Shown piece by piece: positions 1 through 64,000 of a stretch of DNA of 64,000 nucleotides. A program made the position numbers and the translations under genes. The DNA comes from Escherichia coli (GTDB taxonomy: Bacteria; Pseudomonadota; Gammaproteobacteria; Enterobacterales; Enterobacteriaceae). Within the stretch, counting starts at the first letter, position 1. Every line of letters starts with the position of its first letter. The notes beneath the pieces were generated by a model. The model searched no databases, was not told the origin of the DNA, and saw only the letters and a list, made by a program, of their open reading frames with translations. The stretch lies in the NCBI RefSeq assembly GCF_003334785.1, contig NZ_QOWV01000002.1. One strand, written 5' to 3'.

Positions 1-461
1 CTGACGCAGGCGAGGTTCTCTGGCAAGGGCAGCCCTTGCATCAGGTACGCGACAGCTACCATCAAAACCTGTTATGGATAGGCCATCAGCCGGGGATCAA
101 AACCCGGCTGACGGCGTTAGAAAATCTGCACTTTTATCATCGCGATGGCGATACCGCACAATGTCTGGAAGCCCTGGCGCAGGCCGGGCTTGCCGGATTC
201 GAAGATATTCCTGTAAATCAGCTCTCGGCCGGGCAACAACGCCGCGTCGCTTTAGCGCGTCTGTGGCTGACCCGTGCCACGTTATGGATCCTCGACGAGC
301 CTTTTACCGCGATTGACGTTAACGGTGTCGATCGTCTGACCCAGCGTATGGCGCAGCATACGGAGCAGGGGGGGATTGTGATTCTGACTACCCACCAGCC
401 GCTCAACGTTGCTGAAAGTAAAATTCGCCGCATTTCACTGACGCAAACGAGGGCCGCATGA
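1..461 (+). CDS. ccmA: Heme exporter ABC ATPase CcmA, C-terminal part (5' end outside window)
   Basis: Frame is open to the window edge. ABC signature [14 protein letters not shown] and Walker B ILDEPF are present. Stop overlaps the ccmB start (ATGA). Translation matches my recollection of E. coli CcmA. Confidence 0.9.
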
Positions 462-1120
462 TGTTCTGGCGCATTTTCCGTCTTGAGCTGCGTGTAGCGT
501 TTCGCCATAGCGCCGAAATCGCCAACCCGCTGTGGTTCTTCCTGATTGTAATTACCCTTTTTCCGCTCAGTATCGGTCCGGAGCCGCAACTGCTGGCGCG
601 TATTGCACCGGGCATTATCTGGGTTGCTGCGCTGCTTTCATCCTTGCTGGCGCTGGAACGACTGTTCCGTGACGATTTGCAGGACGGCAGTCTTGAACAA
701 TTGATGTTGTTGCCGTTACCCTTGCCCGCCGTTGTGCTGGCGAAGGTGATGGCGCACTGGATGGTAACCGGTCTGCCGTTACTCATCCTTTCGCCACTGG
801 TAGCAATGCTACTGGGAATGGATGTTTATGGCTGGCAAGTGATGGCGCTGACGCTGCTGCTGGGAACGCCTACGCTTGGCTTTCTCGGTGCACCGGGCGT
901 GGCGCTGACAGTGGGACTTAAGCGCGGTGGTGTGCTGCTCAGCATACTGGTGTTACCGCTGACTATCCCATTACTCATCTTTGCCACCGCCGCGATGGAC
1001 GCGGCTTCTATGCATTTGCCCGTTGACGGGTATCTGGCAATTTTAGGCGCGTTGCTGGCAGGCACCGCGACATTAAGTCCTTTTGCGACGGCGGCAGCGT
1101 TACGAATCAGCATTCAATAA
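458..1120 (+). CDS. ccmB: Heme exporter permease CcmB
   Basis: 220-aa polytopic membrane ORF, coupled to ccmA by a 4-nt overlap. Recognised as E. coli CcmB. Confidence 0.95.
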
Positions 1121-1161
1121 CGCTGGATTACTGATTTTTGTTCGAGTCTGGTATCGAAACT

Positions 1162-1899
1162 ATGTGGAAAACACTGCATCAACTGGCGATCCCACCACGG
1201 CTGTATCAAATCTGTGGCTGGTTTATACCGTGGCTGGCAATTGCCAGTGTGGTCGTGCTTACCGTCGGCTGGATCTGGGGATTCGGCTTTGCTCCGGCTG
1301 ATTATCAGCAGGGAAATAGCTACCGCATTATCTACCTGCATGTGCCTGCGGCGATCTGGTCGATGGGCATTTATGCATCAATGGCAGTGGCAGCGTTTAT
1401 TGGCCTTGTCTGGCAGATGAAAATGGCCAACCTGGCGGTGGCGGCGATGGCCCCCATTGGTGCCGTGTTTACCTTTATTGCCCTGGTTACCGGCTCTGCA
1501 TGGGGAAAACCGATGTGGGGCACCTGGTGGGTATGGGATGCACGTCTGACTTCTGAACTGGTGCTGCTGTTTTTGTATGTGGGTGTGATTGCCCTGTGGC
1601 ACGCCTTCGACGACCGCCGTCTGGCGGGCCGTGCGGCAGGTATCCTGGTGCTGATTGGCGTGGTGAATCTGCCGATTATTCATTACTCCGTGGAGTGGTG
1701 GAACACCCTGCATCAGGGATCAACGCGGATGCAGCAAAGTATCGATCCGGCGATGCGTTCGCCGCTGCGCTGGTCGATTTTTGGCTTCCTGCTCCTGTCT
1801 GCCACGCTGACGCTGATGCGGATGCGTAATTTGATTTTGCTGATGGAAAAACGCCGTCCGTGGGTGAGTGAACTGATACTGAAAAGAGGCCGTAAATGA
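1162..1899 (+). CDS. ccmC: Heme exporter / heme lyase subunit CcmC
   Basis: The ORF-track start at 1138 is TTG; the ATG at 1162 gives the 245-aa MWKTLHQ... form. Trp-rich motif WGTWWVWDARL is present. Confidence 0.93.
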   Translation: MWKTLHQLAIPPRLYQICGWFIPWLAIASVVVLTVGWIWGFGFAPADYQQGNSYRIIYLHVPAAIWSMGIYASMAVAAFIGLVWQMKMANLAVAAMAPIGAVFTFIALVTGSAWGKPMWGTWWVWDARLTSELVLLFLYVGVIALWHAFDDRRLAGRAAGILVLIGVVNLPIIHYSVEWWNTLHQGSTRMQQSIDPAMRSPLRWSIFGFLLLSATLTLMRMRNLILLMEKRRPWVSELILKRGRK

Positions 1900-2105
1900 C
1901 CCCTGCATTTGCTTCCTGGAATGAATTTTTCGCAATGGGCGGTTACGCCTTTTTTGTCTGGCTGGCGGTGGTGATGACCGTTATTCCGCTGGTGGTTTTG
2001 GTCGTGCACTCGGTGATGCAACATCGCGCAATTCTGCGTGGCGTGGCGCAACAGCGGGCGCGTGAGGCGCGTTTACGTGCTGCGCAACAGCAGGAGGCTG
2101 CATGA
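1896..2105 (+). CDS. ccmD: Heme exporter small membrane protein CcmD
   Basis: 69-aa single-TM ORF with ATGA overlaps on both sides, in the expected ccm operon position. Confidence 0.9.
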
Positions 2106-2581
2106 ATATTCGCCGTAAAAACCGCTTGTGGATTGCCTGTGCCGTGTTGGCAGGGCTGGCGCTGACTATCGGTCTGGTGCTATATGCGCTGCGCTCGAAT
2201 ATCGATCTCTTTTATACGCCGGGGGAAATTCTCTACGGCAAGCGTGAAACTCAGCAAATGCCGGAAGTCGGTCAGCGTCTGCGCGTTGGCGGGATGGTGA
2301 TGCCGGGTAGTGTGCAGCGCGATCCCAATTCGCTGAAAGTGACCTTCACCATTTACGATGCTGAAGGCTCAGTGGATGTCTCTTACGAAGGCATTTTGCC
2401 GGATCTGTTCCGTGAAGGGCAGGGCGTTGTGGTGCAGGGCGAACTGGAAAAAGGCAATCATATCCTCGCGAAAGAAGTGCTGGCGAAACACGATGAAAAC
2501 TATACGCCGCCAGAAGTTGAGAAAGCGATGGAAGCTAACCACCGTCGCCCGGCGAGTGTTTATAAGGACCCAGCATCATGA
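2102..2581 (+). CDS. ccmE: Periplasmic heme chaperone CcmE
   Basis: 159 aa with an N-terminal anchor. The heme-binding His context [13 protein letters not shown] is recognised. Confidence 0.95.
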
Positions 2582-4521
2582 TGCCAGAAATTGGTAACGG
2601 ACTGCTGTGCCTGGCGCTGGGAATTGCGCTGCTGCTGTCCGTGTATCCGCTATGGGGCGTGGCGCGCGGAGATGCGCGCATGATGGCGTCTTCCCGCTTG
2701 TTTGCCTGGCTGCTGTTTATGTCTGTGGCTGGCGCATTTCTGGTGCTGGTCAATGCTTTCGTGGTCAACGACTTCACCGTCACCTATGTTGCCAGCAACT
2801 CCAATACCCAGCTTCCGGTGTGGTATCGCGTGGCGGCTACCTGGGGCGCGCATGAAGGCTCGCTACTGCTGTGGGTGCTGCTGATGAGCGGCTGGACCTT
2901 TGCGGTGGCGATTTTTAGTCAGCGTATTCCGCTGGATATTGTGGCCCGTGTACTGGCGATAATGGGGATGGTCAGTGTCGGCTTTTTGCTGTTCATTCTC
3001 TTTACCTCTAACCCGTTCTCTCGCACGTTGCCGAACTTCCCGATTGAAGGTCGCGATCTTAACCCGCTATTGCAGGATCCGGGGCTGATCTTCCATCCGC
3101 CTCTGCTTTATATGGGGTACGTGGGTTTCTCGGTGGCGTTTGCTTTTGCCATTGCTTCTTTGCTGAGCGGGCGTCTGGACAGCACTTATGCGCGTTTTAC
3201 TCGTCCGTGGACGCTGGCAGCGTGGATCTTCCTGACGCTCGGCATCGTGCTCGGTTCCGCATGGGCCTATTACGAACTCGGCTGGGGTGGCTGGTGGTTC
3301 TGGGATCCGGTAGAAAACGCCTCGTTTATGCCGTGGCTGGTGGGGACTGCGCTGATGCACTCACTGGCGGTCACTGAACAACGCGCCAGCTTCAAAGCGT
3401 GGACATTACTGCTGGCAATCAGTGCCTTCTCGTTGTGTCTGTTGGGGACTTTCCTCGTGCGTTCCGGCGTGCTGGTATCGGTACACGCGTTTGCGTCTGA
3501 TCCGGCGCGCGGTATGTTTATCCTCGCCTTTATGGTGCTGGTGATTGGCGGTTCGCTGCTGCTGTTTGCCGCGCGTGGACACAAAGTTCGCTCACGCGTA
3601 AACAATGCGCTGTGGTCGCGGGAATCTTTGCTGTTAGCGAACAATGTTTTGCTGGTCGCTGCGATGCTGGTGGTGTTGCTGGGGACGCTGCTGCCGTTGG
3701 TGCATAAGCAACTGGGACTGGGCAGTATTTCGATTGGCGAACCGTTCTTCAACACCATGTTTACCTGGCTGATGGTGCCGTTTGCGCTACTGCTTGGTGT
3801 CGGTCCTCTGGTGCGCTGGGGGCGGGATCGCCCGCGTAAGATCCGCAATTTATTGATTATCGCCTTCATCTCTACGCTGGTGCTGTCGCTGCTGTTGCCG
3901 TGGCTGTTCGAAAGCAAAGTTGTGGCGATGACGGTGCTCGGCCTGGCAATGGCCTGCTGGATTGCGGTGCTGGCAATTGCGGAAGCTGCGCTACGTATTT
4001 CACGCGGCACGAAAACCACCTTCAGTTATTGGGGGATGGTGGCGGCTCACCTTGGGCTGGCAGTGACAATTGTTGGCATTGCCTTTAGCCAGAACTATAG
4101 CGTTGAGCGTGATGTGCGCATGAAGTCCGGCGATAGCGTCGATATTCATGAATATCGCTTCACCTTCCGTGATGTCAAAGAGGTGACTGGCCCGAACTGG
4201 CGTGGCGGTGTGGCGACTATCGGCGTAACGCGCGATGGCAAGCCGGAAACGGTGCTGTATGCGGAAAAACGTTATTACAACACTGCCGGGTCGATGATGA
4301 CCGAAGCGGCAATTGACGGCGGCATCACGCGTGACCTGTACGCGGCCCTCGGTGAAGAGCTGGAAAACGGCGCGTGGGCCGTGCGTCTTTACTACAAACC
4401 ATTTGTTCGCTGGATTTGGGCGGGCGGGCTGATGATGGCGTTGGGCGGACTGCTGTGTCTGTTTGATCCTCGCTATCGTAAGCGCGTGAGTCCGCAAAAA
4501 ACTGCGCCGGAGGCCGTATGA
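2578..4521 (+). CDS. ccmF: Cytochrome c heme lyase subunit CcmF
   Basis: 647-aa polytopic ORF with the Trp-rich motif [12 protein letters not shown]. Recognised as CcmF. Confidence 0.95.
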
Positions 4522-5075
4522 AGCGCAAAGTATTGTTAATTCCGTTGATTATCTTCCTGGCGATTGCCGCGGCGCTGCTGTGGCAGCTGGCGCGTAATGC
4601 CGAAGGGGATGATCCGACCAATCTGGAATCGGCGCTCATTGGCAAGCCTGTGCCGAAGTTTCGTCTCGAATCACTGGACAATCCGGGGCAGTTTTATCAG
4701 GCGGATGTGCTGACTCAGGGCAAACCAGTACTGCTTAACGTCTGGGCGACCTGGTGTCCGACCTGCCGTGCGGAACATCAATATCTGAATCAGCTTTCTG
4801 CGCAGGGCATCCGCGTGGTCGGCATGAACTATAAAGACGATCGCCAGAAGGCAATCAGCTGGCTGAAAGAGCTGGGCAATCCTTACGCGCTAAGCCTGTT
4901 TGATGGCGATGGCATGTTAGGGCTGGATCTCGGTGTCTATGGCGCGCCAGAAACGTTTCTTATTGACGGCAACGGCATCATTCGCTATCGCCATGCGGGC
5001 GATCTGAATCCTCGCGTCTGGGAAGAAGAGATCAAGCCGCTGTGGGAGAAATACAGTAAGGAGGCCGCACAATGA
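4518..5075 (+). CDS. ccmG: Thiol:disulfide interchange protein CcmG (DsbE)
   Basis: 185 aa with an N-terminal anchor and the thioredoxin motif WCPTC. Confidence 0.95.
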   Translation: MKRKVLLIPLIIFLAIAAALLWQLARNAEGDDPTNLESALIGKPVPKFRLESLDNPGQFYQADVLTQGKPVLLNVWATWCPTCRAEHQYLNQLSAQGIRVVGMNYKDDRQKAISWLKELGNPYALSLFDGDGMLGLDLGVYGAPETFLIDGNGIIRYRHAGDLNPRVWEEEIKPLWEKYSKEAAQ

Positions 5076-6124
5076 GGTTTTTATTGGGCGTGCTGATGCT
5101 GATGATCTCCGGCTCAGCGCTGGCGACCATCGATGTGTTGCAGTTTAAAGATGAAGCACAGGAACAACAGTTCCGTCAGCTCACTGAAGAACTGCGCTGC
5201 CCGAAATGCCAGAACAACAGCATTGCCGATTCCAACTCGATGATTGCCACCGACCTGCGTCAGAAAGTGTATGAACTGATGCAGGAAGGTAAAAGTAAAA
5301 AAGAGATTGTCGATTATATGGTGGCGCGTTACGGCAACTTCGTCACTTACGATCCGCCGTTAACGCCGCTGACCGTGCTGCTGTGGGTGCTGCCAGTAGT
5401 GGCTATTGGCATTGGCGGTTGGGTCATATACGCCCGCTCGCGGCGTCGGGTACGCGTGGTGCCGGAAGCGTTTCCTGAACAAAGCGTGCCGGAAGGTAAG
5501 CGTGCCGGATATGTTGTTTATCTGCCGGGTATTGTGGTGGCGTTAATTGTGGCTGGCGTCAGCTACTACCAGACTGGCAATTATCAGCAGGTGAAAATCT
5601 GGCAGCAGGCCACGGCACAGGCTCCGGCGTTGCTGGACAGGGCGCTGGATCCGAAAGCCGATCCGCTCAACGAAGAAGAGATGTCGCGTCTTGCGCTGGG
5701 GATGCGTACTCAACTGCAAAAAAATCCGGGAGATATAGAAGGCTGGATTATGTTGGGCCGCGTTGGCATGGCGCTGGGTAACGCCAGTATCGCCACCGAT
5801 GCATACGCCACTGCGTATCGCCTCGATCCGAAAAACAGTGATGCTGCACTGGGATACGCTGAAGCGTTGACTCGTTCATCTGATCCCAACGACAACCGCC
5901 TCGGCGGTGAACTGCTACGTCAGCTGGTGAGAACGGACCATAGCAATATCCGTGTGCTAAGCATGTATGCGTTTAATGCCTTTGAGCAGCAGCGATTTGG
6001 CGAAGCCGTTGCCGCGTGGGAGATGATGTTGAAACTCTTACCTGCCAACGATACTCGCCGTGCGGTGATTGAACGTAGTATCGCGCAGGCGATGCAACAT
6101 TTGTCGCCGCAGGAGAGTAAATAA
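5072..6124 (+). CDS. ccmH: Cytochrome c maturation protein CcmH (CcmH-CcmI fusion type)
   Basis: 350 aa with a signal peptide, the LRCPKC motif, a TM segment and a TPR-like C-terminal half. Confidence 0.95.
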   Translation: MRFLLGVLMLMISGSALATIDVLQFKDEAQEQQFRQLTEELRCPKCQNNSIADSNSMIATDLRQKVYELMQEGKSKKEIVDYMVARYGNFVTYDPPLTPLTVLLWVLPVVAIGIGGWVIYARSRRRVRVVPEAFPEQSVPEGKRAGYVVYLPGIVVALIVAGVSYYQTGNYQQVKIWQQATAQAPALLDRALDPKADPLNEEEMSRLALGMRTQLQKNPGDIEGWIMLGRVGMALGNASIATDAYATAYRLDPKNSDAALGYAEALTRSSDPNDNRLGGELLRQLVRTDHSNIRVLSMYAFNAFEQQRFGEAVAAWEMMLKLLPANDTRRAVIERSIAQAMQHLSPQESK

Positions 6125-6130
6125 AAAGAG

Positions 6131-6153
6131 GCCCGATGGTGATGCCATCGGGC
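6131..6153 (-). terminator. Hairpin after ccmH; it carries a U-run only when read on the minus strand
   Basis: GCCCGATGG-tgatg-CCATCGGGC is a 9-bp perfect stem. The minus-strand reading is followed by CUCUUUUUAU. Confidence 0.6.
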
Positions 6154-6181
6154 TAGACTGTTGACAAAGTGCGCTTAGTTT

Positions 6182-6283
6182 ATGCCGGATGCGGCGTGAA
6201 CGCCTTATCCGGCCTACAAAATTGTGTAAATTCAATAAATTGATCGATCCACGTAGGCCTGATAAGCGTAGCGCATCAGGCAG
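6182..6283. repeat. BIME: two inverted REP units
   Basis: ATGCCGGATGCGGCGTGAACGCCTTATCCGGCCTACA (6182-6218) and CGTAGGCCTGATAAGCGTAGCGCATCAGGCAG (6252-6283). Confidence 0.9.
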
Positions 6284-6305
6284 TTTTGCGTTTGTCATAA
6301 ATCTC

Positions 6306-6336
6306 AGCCCGATGATAAATCCATCGGGCTATTTTT
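6306..6336 (+). terminator. Plus-strand intrinsic terminator abutting the narP stop codon
   Basis: AGCCCGATG-ataaatc-CATCGGGCT followed by ATTTTTATT. Confidence 0.7.
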
Positions 6337-6982
6337 ATTGTGCCCCGCGTTGTTGCAGGAACAGAATGGTGGCCGCCACGCGTGAGCGGACATTGAGTTT
6401 ACGCAGCAGATTGCGAATATGTACTTTTACTGTCTGCTCGGAAATATTCAACACCGAGGCAATCTGTTTATTTGACAGCCCCTGTGCCAGCTCGTGCAGA
6501 ACATCCAGCTCGCGCTCCGTCAGCACGCTGAAGGGATCTTCTTCCGCGCCAAACATTTCACGTTCACGTAAGTACTGATTGACGCGTTCGCTAAAGACTT
6601 TGCTGCCTTTCGCTCCGGCACGAATCGCTTCCAGCAATACTTCCGGGTCGCTGTCTTTCAACAGATAACCGTCTGCGCCTGCGTCTATCAGCGCAAAGAC
6701 ATCGCTGGAGGCATCGGATACGGTCAGGATAATAATTTGCGCGGTAACGCCATCCCTGCGCAAGGCATTGAGAGTATCCAGGCCACTCATACCTTTCATA
6801 TTGAGATCCAGCAAGATCACGTCGATATCCAGTCTATTCGCCAGATCGATAGCGCTCGCGCCGTCGCCCGCTTCGGCGACCACTTCAAAGCCAGGATCAA
6901 GCTCCAGTAACTGACGAACACCGCGTCGCATAAGTGGATGATCATCCACAATCATCACCTGAAAAGGCGTTGCTTCAGGCAT
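6335..6982 (-). CDS. narP: Nitrate/nitrite response regulator NarP (NarL/FixJ family)
   Basis: The ATG at 6982 gives the 215-aa MPEATPFQVMIVDDHPL... form, preceded by AGGAGA. The ORF-track start 7012 adds 10 aa without an RBS. Receiver domain plus LuxR-type HTH. Confidence 0.95.
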   Translation of the reverse strand: MPEATPFQVMIVDDHPLMRRGVRQLLELDPGFEVVAEAGDGASAIDLANRLDIDVILLDLNMKGMSGLDTLNALRRDGVTAQIIILTVSDASSDVFALIDAGADGYLLKDSDPEVLLEAIRAGAKGSKVFSERVNQYLREREMFGAEEDPFSVLTERELDVLHELAQGLSNKQIASVLNISEQTVKVHIRNLLRKLNVRSRVAATILFLQQRGAQ

Positions 6983-7301
6983 AGTAGTCTCCTGAGGTTT
7001 TATTAGAATCATTATGTTTGAGCGTAGCGTTGGTAACGCTACCAGGCGCGTGAATGTTACCCCATTTTATGTATGGACATGTAGTGAAAACTACAACCTT
7101 GTCGTTCGCTTTGGCATCATTTTCATTATAAAGACGGAATTTTGCATCAGCTTCTCATCAAGAAAAACAACTAAAAAATCAATCACAATACTTGTGCATT
7201 TCTTTAAACAGTTTTTAAAAACTGACTCCGGGTATGGAGCTATGGGTATTTTCTGTACCCAATGCTTTTAACAGCAATTAATTTCATAGGATGAAAGCTC
7301 A

Positions 7302-9893
7302 ATGCATCAATCTGGTTCTGTTTCTCTTTGTCGTTCCGCAATATCTGTTCTGGTGGCTACAGCGTTATATTCACCCATAGCATTGGCATCAACTGTTGAG
7401 TATGGTGAGACAGTTGATGGTGTTGTCCTGGAAAAAGATATCCAGCTGGTTTATGGGACCGCCAATAATACGAAAATCAATCCTGGCGGAGAACAGCATA
7501 TAAAAGAATTTGGTGTAAGTAATAATACTGAAATTAACGGAGGGTATCAGTACATTGAAATGAATGGCGCCGCAGAATACTCAGTATTAAATGACGGTTA
7601 TCAAATTGTTCAAATGGGTGGCGCGGCAAACCAGACTACGCTCAATAATGGTGTGCTACAGGTTTATGGCGCAGCGAATGATACCACGATTAAAGGCGGG
7701 CGCTTAATCGTTGAAAAAGATGGGGGGGCCGTCTTTGTCGCTATCGAAAAGGGAGGACTACTGGAGGTTAAAGAGGGGGGATTTGCATTTGCGGTAGATC
7801 AGAAAGCAGGCGGTGCTATTAAAACAACCACGCGGGCCATGGAGGTATTCGGAACAAACCGTCTCGGTCAGTTCGATATCAAGAATGGTATTGCTAATAA
7901 TATGTTGTTGGAAAACGGCGGAAGTTTGCGAGTTGAAGAAAATGACTTCGCTTATAATACCACTGTAGATAGTGGCGGCTTACTGGAGGTTATGGATGGC
8001 GGGACTGTAACTGGCGTTGATAAAAAAGCAGGCGGAAAATTAATTGTCTCAACGAATGCGCTGGAAGTGAGTGGTCCAAACAGTAAAGGCCAATTTAGTA
8101 TAAAAGATGGTGTGTCAAAAAATTATGAACTGGATGATGGTTCCGGGCTCATTGTTATGGAGGACACGCAGGCCATTGATACTATCCTTGATAAGCATGC
8201 CACTATGCAATCGCTGGGAAAGGATACTGGTACGAAAGTGCAGGCAAATGCGGTATATGATCTCGGTCGATCATATCAGAATGGAAGTATCACGTATTCC
8301 TCAAAAGCCATCTCTGAAAATATGGTTATCAACAATGGCCGCGCTAACGTCTGGGCTGGCACAATGGTTAACGTTTCAGTCAGAGGGAATGATGGCATTC
8401 TTGAGGTCATGAAGCCGCAAATAAATTATGCACCCGCAATGTTGGTGGGTAAGGTAGTGGTTTCTGAGGGCGCTTCTTTTAGAACGCATGGTGCCGTGGA
8501 TACCAGCAAAGCGGACGTTTCGCTCGAAAATAGCGTATGGACCATCATTGCCGATATCACTACGACGAACCAAAACACCCTCCTCAACTTAGCCAACCTT
8601 GCGATGTCTGACGCAAATGTGATTATGATGGATGAGCCAGTGACTCGTTCATCAGTGACGGCAAGTGCGGAAAATTTCATTACGTTGACCACCAATACCC
8701 TGTCGGGAAACGGCAATTTTTATATGCGTACCGATATGGCTAATCATCAGAGCGATCAGCTCAACGTCACCGGTCAGGCAACAGGTGATTTCAAAATATT
8801 CGTGACGGACACCGGTGCCAGCCCGGCAGCAGGAGATAGCCTTACACTGGTAACAACGGGCGGCGGTGATGCTGCATTTACGTTGGGCAATGCCGGAGGC
8901 GTTGTTGATATCGGTACGTATGAATATACCTTGCTGGATAATGGCAACCATAGCTGGAGTCTGGCAGAGAATCGCGCGCAAATTACCCCTTCAACCACTG
9001 ATGTGCTGAATATGGCGGCCGCACAACCGCTGGTATTTGATGCAGAACTGGACACCGTGCGTGAGCGTCTTGGTAGCGTAAAAGGCGTTAGTTACGATAC
9101 GGCGATGTGGAGTTCGGCAATTAACACCCGCAACAACGTGACCACTGATGCGGGAGCTGGTTTTGAGCAAACATTGACGGGCCTGACGCTCGGTATCGAT
9201 AGCCGTTTCTCCCGTGAAGAAAGCAGTACAATTCGCGGCTTGATCTTTGGTTACTCTCATTCTGATATTGGTTTTGATCGCGGCGGCAAAGGTAATATCG
9301 ATAGCTATACCCTGGGGGCTTATGCCGGTTGGGAGCATCAGAACGGTGCCTATGTTGATGGGGTGGTGAAAGTTGACCGTTTTGCCAACACCATCCATGG
9401 CAAGATGAGTAATGGGGCAACAGCGTTTGGCGATTACAATAGTAACGGCGCGGGTGCTCATGTTGAGAGCGGGTTCCGTTGGGTTGACGGATTGTGGAGT
9501 GTTAGACCCTATCTGGCCTTTACCGGCTTTACCACAGATGGTCAGGACTACACGTTATCAAACGGCATGCGCGCGGATGTGGGAAATACCCGGATATTAC
9601 GCGCTGAAGCGGGAACGGCGGTAAGCTATCACATGGACCTGCAAAACGGTACGACGCTGGAACCCTGGCTGAAAGCGGCCGTGCGTCAGGAATACGCCGA
9701 TTCTAACCAGGTGAAAGTTAATGACGATGGCAAATTTAATAATGATGTGGCTGGAACCAGTGGCGTTTATCAGGCTGGTATAAGGTCATCGTTTACCCCG
9801 ACGTTAAGCGGTCATTTGTCAGTCAGCTATGGCAATAGCGCAGGGGTAGAATCGCCGTGGAATACTCAGGCGGGTGTGGTCTGGACGTTCTGA
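7302..9893 (+). CDS. yejO: AIDA-like autotransporter adhesin YejO, intact 863-aa reading frame
   Basis: Signal peptide ending IALAS, a Gly/Asn-rich beta-helix passenger with repeated GG..N.T.IN motifs, and a C-terminal beta-barrel ending ...GVVWTF (terminal Phe). The sequence is AT-rich. Confidence 0.88.
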   Translation: MHQSGSVSLCRSAISVLVATALYSPIALASTVEYGETVDGVVLEKDIQLVYGTANNTKINPGGEQHIKEFGVSNNTEINGGYQYIEMNGAAEYSVLNDGYQIVQMGGAANQTTLNNGVLQVYGAANDTTIKGGRLIVEKDGGAVFVAIEKGGLLEVKEGGFAFAVDQKAGGAIKTTTRAMEVFGTNRLGQFDIKNGIANNMLLENGGSLRVEENDFAYNTTVDSGGLLEVMDGGTVTGVDKKAGGKLIVSTNALEVSGPNSKGQFSIKDGVSKNYELDDGSGLIVMEDTQAIDTILDKHATMQSLGKDTGTKVQANAVYDLGRSYQNGSITYSSKAISENMVINNGRANVWAGTMVNVSVRGNDGILEVMKPQINYAPAMLVGKVVVSEGASFRTHGAVDTSKADVSLENSVWTIIADITTTNQNTLLNLANLAMSDANVIMMDEPVTRSSVTASAENFITLTTNTLSGNGNFYMRTDMANHQSDQLNVTGQATGDFKIFVTDTGASPAAGDSLTLVTTGGGDAAFTLGNAGGVVDIGTYEYTLLDNGNHSWSLAENRAQITPSTTDVLNMAAAQPLVFDAELDTVRERLGSVKGVSYDTAMWSSAINTRNNVTTDAGAGFEQTLTGLTLGIDSRFSREESSTIRGLIFGYSHSDIGFDRGGKGNIDSYTLGAYAGWEHQNGAYVDGVVKVDRFANTIHGKMSNGATAFGDYNSNGAGAHVESGFRWVDGLWSVRPYLAFTGFTTDGQDYTLSNGMRADVGNTRILRAEAGTAVSYHMDLQNGTTLEPWLKAAVRQEYADSNQVKVNDDGKFNNDVAGTSGVYQAGIRSSFTPTLSGHLSVSYGNSAGVESPWNTQAGVVWTF

Positions 9894-9954
9894 TAACAGA
9901 AAATAAACAGGCTGTGATGTGTCACGGTCTGTTTATCGAATTAATTGCAGATAT

Positions 9955-9985
9955 AAAAAAACCAACCGTAAGGGTTGGTTTTTTC
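9955..9985. terminator. Bidirectional terminator shared by yejO (+) and proL (-)
   Basis: AAAAAA-ACCAACC-gtaag-GGTTGGT-TTTTTT. Confidence 0.85.
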
Positions 9986-9995
9986 TTGGGATTTT

Positions 9996-21010: not shown

Positions 21011-22104
21011 TAACGTCCCTCAAAATCAATACGCGGATCAACCAGCGTATAGCTGATATCACTGACAATATTCAGCAGCAGGCCAATCAGGGTGAAAATA
21101 TACAAGGTACCAAACATTACAGGATAATCGCGCGAGACGGTCGCTTCGTAGCCCAGTAAGCCCAGACCATTGAGTGAAAACATCACCTCAATCAGCAGCG
21201 AGCCGGTAAAAAACATGCTGATAAACGTCGCCGGAAAACCGGCAATCACCAGCAGCATGGCGTTGCGGAACACATGTTTCCAGAGAATATTTTTTTCACT
21301 TACCCCTTTCGCACGCGCGGTCACCACGTATTGCTTGCGCACTTCATCAAGGAATGAGTTTTTTGTCAGCATGGTCAGCGCCGCAAAGCCACCAATCACT
21401 GTCGCCAGCACCGGCAGCGTGATATGCCACAGATAATCGGTGATTTTCTGATACCACGGCAGCGAATCAAAGTTAGCGGAAACCAGGCCGCGTAGAGGGA
21501 ACAGGTCGAAATAGCTGCCGCCCGCGAAGAAGACAATCAGCAGGATGGCAAACAAAAAGGCCGGAATGGCGTAGCCGATGATGATAAATGCGCTACTCCA
21601 GACGTCAAAGCGGCTCCCATTATAAACAGCTTTGCGAATGCCTAACGGAATCGACACCAGATAGATAATCAGCGTGCTCCACAATCCGAGGGTGATGGAA
21701 ACCGGCAGACTGTCTTTAATCAGCGTCAGCACCGAGGCGCTGCGAAACAGGCTATCGCCAAAATCAAAGCGGATGTAGTCCCAGAGCATTTTGAAGTAAC
21801 GTTCGTGGATCGGCTTATCAAAACCGTAGCGATGAGTGATCTCAGCGATCACTTCTGGATCTAATCCGCGTCCGCCACGGTAATTACTGTCGCTGATATT
21901 GCCGACACCCGTTTGCGCATGGCTGGCACGAACACCTTCACCGCCTGCGCCGGGTAATACTCCGGCATTACCAAACTCAATGGCGGCGATGGCCTGGTCG
22001 ACCGGACCGCCAGGCGCAATTTGCACGATGAAAAAGTTGATGGTGATAATCGCCCATAATGTTGGGATCACCAGCAACAGACGGCGAATCAGGTAAGCGC
22101 CCAT
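21010..22104 (-). CDS. yejB: Peptide ABC transporter permease YejB
   Basis: 364-aa OppB/DppB-type permease with a 1-nt overlap with yejE. Confidence 0.94.
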
Positions 22105-23919
22105 CTACTCTCCCTGTTTGCTGGCGGACGGCAGTTTGGCCGCTTTATTGACGTCATACCACCAGGTATCGATACCGAGGCTATAGATGGGGCGCACGGC
22201 CGGCTGGGAGAATTTATCCCACCAGGCGAGACGGTCTTCCGCCATGTACCACATTGGCAGCATGTAATAATTCCACGTTAATACGCGATCCAGTGCTCGC
22301 CCCAACGGCAGTAATTTTTCTTTATTTCCCTGCGCGGCAATAATTTGGTTGATCAGCGAGTCGATAACCGGGCTTTGCACGCCGGGGGCATTATAAGTGG
22401 AATTGATATATTCCGATGACCAGGAAATCTGTAAATCGGAACTGGGCCACGGCATCGCCCGCCATACGCGCGGCATCATGTCATAGTCGCGACTGCGCAT
22501 GCGGTTAGTGATTTGCGAGTTATCCACCTTGCGAATGTCCATGTTGATACCCAGCCGTTGCAGGCTGTGCTGGAACGGCAATACCCACTGACTATTGCTG
22601 CTTGCGGGAAGCAATAATTCAAAGCTGAGTGGCTGACCCGTTGTGGCATTAACGCGTTGCTGACCCTTCAGCACCCAGCCCGCTTCGTTGAGAAGTTTGT
22701 CGGCTTTTAACAGGTTGTCACGATCGTAGCCATCGCCTTTGGATACCGGCGGCTGGTAGATTTGTGTGAAGACTTCTGACGGTAGATCTTTTTTCATTGG
22801 TGCCAGAAGCACCAGCTCCGCGGCGTCGGGGTAATTTCTGGCCGCGTATTCGGTATTCTGAAAATAACTGTTCGTGCGACTCCAGGCATTGTAAAACAAC
22901 GCCTTGTTCATCCATTCAAAGTCAAAGGCGAGAGTGATAGCTTCCCGGACCCGGCGATCGCTGAATACCGGACGTTGGATATTAAACGCCAGCCAACGCG
23001 TATCCTGGGCTGATTCGTTCTTTTGCTCATCTTTGATGATGTATTTTTTATCGAAATTTTTACCGGTATAACGCGTGGCCCAGTTTTTGGCGTCGTTTTC
23101 CATACGCAAATCAAAGGCACCTGCTTTAAACGCTTCAAAGGCGACATTATCATCGAGGTAATAATCGTAGCGAATGGTGTCGAAATTCCAGCGTCCACGG
23201 TTTACCGGTAAGTTTGCTGCCCAGTAATCTTTCACACGGGAATAGACAATATTTTGCCCCATTTTCCAGGACGTAACGCGGTACGGACCACTGGCAAGCG
23301 GAGGCGTGGCGAGCGGGTCGCTAAGTTTGTGATCCTTCCAGTACTTTTCTGGAAATACCGGCAGCGAAAACAGACTCAGCATATCTTCTTTGCCGGGTTT
23401 AGCTAACTCAATGCGCACGGTTAACGGTGCAATGGCTTTGACGGTGGTGCCTTTGTAGACCAGACGAAATTGCGGCACGCCTTCGGTCATAAATTTTTGA
23501 AAAGTAAACTCTACATCGCGGGCAGTAATGGGCGAACCATCATGAAAACGGGCGCGCGGATTAATAGCGACCTCCACCCAGGAATAATCGTCAGCATAGC
23601 GTGCGCTTTCAGCAATCAGCGGGTAATAACTGCCTGGTTCGTCATCGGAAGTCGTAAATAGCGTGTCGTACAGCTGCTCGGTGCGTGCGCCCGGGTTGCC
23701 GCGCAGTGCATAGCGGTTGAAATTATCGAAGGTGCCGAGGGCTGACAACGTTATCTGCCCACCTTTTGGCGCGGCGGGGTTCACATAATCAAAATGGTTG
23801 AAATTAAACGCGTACCGGGGTTCGCCCAGCACGGCAAAGGCATAGCTTTCCTTGATAGCCTGCGCCTGCACACCAAAGGTGAACAGAGCGATAAACAGCA
23901 GCAGTATGCGCACAATCAT
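22105..23919 (-). CDS. yejA: Periplasmic oligopeptide/microcin C-binding protein YejA
   Basis: The ATG at 23919 gives the 604-aa [21 protein letters not shown] signal peptide; the ORF-track start 23925 is TTG. Family-5 solute-binding protein. Confidence 0.93.
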
Positions 23920-24000
23920 CTGCAACGGATTTCCTTTTACTCATCATTAGCCGCAATCCGGCATGCTTTCACTATGAATAATAAGGGACGTAAGCACACC

Positions 24001-25557
24001 TTACCACTGCGGCGTATACGGTTTCTTTAGCCAGCGAACAAAATCGTCCAGCGGTAACGGGCGGCTAATCCAGTAGCCTTGCATGAAATTAACGCCGCGT
24101 TCGCTTAGCCATCGCGCCTGTTCCGGCGTTTCGACCCCTTCAGCAACCGTCAGCATATTGAGGCGTTTCGCCAGCGTCAGCACCGCGTCAAGTACGGGGG
24201 AAGTGATCGTTTCCGTACCGATGGCGTTGATAAATCCACGGTCAATTTTCAGATAATCGAGCGTAAAACGCTCAAGATAGATAAGCGCGCTGTGCCCGGT
24301 GCCGAAGTCATCAATAGCAATTTCTACGCCGACCGAGTGCAGCCAGGCGAAGAGTTGTGTGGCTTCTTGCTCTTTCAACATATCGCGCTCGGTAATTTCC
24401 AGCACAATCTGGAAATGGTGTGCGGGCAGGGAAGTGAGCAGTTTCTGGATATCTGCTTTAAAGCTTTCGCTGTGCAGATGGTCCGGCGCAATGTTAATAC
24501 CAAATTTGACGCCTACCGGCAGCACTTTTTCTAATTCTGCGGCATCGCGGGCAATTAACTCAAACAGGTGCTGAGTCAGCGGCACAATCATCTTTTGCGA
24601 TTCGGCAAAGTTAATGAAGGCATCCGGGGGAATTTCTCCCGCGACAGGATGCCGCCAGCGTAGCAGTACTTCCAGGCCCGTTACTCGCAAAGCTTGTGTA
24701 TCCACCACCGGTTGATACGCCACGTAAAATTGTTCGCGCTTGATGGCGGTCATGATTTCTCTGCCGGGGCGCATACGTACGCTCATCAGGTAATAGCAGA
24801 GCAGGCCAACGACAGTTCCACTCATGCCGCCCAGTAAAAATGCGTACCACACATCGTTCCATGTCCAGTCATCTGCATAAAGCCGAACGGTCAGAGGAAT
24901 GCCCGCAATTTTAGTTTCACGGACTGGCATGTCGGTTAATTCGTTAACGTTCATCAAACGTGAAGAAAAGGTAGATAGCGCAGTATTGCCAATAATGAGG
25001 GCGACGCCATCGTAATCTTCCTGCCGTGAACTATAAAAGAGTGAAGGCGTCAGGTTGAGATTCAGAGCGGCAAAGACGCCGCTATTTTTCAGCAAAGGGT
25101 TGCGATACCAGATGACGATTGCGGGTTTGTTCGGCACCATCGGCGTGCCGGGTAAGATCGCCATATCGACGTTTTTATTAATGTCGAGCGCCGGAATCAA
25201 TTCATTGAGTGGAATGTCCATCTCACCGGTCGCAGATGAACAGAATGTTTTTTTATCTTTCACCAGCACAAACGTTCGGACATTCATGCTAAACGCTGCG
25301 CGGGCGGTCAGTTCGGGGTTAGCTTGCTGGCAGGTATCTAAGGTCAGCGGCTGGAGCCGGTCAGTAGTGGATTTCAGGTCGGCAAAATAGGTATCGAGAT
25401 ACTTTTGTACGTCGGTAATCAGTGTGTCGTATTTGACTTCGTGCTTATGCCAGGCCACTAAAAACTGAAGGCAACTCACCAGTATCGCAATCATTACGCC
25501 TGCAACAATGCAGGTAAGCAGGAGCTTACGTCCAAAATTGGGAGCGCGTATGAACAT
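24001..25557 (-). CDS. pdeN: c-di-GMP phosphodiesterase PdeN (Rtn), CSS-domain + EAL
   Basis: 518 aa with two TM segments flanking a periplasmic CSS-motif domain (FCSSATGE), and a C-terminal EAL domain (EVLLRW ... DDFGTG). Confidence 0.93.
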   Translation of the reverse strand: MFIRAPNFGRKLLLTCIVAGVMIAILVSCLQFLVAWHKHEVKYDTLITDVQKYLDTYFADLKSTTDRLQPLTLDTCQQANPELTARAAFSMNVRTFVLVKDKKTFCSSATGEMDIPLNELIPALDINKNVDMAILPGTPMVPNKPAIVIWYRNPLLKNSGVFAALNLNLTPSLFYSSRQEDYDGVALIIGNTALSTFSSRLMNVNELTDMPVRETKIAGIPLTVRLYADDWTWNDVWYAFLLGGMSGTVVGLLCYYLMSVRMRPGREIMTAIKREQFYVAYQPVVDTQALRVTGLEVLLRWRHPVAGEIPPDAFINFAESQKMIVPLTQHLFELIARDAAELEKVLPVGVKFGINIAPDHLHSESFKADIQKLLTSLPAHHFQIVLEITERDMLKEQEATQLFAWLHSVGVEIAIDDFGTGHSALIYLERFTLDYLKIDRGFINAIGTETITSPVLDAVLTLAKRLNMLTVAEGVETPEQARWLSERGVNFMQGYWISRPLPLDDFVRWLKKPYTPQW

Positions 25558-25660
25558 GATTCCGTTAATTTCCTGAAATTACGACAACATTTAAAAGATA
25601 ACAATGACCGGACTATAGCCTGGATCAAGACGCGGAAACATCATTTTCTCTGATGAATGA

Positions 25661-25688
25661 AAACAAAAAAGCACTGCCTAAGCAGTGC
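25661..25688 (-). terminator. mepS intrinsic terminator
   Basis: GCACTGC-ctaa-GCAGTGC. On the minus strand it is followed by UUUUUUGUUUU. Confidence 0.8.
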
Positions 25689-25737
25689 TTTCAGTTAACT
25701 CGTCAGGATAGCCAAGGGATTGCATCCAAACGGTTTA

Positions 25738-26304
25738 TTAGCTGCGGCTGAGAACCCGGCGTGCTTCGTTGTAACGCTTCTTCCAGTACGGTTCATTCAT
25801 GCTGGAAATAATAACACCACTGCTGGTGGAAGCATGGACAAACTGATTGTTGCCGATATAAATACCGACATGGCGTCCCGTTGAACCGGCACGGAACAGA
25901 ACTAAATCACCCGTACGCAAATTACTGCGGGAAACAGATTTACCCATTTCCTGCTGTTCGTAAGTCGAACGCGGAAGTTCTAAGCCAAATTGCTCACGGA
26001 ATGTACGCTGTACGAAACCAGAACAATCGATACCTTTTTTAGTGCTGCCGCCCAGACGATAACGTACGCCTTTCCAGTCAGCATACTGATCCATAATTCG
26101 CGATTTTACGTCGACATTACGAACCAGGTTTTCAAATTCATCCTGAGAAGCTTGCAGTGATGATGTTTCACTACCCACTGCACGTGTCTCAGGATGCATA
26201 TTCTTTGCGGTGTTATTTGCACTACATGCAGAAAGCAGAACCGCTACTGCAATCGCGGGAATCCCGCGCAAGATATATCTCAAAATCGGTTGAGATTTGA
26301 CCAT
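25738..26304 (-). CDS. mepS: Peptidoglycan DD-endopeptidase / LD-carboxypeptidase lipoprotein MepS (Spr), NlpC/P60
   Basis: 188 aa with the lipobox LLSAC and the NlpC/P60 catalytic Cys context GIDCSGFV. Confidence 0.95.
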
Positions 26305-26715
26305 GTTGTTTGTTTTCCCTTGAAGTCCTTAACGACAAATATCGTTATAAAAAAATGCCAAGCGACACGAGACTAATTACCTGGGCATGTTGAAACAATT
26401 CCTTAAGGCCAAATCTGTGGACTAACGCACAAAATTATATGCTGTGAGGATAATCTACCGCCGAGGCAAAACGAGTTCGAGATTACCCGATTGGTGCGGT
26501 CTTGGCGAGCGGTTTTACATGATTTTTTATAAGAAAAAGTGATACAGAAAGTTAATAAGCGGGGTTGGTCAATTAAAGTACAATTGAGTGAAACGCATGC
26601 AATCCATTCATTTACTTAGAGAATGATTTTTGCGTTCGATAGATGAAAGCACGGTGCGCATCATCAGGATTATCCTCACTATAAAAATAACCCTGATGAT
26701 GTTAATTACTGTGAG

Positions 26716-27429
26716 TTATTTGTTTTGGAAATGTTTGTTTTTTCCTGGTAGTGATTTGTCAAAAAAGGTGATTAATCGATCACTTAATGGCGTCAGCAAC
26801 ACCCAGGGCAAACCGATCAATATCACGGTCATCGAACCGACAATGATGTCAGTAAACCAGTGTGCGCCAATCATTACTCTGGGAAATGCAAAAACCACAA
26901 AAATAATAAGGGCGATAAGGCCTGCAACTTTGCCGAAATAACGCCACATGAATGCCGAAAAAATAAGCAGCATCATGCCGTGATCGCCGGGAAAGCTATC
27001 TCGTGAGGCATCTTTCGTGGGAACAGAGAGCAGTTCGCTGACGCGGTTAATATCGGTAAAAGTCAATGTTGGGCTGGCCCGTTTTACAGGAATTAATGCC
27101 TGACCCAGCTGGTTTAATACCACTGCAGTTAATAGCATGACCAGACCAATAATCACGATACGTCGTCTGCCAGGGGCGTTTTCTTTCAGCCAGAAACTCA
27201 GCATCAACATACCCATCGCCAGCAGTGAACAACCGTCGAAGGCGCGATTGTTGGTCAATGCAACCAGCCACAAAAAGGCCTTACTTTCGACCAGTTTCTG
27301 ATTAAAGAAATAAAAAATATCCGCATCAATCGGCAACCAGAATCCATGATTAACGGGGATATACCAGGAAAGAAACAGCGCGAGGCCGACAATATTCAAC
27401 AACACTATTTGCGGCAAATTTTTAATCAT
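26716..27429 (-). CDS. lpxT: Lipid A 1-diphosphate synthase LpxT (YeiU), PAP2 family
   Basis: The ATG at 27429 gives the 237-aa MIKNLPQIVLL... form. PAP2 motifs are PGDHG and the His in GAHWFTD. Confidence 0.92.
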   Translation of the reverse strand: MIKNLPQIVLLNIVGLALFLSWYIPVNHGFWLPIDADIFYFFNQKLVESKAFLWLVALTNNRAFDGCSLLAMGMLMLSFWLKENAPGRRRIVIIGLVMLLTAVVLNQLGQALIPVKRASPTLTFTDINRVSELLSVPTKDASRDSFPGDHGMMLLIFSAFMWRYFGKVAGLIALIIFVVFAFPRVMIGAHWFTDIIVGSMTVILIGLPWVLLTPLSDRLITFFDKSLPGKNKHFQNK

Positions 27430-27467
27430 ATTTTCTCTAATTATCTTACTGAAAAACGCAGGCAACC

Positions 27468-28454
27468 TTACGCGGTAGTCGCTAAACGAAGCTTCAACAG
27501 CGCGCTCTGCAAGGCATTCCAGTCAGCTTCGCTGCTGGAAATCAGCTCAATACGGCTGTCCGGTGGCGCAACGTTTTGCGTTTCAATGTGCAGGTCATCG
27601 CCCTGACGGTTGATTCGCACCAGCCCTTCGGGAATACGCAGCACGCCTTTGACGCGTTCCACCGGTGCAAGTCGCGCCCATTCCAGAATGCCAATGGTGT
27701 CGAATACCGTATCAGCGTCGAATATCCAGCCGCAGGCCTGATATCCTTGCCCGCTGTTCAGACTGCGACGCCAGCGTTGATGCTCTGGCAGGCTTAACGC
27801 TGCTAACCCTTTTTTCACGACATGCTGATGAGAATGCGCGGCGCTGGCGGGCAACTCGGCTAAATTGCGACGCGGCAAATCCAGAAGATGACCGTCAACT
27901 TTCCCATGCTCACTGTGAATTAATTGTCGATCGCCACCATTTTGCTGCCACCAACGCTGTAGCGCTTGCTCACTTTCGGGCGTCGTACGGTCGGATTTAT
28001 TGGCGACAATGATGTCTGCGGCAGCCAGCTGGTCACGGAAGTTTTCATTGCTGGCGCTTTTTTCGTCCAGCAGCAAGCGCGGATCGAGAATGCACAAGGT
28101 GGCGCGCAGATCTATCCACGGTTCATAGACTGGTGCGGTTAACAGATCGAGGATCTGTTTCGGATGGCCCAGCCCGGTCGGCTCTATCAACAAGCGGTCT
28201 GGTTTTCCCTGACGCAGTAAGGTATTCAACCCTACCTGCATGGGTAAACCATTAACGCAGCACATGCAGCCGCCGGGGATCTCTTTCAGCAATGCGCCGC
28301 TATCGGCGAGCAAAGCACCATCAATTCCGACTTCCCCAAATTCATTAACCAGTACCGCCCATTTTTCGTTGGGATCTTTATGGGCTAACAGATGAAGAAT
28401 CGACGTGGTTTTCCCGCTGCCGAGAAAACCGGTGATGAGGTTGGTCCTGGTCAC
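27468..28454 (-). CDS. yeiR: COG0523-family zinc-binding GTPase YeiR
   Basis: 328 aa with a GTG start, P-loop GFLGSGKTT, the metal-binding motif GCMCC and a His-rich stretch AAHSHQH. Confidence 0.92.
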   Translation of the reverse strand: MTRTNLITGFLGSGKTTSILHLLAHKDPNEKWAVLVNEFGEVGIDGALLADSGALLKEIPGGCMCCVNGLPMQVGLNTLLRQGKPDRLLIEPTGLGHPKQILDLLTAPVYEPWIDLRATLCILDPRLLLDEKSASNENFRDQLAAADIIVANKSDRTTPESEQALQRWWQQNGGDRQLIHSEHGKVDGHLLDLPRRNLAELPASAAHSHQHVVKKGLAALSLPEHQRWRRSLNSGQGYQACGWIFDADTVFDTIGILEWARLAPVERVKGVLRIPEGLVRINRQGDDLHIETQNVAPPDSRIELISSSEADWNALQSALLKLRLATTA

Positions 28455-28571
28455 AACGGCTCCGCAATACTCTGGTAAGTTAACTGAGCGTTAATCCTGG
28501 CTAAAAAAGGCAGAAAAGAGAAGGGGAGAGCGGACGAAGGTGAGCTTCATCCGCTTTAACCGCAGAAATCG

Positions 28572-30038
28572 TTAAATTTTGAGGGTGTTTAATAGCGCCT
28601 GATGTGCGCCGAATTGTACGATTTGTTGCCAGGCTTGTTCGATGGCCTGCACAAAATGCGGGTTATCTGGCAGATCATCACCGAAAACTTCACGCAGGGA
28701 AAGCAGGGCGGTTACGCGTTGTTCACTGCTGCTGCCCGCAACAAGTTCGCGAATTTTATCGCTAAGCGGATCGCGAACATCAATGGCATTTCCGGCATCA
28801 TCAACGCCGCTGACGTAACGCATCCAGCCTGCAACGCCTAATGCCAGCAACGACCAGTCCGTTTCGCGCCCCTGATGTATGCGAATACCTGCCAGCATGC
28901 GTTGCGGTAATTTCTGGCTGCCATCCATCGCGATTTGCCAGGTCTTATGTTTCAGCGCCGGATTAGCAAAACGTGCAATTAACTTATCCGCATATTGTGT
29001 TAAATCGACATCTTTAATTTGCAGTGTCGGCGCTTGCTCATCCAGCATTAATGTTCTGGCGGCATGGCGAAATGCGCGATCCTGCATGCAATCACTGATA
29101 TGGGCGAATCCTGAGAGGTAACCCAGATAAGCGAGAAAAGAGTGGCTGCCATTAAGCATCCGCAGTTTCATCTCTTCCCATGGCAGGACATCATTCACCA
29201 TTTGTACACCTGCGACTTCCCAGGCAGGACGCCCAGCGACGAAGTTATCTTCCACCACCCACTGGATAAACGGTTCGCAGCTAATCGCGCAGGGATCATT
29301 CACCCCCAGATGCTGGCTGATTTCCACCAGTGATTCGTCGGTTGCAGCCGGAACAATGCGGTCGACCATGGTTCCCGGAAAACTGACGTGCTCTTTTATC
29401 CACCCGGCGAGTTCTGGCGAACGTTTTTCTGCCATTCCCAGCACCGCGTTTTTCACCACATGACCATTGTCGGGAATATTGTCGCAGGAGAGCACGGTAA
29501 ACGGTGTAAGGCCGCGCTCACGGCGGCGTTTCAGTGCTTCGACGAGAATACCCGGTGCGGAGTGAGGTTCTTCAGGGGTTTGTAGATCGTGAATAATCCG
29601 CGGATTACTGGTGTCGAGTGCACCGGTGGCCGGGTCAATACAATAGCCTTTTTCGGTAATCGTCAGGGAAACAATTGCCACCTGTGGCTCGCAAAATTTC
29701 TCAATAATTGCCGCTAAGGAATCCAGTTTTGCATTAAGGCATTCGTGAACGGCACCGACAATTATCACCTGATTGCCGTCCGCACCTTTCTCCAGCACGG
29801 TATATAAATGGTTCTGTGCGCGGAGCTGGCTCATCAGTTGATCACCGCTGAACAAGCTGATTTCACAGATCCCCCAGTCGCCGCCCTGGGCATTCAGCAC
29901 ACGATCGGTCAGTAACGCCTGATGAGCGCGGTGAAAGGCTCCAAAGCCAAAATGAACGATACGTGATTGCAACTGCTGGCGATCATAGCGTGGAGCGTGT
30001 ACATGATGCGGGAGCGTAACGGAGGCGATTGTATTCAT
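28572..30038 (-). CDS. yeiQ: Mannitol-dehydrogenase-family oxidoreductase YeiQ
   Basis: The ATG at 30038 gives the 488-aa MNTIASVTL... form. Rossmann-like start HFGFGAFHRAH, as in UxuB/MtlD relatives. Confidence 0.9.
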   Translation of the reverse strand: MNTIASVTLPHHVHAPRYDRQQLQSRIVHFGFGAFHRAHQALLTDRVLNAQGGDWGICEISLFSGDQLMSQLRAQNHLYTVLEKGADGNQVIIVGAVHECLNAKLDSLAAIIEKFCEPQVAIVSLTITEKGYCIDPATGALDTSNPRIIHDLQTPEEPHSAPGILVEALKRRRERGLTPFTVLSCDNIPDNGHVVKNAVLGMAEKRSPELAGWIKEHVSFPGTMVDRIVPAATDESLVEISQHLGVNDPCAISCEPFIQWVVEDNFVAGRPAWEVAGVQMVNDVLPWEEMKLRMLNGSHSFLAYLGYLSGFAHISDCMQDRAFRHAARTLMLDEQAPTLQIKDVDLTQYADKLIARFANPALKHKTWQIAMDGSQKLPQRMLAGIRIHQGRETDWSLLALGVAGWMRYVSGVDDAGNAIDVRDPLSDKIRELVAGSSSEQRVTALLSLREVFGDDLPDNPHFVQAIEQAWQQIVQFGAHQALLNTLKI

Positions 30039-30214
30039 AGGAGTCACGTCTTAGTAACGATTAATTAACAACGACAGTGTAAAGTTATATGACAGCAATT
30101 GAAATTGGTCTGGATTGTTAATGCGATGAAGTGTGAGGGCGATCAATCAACGAGTGAAAATTGAGGGCGTAAGGTGTTCAGGAAGCGCAAAATAGAAGAT
30201 TGGTATAATAAATT

Positions 30215-30246
30215 AAAAAAGGGACAGCCTGAGCTATCCCTTTTCT
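30215..30246 (-). terminator. yeiP intrinsic terminator
   Basis: GGGATAGC-tcag-GCTGTCCC (one mismatch) on the minus strand, followed by UUUUUU. Confidence 0.7.
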
Positions 30247-30260
30247 GCATGCGGCTGAAG

Positions 30261-30833
30261 TTAGTCAGCACGCCCCATATAACGGCGTTCTTCGATATGG
30301 ATACGAATTTTTTCGCCCGGGCTTAAGTATTCTGGTACCTGAATCACCAGACCAGTGCTCAATGTCGCCGGTTTGTTACGGGCGCTGGCAGATGCCCCTT
30401 TGATGCCTGGTGCGGTTTCAACGATTTCCAGATCAACGGTCTGCGGCAGCTCAAGCGCCAGCAGTTGACCGTCCCAGGTCAGCACCTGCATGTCCGGCAT
30501 GCCGCCCTCTGGCATAAACAGCAACTCTTCTTCAATCTGATCTTTGGTGAAGGTATACGGGGTATAGTCTTCTTTATCCATAAAGACATATTCGTTGCCA
30601 TCGACATAGGAGAAGTCAACGTAACGGCGGGTCAGCGTCACGGTGTCAACGATATCATCACCTTTGAAACGCTCTTCTACTTTCAGCCCGGTACGGACAT
30701 CAGAAAAACGCATTTTGTACAGCGTAGCGGCACCGCGGGCAGTGGGCGACTGAATATCAATATCCTTAACCAGCAGCAGTTTGCCGTTGTAATTCAGTAC
30801 CATACCTTTTTTAATTTCGTTCGCTCTTGGCAT
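30261..30833 (-). CDS. yeiP: Elongation factor P paralog YeiP (EfpL)
   Basis: The ATG at 30833 gives the 190-aa [20 protein letters not shown]... form with a three-domain EF-P fold. The ORF-track start 31088 is an unsupported 85-aa extension. Confidence 0.95.
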
Positions 30834-30987
30834 CGAAAAATTCCTGTAGTCGAAAATGTCAAAAATATCGCGACAAAGTACTCGCGACGGGCCTTTCGGG
30901 CAAGTGGTATTCGCACTTTTGCTGGTGCAAAAAAGGTGGTACTGTGCGCGCTCATCAATCCGGTGGTTAACCTTAAGAGAACAACGT

Positions 30988-31242
30988 ATGGAATGCCGTC
31001 CGGGTTGCGGGGCGTGTTGCACTGCCCCTTCAATTTCCAGCCCTATTCCCGGTATGCCAGATGGCAAGCCCGCCAATACGCCCTGCATTCAGCTTGATGA
31101 ACAGCAACGCTGTAAAATTTTCACCTCGCCACTGCGACCGAAAGTCTGTGCAGGCTTACAAGCCAGCGCTGAAATGTGCGGTAACTCGCGTCAGCAGGCC
31201 ATGACCTGGCTTATCGATCTGGAAATGCTGACCGCGCCTTAA
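30988..31242 (+). CDS. yeiW: Cysteine-cluster protein YeiW (YkgJ / CxxCxxCC family)
   Basis: The ATG at 30988 gives the 84-aa [15 protein letters not shown]... form; further Cys residues at CIQL, RCKIF and VCAG. Stop overlaps the setB stop. Confidence 0.85.
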
Positions 31243-32420
31243 ACATCTTTAATCCGCAGTAAGCAAAACAGAGTGGCGATAATCATCACCATCGCAAACC
31301 AGAACACAGCGTGATAATTCCAGATCTCGGCGACGATGCCCGCCACTGATCCTGCGATGATCCAGCCCACGCGCGAAGTGTTGGTATAGAGCGTGGTGGC
31401 TGAACCCGCCTGACCGGGCATCAGATCCTGAAAATAGAGCATCCCGATGCCGCCCAGAATGCCAATAAAAATAGCATTTAGCAGCTGCAAGCCCAACAGA
31501 ATGACAGGTGAATGCGCCATCAGCATTCCTGCGTAAAAACAGACGCCACCCACGGCAGCAACGCGCATTAAGAAACGCTTACCCAGACGTTTGGCGAAAT
31601 ATCCGGCAATCAACATCGTCGGGATTTCCAGCCCGGCGGCGGTCCCCATCATCACACCGGCCAGTTTCTCGGGAAGATGCAGTTCGTTGATAATAAATAG
31701 CGGCATGTTGATGATGTACAGGCTGTTCGAGCCCCACATCAATGTACAAATGACAAACAGCAGCAGCGTATCGCGACGGTTACGGCGCGGCGCTTCGATC
31801 GTGCCGGTCGCCAGCGGAAGCTCTTTTTGCATCGACGGTAAAAACAGCCACACCATCACACCGCAAACAATAAACGCTACCGCTGCGCTCAGATACATTA
31901 CCGTAAAGCTGAAACCCATCGCTAAGGCATAAGCCAGCGGTGGGCCAATGACCCATGCCAGTGAAACCTGAGCGCGTAAAAAAGAGCTGAACATCACCGC
32001 CTCACGTCCGGTTTTGTCGGCATGTTCACGGGCAAGGGCAAACATTTGCGGGTTAGCGGTCGAGCCAAAGCTGCTAAGAAAGACGCCAACGAATAGCAAA
32101 ACAAAGTAGTTGCGATTCCAGGCAAAAAGGGTGCAGGCCAGCACGCCTAACAGGCAGCAAAAGACAATCAGCGATTTGCGATCGCCGCGCTTATCAGAGC
32201 GCCCGGCGAGAAACTGACTTACCAGAATCCCAATGACAGCGCTGCCGGTAAAGAAGAATCCCACCATCGCCGGACGGGCATGTACTTCATCGGTAAGAAA
32301 AATACTGAGTGTCGGGGTTTGCAGAGCGCCCGCAATACCGGTGAGAAAGGCAACGATTAAAAACGCCGTCGAGGTCAGGTCAAACGATTTCGCGCTGGAG
32401 ACTGCGGGGGAGTTATGCAT
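31239..32420 (-). CDS. setB: Sugar efflux MFS transporter SetB
   Basis: 393-aa 12-TM MFS protein. Recognised sequence. Confidence 0.93.
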
Positions 32421-32686
32421 GCTGGTCGATCACTGGAAGAGGAAGACGCGGAGTTTACGCTGCTTGTCAGAAAATAAACAGACAGCGAAATCAAAAGCGC
32501 CACGAATAGTCAAAATGCCATTTCACTGTTGCTGATTGGCTGCTGACGCTGCTGAAATGAAATTGCTGATAACGGATTTTCCCATCAGCAATTAGGAAAA
32601 ATGGCAAAAAATTGTGCAGCACATCAAACTTTTGCTCATAACTTTACGGCTTTCCTTGCGTGCTGAAACAGAAGTATTATGCTTTC

Positions 32687-32701
32687 TTGAAACGTTTCAG
32701 C
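32687..32701. promoter_or_regulatory. Cra (FruR) operator, fruB promoter
   Basis: TTGAAACGTTTCAGC matches the Cra half-site pattern TGAAAC/GTTTCA. Confidence 0.7.
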
Positions 32702-32752
32702 GCGATCTTGTCTTTAACCCTAAGCCAGGTTGGCGCTTTTTTTCTCATAGAG

Positions 32753-32766
32753 GCTGAATCGTTTCA
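32753..32766. promoter_or_regulatory. Cra (FruR) operator, fruB leader
   Basis: GCTGAATCGTTTCA matches the Cra consensus GCTGAAWCGWTTCA. It lies 22 nt before the fruB ATG. Confidence 0.75.
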
Positions 32767-32787
32767 ATTCAGCAAGAGAGGAGAACT

Positions 32788-33918
32788 ATGTTCCAGTTAT
32801 CCGTACAGGACATCCATCCGGGCGAAAAGGCCGGAGACAAAGAAGAGGCGATTCGCCAGGTCGCTGCGGCGCTGGTGCAGGCCGGTAATGTAGCAGAAGG
32901 CTACGTCAATGGCATGCTGGCGCGCGAACAGCAAACCTCAACGTTCCTCGGCAATGGTATTGCTATTCCACACGGCACTACCGACACCCGCGATCAGGTG
33001 CTGAAAACCGGCGTTCAGGTATTTCAGTTCCCGGAAGGCGTCACCTGGGGTGACGGTCAGGTAGCGTACGTGGCAATCGGTATTGCTGCCAGCTCGGATG
33101 AACATCTGGGCCTGCTACGCCAGCTGACCCACGTACTGAGCGATGATTCCGTTGCTGAACAACTGAAGTCAGCAACAACAGCAGAAGAACTTCGCGCATT
33201 ACTGATGGGCGAAAAGCAGAGTGAGCAGCTGAAGCTCGACAACGAAATGCTGACACTGGATATCGTCGCCAGCGATCTGCTGACTCTTCAGGCGCTGAAC
33301 GCTGCGCGTCTGAAAGAGGCGGGGGCAGTTGACGCCACTTTCGTCACCAAAGCCATCAATGAACAACCGCTGAATCTCGGACAGGGTATCTGGCTGAGCG
33401 ATAGCGCCGAAGGCAATCTGCGTAGCGCGATTGCGGTAAGCCGTGCGGCAAATGCTTTTGATGTGGACGGCGAAACGGCAGCCATGCTGGTGAGTGTGGC
33501 GATGAATGACGATCAGCCCATCGCGGTTCTTAAGCGTCTCGCTGATTTATTGCTCGACAATAAAGCTGACCGCTTGCTGAAAGCGGATGCGGCAACGTTG
33601 CTGGCGCTGCTGACCAGCGATGATGCGCCGACCGACGACGTGTTAAGCGCGGAGTTTGTGGTGCGCAATGAACACGGCCTGCATGCTCGTCCAGGTACCA
33701 TGCTGGTCAATACCATTAAACAATTTAACAGTGATATTACCGTGACAAACCTTGATGGTACCGGCAAACCGGCAAACGGACGTAGTCTGATGAAAGTTGT
33801 GGCACTTGGCGTTAAGAAAGGTCATCGCCTACGCTTTACCGCCCAGGGTGCAGATGCTGAACAGGCGCTGAAAGCAATCGGCGACGCTATCGCTGCTGGT
33901 CTTGGGGAGGGCGCATAA
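32788..33918 (+). CDS. fruB: Fructose PTS diphosphoryl transfer protein FruB (IIA-M-FPr)
   Basis: 376 aa with an IIA(Fru) N-terminal domain and a C-terminal HPr-like domain ([10 protein letters not shown]). Confidence 0.96.
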
Positions 33919-34856
33919 TGAGCAGACGTGTTGCTACTATCACCCTTAATCCGGCTTATGACCTTGTTGGTTTCTGCCCGGAAATTGAACGCGGCGAAGT
34001 GAACCTGGTGAAAACCACCGGTCTGCATGCGGCGGGTAAAGGCATCAACGTGGCCAAAGTATTAAAAGACCTGGGAATTGATGTCACCGTTGGCGGCTTC
34101 CTGGGTAAAGACAATCAGGATGGTTTTCAGCAACTGTTCAGCGAGCTGGGCATTGCCAACCGTTTCCAGGTTGTACAGGGGCGCACCCGAATTAACGTTA
34201 AGCTGACGGAAAAAGACGGCGAAGTGACCGACTTCAACTTCTCGGGTTTTGAAGTCACCCCCGCCGACTGGGAACGCTTTGTGACTGATTCTCTGAGCTG
34301 GCTCGGTCAGTTCGATATGGTCTGTGTCAGCGGAAGCTTACCGTCAGGCGTCAGCCCGGAAGCGTTCACCGACTGGATGACTCGCCTGCGTAGTCAGTGT
34401 CCTTGCATTATCTTTGATAGTAGCCGTGAAGCGTTAGTAGCAGGTTTGAAAGCGGCACCGTGGCTGGTGAAACCTAACCGCCGCGAGCTGGAAATCTGGG
34501 CAGGCCGTAAACTGCCTGAAATGAAAGATGTGATTGAAGCTGCACATGCGCTACGTGAACAAGGCATCGCGCATGTTGTTATTTCACTGGGTGCCGAAGG
34601 CGCGCTTTGGGTTAATGCCTCCGGCGAATGGATCGCCAAACCACCGTCAGTCGATGTCGTAAGCACCGTTGGCGCAGGGGATTCTATGGTTGGTGGCCTG
34701 ATTTATGGCTTGCTGATGCGTGAATCCAGTGAACACACACTGCGTCTGGCGACAGCTGTTGCAGCCCTGGCGGTAAGTCAAAGCAATGTGGGTATTACCG
34801 ATCGTCCGCAGTTGGCCGCAATGATGGCGCGCGTCGACTTACAACCTTTTAACTGA
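33918..34856 (+). CDS. fruK: 1-phosphofructokinase FruK (PfkB family)
   Basis: 312 aa with the PfkB motifs GKGINVA and VSTVGAGDSMVGG. It overlaps fruB by 1 nt. Confidence 0.96.
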   Translation: MSRRVATITLNPAYDLVGFCPEIERGEVNLVKTTGLHAAGKGINVAKVLKDLGIDVTVGGFLGKDNQDGFQQLFSELGIANRFQVVQGRTRINVKLTEKDGEVTDFNFSGFEVTPADWERFVTDSLSWLGQFDMVCVSGSLPSGVSPEAFTDWMTRLRSQCPCIIFDSSREALVAGLKAAPWLVKPNRRELEIWAGRKLPEMKDVIEAAHALREQGIAHVVISLGAEGALWVNASGEWIAKPPSVDVVSTVGAGDSMVGGLIYGLLMRESSEHTLRLATAVAALAVSQSNVGITDRPQLAAMMARVDLQPFN

Positions 34857-34872
34857 CAGCAGGAGAGGCATA

Positions 34873-36564
34873 ATGAAAACGCTGCTGATTATTGACGCTA
34901 ATCTCGGTCAGGCACGCGCCTATATGGCGAAGACCCTGCTGGGCGCGGCGGCGCGAAAAGCAAAACTGGAAATCATCGACAATCCGAACGACGCTGAAAT
35001 GGCGATTGTTCTCGGTGATTCCATCCCGAACGACAGCGCGCTGAACGGTAAAAATGTCTGGCTGGGCGATATTTCCCGGGCAGTTGCGCACCCTGAGCTG
35101 TTCCTGAGTGAAGCCAAAGGCCATGCGAAACCTTACACTGCGCCGGTCGCTGCGACAGCACCAGTTGCCGCCAGCGGTCCGAAACGCGTAGTTGCGGTGA
35201 CTGCTTGCCCGACTGGCGTAGCACACACCTTTATGGCGGCTGAAGCCATTGAAACCGAAGCGAAAAAACGTGGCTGGTGGGTGAAAGTTGAAACCCGTGG
35301 TTCTGTTGGCGCGGGTAATGCAATCACTCCCGAAGAAGTCGCAGCAGCGGATCTGGTGATTGTGGCGGCAGATATCGAAGTGGATCTGGCGAAATTTGCT
35401 GGTAAACCGATGTATCGTACCTCTACCGGTCTGGCGCTGAAGAAAACCGCGCAGGAACTGGATAAAGCGGTTGCTGAAGCAACGCCGTATGAACCGGCGG
35501 GCAAAGCTCAAACGGCGACCACTGAAAGTAAGAAAGAGAGTGCAGGCGCATACCGTCACTTGCTGACGGGCGTTTCTTACATGCTGCCGATGGTCGTTGC
35601 AGGTGGTCTGTGTATCGCGCTTTCTTTTGCTTTTGGTATCGAAGCGTTTAAAGAGCCGGGTACGTTGGCTGCGGCGCTGATGCAGATTGGTGGTGGTTCA
35701 GCCTTTGCGCTGATGGTGCCGGTACTGGCAGGTTATATTGCCTTTTCCATTGCCGATCGTCCGGGCCTCACTCCGGGTCTGATTGGCGGTATGCTGGCGG
35801 TCAGCACCGGTTCTGGCTTCATTGGTGGTATTATTGCGGGCTTCCTGGCTGGTTACATTGCGAAGTTAATCAGTACGCAATTGAAACTGCCACAGAGTAT
35901 GGAGGCGCTGAAACCGATCCTGATCATTCCGCTAATTTCCAGTCTGGTGGTCGGTCTGGCGATGATCTACCTGATCGGTAAACCAGTTGCTGGCATTCTC
36001 GAAGGGCTGACTCACTGGCTGCAGACCATGGGGACTGCGAATGCGGTTCTGCTGGGGGCGATCCTCGGTGGCATGATGTGTACTGACATGGGCGGTCCGG
36101 TAAACAAAGCAGCGTACGCATTCGGTGTGGGTCTGCTGAGTACTCAAACCTATGGCCCGATGGCGGCGATTATGGCGGCAGGTATGGTGCCACCGCTGGC
36201 AATGGGTCTGGCAACAATGGTGGCGCGTCGCAAATTCGACAAAGCGCAGCAGGAAGGTGGCAAAGCCGCTCTGGTATTGGGACTGTGCTTCATTTCGGAA
36301 GGTGCAATTCCGTTTGCTGCTCGTGATCCGATGCGTGTGCTGCCGTGCTGTATCGTGGGTGGGGCGCTGACTGGCGCAATCTCAATGGCGATTGGTGCGA
36401 AACTGATGGCACCGCACGGTGGTCTGTTTGTTCTGCTGATCCCTGGCGCTATTACGCCGGTATTGGGTTACCTGGTAGCAATTATTGCCGGTACGCTGGT
36501 GGCGGGTTTGGCCTATGCCTTCCTGAAACGTCCGGAAGTGGACGCAGTAGCGAAAGCAGCGTAA
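34873..36564 (+). CDS. fruA: Fructose PTS enzyme IIB'BC FruA
   Basis: 563 aa with duplicated IIB domains (TACPTGVAHTFMAAE) and a IIC membrane domain. Confidence 0.96.
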   Translation: MKTLLIIDANLGQARAYMAKTLLGAAARKAKLEIIDNPNDAEMAIVLGDSIPNDSALNGKNVWLGDISRAVAHPELFLSEAKGHAKPYTAPVAATAPVAASGPKRVVAVTACPTGVAHTFMAAEAIETEAKKRGWWVKVETRGSVGAGNAITPEEVAAADLVIVAADIEVDLAKFAGKPMYRTSTGLALKKTAQELDKAVAEATPYEPAGKAQTATTESKKESAGAYRHLLTGVSYMLPMVVAGGLCIALSFAFGIEAFKEPGTLAAALMQIGGGSAFALMVPVLAGYIAFSIADRPGLTPGLIGGMLAVSTGSGFIGGIIAGFLAGYIAKLISTQLKLPQSMEALKPILIIPLISSLVVGLAMIYLIGKPVAGILEGLTHWLQTMGTANAVLLGAILGGMMCTDMGGPVNKAAYAFGVGLLSTQTYGPMAAIMAAGMVPPLAMGLATMVARRKFDKAQQEGGKAALVLGLCFISEGAIPFAARDPMRVLPCCIVGGALTGAISMAIGAKLMAPHGGLFVLLIPGAITPVLGYLVAIIAGTLVAGLAYAFLKRPEVDAVAKAA

Positions 36565-36573
36565 TAAAAGGTG

Positions 36574-36606
36574 TGTTACAGGGCAGAAATTTCCTGTCCT
36601 GTAACA
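36574..36606 (+). terminator. Hairpin directly after fruA
   Basis: TGTTACAGG...CCTGTAACA forms a 9-bp outer stem followed by TTTG, 10 nt after the stop. Confidence 0.6.
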
Positions 36607-36720
36607 TTTGATGAGCGCAAAGAGAATGACCGGTTTGTGAATGTAATTTTATGAATTTAAATGGTTTTATCTTTCAGTAGAAACTTCAAACGTTCATCAA
36701 ACACTCAGGTTATTTCCTCA

Positions 36721-36748
36721 AGGGCAGATTATTTTCTGCCCTTTTTTA
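36721..36748 (+). terminator. Second, canonical intrinsic terminator 155 nt after fruA
   Basis: AGGGCAG-attatttt-CTGCCCT followed by TTTTTTATT. Confidence 0.75.
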
Positions 36749-36986
36749 TTGTTCTGTTCTGTGCATCCCGTCACAAATTCCTCGCTTTTGTAATTCAGGC
36801 ATTTAATCGCATTTTGTGAGCCTGCTCAAATCTGCCCATTTTGCCTCTCTGGCGGTAATTTACTTTACGTAAAACATGCATACTATGAGCACATGTTTAA
36901 ATATGAACACATGTTTAAACCGTCTTTGCAGTATCTATATTCTTGTGGATTGACAGGGTTGGTAATTTTTTACCAGAGGACGTGCT

Positions 36987-37928
36987 ATGCGCGAAAAGGA
37001 TTATGTCGTAATTATAGGTTCGGCGAATATTGATGTCGCCGGATATTCACATGAATCATTAAATTATGCGGATTCAAATCCAGGTAAAATAAAATTTACG
37101 CCTGGTGGAGTAGGGCGCAATATTGCACAAAACCTGGCGTTGCTGGGTAACAAAGCCTGGCTACTGAGCGCCGTAGGCAGTGATTTTTATGGTCAATCGC
37201 TGCTAACGCAAACCAATCAATCTGGCGTTTATGTCGATAAATGCCTGATTGTGCCGGGAGAAAATACGTCGAGTTATTTATCATTACTCGATAATACCGG
37301 TGAAATGCTGGTTGCTATAAATGACATGAATATTAGCAACGCTATTACAGCTGAATATCTCGCACAGCACGGTGAATTTATTCAGAGGGCAAAGGTCATT
37401 GTCGCGGACTGTAATATCAGTGAAGAGGCACTGGCATGGATTCTGGATAATGCCGCCAACGTACCCGTATTTGTCGATCCGGTTTCGGCATGGAAATGTG
37501 TCAAAGTGCGCGACCGTCTAAATCAGATCCACACTCTCAAGCCAAACCGCCTTGAAGCGGAAACCCTGAGTGGGATTGCGCTGTCAGGGCGTGAAGATGT
37601 GGCAAAAGTTGCTGCCTGGTTCCATCAACATGGCCTGAACCGACTGGTATTGAGCATGGGCGGCGACGGCGTTTATTACAGCGATATCAGCGGTGAAAGT
37701 GGCTGGTCTGCGCCGATCAAAACCAATGTTATTAATGTTACCGGAGCGGGCGATGCCATGATGGCGGGACTTGCTTCGTGTTGGGTAGACGGAATGCCGT
37801 TTGCCGAATCTGTTCGTTTCGCACAGGGATGTTCGTCAATGGCGCTCTCCTGTGAATACACCAATAACCCCGATTTATCGATTGCCAACGTTATATCGTT
37901 AGTGGAGAACGCAGAATGTCTGAATTAA
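36987..37928 (+). CDS. psuK: Pseudouridine kinase PsuK (YeiC), PfkB family
   Basis: 313 aa with a GAGGA RBS and the motifs GGVGRNIA and VTGAGDAMMAGL. Confidence 0.93.
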   Translation: MREKDYVVIIGSANIDVAGYSHESLNYADSNPGKIKFTPGGVGRNIAQNLALLGNKAWLLSAVGSDFYGQSLLTQTNQSGVYVDKCLIVPGENTSSYLSLLDNTGEMLVAINDMNISNAITAEYLAQHGEFIQRAKVIVADCNISEEALAWILDNAANVPVFVDPVSAWKCVKVRDRLNQIHTLKPNRLEAETLSGIALSGREDVAKVAAWFHQHGLNRLVLSMGGDGVYYSDISGESGWSAPIKTNVINVTGAGDAMMAGLASCWVDGMPFAESVRFAQGCSSMALSCEYTNNPDLSIANVISLVENAECLN

Positions 37929-38854
37929 AAATTTCCCCTGAATTATTACAAATTTCCCCGGAAGTGCAGGACGCTTTAAAAAACAAAAAACCGGTTGTGG
38001 CGCTGGAATCGACCATTATTTCTCACGGGATGCCGTTCCCACAAAATGCCCAGACCGCAATTGAAGTTGAAGAAACTATTCGTAAACAGGGCGCTGTACC
38101 TGCCACGATCGCCATTATTGGCGGCGTGATGAAAGTGGGGTTAAGCAAAGAAGAAATTGAATTACTGGGTCGTGAAGGGCATAACGTGACCAAAGTTAGT
38201 CGTCGCGATTTACCTTTTGTTGTTGCCGCCGGAAAAAATGGCGCAACCACTGTGGCTTCAACGATGATTATTGCGGCGCTTGCCGGAATTAAAGTATTTG
38301 CCACCGGGGGAATTGGTGGTGTGCATCGCGGGGCGGAACATACCTTCGATATTTCTGCCGATTTGCAAGAACTGGCAAATACTAATGTCACCGTTGTTTG
38401 TGCCGGGGCGAAATCTATTCTCGATTTAGGATTAACCACTGAGTATTTAGAAACCTTCGGTGTGCCGTTAATTGGCTATCAGACTAAAGCGCTGCCTGCG
38501 TTTTTCTGCCGCACCAGCCCGTTTGACGTCAGCATTCGTCTCGACAGCGCCAGCGAAATTGCCCGTGCAATGGCGGTGAAATGGCAAAGCGGTCTGAACG
38601 GTGGCCTCGTGGTAGCGAACCCGATCCCGGAACAGTTTGCTATGCCGGAACACACTATCAATGCGGCGATCGATCAGGCGGTAGCTGAAGCTGAAGCTCA
38701 GGGAGTCATTGGTAAAGAAAGTACGCCATTCCTGCTGGCGCGCGTTGCTGAACTGACCGGCGGTGACAGCCTGAAATCCAACATCCAGCTGGTGTTCAAC
38801 AACGCCATTCTGGCGAGCGAAATTGCCAAAGAATATCAGCGTCTCGCGGGTTAA
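37916..38854 (+). CDS. psuG: Pseudouridine-5'-phosphate glycosidase PsuG (YeiN)
   Basis: 312 aa, overlapping psuK by 13 nt. Recognised IndA/YeiN family sequence. Confidence 0.93.
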   Translation: MSELKISPELLQISPEVQDALKNKKPVVALESTIISHGMPFPQNAQTAIEVEETIRKQGAVPATIAIIGGVMKVGLSKEEIELLGREGHNVTKVSRRDLPFVVAAGKNGATTVASTMIIAALAGIKVFATGGIGGVHRGAEHTFDISADLQELANTNVTVVCAGAKSILDLGLTTEYLETFGVPLIGYQTKALPAFFCRTSPFDVSIRLDSASEIARAMAVKWQSGLNGGLVVANPIPEQFAMPEHTINAAIDQAVAEAEAQGVIGKESTPFLLARVAELTGGDSLKSNIQLVFNNAILASEIAKEYQRLAG

Positions 38855-38947
38855 TTTCTGACGGGCAGAAAGCCGTCGCCCGTACTCATCAAGCATACCA
38901 AAACCTGGCGCTGACGCCGGGTTTACCGGCATGAAGGGAAAATCATT

Positions 38948-40198
38948 ATGGATATAATGAGAAGTGTTGTGGGGATGGTGGTGTTACTGGCAATAGCATT
39001 TCTGTTGTCAGTGAATAAAAAGAGCATCAGTTTGCGCACGGTTGGAGCCGCACTGCTGCTGCAAATCGCTATTGGTGGCATCATGCTCTACTTCCCACCG
39101 GGAAAATGGGCAGTAGAACAGGCGGCATTAGGCGTTCATAAAGTGATGTCTTACAGTGATGCCGGTAGCGCCTTCATTTTTGGTTCGCTGGTTGGGCCGA
39201 AAATGGATGTCCTGTTTGACGGTGCGGGTTTTATCTTCGCCTTTCGCGTACTTCCGGCGATTATTTTCGTTACTGCGCTCATCAGTCTGCTGTACTACAT
39301 TGGCGTGATGGGGCTGCTGATTCGCATCCTTGGCAGCATTTTCCAGAAAGCCCTCAACATCAGCAAAATCGAATCTTTTGTTGCGGTTACTACTATTTTC
39401 CTCGGGCAAAATGAGATCCCGGCGATCGTTAAACCGTTTATCGATCGCATGAATCGCAACGAGTTGTTTACCGCAATTTGTAGCGGGATGGCGTCCATTG
39501 CTGGTTCGATGATGATTGGTTATGCCGGAATGGGCGTACCAATTGACTACCTGTTAGCGGCATCGCTGATGGCGATCCCTGGCGGGATTTTGTTTGCACG
39601 TATTCTTAGCCCGGCAACCGAGCCTTCGCAGGTCACATTTGAAAATCTGTCGTTCAGCGAAACGCCGCCAAAAAGCTTTATCGAAGCGGCGGCGAGCGGT
39701 GCGATGACCGGGCTAAAAATCGCCGCTGGTGTGGCGACGGTGGTAATGGCGTTTGTCGCAATTATTGCGCTGATCAACGGCATTATCGGCGGAATTGGCG
39801 GCTGGTTTGGTTTCGCCAATGCCTCTCTGGAAAGTATTTTTGGCTATGTGCTGGCACCGCTGGCGTGGATCATGGGTGTGGACTGGAGTGATGCCAATCT
39901 TGCGGGTAGCCTGATTGGGCAGAAACTGGCGATTAACGAATTCGTCGCTTACCTGAGTTTCTCCCCATACCTGCAAACGGGCGGCACGCTGGAAGTGAAA
40001 ACCATTGCGATTATCTCCTTTGCGCTTTGTGGTTTTGCTAACTTTGGTTCTATCGGTGTTGTCGTTGGCGCATTTTCGGCTATTTCGCCAAAACGCGCGC
40101 CGGAAATCGCCCAGCTTGGTTTACGGGCGCTGGCAGCAGCAACGCTTTCCAACCTGATGAGTGCGACTATTGCCGGGTTCTTTATTGGTCTGGCGTAA
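38948..40198 (+). CDS. psuT: NupC-family nucleoside (putative pseudouridine) transporter PsuT (YeiM)
   Basis: 416-aa CNT/NupC-family membrane protein, 88.5 % identical to the ORF at 42138-43388. Confidence 0.92.
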   Translation: MDIMRSVVGMVVLLAIAFLLSVNKKSISLRTVGAALLLQIAIGGIMLYFPPGKWAVEQAALGVHKVMSYSDAGSAFIFGSLVGPKMDVLFDGAGFIFAFRVLPAIIFVTALISLLYYIGVMGLLIRILGSIFQKALNISKIESFVAVTTIFLGQNEIPAIVKPFIDRMNRNELFTAICSGMASIAGSMMIGYAGMGVPIDYLLAASLMAIPGGILFARILSPATEPSQVTFENLSFSETPPKSFIEAAASGAMTGLKIAAGVATVVMAFVAIIALINGIIGGIGGWFGFANASLESIFGYVLAPLAWIMGVDWSDANLAGSLIGQKLAINEFVAYLSFSPYLQTGGTLEVKTIAIISFALCGFANFGSIGVVVGAFSAISPKRAPEIAQLGLRALAAATLSNLMSATIAGFFIGLA

Positions 40199-40207
40199 TG
40201 CTCGATT

Positions 40208-40247
40208 TGTAGACCGGATAAAACGTATTAAGCGTTGCATCCGGCAA
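40208..40247. repeat. REP unit after psuT
   Basis: TGTAGACCGGATAAAACGTATTAAGCGTTGCATCCGGCAA. Confidence 0.85.
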
Positions 40248-40268
40248 TCGCGCTATTGAAAATAATTT

Positions 40269-40928
40269 TTACTGCATCATCCCGGAGAATTTATTCTCCG
40301 GGTCCATCTCCAGCGCCAGTCCTGACAACTGCTTTCTGTTTTTAATGAGATATCCTTTCTTGCTTTTAATTAATAAACCGTCGTGAATGAACTGCGCGAG
40401 AACATATAAAAGATGTCGATAAGAAACGCCTAAATACTCTGCCGCTTGCGTATGCTTTTCGTGATAAAGATCACCTTCCTGCGAGAGTAATATAAATGCT
40501 GCCAGGCGATTCACTAACGGAAATGATTGATTCTGAGTTAAAGAAACAATATTACGATAATTTTTATGACTTAAGGTGACGCAGAGTTTTCGTAAAAATA
40601 GCGTGTCGTTTAATAACAGCGGACGGTAATGTTTCATAGGGAGCGCAAGGCACCAACACTCTTCAATAGCCTGCACCGCACGCGGTTCATGGTCTTTATC
40701 GATTAACTCAATCTCGCCAATAAAACAGGGGGCGGCAAAGAAATCGATCAGCGACACGCGACCATTAGCTAGCGTGGCGTAAAGCCTGGCGCGGCCTCGC
40801 GTCAGGTAAAACAGCCAGGACGGCTGTTGCCCTTCCTGCACAATGTAGTCACGCGCTAAAAAATGAAACAGCCGCGTATCGGCTGAAACATCCGTTAAAA
40901 AGCAATCCTTAAACGCGGATTCACTCAT
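40269..40928 (-). CDS. yeiL: CRP/FNR-family transcription regulator YeiL
   Basis: The ATG at 40928 gives the 219-aa [10 protein letters not shown]... form; a GTG at 40967 would add 13 aa. cNMP-binding-like barrel plus a C-terminal HTH ([18 protein letters not shown]). Confidence 0.88.
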
Positions 40929-41096
40929 CAATTGCTGCTTAAGATCATTATTGTGGATTTCTTTCACGATGTTTATCCGCTATGAGATTTCTCATATTTA
41001 GCATACGTACGCTGTTGTTAAGATTCAATCATCGGCCCGGTCGAATTTTCTTTGCTGTAGAAAAAATAACGCAACTGGAAACAGAGGAAATAAACA

Positions 41097-42038
41097 ATGG
41101 AAAAGAGAAAAATTATTCTGGATTGTGATCCGGGTCATGATGATGCTATTGCTATAATGATGGCGGCGAAACATCCGGCAATAGATTTATTAGGCATCAC
41201 TATTGTAGCGGGTAATCAGACGCTTGATAAAACATTAATTAATGGCCTGAATGTTTGCCAGAAACTGGAGATTAATGTTCCGGTTTATGCGGGGATGCCG
41301 CAGCCCATTATGCGTCAACAAATCGTTGCCGATAATATTCACGGTGAAACCGGACTGGATGGCCCGGTATTCGAGCCGCTGACCCGCCAGGCAGAAAGCA
41401 CTCATGCGGTGAAATATATCATTGATACCCTGATGGCAAGCGATGGCGATATCACTCTGGTGCCGGTTGGTCCGCTTTCAAATATCGCGGTGGCAATGCG
41501 TATGCAACCCGCGATCCTGCCCAAAATCCGTGAAATTGTGCTAATGGGCGGCGCTTACGGTACAGGCAACTTCACGCCATCTGCCGAGTTCAACATCTTT
41601 GCCGACCCGGAAGCCGCACGCGTAGTGTTCACCTCCGGCGTTCCATTAGTGATGATGGGCCTCGATCTCACCAACCAGACCGTTTGCACCCCGGACGTGA
41701 TTGCTCGGATGGAAAGGGCAGGCGGCCCCGCCGGAGAGCTGTTCAGCGACATCATGAACTTCACTCTCAAAACGCAGTTCGAAAACTACGGCCTTGCTGG
41801 CGGCCCGGTGCACGACGCCACCTGCATCGGTTATCTGATTAACCCTGATGGCATTAAAACCCAGGAGATGTACGTCGAAGTGGACGTCAACAGTGGCCCT
41901 TGCTATGGGCGTACCGTCTGCGACGAGCTGGGCGTTCTTGGCAAGCCCGCCAATACCAAAGTCGGCATCACTATTGATACAGACTGGTTCTGGGGATTAG
42001 TCGAAGAGTGCGTGCGCGGCTACATCAAAACCCATTAA
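41097..42038 (+). CDS. rihB: Pyrimidine-specific ribonucleoside hydrolase RihB (YeiK)
   Basis: 313 aa with the N-terminal nucleoside-hydrolase fingerprint DCDPGHDDA. Confidence 0.95.
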
Positions 42039-42137
42039 GTGTTGATAACAAGCCGGGCCGGTATCGCAAGATGCAGGCCTGGCTATTTCTGATGGGCAGA
42101 AAGCCGTCGCCCAATATGACATGAAGAGATAATCACT

Positions 42138-43388
42138 ATGGATGTCATGAGAAGTGTTCTGGGAATGGTGGTATTGCTGACGATTGCGTTTTTACTGTCA
42201 GTAAACAAGAAGAAGATCAGCCTGCGTACCGTTGGCGCGGCGTTAGTGTTACAGGTCGTGATTGGCGGCATTATGCTTTGGTTACCGCCAGGGCGTTGGG
42301 TCGCTGAAAAAGTCGCTTTTGGCGTGCATAAAGTGATGGCGTACAGCGACGCGGGTAGCGCATTTATCTTCGGTTCTCTGGTCGGACCGAAAATGGATAC
42401 CTTATTTGATGGTGCAGGATTTATCTTTGGTTTCAGGGTGTTACCGGCAATTATCTTCGTCACCGCGCTGGTGAGTATTCTCTACTACATCGGTGTGATG
42501 GGGATTTTAATTCGAATTCTCGGCGGTATCTTCCAGAAAGCATTAAATATCAGCAAGATCGAGTCATTCGTCGCGGTCACCACCATTTTCCTCGGGCAAA
42601 ACGAAATTCCGGCAATCGTCAAACCCTTTATCGATCGTCTGAATCGCAATGAATTATTTACAGCGATTTGTAGTGGCATGGCCTCGATTGCTGGTTCGAC
42701 AATGATTGGTTACGCCGCACTGGGCGTGCCTGTGGAATATCTGCTGGCGGCATCATTAATGGCGATCCCTGGCGGGATCTTGTTTGCCCGCCTGTTAAGC
42801 CCGGCAACGGAATCTTCGCAGGTTTCCTTTAATAACCTCTCTTTCACCGAAACACCGCCAAAAAGCATTATTGAAGCCGCTGCGACAGGGGCAATGACCG
42901 GGCTGAAAATCGCCGCAGGTGTGGCAACAGTGGTGATGGCATTTGTTGCAATAATTGCGTTGATTAACGGTATTATCGGCGGCGTTGGTGGCTGGTTTGG
43001 TTTTGAACATGCCTCGCTGGAGTCCATTTTAGGTTACCTGCTGGCTCCACTGGCGTGGGTGATGGGTGTGGACTGGAGTGATGCGAATCTTGCCGGGAGT
43101 TTGATTGGACAGAAACTGGCAATAAATGAATTTGTCGCTTATCTCAATTTCTCACCCTATCTGCAAACGGCTGGCACTCTCGATGCTAAAACTGTGGCGA
43201 TTATTTCCTTCGCGTTGTGCGGTTTCGCTAACTTTGGTTCTATCGGGGTGGTGGTGGGGGCGTTTTCTGCGGTTGCGCCACACCGTGCGCCGGAAATCGC
43301 CCAGCTTGGTTTACGGGCGCTGGCGGCGGCGACGCTTTCCAACTTGATGAGTGCGACCATTGCCGGGTTCTTTATTGGTTTAGCTTGA
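42138..43388 (+). CDS. nupX: NupC-family nucleoside transporter NupX (YeiJ)
   Basis: 416 aa, collinear with psuT (368/416 identical by my manual count). Confidence 0.93.
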   Translation: MDVMRSVLGMVVLLTIAFLLSVNKKKISLRTVGAALVLQVVIGGIMLWLPPGRWVAEKVAFGVHKVMAYSDAGSAFIFGSLVGPKMDTLFDGAGFIFGFRVLPAIIFVTALVSILYYIGVMGILIRILGGIFQKALNISKIESFVAVTTIFLGQNEIPAIVKPFIDRLNRNELFTAICSGMASIAGSTMIGYAALGVPVEYLLAASLMAIPGGILFARLLSPATESSQVSFNNLSFTETPPKSIIEAAATGAMTGLKIAAGVATVVMAFVAIIALINGIIGGVGGWFGFEHASLESILGYLLAPLAWVMGVDWSDANLAGSLIGQKLAINEFVAYLNFSPYLQTAGTLDAKTVAIISFALCGFANFGSIGVVVGAFSAVAPHRAPEIAQLGLRALAAATLSNLMSATIAGFFIGLA

Positions 43389-43396
43389 GTGTCATT

Positions 43397-43488
43397 GCCT
43401 GATGCGCAAGCTTATCAGGCCTACATTTACTTGCTGAAATTGCCTGATTTGTAGGCCGGATAAGACGCGTTAAGCGTCGCATCCGGCA
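43397..43488. repeat. BIME after nupX (two REP units)
   Basis: GCCTGATGCGCAAGCTTATCAGGCCTACA (43397-43425) and TGTAGGCCGGATAAGACGCGTTAAGCGTCGCATCCGGCA (43450-43488). Confidence 0.88.
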
Positions 43489-43494
43489 ACATTG

Positions 43495-44583
43495 TTACAC
43501 CATTGGCACTAATGAAAGCGCGTTATCGGCAGACAGGGTAGGGTTGTTTAAGCTGCCGCTGGCGCGCGAAATTGCCGCGCAGGCTACCGCAAAACGGGCG
43601 CTGTCGCGGAAACTGTATCCTTCAAGAAAGCTATATACCAGGCCCGCCATAAAACCATCGTCAGCACCAAAACTGTCTACTGTCGTATGCGCTGGCGCGG
43701 TCAGCAAAAATTGTTCTCCATCCTTTTCGCTGCAATAAACTGACTCATCGGGCAAATAAACAAACAGTTGCTGAACACCTTGCTGATGCAATGCATTCAC
43801 TGCGGTATTACGGTCAGCATCGCTGGTGATCGCCTGTCCCCATAAAATTTCCAGCTCCGGTAAAGTGGGTTTCAGGGTGTGAATATGCACCAGCCAGTGT
43901 TTGATTTTGCCCGCTTTGAATTCTGAAACGGTATCGACAAACACCGGGATTTCATCAGCGAGGGTAAAGACCCATTCCAGCGCCTCGGCTGTCAGGTTGC
44001 AATCAGCCAGTACCACGCCCGCATGACGAAGTAAATCGCGCGACCCGTTCAGTAGTTGCGGTGTCAACTGTTCCAGCAGATGGGTATCGTTAATCGCCAG
44101 CACGGTTTGATCGTCTCGATTGGCAATTGCCAGATACGTCGATGTGCTTTGACCATGCAAACGAACGCAGCCGGAGACATTCACGCCGGCACGGCGCGTT
44201 TCTTCCAGGAGCATTTCGCCATAAAAGTCATCGCCAATCACTGAAAGCAAATGGACGTCACGGCCTAACAGCGCCAGATTGTGGGCGATGTTGCGTCCCA
44301 CGCCGCCCGCTGAGCAATGAATTGTACCGGGATGAGAAGCCGATTGCGGGTAACGGATATCCGCCATCCCGCGAATATCCATATTGATTGTCCCCACCAC
44401 TACGCAGTATTCCTGCTCGGTGAGAATGTAACCTTTGCCTTTAATCCGGCCTTTGCGCATTAAATCCATAATATGCGCCGCAACGCGCGAACGGCTGATT
44501 TGCAGCATGTCCGCAATTTCGTTCTGCTGAATCAGCGGGTTACGCCGTAAAATTGCAAGGATCTCCTTTTCCCGGTTATTCAT
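43495..44583 (-). CDS. yeiI: Winged-HTH + PfkB-family sugar/nucleoside kinase fusion protein YeiI
   Basis: 362 aa. Residues 1-55 look like a MarR/DeoR-type HTH (REKEILAILRRNPLIQQNEIADMLQISRSRVAAHI). The rest aligns with PsuK (GGVGRNIAHNLALLG, VLAIND, ADCN, IPVFVD, IHTLKP, GADDGFMAGL). Confidence 0.9.
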   Translation of the reverse strand: MNNREKEILAILRRNPLIQQNEIADMLQISRSRVAAHIMDLMRKGRIKGKGYILTEQEYCVVVGTINMDIRGMADIRYPQSASHPGTIHCSAGGVGRNIAHNLALLGRDVHLLSVIGDDFYGEMLLEETRRAGVNVSGCVRLHGQSTSTYLAIANRDDQTVLAINDTHLLEQLTPQLLNGSRDLLRHAGVVLADCNLTAEALEWVFTLADEIPVFVDTVSEFKAGKIKHWLVHIHTLKPTLPELEILWGQAITSDADRNTAVNALHQQGVQQLFVYLPDESVYCSEKDGEQFLLTAPAHTTVDSFGADDGFMAGLVYSFLEGYSFRDSARFAVACAAISRASGSLNNPTLSADNALSLVPMV

Positions 44584-44585
44584 CT

Positions 44586-45443
44586 TCAGGCTACCGCTTT
44601 TTCAGTTTGTTGCGCTTTCAGCCAGGCGATCTCTTCTGCCCAGATATCCGGGTTGATGGTTTCGAGGATCAGCGGAATGCCGTCGAAACGGTCGTCCTGC
44701 ATGATCCAGCGGAACGCATCATGACCGATATTGCCTTCACCGAGGCTATGATGGCGGTCAACGCGGCTGCCAAAGGTGCTTTTCGCATCGTTAAGGTGCA
44801 TCCCGCGCAGATACTTAAAGCCGACAGTACGGGCAAAATCCGCGAATGTTTTCTCGCATTCGGCTGGAGTACGCAAATCATACCCGGCAGCGAAAGCATG
44901 GCAGGTATCAATGCAGACGCCGACGCGGGATTTATCTTCCACGCCGTCGATAATCGCCGCGAGATGTTCGAATTTAAACCCTAAGTTACTGCCCTGACCG
45001 GCGGTGTTTTCTATCACCGCTGTCACACCTTGAGTTTTATCCAGCGCAATGTTGATGGATTCGGCAATACGCGCAAGGCAATCCTCTTCTGAAATCTGCA
45101 TCAGATGGCTGCCAGGGTGGAAGTTGAGCAAAGAAAGCCCCAGCTGTTCGCAACGCTGCATTTCATCTATAAAGGCATCGCGCGATTTTTCCAGAGCTTC
45201 AGTGACCGGATGTCCGAGGTTAATCAGATAACTGTCGTGGGGAAGAATTTGCGCCGATGTGTAGTGATATTTTTCACAGGCGGCTTTGAATTCATCGATG
45301 GTTTGCGTCGTGAGCGGTGCGGCACGCCACTGACGTTGGTTTTTGGTGAACAAGGCAAACGCGGTTGCGTCGATTTCGGCGGCGCGAATTGCGGCATTTG
45401 CCAGACCGCCAGCAGCACTAACGTGCGCTCCAATGTATTTCAT
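44586..45443 (-). CDS. nfo: Endonuclease IV
   Basis: 285-aa TIM-barrel AP endonuclease. Recognised sequence [21 protein letters not shown]... Confidence 0.96.
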
Positions 45444-45516
45444 GCGAGGACTCCTGTTAAACCCGCTGGAGGAAAACGGTAATGATAGCGGGTTAACAGG
45501 AGCAAGATGTAGTGGT

Positions 45517-46566
45517 TTATGCGATGACGCTTTGAATCACATAGTTAATCGCACCACCACCAACAATCAGCCAGGCAAACAGTACCAGTGCCATCAGCAG
45601 AGGTTTCGCCCCAGCTTTTTTCAGCGCGCTGACGTGAGTGGTCAGACCCAGCGCCGCCATCGCCATTGCCAGCAGGAAGGTATCCAGCGTTACCAGCATG
45701 TTCACCACGCTCTGCGGTAACAGGTGGAACGAGTTAAAGATGGCAACTACGATGAACAAGATGGCAAACCACGGAATAGTGATTTTGCTTTTCTCGCCGC
45801 TGTTCGCCCCAGACAGCTGTTTAACACGCGCCGCCAGCAGGATGAGGAACGGAGCCAGCATCATCACGCGCAGCATTTTGGAAATAACTGCTGCGTTTTC
45901 CGCATCCGGGCTGATGGCATGACCTGCCGCCACCACCTGCGCCACTTCGTGCACAGTAGAACCAATGTAGATACCGAAAGTTTCCGGACTAAACCATTGA
46001 GACATCAGCGGATATATCGCCGGGTAGAGGAAAATCGCGACGGTCCCGAAGATAACAACGGTTGCAACAGCCACGGTTACTTTACTGGCTTCCGCTTTCA
46101 CTACCGGCTCAGTCGCCAGTACCGCGGCAGCACCACAGATACTGCTACCGGCACCGATCAACCAGCTGGTGTGCTTATCCAGACCAAACACTTTCTGCCC
46201 CAGGAAGCAAGCCAGCAGGAAGGTACTGGACAGCGTCAACACGTCAATGATGATCCCACTGATACCGACATCGGCAATTTGCGAGAACGTCAGACGGAAG
46301 CCATAAAGAATGATACCCAGACGTAATAAATATTGCTTGGCAAACAGCACACCACCGTCACAGCTTTTCCAGATGTGCGGATAGATGGTGTTGCCTAAAA
46401 CCATCCCCAACAAGATTGCGAGGGTGAGGGCACTAAACCCGGCACCCGCAACCGCGGGAATGGAACCACCCCACAGGGCGACCCCGGTGATAACTGCACT
46501 CAGGGCTAACCCCGGAATAAAATGCCACAGTGTACGATGTTGTTTCTGTAAGGTGATATTCGTCAT
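45517..46566 (-). CDS. yeiH: UPF0324-family inner membrane protein YeiH
   Basis: 349-aa polytopic ORF, divergent from the LysR gene yeiE. Confidence 0.9.
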
Positions 46567-46664
46567 AACCCTCTCCTTTAACCGGGCATAAGGTTACGAC
46601 TAACTGGTTTAAAAATAAAATTGATTATATATTTATAATTAATCTTTATAAGTGGTAAGCGACT

Positions 46665-47546
46665 ATGCACATCACCCTCCGGCAGTTGGAAGTTTTTGCA
46701 GAAGTATTGAAAAGTGGATCAACCACCCAGGCGTCGGTGATGCTGGCGTTGTCGCAATCAGCAGTGAGCGCAGCCTTGACCGACCTGGAAGGGCAGCTTG
46801 GCGTGCAACTGTTTGATCGCGTGGGGAAAAGACTGGTTGTTAATGAACACGGGCGGCTGCTCTATCCGCGTGCGTTGGCATTGCTTGAACAGGCGGTTGA
46901 AATCGAACAACTGTTTCGCGAAGACAACGGCGCGATTCGTATCTATGCCAGTAGTACCATCGGTAACTACATTCTGCCTGCAGTTATCGCCCGTTATCGC
47001 CATGATTATCCGCAGTTGCCGATTGAACTTAGCGTTGGGAATAGCCAGGACGTGATGCAAGCGGTGCTGGATTTCCGCGTTGATATTGGCTTTATTGAAG
47101 GACCGTGCCACAGCACTGAAATCATTTCTGAACCGTGGCTGGAAGACGAGCTGGTGGTTTTCGCCGCGCCGACTTCGCCGTTGGCCCGTGGTCCGGTCAC
47201 CTTAGAACAGCTGGCCGCTGCGCCGTGGATCCTGCGTGAACGCGGTTCCGGCACGCGGGAGATTGTCGATTATCTGTTGCTGTCACATTTACCGAAGTTT
47301 GAGATGGCGATGGAATTAGGTAACTCCGAGGCAATCAAACATGCGGTGCGTCATGGGTTGGGAATTAGTTGCCTGTCGCGACGTGTGATTGAAGATCAAT
47401 TGCAGGCAGGCACATTAAGTGAAGTTGCGGTCCCTCTGCCGCGCCTGATGCGTACGTTGTGGCGTATACATCATCGGCAAAAACACCTTTCCAACGCGCT
47501 ACGGCGCTTTCTGGACTATTGCGATCCCGCAAATGTGCCGCGTTAA
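46665..47546 (+). CDS. yeiE: LysR-type transcription regulator YeiE
   Basis: 293 aa with an N-terminal LysR HTH ([34 protein letters not shown]). Confidence 0.93.
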
Positions 47547-47750
47547 GTTGCTGTACAAGAACATGCTGGTGCTGTGTCGATTTCGTGACGCAGCGCCTTC
47601 AGCATGCATTCGCCAGAAAAGAGATTGGCTGCTTTACTTATAATCCCTGGGCGATCATGAAGGTGTCTTATAACCGTGAATTTCTGCCGGAAGGATTGCC
47701 AATCGTCTGCTACAATCGCGCCTCATTTTTAAGATGGATAGCATTTTTGT

Positions 47751-49220
47751 ATGGTTTCCGAAACTAAAACCACAGAAGCGCCGGGCTTACGCCGTGAATT
47801 AAAGGCGCGTCACCTGACGATGATTGCCATTGGCGGTTCCATCGGTACAGGTCTTTTTGTTGCCTCTGGCGCAACGATTTCTCAGGCAGGTCCGGGCGGG
47901 GCATTGCTCTCGTATATGCTGATTGGCCTGATGGTTTACTTCCTGATGACCAGTCTCGGTGAACTGGCTGCATATATGCCGGTTTCCGGTTCGTTTGCCA
48001 CTTACGGTCAGAACTATGTTGAAGAAGGCTTTGGCTTCGCGCTGGGCTGGAACTACTGGTACAACTGGGCGGTGACTATCGCCGTTGACCTGGTTGCAGC
48101 TCAGCTGGTCATGAGCTGGTGGTTCCCGGATACACCGGGCTGGATCTGGAGTGCGTTGTTCCTCGGCGTTATCTTCCTGCTGAACTACATCTCAGTTCGT
48201 GGCTTTGGTGAAGCGGAATACTGGTTCTCACTGATCAAAGTCACGACAGTTATTGTCTTTATCATCGTTGGCGTGCTGATGATTATCGGTATCTTCAAAG
48301 GCGCGCAGCCTGCGGGCTGGAGCAACTGGACAATCGGCGAAGCGCCGTTTGCTGGTGGTTTTGCGGCGATGATCGGCGTAGCTATGATTGTCGGCTTCTC
48401 TTTCCAGGGAACCGAGCTGATCGGTATTGCTGCAGGCGAGTCCGAAGATCCGGCGAAAAACATTCCACGCGCGGTACGTCAGGTGTTCTGGCGAATCCTG
48501 TTGTTCTATGTGTTCGCGATCCTGATTATCAGCCTGATTATTCCGTACACCGATCCGAGCCTGCTGCGTAACGATGTTAAAGACATCAGCGTTAGTCCGT
48601 TCACCCTGGTGTTCCAGCACGCGGGTCTGCTCTCTGCGGCGGCGGTGATGAACGCAGTTATTCTGACGGCGGTGCTGTCAGCGGGTAACTCCGGTATGTA
48701 TGCGTCTACTCGTATGCTGTACACCCTGGCGTGTGACGGTAAAGCGCCGCGCATTTTCGCTAAACTGTCGCGTGGTGGCGTGCCGCGTAATGCGCTGTAT
48801 GCGACGACGGTGATTGCCGGTCTGTGCTTCCTGACCTCCATGTTTGGCAACCAGACGGTATACCTGTGGCTGCTGAACACCTCCGGGATGACGGGTTTTA
48901 TCGCCTGGCTGGGGATTGCCATTAGCCACTATCGCTTCCGTCGCGGTTACGTATTGCAGGGACACGACATTAACGATCTGCCGTACCGTTCAGGTTTCTT
49001 CCCACTGGGGCCGATCTTCGCATTCATTCTGTGTCTGATTATCACTTTGGGCCAGAACTACGAAGCGTTCCTGAAAGATACTATTGACTGGGGCGGCGTA
49101 GCGGCAACGTATATTGGTATCCCGCTGTTCCTGATTATTTGGTTCGGCTACAAGCTGATTAAAGGAACTCACTTCGTACGCTACAGCGAAATGAAGTTCC
49201 CGCAGAACGATAAGAAATAA
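47751..49220 (+). CDS. lysP: Lysine-specific permease LysP (APC family)
   Basis: 489-aa 12-TM amino-acid permease. Recognised sequence. Confidence 0.95.
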   Translation: MVSETKTTEAPGLRRELKARHLTMIAIGGSIGTGLFVASGATISQAGPGGALLSYMLIGLMVYFLMTSLGELAAYMPVSGSFATYGQNYVEEGFGFALGWNYWYNWAVTIAVDLVAAQLVMSWWFPDTPGWIWSALFLGVIFLLNYISVRGFGEAEYWFSLIKVTTVIVFIIVGVLMIIGIFKGAQPAGWSNWTIGEAPFAGGFAAMIGVAMIVGFSFQGTELIGIAAGESEDPAKNIPRAVRQVFWRILLFYVFAILIISLIIPYTDPSLLRNDVKDISVSPFTLVFQHAGLLSAAAVMNAVILTAVLSAGNSGMYASTRMLYTLACDGKAPRIFAKLSRGGVPRNALYATTVIAGLCFLTSMFGNQTVYLWLLNTSGMTGFIAWLGIAISHYRFRRGYVLQGHDINDLPYRSGFFPLGPIFAFILCLIITLGQNYEAFLKDTIDWGGVAATYIGIPLFLIIWFGYKLIKGTHFVRYSEMKFPQNDKK

Positions 49221-49240
49221 GTTTCCTCCCTTCCTTGCTA

Positions 49241-49267
49241 AGCCCTCTCAACCGAGAGGGCTTTTTC
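49241..49267 (+). terminator. lysP intrinsic terminator
   Basis: AGCCCTCTC-aacc-GAGAGGGCT followed by TTTTTC. Confidence 0.85.
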
Positions 49268-49318
49268 AATTCCATTTCCCTGACAAATCATGCGGATATA
49301 AAATTTAACATTTGGATT

Positions 49319-49343
49319 GATAATTGTTATCGTTTGCATTATC
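49319..49343. promoter_or_regulatory. Fur box(es) in the cirA promoter
   Basis: GATAATTGTTATCGTTTGCATTATC resembles the Fur consensus GATAATGATAATCATTATC. Confidence 0.7.
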
Positions 49344-49513
49344 GTTACGCCGCAATCAAAAAAGGCTGACAAATCAGAGGCTGTTCCGGCTTTCTGGGAT
49401 GATCACCTGCATAAAAAATAAGTCCACCGCGATGCTGCCGTACGCAAGGGGACGTGAAGAAGATGTGAGCGATAACCCATTTTATTTTCGTAGTTACCTC
49501 ATGGAGATATGGA

Positions 49514-51505
49514 ATGTTTAGGTTGAACCCTTTCGTACGGGTCGGGCTGTGTTTGTCCGCTATTTCTTGTGCATGGCCTGTGTTAGCGGTCGATGATGAT
49601 GGCGAAACGATGGTTGTCACTGCATCTTCCGTGGAACAAAATCTTAAAGATGCACCTGCCAGTATCAGCGTCATTACCCAGGAAGACCTGCAGCGAAAAC
49701 CGGTACAGAATCTGAAGGATGTCCTCAAAGAAGTGCCTGGCGTACAACTGACGAACGAAGGGGATAACCGTAAGGGCGTTAGTATTCGTGGTCTGGACAG
49801 CAGCTATACCCTGATTCTCGTCGACGGTAAACGCGTGAACTCCCGCAATGCCGTCTTCCGCCACAATGATTTCGATCTGAACTGGATCCCGGTCGATTCC
49901 ATCGAACGTATTGAAGTGGTCCGTGGCCCGATGTCGTCGCTGTACGGTTCCGATGCGCTCGGCGGTGTAGTGAATATCATCACCAAAAAAATCGGTCAGA
50001 AATGGTCGGGTACCGTTACCGTCGATACCACCATTCAGGAACATCGCGATCGCGGTGACACCTATAACGGTCAGTTCTTTACCAGTGGACCATTAATTGA
50101 TGGTGTGCTGGGAATGAAAGCTTACGGCAGCCTGGCAAAACGTGAAAAGGATGACCCGCAAAACTCAACGACCACCGATACCGGAGAAACGCCGCGTATT
50201 GAAGGATTCTCCAGCCGCGACGGCAATGTCGAATTTGCCTGGACACCGAATCAAAATCACGATTTTACTGCCGGATACGGTTTCGACCGTCAGGATCGTG
50301 ATTCCGACTCGCTGGACAAAAACCGCCTGGAACGCCAGAACTACTCCGTCAGCCATAATGGGCGTTGGGATTACGGCACCAGCGAACTGAAATACTACGG
50401 TGAGAAAGTCGAGAACAAAAACCCTGGCAACAGCAGCCCGATAACTTCCGAAAGCAATACGGTCGACGGCAAATACACGTTGCCGCTGACGGCGATTAAT
50501 CAGTTTCTCACGGTTGGCGGTGAATGGCGTCACGACAAACTTAGCGATGCGGTGAACCTGACCGGGGGAACCAGCTCCAAAACGTCTGCCAGCCAGTACG
50601 CGCTGTTTGTGGAAGATGAATGGCGGATCTTCGAGCCGCTGGCGCTGACGACCGGCGTGCGTATGGACGATCACGAAACCTACGGTGAACACTGGAGTCC
50701 GCGTGCCTACCTGGTTTATAACGCCACCGACACCGTAACGGTGAAAGGGGGCTGGGCGACGGCATTTAAAGCACCTTCTCTGTTGCAACTTAGCCCTGAC
50801 TGGACGAGCAATTCCTGCCGTGGCGCATGTAAGATTGTGGGTAGCCCGGATCTGAAACCAGAAACCAGCGAAAGTTGGGAGCTGGGGCTTTACTACATGG
50901 GTGAAGAAGGCTGGCTGGAAGGGGTTGAATCCAGCGTTACCGTTTTCCGTAACGATGTGAAAGATCGTATCAGCATCAGCCGTACGTCTGACGTCAACGC
51001 TGCACCGGGCTACCAAAACTTTGTTGGTTTTGAGACGGGCGCTAACGGACGGCGCATACCGGTATTTAGCTACTACAACGTTAACAAAGCTCGTATTCAG
51101 GGCGTGGAAACCGAACTGAAAATTCCGTTCAACGATGAATGGAAACTGTCGATCAACTACACCTACAACGATGGTCGTGATGTCAGCAACGGCGAAAACA
51201 AACCGCTATCCGATCTGCCGTTCCATACTGCTAACGGTACGCTGGACTGGAAACCGCTGGCGCTGGAAGACTGGTCATTCTATGTTTCTGGGCACTATAC
51301 CGGGCAGAAACGCGCCGACAGCGCGACGGCTAAAACACCGGGCGGTTATACCATCTGGAATACCGGCGCGGCCTGGCAGGTGACTAAAGACGTCAAACTG
51401 CGCGCAGGCGTGCTGAACCTTGGCGACAAGGATCTCAGTCGTGACGACTACAGCTATAACGAAGACGGACGTCGTTACTTTATGGCAGTGGATTATCGCT
51501 TCTGA
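49514..51505 (+). CDS. cirA: TonB-dependent catecholate siderophore / colicin IA-IB receptor CirA
   Basis: 663 aa with a signal peptide, the TonB box ETMVVTA, plug and 22-strand barrel, and a terminal ...VDYRF. Confidence 0.96.
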
Positions 51506-51536
51506 TGAGAAGATGCCCGGCGAACCGGGCGGACTT

Positions 51537-52406
<870 letters not shown>

Positions 52407-52630
52407 TCATCATACCGTTTATTCAATGTGCTGTGAGTAACTTTCACTTCCGTATTTGCATAACGATGTTTTAACATCTGCTGATGAAAGGCAGCGGCAA
52501 TTACAATAATTATCGCTGTGAATACTGGATTATGTGCGCCGCCTCACGCACAATAATCAGGCTGTAAATCAGCTTAATAACTTTGCCCCCACGCAGGGCG
52601 GAGGCGTCACACCTGCAGGAGAAATCATAA

Positions 52631-53299
52631 ATGCCATCACTCAGTAAAGAAGCGGCCCTGGTTCATGAAGCGTTAGTTGCGCGAGGACTGGAAACACCGC
52701 TGCGCCCGCCCGTGCATGAAATGGATAACGAAACGCGCAAAAGCCTTATTGCTGGTCATATGACCGAAATCATGCAGCTGCTGAATCTCGACCTGGCTGA
52801 TGACAGTTTGATGGAAACGCCGCATCGCATCGCTAAAATGTATGTCGATGAAATTTTCTCCGGTCTGGATTACGCCAATTTCCCGAAAATCACCCTCATT
52901 GAAAACAAAATGAAGGTCGATGAAATGGTCACCGTGCGCGATATCACTCTGACCAGCACCTGTGAACACCATTTTGTTACCATCGATGGCAAAGCGACGG
53001 TGGCCTATATCCCGAAAGATTCGGTGATCGGTCTGTCAAAAATTAACCGCATTGTGCAGTTCTTTGCCCAGCGTCCGCAGGTGCAGGAACGTCTGACGCA
53101 GCAAATTCTTATTGCGCTACAAACGCTGCTGGGCACCAATAACGTGGCTGTCTCGATCGACGCGGTGCATTACTGCGTGAAGGCGCGTGGCATCCGCGAT
53201 GCAACCAGTGCCACGACAACGACCTCTCTTGGTGGATTGTTCAAATCCAGTCAGAATACGCGCCACGAGTTTCTGCGCGCTGTGCGTCATCACAACTGA
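52631..53299 (+). CDS. folE: GTP cyclohydrolase I
   Basis: 222 aa with the active-site region STCEHHF. Recognised sequence. Confidence 0.96.
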
Positions 53300-53315
53300 T
53301 TAAAAGGCAGGAACC

Positions 53316-54473
53316 ATGGAGCGCAACGTCACGCTCGATTTTGTTCGCGGCGTCGCCATTCTGGGGATCCTGCTATTAAACATCAGCGCCTTTGGGCTAC
53401 CAAAGGCGGCTTATCTCAATCCCGCCTGGTACGGTGCTATTACGCCGCGGGATGCATGGACTTGGGCATTTCTTGATCTCATCGGCCAGGTGAAATTCCT
53501 CACGCTTTTTGCGCTACTGTTTGGTGCGGGCCTGCAAATGTTGCTGCCCCGTGGCAGACGCTGGATCCAGTCGCGGTTAACGCTGTTAGTCTTGTTGGGC
53601 TTTATTCACGGTTTATTGTTCTGGGACGGCGATATTTTGCTGGCTTACGGGCTGGTGGGCTTAATCTGCTGGCGGCTGGTGCGCGATGCGCCATCGGTAA
53701 AAAGCCTGTTTAATACAGGCGTCATGCTTTATCTGGTGGGGCTTGGCGTTTTGCTGTTATTGGGGCTGATTTCCGACAGCCAGACCAGCCGCGCCTGGAC
53801 GCCGGATGCATCGGCTATTTTGTATGAAAAATACTGGAAGCTTCACGGCGGCGTTGAAGCGATCAGTTATCGTGCCGATGGTGTTGGCAACAGTTTACTG
53901 GCACTGGGCGCACAGTATGGCTGGCAACTGGCAGGGATGATGCTCATTGGTGCGGCGCTGATGCGCAGCGGCTGGCTGAAAGGGCAGTTCAGCTTACGTC
54001 ACTATCGTCGTACTGGTTTTGTGCTGGTGGCGATTGGGGTGACCATTAACCTTCCTGCCATCGCCCTGCAATGGCAGCTGGACTGGGCGTATCGCTGGTG
54101 TGCCTTCTTACTTCAAATGCCGCGGGAACTGAGTGCGCCGTTTCAGGCGATTGGCTATGCGTCGCTGTTTTATGGCTTCTGGCCGCAATTGAGCCGCTTT
54201 AAGCTGGTGCTTGCGATCGCCTGCGTCGGACGGATGGCGCTGACCAACTATCTATTGCAAACGCTGATTTGTACCACGCTTTTTTACCACCTCGGTTTGT
54301 TTATGCATTTTGACCGCCTGGAGCTGCTGGCGTTTGTTATTCCGGTATGGCTGGCGAATATCCTCTTCTCTGTTATCTGGCTGCGTTACTTCCGCCAGGG
54401 GCCGGTGGAATGGCTCTGGCGTCAGTTAACTTTGCGTGCTGCCGGACCGGCAATATCTAAAACATCAAGATAA
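53316..54473 (+). CDS. yeiB: DUF418-family inner membrane protein YeiB
   Basis: 385-aa polytopic ORF 16 nt after folE. Confidence 0.9.
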   Translation: MERNVTLDFVRGVAILGILLLNISAFGLPKAAYLNPAWYGAITPRDAWTWAFLDLIGQVKFLTLFALLFGAGLQMLLPRGRRWIQSRLTLLVLLGFIHGLLFWDGDILLAYGLVGLICWRLVRDAPSVKSLFNTGVMLYLVGLGVLLLLGLISDSQTSRAWTPDASAILYEKYWKLHGGVEAISYRADGVGNSLLALGAQYGWQLAGMMLIGAALMRSGWLKGQFSLRHYRRTGFVLVAIGVTINLPAIALQWQLDWAYRWCAFLLQMPRELSAPFQAIGYASLFYGFWPQLSRFKLVLAIACVGRMALTNYLLQTLICTTLFYHLGLFMHFDRLELLAFVIPVWLANILFSVIWLRYFRQGPVEWLWRQLTLRAAGPAISKTSR

Positions 54474-54504
54474 CGATCTGGATCACATTCGTTAACAAAA
54501 CGGC

Positions 54505-54518
54505 TGTAACCGTTTCCA
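54505..54518. promoter_or_regulatory. GalR/GalS-type operator in the galS promoter
   Basis: TGTAACCGTTTCCA compared with the gal operator core TGTAAnCGnTTaCA. Confidence 0.6.
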
Positions 54519-54522
54519 TTGC

Positions 54523-54538
54523 TGTGACTCGATTCACG
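54523..54538. promoter_or_regulatory. CRP-like site in the galS promoter
   Basis: TGTGActcgatTCACG matches 9 of the 10 core positions of TGTGA-N6-TCACA. Confidence 0.6.
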
Positions 54539-54614
54539 AAGTCCTGTATTCAGTGCTGACAAAATAGCCGCCAGCAAGCAGTCATTTACTGCAATCTCAT
54601 AACAGGTAGTGAAT

Positions 54615-55655
54615 ATGATCACCATTCGTGATGTAGCGCGTCAGGCTGGCGTCTCTGTGGCAACGGTTTCCCGGGTGCTCAATAACAGCACGCTGGTCAG
54701 TGCCGACACGCGTGAAGCAGTAATGAAAGCCGTGAGTGAGCTGGATTATCGGCCAAACGCCAATGCCCAGGCGCTGGCAACTCAGGTTAGCGACACCATT
54801 GGCGTGGTGGTGATGGACGTTTCTGATGCGTTTTTCGGCGCGCTGGTAAAAGCGGTGGATCTGGTCGCTCAGCAGCATCAGAAATACGTGCTAATCGGCA
54901 ATAGCTATCATGAAGCGGAAAAAGAGCGTCACGCCATTGAGGTGTTAATTCGCCAGCGTTGTAATGCGTTGATTGTTCACTCAAAAGCATTGAGTGACGA
55001 TGAACTGGCGCAATTTATGGATAACATTCCCGGTATGGTGTTAATCAACCGCGTTGTGCCGGGGTACGCCCATCGTTGCGTTTGCCTGGATAATCTCAGC
55101 GGTGCCCGAATGGCGACGCGCATGTTGCTGAATAACGGTCATCAACGTATTGGTTATCTTTCTTCCAGCCACGGCATTGAAGATGACGCCATGCGTAAAG
55201 CAGGCTGGATGAGTGCGTTGAAAGAGCAGGATATTATTCCGCCGGAAAGCTGGATTGGCGCTGGTACGCCGGACATGCCGGGCGGTGAGGCGGCGATGGT
55301 TGAACTGCTGGGGCGCAATCTACAACTTACCGCTGTATTTGCTTATAACGACAATATGGCCGCTGGCGCACTGACAGCATTAAAAGATAATGGCATTGCG
55401 ATTCCGTTACATCTCTCAATCATCGGTTTCGATGATATTCCCATCGCCCGTTACACCGACCCGCAATTAACGACCGTGCGTTATCCCATTGCTTCAATGG
55501 CGAAATTAGCCACCGAACTGGCCTTGCAGGGGGCAGCAGGCAATATTGATCCTCGTGCCAGCCACTGTTTTATGCCGACGTTAGTGCGTCGCCATTCTGT
55601 CGCAACACGCCAGAATGCGGCGGCGATCACTAACTCAACAAATCAGGCGATGTAA
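54615..55655 (+). CDS. galS: Galactose isorepressor GalS (LacI/GalR family)
   Basis: The ATG at 54615 gives the 346-aa [24 protein letters not shown]... form. Confidence 0.95.
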
Positions 55656-55664
55656 CCGCTTTCA
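55651..55664. promoter_or_regulatory. GalS/GalR operator of the mgl promoter (overlaps the galS stop codon)
   Basis: TGTAACCGCTTTCA compared with TGTAAnCGnTTaCA. Confidence 0.6.
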
Positions 55665-55687
55665 ATCTGTGAGTGATTTCACAGTAT
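55664..55687. promoter_or_regulatory. CRP site of the mgl promoter
   Basis: aatcTGTGAgtgattTCACAgtat has perfect TGTGA-N6-TCACA cores. Confidence 0.75.
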
Positions 55688-55934
55688 CTTAACAATGTGA
55701 TAGCTATGATTGCACCGTTTTAACGTTGTAACCCGTATGTAACAGTGAATAATCACTTTTGCCGAGGTAACAGCGTCATAACAACAATTAAAGCCGTTTT
55801 CTGGAGCGTTACCGGGCATGGAAGAACGAATTTTAAAAAGTGAGCTTCGGCGTTCAGTAACACTTCATTAACTCTACTGCCCCGCCGAGCATTTATCTCA
55901 AGCACTACCCTGCATAAGAAAAACCGGAGATACC

Positions 55935-56933
55935 ATGAATAAGAAGGTGTTAACCCTGTCTGCTGTGATGGCCAGCATGTTATTCGGTGCCGCTGCACAC
56001 GCTGCTGATACTCGCATTGGTGTAACAATCTATAAGTACGACGATAACTTTATGTCTGTAGTGCGCAAGGCTATTGAGCAAGATGCGAAAGCCGCGCCAG
56101 ATGTTCAGCTGCTGATGAATGATTCTCAGAATGACCAGTCCAAGCAGAACGATCAGATCGACGTATTGCTGGCGAAAGGGGTGAAGGCACTGGCAATCAA
56201 CCTGGTTGACCCGGCAGCTGCGGGTACGGTGATTGAGAAAGCGCGTGGGCAAAACGTGCCGGTGGTTTTCTTCAACAAAGAACCGTCTCGTAAGGCGCTG
56301 GATAGCTACGACAAAGCCTACTACGTTGGCACTGACTCCAAAGAGTCCGGCATTATTCAAGGCGATTTGATTGCTAAACACTGGGCGGCGAATCAGGGTT
56401 GGGATCTGAACAAAGACGGTCAGATTCAGTTCGTACTGCTGAAAGGTGAACCGGGCCATCCGGATGCAGAAGCACGTACCACTTACGTGATTAAAGAATT
56501 GAACGATAAAGGCATCAAAACTGAACAGTTACAGTTAGATACCGCAATGTGGGACACCGCTCAGGCGAAAGATAAGATGGACGCCTGGCTGTCTGGCCCG
56601 AACGCCAACAAAATCGAAGTGGTTATCGCCAACAACGATGCGATGGCAATGGGCGCGGTTGAAGCGCTGAAAGCACACAACAAGTCCAGCATTCCGGTGT
56701 TTGGCGTCGATGCGCTGCCAGAAGCGCTGGCGCTGGTGAAATCCGGTGCACTGGCGGGCACCGTACTGAACGATGCTAACAACCAGGCGAAAGCGACCTT
56801 TGATCTGGCGAAAAACCTGGCCGATGGTAAAGGTGCGGCTGATGGCACCAACTGGAAAATCGACAACAAAGTGGTCCGCGTACCTTATGTTGGCGTAGAT
56901 AAAGACAACCTGGCTGAATTCAGCAAGAAATAA
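55935..56933 (+). CDS. mglB: Periplasmic D-galactose/D-glucose-binding protein MglB
   Basis: 332 aa with the signal peptide ...FGAAAHA. Recognised sequence. Confidence 0.97.
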
Positions 56934-56941
56934 GACTGATT

Positions 56942-56964
56942 GGGCGCAGTCTATTACTGCGCCC
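56942..56964 (+). other. Intercistronic mglB-mglA stem-loop (mRNA stabiliser / partial terminator)
   Basis: GGGCGCAGT-ctatt-ACTGCGCCC is a 9-bp perfect stem followed by TTATTG. Confidence 0.7.
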
Positions 56965-56993
56965 TTATTGTATGGCCAACAAGGTAAAATTAT

Positions 56994-58514
56994 ATGGTCA
57001 GCTCAACGACTCCGTCCTCCGGGGAATACTTGTTGGAAATGAGCGGTATCAACAAGTCCTTTCCTGGTGTTAAGGCACTTGATAACGTTAATTTAAAAGT
57101 CCGGCCACATTCTATCCATGCATTAATGGGGGAAAACGGTGCAGGAAAATCGACATTATTAAAATGCCTGTTTGGTATTTATCAAAAAGACTCCGGCACC
57201 ATTTTATTCCAGGGTAAAGAGATCGATTTCCATTCTGCAAAAGAAGCCCTGGAAAATGGTATTTCGATGGTACACCAGGAGTTAAACCTGGTATTACAAC
57301 GTTCGGTGATGGATAACATGTGGCTGGGGCGATATCCCACCAAAGGCATGTTTGTCGATCAGGACAAAATGTACCGCGAAACCAAAGCGATTTTTGACGA
57401 ACTGGATATTGATATCGATCCGCGTGCGCGCGTCGGCACATTATCCGTTTCGCAAATGCAGATGATCGAAATCGCCAAAGCGTTTTCCTATAACGCGAAA
57501 ATTGTGATTATGGATGAACCGACTTCTTCGTTAACCGAAAAAGAGGTCAATCATCTGTTCACTATTATTCGTAAATTAAAAGAGCGCGGCTGCGGTATTG
57601 TTTATATCTCGCATAAAATGGAAGAAATCTTCCAGTTATGTGATGAAGTTACCGTATTGCGCGACGGTCAGTGGATCGCCACCGAACCGCTGGCAGGACT
57701 GACGATGGACAAGATCATCGCCATGATGGTTGGGCGTTCTCTTAACCAGCGTTTCCCTGACAAAGAAAACAAACCGGGCGAAGTCATCCTCGAGGTACGT
57801 AACCTGACGTCACTGCGCCAGCCGTCGATTCGCGATGTCTCGTTTGATCTGCATAAAGGGGAGATCCTCGGTATTGCCGGTCTGGTGGGGGCGAAACGTA
57901 CCGATATTGTTGAGACGTTATTTGGTATTCGCGAGAAATCGGCTGGCACCATAACGTTGCACGGCAAACAGATCAATAACCATAATGCCAACGAAGCCAT
58001 AAACCATGGATTTGCACTGGTAACTGAGGAGCGCCGCTCAACGGGAATTTATGCCTATCTGGATATTGGTTTTAACTCGTTAATTTCCAATATTCGCAAC
58101 TACAAAAATAAAGTTGGTTTACTGGATAACTCGCGGATGAAAAGCGATACCCAGTGGGTGATTGATTCGATGCGGGTAAAAACGCCGGGTCATCGGACGC
58201 AAATTGGTTCGCTCTCCGGTGGTAATCAGCAAAAGGTGATTATTGGTCGCTGGCTACTAACGCAACCAGAAATATTAATGCTCGATGAACCGACGCGCGG
58301 TATTGATGTCGGGGCGAAGTTTGAAATTTATCAGTTAATTGCCGAACTGGCGAAGAAAGGCAAGGGGATTATTATTATCTCCTCTGAAATGCCTGAGTTG
58401 TTAGGGATAACAGACCGTATTCTGGTCATGAGCAATGGTCTCGTTTCCGGAATTGTCGATACAAAAACAACAACGCAAAACGAAATTCTGCGTCTTGCGT
58501 CTTTGCACCTTTAA
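56994..58514 (+). CDS. mglA: Galactose/methyl-galactoside ABC transporter ATPase MglA
   Basis: 506-aa duplicated ABC ATPase with GENGAGKST and two signature motifs. Confidence 0.96.
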
Positions 58515-58529
58515 GATTAGGGGCTTCCC

Positions 58530-59540
58530 ATGAGTGCGTTAAATAAGAAAAGTTTTCTTACTTACCTGAAAGAGGGCGGTATTTACGTCGTTCTTTTAGT
58601 TTTGCTGGCGATTATTATTTTCCAGGACCCAACATTTTTAAGTCTGTTGAACTTAAGTAATATTCTCACCCAGTCATCGGTGCGTATTATTATCGCGCTC
58701 GGTGTGGCAGGGTTAATTGTCACCCAGGGGACCGATCTTTCTGCTGGTCGTCAGGTAGGGCTGGCGGCAGTGGTGGCTGCGACATTATTGCAGTCCATGG
58801 ATAACGCCAACAAAGTGTTCCCGGAAATGGCGACGATGCCGATTGCGCTGGTTATTCTGATTGTCTGTGCCATTGGTGCGGTGATCGGTTTGATCAACGG
58901 TCTGATTATCGCTTATCTCAACGTGACGCCGTTCATTACCACGCTCGGCACGATGATCATCGTCTATGGCATCAACTCGCTCTATTACGACTTTGTCGGG
59001 GCGTCGCCAATTTCTGGTTTTGACAGTGGCTTCTCTACCTTTGCTCAGGGCTTTGTCGCGCTGGGGAGTTTCCGTCTCTCTTACATCACCTTCTACGCGT
59101 TGATTGCGGTGGCGTTCGTCTGGGTGTTGTGGAACAAAACCCGCTTCGGTAAGAACATTTTTGCCATTGGCGGTAACCCGGAAGCGGCAAAAGTATCTGG
59201 TGTCAACGTCGGCCTGAACCTGCTGATGATCTACGCGTTGTCTGGCGTGTTCTATGCCTTTGGCGGGATGTTAGAAGCCGGACGTATCGGCTCTGCCACC
59301 AACAACCTCGGCTTTATGTATGAGCTGGATGCTATCGCGGCGTGCGTGGTAGGCGGTGTATCGTTCAGCGGCGGTGTGGGGACGGTGATTGGCGTGGTGA
59401 CCGGGGTAATTATTTTTACCGTCATCAACTATGGCCTGACGTATATCGGCGTAAACCCATACTGGCAGTACATCATCAAAGGGGCGATTATTATCTTCGC
59501 CGTAGCGCTGGATTCACTGAAATACGCGCGTAAGAAATGA
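58530..59540 (+). CDS. mglC: Galactose/methyl-galactoside ABC transporter permease MglC
   Basis: 336-aa polytopic ORF. Recognised sequence. Confidence 0.96.
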   Translation: MSALNKKSFLTYLKEGGIYVVLLVLLAIIIFQDPTFLSLLNLSNILTQSSVRIIIALGVAGLIVTQGTDLSAGRQVGLAAVVAATLLQSMDNANKVFPEMATMPIALVILIVCAIGAVIGLINGLIIAYLNVTPFITTLGTMIIVYGINSLYYDFVGASPISGFDSGFSTFAQGFVALGSFRLSYITFYALIAVAFVWVLWNKTRFGKNIFAIGGNPEAAKVSGVNVGLNLLMIYALSGVFYAFGGMLEAGRIGSATNNLGFMYELDAIAACVVGGVSFSGGVGTVIGVVTGVIIFTVINYGLTYIGVNPYWQYIIKGAIIIFAVALDSLKYARKK

Positions 59541-59598
59541 TGTGAATGTGGTCCGCATTCGGTCATAAACGCACATAACATCATGATCTGTGTGGTTT

Positions 59599-59780
59599 TG
59601 TAGGCCGGATAAGGCGTTCACGCCGCATCCGGCAACAGGAGCCAAATGCCGGATGCAACGCTGGCGCGTTTTATCCGGCCTACAATAAGCTCAACATACT
59701 GATTTGTATGGTTTTGTAGGCCGGATAAGGCGTTCAAGCCGCATCCGGCGACAGGAACCAAATGCCGGATGCGTCTCTGG
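59599..59780. repeat. BIME cluster: four REP units arranged as a ~116-bp tandem duplication
   Basis: TGTAGGCCGGATAAGGCGTTCA[C/A]GCCGCATCCGGC[A/G]ACAGGA[G/A]CCAAATGCCGGATGC occurs twice, starting at 59599 and 59716. Confidence 0.9.
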
Positions 59781-59782
59781 TT

Positions 59783-61018
59783 TTACAACGTTACCGGGTG
59801 TTCTTTCTCGCCTTTCTTAAACTTCACTTCCCCGAGCTCAATACAACCCACCGGGCAGACGTGACCACAAAGCAGACAACCCACACATTTCTCGGTATTA
59901 CAATGCGGTGTGCGGGTTTTCTCGCTCCATTCCATCGCCTGGTGACCGCCGTCGTAACAGGAAATATAACAGCGTCCACAGCCAACACATTTATCAAGAT
60001 TGATACGGGGATAGACAATATAACTGCGGTCTAAATCTTCCGCCGGGACAATATTGTTATTCGCCAGACCTACCATCTCCTGCAGCGAATCAAATCCCTG
60101 ATCGGCGAGATAATGCGACAACCCGCTTGCCATATCTTCCACTATCCGATACCCGTACTGCATGATGCCGGTGGTCACCTGTAACGTTGCTGCGCCGAGC
60201 AATAAAAACTCAGCCGCATCCTCCCAGGTTTCAATGCCGCCGATACCGCTGATTGGGAAATCGCGCAGTTCTGGATGGGTGCGCATTTGCTGAATGAAGC
60301 GCAGGGCGATCGGTTTTACCGCTTTACCGGAATATCCGGAAATACTCGATTTTCCGTTAACGATCGGCATACCGATTTTCTGATTAAGATCGATATTGGT
60401 GATGGATTTAACGGTGTTAATCGCCGCAATGCCATCTGCGCCGCCGCGCTTCGCCGCCAGCGCCACTTCGCACATATCACCGATATTCGGCGTCATCTTC
60501 GCCAGCATTGGCAGCGTGGAACCCCGTTTCACTGCCCGACAATATTTTTCTACCAGCTCCGGGCTTTGCCCGACATCGCTACCCATCGCATGAGAAGTCA
60601 TTTGCGGACAGGAGAAGTTACACTCGATCATATCCGCGCCAGCTTCTTGCACCAGGCGCGCCAGCTCCTCCCATTGCTGCTCATTTTCCCCCATGATCGA
60701 AGCGATCAATACTTTGTCCGGGTAATCTTCCTTCAGCCGACGCAGGGCGGCCAGATTCTCTTCCAACGGATGTTCAGCAATCTGCTCCATATTTTTGAAG
60801 CCGATAAAACCGGTATCTTCTTTCACCAGATGATCAAAACGCGGCGAGACTTCGTTGGCGATAAAAAAGCCGATCGTTTTAAACACCACACCGCCCCAAC
60901 CTGTGTCGTAGGCTTTGGCACACATCTCATAGCAGTTGCCTACCGGCGAAGAAGAGAGGCAGAACGGGTTGGGAAACTTCACGCCGCAAAAAGTAATCGA
61001 AAGATCTTTCGTTAACAT
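59783..61018 (-). CDS. preA: NAD-dependent dihydropyrimidine dehydrogenase subunit PreA (YeiA)
   Basis: The ATG at 61018 gives the 411-aa [10 protein letters not shown]... form. DHOD-like TIM barrel plus two C-terminal 4Fe-4S ferredoxin motifs (CVGCGRC, CVGCLLC). Confidence 0.94.
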
Positions 61019-62250
61019 GAGCAAGCTCCCTCTAAATAGTGATGAATCGCCTCGGCGGCTTCTTTCCCGGTTTTCACGGCATAGACCACGGTTTTGTCAC
61101 CCTCAACAATCTCGCCAGCAGCAAAGACTTGCGGGTCGCGGGTCTGGTAATTTTGTGTTTTGATGGTGTTACGCTGCGGCTCTAACTCCGCAAAGGCATC
61201 TAGTCTGGCATGCTGACCGACGGCGAGAATAATTTTATCTGCCGCCATCGTCAGTTCGCCCGATAACCGTACATGCTTAAACGTGACTTTATTGCCTTCC
61301 ACGGCTACTGGCGTGAATCCATCGATGATCGAAACGCCCAGCTCCCGGGCGCTGGTAAACTCTTTTTCGCTTGCCGGAAACTCATCTAACTCTTCACGCG
61401 CTACGCAAGTTACCGCCTGACAGCCGAGAACTTTCAGCGTGCTGGCTACGTCCATCGCGACATCACCGCCGCCGATAATTAATGCGCTTTGTGGAATGCT
61501 GATATCGCCTTGCGCCTGTCGTGCACGTTGCAAGAAGTCGACGGCAATCTCAACGTCACTATGCTCAAACAGCGGTAGCCCGGAACCGCTTGATAACCCC
61601 ACGGTGACCAGTACCGCGCGGTTTTCTGCTTTCAGCTGCTCAAGGGTGAGTGTGTTACCGACTTCGTTGTTGCACTTAATGGTCACGCCCATTTTTTCAA
61701 TACGGGCGATCTCTGCATCCAGCACTGATTGCGGTAACCGGAATTGCGGAATACCGTTACGCAACCAGCCACCGGGGTGCGCTTCTTTCTCATAAATCGT
61801 GACGTCATAACCCTGGTTTGTCAGTGTCACACTGGCCTGCAATCCGGCAGGACCTGCGCCAATAATCGCGACTTTGCCGAGCGTTTTAGTACCGGGCTGA
61901 TAAATTTCCATTCCGGTTTGTTGTTCAAAATCAGTAACAAAACGCTGTAAGCGGCCGATATCAATGGGAGCATCAACACCGGCACGGGTACAACCGCTTT
62001 GGCATAATTTCTCCGTCGGGCACACTCTGGCACAAACGGCACCGAGGGCATTATTTTCGCGAATTGTCTCGGCAGCGCCTTTAAAATTACGAAAGTAGAT
62101 TGAGCGAATAAATTTCCCCGGATCGGTCTGTGCCGGGCAAGCCTGACTACAGGGAGCGTCGTGACATAATAAACAGCGAGAGGCTTCTTTAATCGCCAGT
62201 AAAGACGTAAAAGCCGGAGTGAGTTCATCCAGATAATTTTGTTGCGGCAT
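61012..62250 (-). CDS. preT: NAD-dependent dihydropyrimidine dehydrogenase subunit PreT (YeiT)
   Basis: 412 aa with an N-terminal Fe-S cysteine cluster and two dinucleotide folds ([16 protein letters not shown]). The stop lies inside the preA start region (ATGTTAA). Confidence 0.94.
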
Positions 62251-62443
62251 GTGATCTTCCTTAATGCTATAGGTAATTAAGGCGAGCGTTTAGTAAATAA
62301 TAATGTACTGATATTAAGGCTAAGCGTGCGGGGGAATTTAAACTGTGAAAAGATTCACAAATAGCTGCGGTTAGGAATGTGATATCCGCAGCTTATCAGG
62401 TGAAGTAATAATTATTCTCAATAATTAACTGGAGAGGGGAATA

Positions 62444-64000
<1,557 letters not shown>

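Follow-up and report, generated by a model that had tools for sequence, protein, structure and literature searches.

YeiI of Escherichia coli, a winged helix-turn-helix–PfkB fusion and candidate pseudouridine-responsive repressor of psuKGT

The ROK-family repressors NagC, Mlc and XylR consist of an N-terminal winged helix-turn-helix (wHTH) and a sugar-kinase fold that serves as a ligand sensor and not as an enzyme; they are paralogues of active kinases in their own pathways. Their fold is of the ASKHA/ROK type and not the PfkB ribokinase fold, and they have no sequence relationship to Escherichia coli YeiI, the protein investigated here. The bifunctional enzyme-repressors BirA, NadR and archaeal RbkR also combine a wHTH with an enzyme of the pathway they regulate, and in these proteins the enzyme is catalytically active.

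YeiI is an E. coli K-12 y-gene product of unknown function that curated resources term 'sugar kinase' and that machine-learning tools mislabel as pseudouridine kinase (PMC12506659). The pseudouridine kinase PsuK (also PUKI or YeiC; PDB 7VKP, 7VTD, 7VVA) is encoded about 6 kb from yeiI in the same gene neighbourhood. In dimeric PsuK, pseudouridine, but not uridine or cytidine, drives a quaternary change via Ser30, and the hallmark nucleobase contacts of PUKI are Ser/Thr30, Asn143 and Lys170 (PMC9061257). The domain fusion of YeiI is already on record in precomputed Pfam annotation and included in lists of predicted E. coli transcription factors (PMC6055005). Our literature searches found no papers that pair a pseudouridine kinase with a helix-turn-helix, none on an nfo-yeiI operon and, in the searchable literature, no experiments on DNA binding by YeiI or on its effect on psuKGT. 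A 'YeiI' described as a LysR-type regulator (PMC6698644) is apparently a slip for YeiE. The comparative evidence presented here leads to a concrete and cheaply testable role for YeiI, with a predicted operator (36885-36918), a candidate ligand and candidate target genes.

Domain architecture of YeiI

We analysed a stretch of 64,000 nt of E. coli DNA (contig NZ_QOWV01000002.1; the window), in which the ORF list and the RefSeq annotation give the gene order fruK-fruA-psuK-psuG-psuT-yeiL-rihB-nupX-yeiI-nfo-yeiH-yeiE-lysP. Feature coordinates are given in Table 1. Of 5426 complete E. coli genomes, 5421 carry yeiI. Between two E. coli alleles that have diverged deeply, dN/dS was 0.07, and we conclude that the gene is under purifying selection.

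Table 1. Coordinates of features of the yeiI region, as positions in the 64,000-nt window
Feature	Position	Strand	Basis or remark
Predicted tandem operator: ATGAGCACATGTTTAA + ATGAACACATGTTTAA, centres 18 bp apart	36885..36918		upstream of psuK; PWM
psuK-psuG-psuT, proposed regulated operon	36987..40198	+	convergent with yeiI; synteny kept in 16/16 YeiI-bearing loci
yeiI coding sequence	43495..44583	-	362 aa plus stop; ORF; RefSeq yeiI 'sugar kinase'; NF007416, 811 bits
PsuK-like PfkB domain, aa 58-348, proposed ligand sensor	43540..44412	-	Pfam, PsuK identity, structural superposition
Anion-hole Gly to Asp, catalytic Asp kept: G306-A-D308-D309	43657..43668	-	motif alignment
Altered putative small ATP-binding loop: Y276-L-P-D-E-S281	43741..43758	-	PsuK counterpart S-M-G-G-D-G
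Degenerate NxxE: T240-L-P-E243	43855..43866	-	PsuK counterpart N187-R-L-E190
N-terminal winged helix-turn-helix, aa 1-54	44422..44583	-	Pfam HTH_24, AF2 models, Foldseek
nfo stop / yeiI start junction, TGA-AG-ATG	44581..44588	-	sequence
nfo (endonuclease IV), upstream cistron	44586..45443	-	ORF; Pfam AP_endonuc_2, E 2.8e-68; RefSeq

YeiI combines a winged HTH with a PfkB domain. The original prediction had placed a wHTH, lacking in PsuK, in the first ~55 residues, and both the Pfam searches and the structural models bore this out; the N-terminal sequence given there agrees with that of the 362-aa ORF. HTH_24 covered residues 1-48 (E 1.2e-10; 41.2 bits, cut-off 21.9) and PfkB residues 58-348 (E 2e-67); in PsuK (313 aa), the PfkB domain was the only one found. 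In the models (AlphaFold, AF2), three helices (residues 3-14, 20-27 and 31-43) are followed by a beta wing, with a pLDDT of 87.8 for full-length YeiI and 89.9 for the isolated HTH domain. Foldseek placed the isolated domain on the DNA-binding domains of MarR, ArsR and Lrp/AsnC proteins, including AdcR, Rv2887, ST1022 and PH0061, at TM 0.8-0.9. Unlike Lrp/AsnC and MarR proteins, YeiI has no RAM or MarR dimerisation module, and dimerisation would use the PfkB beta-clasp.

In the recognition helix, S30 and R31 were invariant across the whole fusion family, and S32, V34, A35, I38 and M39 were invariant or nearly so. Alternative start codons for yeiI were excluded because R4, E5, I8, L9, L12 and P16 are conserved family-wide.

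YeiI differs from PsuK by the extra 54-residue wHTH. Its residues 54-359 aligned with PsuK 1-306 at 39% identity, and its model superimposed on the E. coli PUKI crystal structures with a target-normalised TM of 0.94-0.95 and an rmsd of 1.8-2.2 Å. Foldseek matches to the fold, which include PUKI and ribokinases, had TM values of 0.8-0.95. Among the NCBIfam equivalogs, the protein has its own match in NF007416 ('sugar kinase'); with the PsuK equivalog NF007355 it scored 255 bits, below the cut-off of 540.

Ligand pocket and phosphoryl-transfer motifs

YeiI had been described as matching PsuK motif for motif. This statement proved correct for the recognition of pseudouridine. When YeiI was aligned with the structurally characterized enzyme (PMC9061257), the pseudouridine-contacting residues N67, D69, S83, Y150, N165, N196, K223 and D309 were all kept. 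These ribose and uracil contacts include S83, N196 and K223, the equivalents of S30, N143 and K170 of PsuK, which were invariant or nearly so. The base-contacting M114 of PsuK (contact as in PMC9061257) is a Thr in YeiI. In the N-terminal GG motif (GGxGxN), residues G93, G94, V95, R97 and N98 were invariant.

The statement failed for the motifs involved in ATP, Mg and phosphoryl transfer, where YeiI has TLPE for NxxE (Thr for Asn187), PDES for GGDG and GADD for GAGD (Asp for the anion-hole Gly255). The Asn of NxxE is replaced by Thr, Ser or Ala in 17/17 YeiI-type proteins and is present in about 66 operon-type fusions (see below), in PsuK and in FruK; Asn187 and Glu190 belong to the proposed Mg2+ site of PsuK (PMC9247573). 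The segment Y276-S281 would correspond to the small ATP-binding loop by analogy with Gly239-Asn241 of AtPUKI (PMC7797080), and in every YeiI-type protein its glycines are gone and acidic residues have been gained. The motif SFGADDGFMAGL was found in YeiI as G306, A307, D308 and D309 (nt 43657-43668). Members of the YeiI clade have GADD, ASDD or GADE at this place; the operon-type fusions and PsuK all have G[AGC]GD. All operon-type fusions keep KPN..E, G..G and G[AGC]GD, whereas every YeiI-type protein is without them. Changes in the three phosphoryl-transfer motifs were thus seen in 17/17 YeiI-type proteins and in none of about 66 related fusions.

The PROSITE PfkB pattern allows [GD]-D, and GADD had been regarded as still lying inside the PfkB signature. 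The replacement of the anion-hole Gly by Asp marks the YeiI clade (17/17), and because the motif replacements define this clade, GADD is a derived state and not neutral variation. Since three motifs for ATP, Mg and phosphoryl transfer are changed, the kinase activity of YeiI is probably impaired or lost, with little or none remaining.

Operon-type fusions and a predicted operator upstream of psuK

HTH-PsuK fusions head psu operons in Yersinia, Serratia, Photorhabdus, Pasteurellaceae, Shewanella, Vibrio, Aeromonas, Aquitalea and Firmicutes. We compared 68 HTH-PfkB loci of Gamma- and Betaproteobacteria and Firmicutes. Outside Enterobacteriaceae, the fusion gene was located immediately 5' of psuG and had its orientation; only three of the 68 loci, second Xenorhabdus copies, departed from this. 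Judged by sequence and position, the fusion is the pseudouridine kinase gene itself in these bacteria. The encoded proteins are annotated as pseudouridine kinase, PfkB kinase or wHTH regulator.

YeiI shares with the operon-type proteins the two-domain architecture, a nearly identical recognition helix and the predicted operator motif. Those proteins, however, keep all canonical kinase motifs, precede psuG and sit behind their own operator, whereas YeiI is encoded apart from the operon, has degenerate motifs and lacks an operator of its own. The yeiI gene does not form an operon with psuG; it lies downstream of nfo, and an HTH-less psuK-psuG-psuT was adjacent and convergent to it in each of the 16 loci that bear yeiI. 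The PsuK and YeiI subtrees had one common branching order, and both genes were therefore inherited together. In the kinase-domain tree, YeiI fell outside the Enterobacterales PsuK group, a placement for which fast evolution is one possible explanation and an older or horizontal origin another.

The operon-type HTH-PsuK proteins look like genuine bifunctional enzyme-autoregulators, for which BirA, NadR and RbkR are the closest analogue. Compared with these, YeiI looks like the half without catalysis that remained when a duplication separated enzyme and regulator. The large uncharacterised HTH-PfkB family would then probably consist of enzyme-repressors of pseudouridine catabolism.

HTH-PfkB genes outside Enterobacteriaceae are preceded by tandem AAACA-NN-TGTTT palindromes 18-19 bp apart, a spacing found in 44/54 site pairs of these other taxa. 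Exact AACANNTGTT was present in 30/68 upstream 120-nt regions (0.5% expected) and, with one mismatch allowed, in 48/68 (6% expected); these counts come from related genomes and do not represent independent events. We trained an operator PWM only on sites outside YeiI-type loci, none of them from Enterobacteriaceae; PWM counts inside the training clade are partly circular. The best score in the window, 17.0 bits, was obtained upstream of psuK at 36903, next to a second site at 36885 (12.4 bits), and the top match was at the equivalent position upstream of psuK in 15/16 YeiI-bearing loci. When the window was shuffled, a match of at least 17 bits occurred in 5/100 shuffles, so that the E. coli site taken alone is only marginal. 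It gains weight from its position and from its conservation across the loci. We assign the predicted operator to YeiI provisionally, by co-occurrence only.

As targets of YeiI, the original prediction had proposed psuK, rihB and nupX, of which we retain psuK. Strict and PWM scans of the 64-kb window revealed no tandem sites upstream of rihB, nupX, psuT, yeiL, yeiH, nfo or yeiI. Single matches within coding sequences at 21269 (a yej gene), 43760 (yeiI), 45809 (yeiH) and 46903 (yeiE) were taken for chance; the match at 43760 is in a segment of yeiI that is divergent between the two E. coli alleles. Rfam at gathering thresholds gave no match between 36500 and 46700.

A strong sigma-70 promoter was predicted for 11 loci, and in 10 of these the operator centres were at +2 to +62, an arrangement that suits a repressor. 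For psuK of E. coli, the position of the operator relative to the promoter is ambiguous. Relative to the sole consensus match, the sites would be at about -37 and -55, with which activation would fit too.

The nfo-yeiI junction, the proposed role of YeiI and its alternatives

On the minus strand, the TGA of nfo (44588-44586) is followed by AG (44585-44584) and the ATG of yeiI (44583-44581), and the gap of 2 nt noted earlier is thus read directly from the DNA. Among the 14 Enterobacteriaceae loci examined, 13 had a spacing of 0-3 nt: it was 0-2 nt at the 12 genome loci and 3 nt for an alternative allele of E. coli. The adjacency to nfo was missing in Affinibrenneria. In one Brenneria genome, nfo is reduced to a remnant of 14 codons and the nfo leader still precedes yeiI, suggesting that yeiI depends on the promoter and leader of nfo and can do without the Nfo protein.

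A consensus scan of 43300-46700 detected no terminator-like sites on the minus strand, and the promoter and terminator counts of such scans were not above those of shuffles in this region. The Shine-Dalgarno sequence of E. coli yeiI is weak (-3.2 kcal/mol, compared with -6.4 to -6.9 kcal/mol for nfo, psuK and psuG). Moreover, yeiI shares a co-expression module with nfo and the SoxS regulon (zwf, fpr, sodA, soxS; PMC11446759). Because the junction is conserved in most of the Enterobacteriaceae sampled, and in line with the absence of terminator-like sites, the weak Shine-Dalgarno sequence and the co-expression, we agree with the earlier proposal that co-transcription of nfo and yeiI with translational coupling is likely. 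A tight stop/start junction of this kind is an ordinary operon signature and not unusual per se. Genomic SELEX located RpoD holoenzyme binding at the nfo/yeiI boundary (PMC3946193), so that an additional promoter of yeiI may lie within nfo.

A read-through fusion of Nfo and YeiI was ruled out because the nfo frame reaches a second stop one codon past the TGA. A lone promoter-like site in nfo (44904-44877, 9/12) was unremarkable. Third-codon-position entropy across 14 genera dipped at nfo codons 256-280 (0.58 compared with a mean of 0.97); this stretch includes two codons for Trp, an amino acid with a single codon, and the dip in the uncorrected values was not taken as evidence of an embedded promoter.

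We propose, with slightly better than even confidence and from comparative sequence evidence, that YeiI is a repressor of psuKGT that responds to pseudouridine and whose kinase activity is impaired or lost; it would descend from an HTH-pseudouridine kinase and, only in Enterobacteriaceae, ride on the nfo transcript. The ancestor would have been a bifunctional HTH-pseudouridine kinase encoded by the first gene of the psu operon, as in many bacteria. After a duplication in the lineage leading to Enterobacteriaceae, the psuK copy would have lost the HTH and kept the enzyme role; the yeiI copy would have kept the HTH and the pseudouridine pocket, with changes in the three motifs described above. 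A YeiI dimer would occupy both AAACA-NN-TGTTT palindromes 5' of psuK, keeping psuKGT repressed. Pseudouridine as the ligand would cause a Ser-mediated closure of the beta-clasp dimer, as in the PsuK crystals, by which the two HTH domains would be repositioned and the DNA released. Having no operator of its own, yeiI would be transcribed in Enterobacteriaceae from the nfo promoter, with its translation coupled to that of nfo. The architecture of YeiI, its motif changes and the predicted operator at psuK fit the ROK-type comparison, in which loss of catalysis and regulation are both presumed for YeiI.

Only tentatively do we go further and suggest that a bifunctional kinase-autorepressor was split into the PsuK enzyme and a YeiI pseudokinase repressor with a pseudouridine-closure switch, wired to the SoxS-inducible nfo promoter. 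With this wiring, oxidative stress would lead to more repressor and, in turn, to less catabolism of modified nucleosides. If confirmed, the PsuK-YeiI pair would be a clean natural case of enzyme/regulator separation via duplication, and YeiI would offer a switch responsive to pseudouridine that might serve as a biosensor; the engineering of pseudouridine-producing strains is under way (PMC10552469, PMC13090712). A function would be assigned to an E. coli K-12 y-gene, and the fusions would be the first family of transcription factors on a PfkB fold for which operator and ligand are defined.

Instead of a pseudokinase, YeiI may be an active bifunctional kinase-regulator in which TxxE, PDES and GADD were retuned to another substrate, phosphate donor or metal; the substrate could be, for example, another modified pyrimidine nucleoside, and genes would be regulated in response to the protein's own reaction. 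The catalytic Asp (D309), E243, D217 and the GG motif are indeed retained, the derived motifs are conserved in the YeiI clade and show no decay, the position of M114 of PsuK, a base contact, is occupied by Thr, and NCBIfam and RefSeq use the label 'sugar kinase'. The low dN/dS of 0.07 on the kinase-like part would also agree with an active enzyme, but a pseudoenzyme that senses a ligand would be expected to be under purifying selection just as much. Moreover, the three hydrophilic residues that set pseudouridine specificity are unchanged, and the changes cluster in the ATP, Mg and anion-hole elements, with acidic side chains added where phosphates bind. According to the passage of PMC12506659 that cites Preumont 2008, a psuK mutant was unable to use pseudouridine despite an intact yeiI, so that YeiI did not replace PsuK in vivo. 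We regard an active kinase as unlikely, though still a serious contender. The palindromes, on the other hand, could be bound by another factor or be part of a promoter or RNA element, with YeiI acting elsewhere or only as a kinase paralogue. Their pairing with YeiI is by co-occurrence, and GCAAACGTTTGC-like boxes, which resemble LacI-family sites, are also present in Aeromonas and some Vibrio loci. However, no transcription factor other than the HTH-PfkB protein is a consistent companion of the motif across phyla, the recognition helix of this protein hardly differs between the two clades, in line with a common motif, and YeiL is absent from most motif-bearing loci; as RNA, AU-rich 12-mers with a variable centre make poor hairpins. 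Binding by another factor or a role as promoter or RNA element therefore seems improbable to us.

We think it more improbable again that the nfo-yeiI operon represents a functional partnership in DNA repair or the oxidative stress response, in which YeiI senses or phosphorylates damaged nucleosides or regulates repair genes under SoxS. The tight junction kept across most of the Enterobacteriaceae genera sampled, the co-variation of yeiI expression with that of nfo, zwf, fpr, sodA and soxS (PMC11446759) and the nfo leader kept before yeiI in the Brenneria genome after deletion of nfo would all fit such a partnership. The Brenneria case, however, points to a need for the nfo promoter and leader and not for the Nfo protein. 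The ligand pocket of YeiI is that of a pseudouridine kinase, and no operator-like site was found near the nfo promoter or within nfo in any locus. The association with nfo is missing in Affinibrenneria and in all operon-type relatives, whereas psuKGT synteny is universal. A functional tie of YeiI to DNA repair is thus not supported, and the link that had been called unexplained is lineage-specific and no longer a puzzle: the partner conserved across genera is psuKGT, and the pairing of a DNA-repair gene with a kinase-like regulator seems to be a case of shared promoter use in a single bacterial family.

Domain architecture and kinase motifs of YeiI

The window is a piece of the E. coli chromosome with the gene order fruK-fruA-psuK-psuG-psuT-yeiL-rihB-nupX-yeiI-nfo-yeiH-yeiE-lysP (features are listed in the table). 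The originally predicted coordinates and peptide of yeiI matched the sequence exactly, and the gene starts 2 nt past the nfo stop, the junction reading TGA-AG-ATG. The predicted fusion of a winged helix-turn-helix (HTH) to a PfkB kinase was borne out by Pfam [HTH_24 at residues 1-48, E 1.2e-10, over the gathering score; PfkB at residues 58-348, E 2e-67] and by pairwise alignment with PsuK, in which PfkB is the sole domain (PsuK 1-306 versus YeiI 54-359, 39% identity). An AlphaFold model of whole YeiI had a pLDDT of 87.8, and its kinase-like part matched E. coli pseudouridine kinase crystal structures with a target-normalised TM of 0.94-0.95. Residues 1-57 modelled alone (pLDDT 89.9) were predicted to form three helices and a beta wing similar to the DNA-binding domains of MarR, ArsR and Lrp/AsnC (TM 0.8-0.9), as anticipated for the proposed winged HTH.

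Positions of features in the window
Feature	Position	Strand	Remark
nfo	45443-44586	minus	TGA stop 44588-44586
nfo-yeiI junction		minus	AG between nfo TGA and yeiI ATG 44583-44581
yeiI 3' end	43495	minus	
yeiH-nfo intergenic hairpin	45450-45503	minus	17 bp, -25.8 kcal/mol, z -5.9
Divergent yeiI segment	43737-44590		codons 1 to ~282, from nfo stop to inside yeiI
yeiI-nupX convergent gap	43389-43494		106 nt
yeiL-rihB-nupX block	40269-43388		
Top weight-matrix match	36903		17.0 bits
Neighbouring match	36885		12.4 bits

The domain fusion is already known from the precomputed Pfam annotation, and a published catalogue of predicted E. coli transcription factors includes YeiI (PMC6055005). Its function is reported as unknown (PMC9061257; PMC12506659), and the NCBI curated model names it merely 'sugar kinase'. 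A 2019 paper lists 'YdcI and YeiI' among characterised LysR-type regulators (PMC6698644). YeiI is not a LysR protein, so the neighbouring yeiE was almost certainly meant; the slip could mislead text mining.

In PsuK, Asn14 and Asp16 contact the ribose, Asp256 is the catalytic base, and the pseudouridine base is contacted by Tyr97, Asn112, Met114, Ser30 (contributed by the partner subunit), Asn143 and Lys170, the last three being termed family hallmarks (PMC9061257). The probable Mg2+ site comprises Asp164, Asn187, Glu190 and Asp256 (PMC9247573). PsuK numbering converts to YeiI numbering by a constant offset of 53, and N67, D69, S83, Y150, N165, N196, K223, D217, E243 and D309 are retained in YeiI. 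The alignment departs from the PsuK set at four places: Met114 is replaced by Thr167, Asn187 by Thr240 (NxxE reads TLPE) and the anion-hole Gly255 by Asp308 (GAGD reads GADD), and the small ATP loop reads PDES in place of GGDG. The window's FruK and PsuK carry these motifs in canonical form. The claimed motif-for-motif match to PsuK thus holds for the pseudouridine contacts, Met114 excepted, but not for NxxE, the small ATP loop or the anion-hole glycine. Judged from these residues, YeiI has an intact sensor half and an altered phosphoryl-transfer half that gained acidic side chains.

Two classes of HTH-PfkB proteins

A search of a large protein collection gave 780 relatives (E <= 1e-10); where these were full-length, nearly all were HTH-PfkB fusions. 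We mapped neighbours with tblastn in 80 species-representative genome loci (L-numbers below) and several contigs. Operon-type fusions occur outside Enterobacteriaceae, in Yersinia, Serratia, Photorhabdus, Morganella, Gilliamella, Pasteurellaceae, Shewanella, Vibrio, Aeromonas, Aquitalea, Vogesella and several Firmicutes. Directly after them comes psuG, encoded on the same strand and in turn often followed by a nucleoside transporter; the three exceptions are all second Xenorhabdus copies. KPN..E, G..G, G[AGC]GD, DSNPG and NDM are kept in all of the ~66 proteins, and the fusion is the predicted pseudouridine kinase of its operon.

YeiI-type proteins were found in Escherichia, Citrobacter, Enterobacter, Kluyvera, Leclercia, Yokenella, Phytobacter, Entomohabitans, a metagenome contig labelled Klebsiella-like from protein similarity, and one genome each of Brenneria and Affinibrenneria. 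Here psuK lacks the HTH and the YeiI-type gene adjoins the operon convergently, sometimes with a yeiL-rihB-nupX block in between. Derived motifs (KPT/S/A, a loop without glycines, and GADD/ASDD/GADE) were present in 17/17 of these proteins. A neighbour-joining tree of kinase domains nested HTH-less PsuK among Enterobacterales fusions and placed YeiI in a separate clade with longer branches. Internally, the PsuK and YeiI subtrees branch in the same order; the pair was therefore co-inherited.

Among loci L005-L020, the yeiL-rihB-nupX block is present in Escherichia, C. amalonaticus, Yokenella, Entomohabitans and the Klebsiella-like contig, and missing from Enterobacter, Kluyvera, C. youngae and Phytobacter. 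It lies on the opposite side of psuK in one Leclercia and is without nupX, an 88% identical psuT paralogue, in E. ruysiae. The second Xenorhabdus copies (L040, L042, L044) have no psuG after them and no recognisable operator upstream; their ATP loop is partly altered (LSMDAEG), with KPN..E and GAGD kept. They may represent an independent duplication heading to a regulator-only role.

A predicted operator and the proposed role of YeiI

E. coli psuK is preceded by ATGAGCACATGTTTAAATATGAACACATGTTTAAAC, which holds two AACA-NN-TGTT palindromes whose centres are 18 bp apart. The same pair was seen in the other YeiI-bearing genera, and operon-type loci from Shewanella to Firmicutes have this palindrome, usually in tandem, directly before the fusion gene. 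The motif was strongly enriched: exact AACANNTGTT occurred in 30/68 upstream 120-nt stretches (0.5% expected, judging by the remaining sequence of these loci) and, with one mismatch, in 48/68 (6% expected), counts that come from related genomes and are not independent events. We built a weight matrix from operon-type sites alone (consensus ACAAACATATGTTTGT), so that its statistics are partly circular within that class. In the 64-kb window its top match has a close neighbour (see table); a single 17-bit match arises in 5% of shuffled windows. The top score lay 68-270 nt upstream of psuK in 15/16 YeiI-bearing loci, and none of the 16 had a comparable site close to nfo or yeiI. Adjacent sites were 18 or 19 bp apart, centre to centre, in 44/54 pairs. 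Sites were centred at +2 to +62 in 10/11 loci with a recognisable strong sigma-70 consensus, which, relative to these predicted promoters, would be a repressor layout. The HTH-PfkB protein is the only transcription factor accompanying the motif across phyla, and recognition-helix residues S30, R31, S32, V34, A35, I38 and M39 are invariant or nearly so in both classes.

In Aeromonas (L062-L064, L072-L082) the half-sites are rearranged (ATAGACAAAC-N13-GTTTGTCTAT) and overlap the start codon. Aeromonas and Vibrio fluminensis (L085) also have GCAAACGTTTGC-like boxes, which resemble LacI-family operators, and a second regulator may act there.

We infer DNA binding by YeiI, the direction of regulation, its ligand and the loss of catalysis. 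In the most likely mechanism, the ancestor would have been a kinase and autorepressor of its own operon in one protein, and a duplication in the enterobacterial lineage would have split the two jobs. The PsuK branch would have lost the HTH; the YeiI branch would have retained both HTH and pseudouridine pocket, and its phosphoryl-transfer machinery would have drifted into a different state that is itself conserved. In PsuK crystal structures the beta-clasp dimer is closed by pseudouridine via a Ser30-N1 contact, and not by uridine or cytidine (PMC9061257). Such closure could serve two N-terminal HTH domains as a ready-made allosteric switch. In the main rival reading, YeiI would still be a kinase, one whose chemistry or substrate has changed. 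By sequence and structure YeiI belongs to the PfkB family, and it carries the pseudouridine kinase hallmarks; it lacks NxxE, deviates from GxGD, falls outside the curated PsuK model and lies outside the psuG operon. A psuK mutant was unable to use pseudouridine despite intact yeiI (Preumont 2008, cited in PMC12506659). Two very divergent E. coli yeiI alleles gave a dN/dS of 0.07, which held for both domains, and yeiI was found in 5421/5426 complete E. coli genomes. Taken together, the mutant phenotype, this constraint and the near-universal presence are consistent with a non-catalytic yet functional YeiI.

A regulatory YeiI would be analogous to the ROK repressors NagC and Mlc, winged-HTH regulators that use a sugar-kinase fold as their sensor. 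The operon-type fusions may likewise be compared with BirA, NadR and RbkR, enzymes that repress their own pathway. A literature search of incomplete coverage found no paper on a transcription factor with the PfkB fold, on this operator or on psuKGT regulation. The fusion and the tight junction are by themselves ordinary and already annotated; what is new is the functional assignment of YeiI reached from them, which is specific and testable.

The nfo-yeiI junction and yeiI alleles

The spacing from nfo stop to yeiI start was 0-2 nt in 12 sampled genome loci and 3 nt in an alternative E. coli allele (L088), giving 13/14 Enterobacteriaceae loci at 0-3 nt; only Entomohabitans had a longer gap. A sequence scan detected no terminator-like site on the nfo-yeiI strand. 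E. coli yeiI has a weak ribosome-binding site (-3.2 kcal/mol; those of nfo, psuK and psuG have -6.4 to -6.9). In resistant E. coli strains, yeiI falls into a co-expression module with nfo, zwf, fpr, sodA, fumC, fldA, fldB, soxS and soxR (PMC11446759). In Brenneria sp. L3-3Z (L018 9955-10000), all that is left of nfo is a 14-codon mini-ORF (MKYIGAQLNEEATV*), which retains the nfo leader and hairpin and stops 1 nt short of the yeiI start codon. It is a natural internal nfo deletion in which the yeiI expression signal, not Nfo, was preserved. Because of the tight junctions, missing terminator, weak ribosome-binding site, co-expression and Brenneria remnant, the predicted co-transcription and translational coupling are well supported. 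In Affinibrenneria, yeiI has no nfo upstream and still faces psuKGT. The pairing with nfo is restricted to a single family and has the look of promoter sharing. A genomic SELEX study of RpoD holoenzyme listed a binding site at the nfo/yeiI boundary, with no promoter sequence given (PMC3946193); an additional promoter may therefore lie inside nfo, and the present scans speak neither for nor against it.

The 3' arm of the yeiH-nfo hairpin includes the nfo Shine-Dalgarno AGGAG, and its 5' arm and loop contain a conserved -10-like TATCAT (AACCCGCTATCAT in most Enterobacteriaceae). Transcripts from nfo's own promoter would be without the 5' arm, and yeiH read-through would hide the nfo ribosome-binding site in the hairpin.

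E. coli yeiI is dimorphic, 2060/5423 complete genomes having an allele ~81.5% identical in DNA (dS ~1.7), which has the junction TGA-TCG-ATG and shares the derived motifs. Between alleles, identity reaches 96-100% in nfo and in the final 240 nt of yeiI, and the divergent segment looks like an old import held at intermediate frequency. The yeiI-nupX gap is full of REP-like palindromes (e.g. GCCGGATAAGACGC / GCGTCGCATCCGGC) and differs strongly in the alternative allele (42% identity in that 100-nt bin).

Follow-up and report, generated by a model that had tools for sequence, protein, structure and literature searches.

A conserved hairpin enclosing the nfo transcription start at the yeiH-nfo junction, a candidate insulator against read-through transcription

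The closest known analogue of the structure described here is found in the insertion sequences IS10 and IS50, where one arm of a fold-back structure lies upstream of the element's own transcription start site (TSS) and the other covers the ribosome-binding site (RBS); only transcripts from outside are silenced and the element's own mRNA stays open. Davis, Simons and Kleckner reportedly found in 1985 that read-through transcripts of IS10/Tn10 fold back over the transposase ribosome-binding site, which gives protection from external promoters. A passage in PMC13181058 presents the translation signals of IS10 as sequestered in secondary structure and cites Davis, Simons and Kleckner (1985). The left end of IS200 carries a terminator against impinging transcription together with a stem-loop that sequesters the Shine-Dalgarno (SD) sequence (PMC4513863).

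We describe a hairpin between yeiH and nfo (endonuclease IV) of Escherichia coli which resembles IS10/IS50 in logic, yet is no member of the IS systems. As in IS10/IS50, the two arms are placed upstream of the gene's TSS and over its RBS, respectively. The insertion sequences guard a transposase, whereas here protection of a stress-inducible DNA-repair gene is proposed by analogy, and the 5' arm is embedded in the spacer of an activator-dependent promoter. The junction also shares with IS200 a shielding at two levels, in that a single hairpin appears to combine both roles in Enterobacter-type relatives; IS200, in contrast, uses two separate hairpins, and its SD stem lies within its own 5' UTR and represses all transcripts, while nfo's own transcript would escape. 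Intrinsic terminators are similar in the GC-rich base of the stem, in the U-tract that is found in many relatives, and in the position, immediately behind a stop codon where two co-directional genes under different regulation meet. Unlike them, the E. coli copy has no U-tract, encloses the -10 and the TSS in a loop of 19 nt, and has a 3' arm that contains the SD of the next gene. A literature search found no paper that describes the yeiH-nfo hairpin.

We take nfo to be a known member of the mar/sox/rob regulon and a textbook SoxS-regulon gene, whose promoter, presumably of class II, has been studied for decades. The promoter, the TSS and the SoxS site of nfo are no new elements; they are already known. 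With its box, the distance of this box from the -10 and a poor -35, the promoter conforms to the mar/sox/rob type in which the activator box overlaps the -35; nfo differs from these promoters in having a spacer that is also the 5' arm of an RNA hairpin.

Layout of the yeiH-nfo junction and the nfo promoter

The junction was analysed in a stretch of 64,000 nt of E. coli DNA (the window), to which all coordinates refer. When 2.3 kb around the site were used as a query, they were 100% identical to K-12 MG1655 and matched yeiE, yeiH, nfo and yeiI. All features described below are on the minus strand. The yeiH gene (45517..46566, from the ORF and the annotation) ends in the stop codon TAA at 45517..45519, which confirms the stop that an earlier note on this DNA had placed at 45517, and the nfo coding sequence (44586..45443) begins with the ATG at 45443..45441. 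The spacer between the two genes is 73 nt long and reads, on the minus strand, ACCACUACAUCUUG CUCCUGUUAACCCGCU AUCAUUACCGUUUUCCUCC AGCGGGUUUAACAGGAG UCCUCGC, followed by AUG. The earlier note had described a hairpin of 16 bp with one bulge and a 19-nt loop, and each of its coordinates was found to be correct when checked against the sequence. The 5' arm CUCCUGUUAACCCGCU (45487..45502) begins 15 nt downstream of the yeiH stop codon, the 19-nt loop AUCAUUACCGUUUUCCUCC occupies 45468..45486, and the 3' arm AGCGGGUUUAACAGGAG (45451..45467) contains one bulged U, which is the minus-strand form of the bulged A that had been noted on the plus strand. The 3' arm is part of the nfo 5' UTR and ends in the nfo SD, AGGAG (45455..45451); as had been claimed, this SD is separated by 7 nt, the spacer UCCUCGC, from the ATG at 45443.

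The nfo 5' end has been mapped at -29 from the start codon (Mendoza-Vargas 2009, Table S1, HTPS(454), frequency 3; PMC2760140), which corresponds to a TSS at ~45472 (45443 + 29 = 45472) with an uncertainty of a few nt. The mapped site comes from three reads of one 454 dataset, its start base is a C, and its distance of 9 nt from the -10 is rather long; even with an error of several nt, the nfo start falls 3' of the whole 5' arm. Because the TSS lies inside the loop, nfo's own mRNA does not contain the 5' arm, as the earlier note had anticipated for a transcript starting there. The note had also considered an nfo TSS upstream of 45502, with which all transcripts would carry both arms; the mapped TSS (PMC2760140) lies downstream of this position. 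The sigma-70 -10 given for the mapped TSS is GCTATCAT (PMC2760140; acccGCTATCATtacc in Table S1), and it corresponds to TATCAT at 45482..45487, the element that the note had singled out as -10-like. Its placement in the loop was right for five of the six bases, since the first T of TATCAT is the last base of the 5' arm. A site in the yeiH>nfo spacer has also been reported from genomic SELEX with the RpoD holoenzyme (PMC3946193). A scan for consensus promoters returned a single site, which spans the start codon and is irrelevant here.

Upstream of the -10, a predicted SoxS/MarA/Rob box, TCATCGCATAAACCACTACATC (45506..45527), is given as the SoxS site of the nfo promoter in supplementary file 6 of PMC2760140, and it overlaps the yeiH stop codon. 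The hairpin 5' arm fills the spacer between this box and the -10. Compared with the marbox consensus AYnGCACnnWnnRYYAAAY (PMC3709825), the sequence at 45507..45525 has two mismatches, and it lies 19 bp upstream of TATCAT. The marbox pattern does not occur above chance in the window (17 matches compared with 18 expected), and the match gains meaning only from where it lies and from the published site. The nfo strand has no other marbox-like site in the approximately 1 kb before nfo, and the one present keeps a fixed distance to the -10 of the mapped TSS downstream. All aligned Enterobacteriaceae have the TAT and the last T of the -10 in common (TATCAT, TATGAT or TATACT, and one TATTAT), and TATCAT/TATGAT also occurs in Erwiniaceae. 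An E. coli-like metagenome locus (L087:524-603) has TATGAT for TATCAT in an otherwise identical junction, which is the same alternative as is found between genera.

Transcription of the upstream gene was described by Kim et al. (2012), who reported a yeiH TSS 17 nt upstream of the yeiH start (NC_000913.2 position 2247722, about 46583 in the window) and a divergent yeiE TSS; yeiH was weakly expressed there (13 reads). The same data contain no TSS for nfo under the conditions of that study, and an nfo entry is absent from the supplements of SMRT-Cappable-seq and Cappable-seq.

Stability, conservation and covariation of the hairpin

By itself the hairpin has a predicted energy of -23.3 kcal/mol. 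In a context of 106 nt it is the dominant structure of a fold of -32.6 kcal/mol (z = -4.69), and none of 200 shuffled sequences was equally stable. When 60-nt windows on both strands of the 64-kb window were ranked by energy, the best one over the hairpin came 143rd out of 31,970, and only a handful of inverted repeats of this length are present in the window, REP-like elements among them. By energy alone the hairpin is strong, not unique; conservation and covariation put it beyond chance, and chance is excluded because of these comparative data from 31 distinct sequences and not because of energy.

Among the strongest hairpins of the window are REP-like inverted repeats with GCCGGATAAG / CTTATCAGGCCTACA motifs at 43411-43464 (downstream of yeiI) and at 59660-59776. 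Near-perfect 16-nt palindromes with 1-nt centres are found at 10125-10157 and 36574-36606 (TCGCTAACTGATTTAT/ATTAATCAGTTAGCGA and TGTTACAGGGCAGAAA/TTCCTGTCCTGTAACA) and could be operators or terminators. The yeiH-nfo hairpin was not found to be a dispersed multi-copy consensus of the REP/BIME type: it has one copy in the window, and the REP-like repeats sit elsewhere. A search of the hairpin against Rfam gave no family match.

For the comparison, 80 nfo loci (one genome per species) and 80 nfo loci from metagenomes were sampled; individual loci are referred to by their L numbers. Salmonella and Klebsiella were not identifiable among the sampled nfo loci. Throughout the Enterobacterales in this sample, yeiH lies directly upstream of nfo and in the same direction. 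In the Enterobacteriaceae the spacer between the two genes is 66-109 nt long, with AACCCGC-TAT(C/G)AT as a nearly invariant motif. In a MAFFT alignment of 18 species, 86% of the cells were paired according to the E. coli structure, and this dropped to 34-52% when the pairing partners were slid by 1-3 columns. Six pairs were changed on both sides in this alignment, compared with 1.8 in shuffled alignments (0/500). A covariance model built from it had one match in the window and, in the 80 loci, matched only the site upstream of nfo. In the alignment fitted by the model, which favours the structure by construction, 31 distinct Enterobacteriaceae sequences were 87.3% paired compared with 81.4 in the shuffles (0/500) and at most 51% when slid, and double-sided changes occurred in 17 cells and 7 pairs (3.7 and 3.1, respectively, in the shuffles).

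Several individual changes are compensatory. L095 (CUCCAGUUAAGCCGCU / AGCGGCUUUAACUGGAG) has two double changes, one of them within the otherwise invariant inner helix, and it has this inner C-G to G-C flip in common with L092. A U-A to C-G change is found in L020, with L017 as the U-G intermediate, while U-A has become G-C in L003 and A-U in L007 and L009. Despite their differing architectures, 28 of the 31 variants have a hairpin energy of -20 to -27 kcal/mol. The hairpin is in this sense real, as the earlier note had held, with both conservation and covariation in the 31 distinct sequences from Enterobacteriaceae.

All 5426 complete E. coli genomes (5426/5426) carry the junction at a single chromosomal locus. 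Its 95-nt sequence is at least 99% identical in 5256 of these, compared with 3229/5426 for the surrounding 2.3 kb, and 170/5426 genomes differ somewhere in the 95 nt. One variant, that of the ST80 strain Es_ST80_L1_NDM_10_2017 (L081), has a 2-nt deletion (TG) in the 5' arm, equivalent to window positions 45497-45498, which shortens the stem and the spacing between the SoxS box and the -10 alike. This rare variant was dropped as uninformative.

Accessibility of the nfo Shine-Dalgarno sequence in two RNAs

Pairing of the nfo SD was predicted in silico for RNAs with different 5' ends. When the RNA begins 60-180 nt upstream, within yeiH, the hairpin is intact and the SD is unpaired with a probability of 0.002, compared with 0.64 when the RNA begins at 45478-45472. 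The predictions agree with the two effects proposed in the earlier note, namely that a read-through RNA with both arms would occlude the nfo RBS and that an RNA started in the loop would have a usable one, the latter as far as accessibility alone is concerned. The same contrast was found in 13 species (<0.05 compared with 0.45-0.93), in which at most 5% of the controls with shuffled upstream sequence were as occluded. In the order of its parts along the RNA (5' arm at 45502..45487, TSS at ~45472, 3' arm with AGGAG at 45467..45451), as well as in a predicted RBS that is open in the gene's own transcript and closed in read-through RNA, the junction follows the fold-back of IS10/IS50; it is not part of a mobile element with a transposase gene and belongs to the core chromosome.

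Occlusion of the SD was partial in L003, L006, L007, L010, L013, L016, L024 and most Erwiniaceae, where the inner stem alone or a different hairpin is formed. The primary nfo transcript has no unusual structure, and an alternative fold of this mRNA, in which CCAGCGG in the 5' UTR pairs with codons 11-13, was discarded since it is no stabler than shuffled sequences (z = -0.82). In the Erwinia/Pantoea loci L026, L040 and L029, the hairpin sequences are unrelated to those of E. coli (for example UGAUGACCUGC...GCAGGUCAUCA in L026), and in the predicted fold the SD is again paired with stretches of pyrimidines that precede the -10. The same design may have arisen here independently.

The earlier note had proposed that the structure insulates nfo translation from yeiH read-through, an idea whose structural basis is borne out. 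To the reading that the hairpin acts in RNA, and specifically in read-through transcripts, to insulate nfo from transcription out of yeiH, we give slightly better than even chances. Its 5' arm would then be housed in the spacer of the SoxS-dependent nfo promoter and its 3' arm in the nfo 5' UTR with the SD, leaving the -10 and the TSS to the loop. An mRNA from the nfo promoter would start at ~45472 without the 5' arm and have an accessible SD. An RNA that crosses the yeiH stop codon would contain both arms and form a hairpin of about -23 kcal/mol in which the SD is buried. Translation of yeiH should not melt this structure: given the usual coverage of mRNA downstream of a ribosome, a stem that starts 15 nt past the stop codon should be just outside the footprint of the terminating ribosome and hence not be reached by it. 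In E. coli, nfo would then probably remain untranslated from read-through RNA, and by established polarity rules such untranslated RNA would be open to Rho-dependent termination; trimming of its 3' end back to the hairpin would leave a stable 3' stem-loop. In many sister genera, the hairpin with a U-tract directly behind it would also terminate yeiH transcription intrinsically. We infer both the read-through from yeiH and its effects on translation and termination. We know of no obvious disadvantage to the cell if Nfo were made from read-through RNA.

Terminator-like forms of the hairpin and other explanations

The hairpin could instead be primarily a 3'-end element of yeiH, either an intrinsic terminator or a stem-loop that blocks exonucleases, built around the nfo promoter, with the overlap with the SD as a by-product of the 73-nt spacer; we hold this to be possible, if rather doubtful. 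It is favoured by the sequences that follow the stem in other genera. In many relatives the GGAG at the base of the stem runs straight into a U-tract, which doubles as the spacer between SD and AUG. This tract is U8 in L095, U7 in L020 and L092, and U6 in L017 and L091; the tail is UCUUUUU in L023 and L102 and UUUUCU in L003 and L004, and in L009 GGAG is likewise followed by a U-rich tail. Species with a weak outer stem (L013, L016 and L094) have purine-rich spacers instead. In many sister genera the hairpin probably also acts as the intrinsic terminator of yeiH, judging from these sequences. E. coli itself fits this explanation less well. A GC-rich, stable stem (-23.3 kcal/mol) does stand directly after the upstream gene, 15 nt past the yeiH stop, but it is followed by UCCUCGC with 2 U in 7 nt, and the loop of 19 nt (15-17 nt between the arms in Enterobacter-type sequences) is larger than the about 3-8 nt of an intrinsic terminator. 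A terminator scan called nothing at the E. coli hairpin, and the stem is intact in E. coli, L002, L008, L014 and L019 though a good U-tract is absent. The supplements of an E. coli 3'-end study (PMC7815308) contain no 3' end of yeiH or nfo, an absence that speaks weakly against a 3'-end element as yeiH is poorly expressed.

A variant of Citrobacter/Kluyvera type (L001, L012, L088, L090 and L011) has a 14-16-bp hairpin with the -10 (TATACT) inside the 5' arm. The variant has no AGGAG; in the junctions of L001, L012, L088 and L090 (about 70 nt upstream of nfo), only GGCGGG and an A/U-rich spacer stand before the nfo ATG. Because this variant keeps a strong hairpin without AGGAG, pairing with the SD may not itself be the selected feature, and the variant likewise counts in favour of a 3'-end element. 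In Kluyvera sp. 142359 (L011:2300-2500), the conserved hairpin (2264-2302) is separated from the nfo ATG (2501) by an insertion of about 180 nt. Part of this insert (GTTCACCCCAGTCACGTACTGAAGTACGCTCCCGGGGATT, preceded by ...CAAGTTGCAGGCGCGTTGGCCGCGCTCG) may resemble an ERIC/IRU repeat; a comparison of the insert with Rfam gave sub-threshold matches only.

Other Enterobacterales families also have a terminator at this junction, again as would be expected of a 3'-end element. Yersinia, Proteus, Providencia, Moellerella and Edwardsiella have a longer spacer with a canonical terminator 50-90 nt upstream of the ATG, before a CATAAT -10, and in Serratia (L030) a terminator-like hairpin was recognised by eye and not called by the scan. 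That the canonical terminator of these families is upstream of the nfo promoter indicates that insulation at this junction is the rule and apparently a conserved need, for which the Enterobacteriaceae would use a hairpin placed around the core of the promoter. The terminator stem of Edwardsiella (CCCUGUUAACC / GGUUAGCAGGG) has 10 nt in common with the E. coli arms, a resemblance that agrees with a 3'-end element. In Edwardsiella ictaluri (L043:2392-2445), the canonical yeiH terminator is GCACCCUGUUAACC-UAU-GGUUAGCAGGGUGU followed by U5, its stem shares CCUGUUAACC with the E. coli arms, and the nfo promoter (CATAAT) lies downstream of it. From these sequences, the E. coli hairpin may go back to a terminator of the L043 type, and the shared stem sequence CCUGUUAACC suggests descent from an ordinary terminator on compaction of the spacer. 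We tentatively consider a 'wrap-around' insulator, a proposal about as doubtful as that of a plain 3'-end element: the yeiH terminator hairpin would have evolved to enclose the nfo -10 and TSS in its loop, and one stretch of DNA would serve as terminator and RBS mask for incoming transcripts and as open leader for the resident promoter.

Descent from a terminator also allows for a neutral relic with no present function in E. coli. The loss of the U-tract in E. coli and the resemblance of its arms to the Edwardsiella terminator are consistent with such a relic, which we nevertheless regard as unlikely: pairing has been maintained by compensatory changes in several lineages, the junction is nearly invariant over 5426 E. 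coli genomes, and the hairpin energy stays in a narrow band.

Still less probable is an inverted repeat that acts at the DNA level, as the operator of a dimeric regulator bracketing the -10 and +1 or as a cruciform that modulates the promoter. The arms do flank the core promoter, and Watson-Crick covariation alone cannot tell pairing in DNA from pairing in RNA. The mismatches, 36 G-U compared with 12 A-C (20 compared with 12 without the closing pair), favour the sense strand, but this asymmetry is weak. The distance between the conserved arms is a better guide. It is species-dependent, with about 14-52 nt in the loop or apical part, while nearly all of the 31 aligned sequences run without gaps from the end of yeiH and the SoxS box as far as the -10. 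Such variation is incompatible with the fixed geometry of two half-sites and fits RNA pairing, as an RNA stem tolerates any loop; on this ground the DNA operator was rejected. Also consistent with RNA are the U-G intermediates (L017) and the U-G pair that closes the stem in 16 of the 31 sequences, and the arms change by compensation (L095, L092) and keep no motif.

That both arms are present in all nfo mRNAs through a TSS further upstream, as a constitutive or signal-responsive repressor of translation (a thermometer, or the target of an sRNA or protein), would account for the full in silico sequestration of the SD when both arms are there, but is hardly credible given that the TSS mapped at -29 lies in the loop and not upstream of both arms as in an SD-sequestering 5'-UTR regulator, that the marbox-like site sits where the -35-overlapping activator site should be for this TSS, that a thermometer would need a much less stable stem, and that Rfam holds no match.

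For the biology of nfo, an insulating hairpin specific to read-through transcripts would mean a deliberate separation of nfo output from yeiH, a gene that has a TSS of its own and is presumably under the control of YeiE. The 73-nt junction nests an activator site, a promoter, a leader and the proposed insulator together. A conserved hairpin whose 5' arm is the promoter spacer would put this spacer under a dual constraint, of promoter geometry and of RNA pairing. The wrap-around arrangement, if general, would offer a design principle for junctions that are very short and join co-directional genes under different regulation. If the insulator reading is true, a mechanism known from insertion sequences would extend to a core chromosomal gene.
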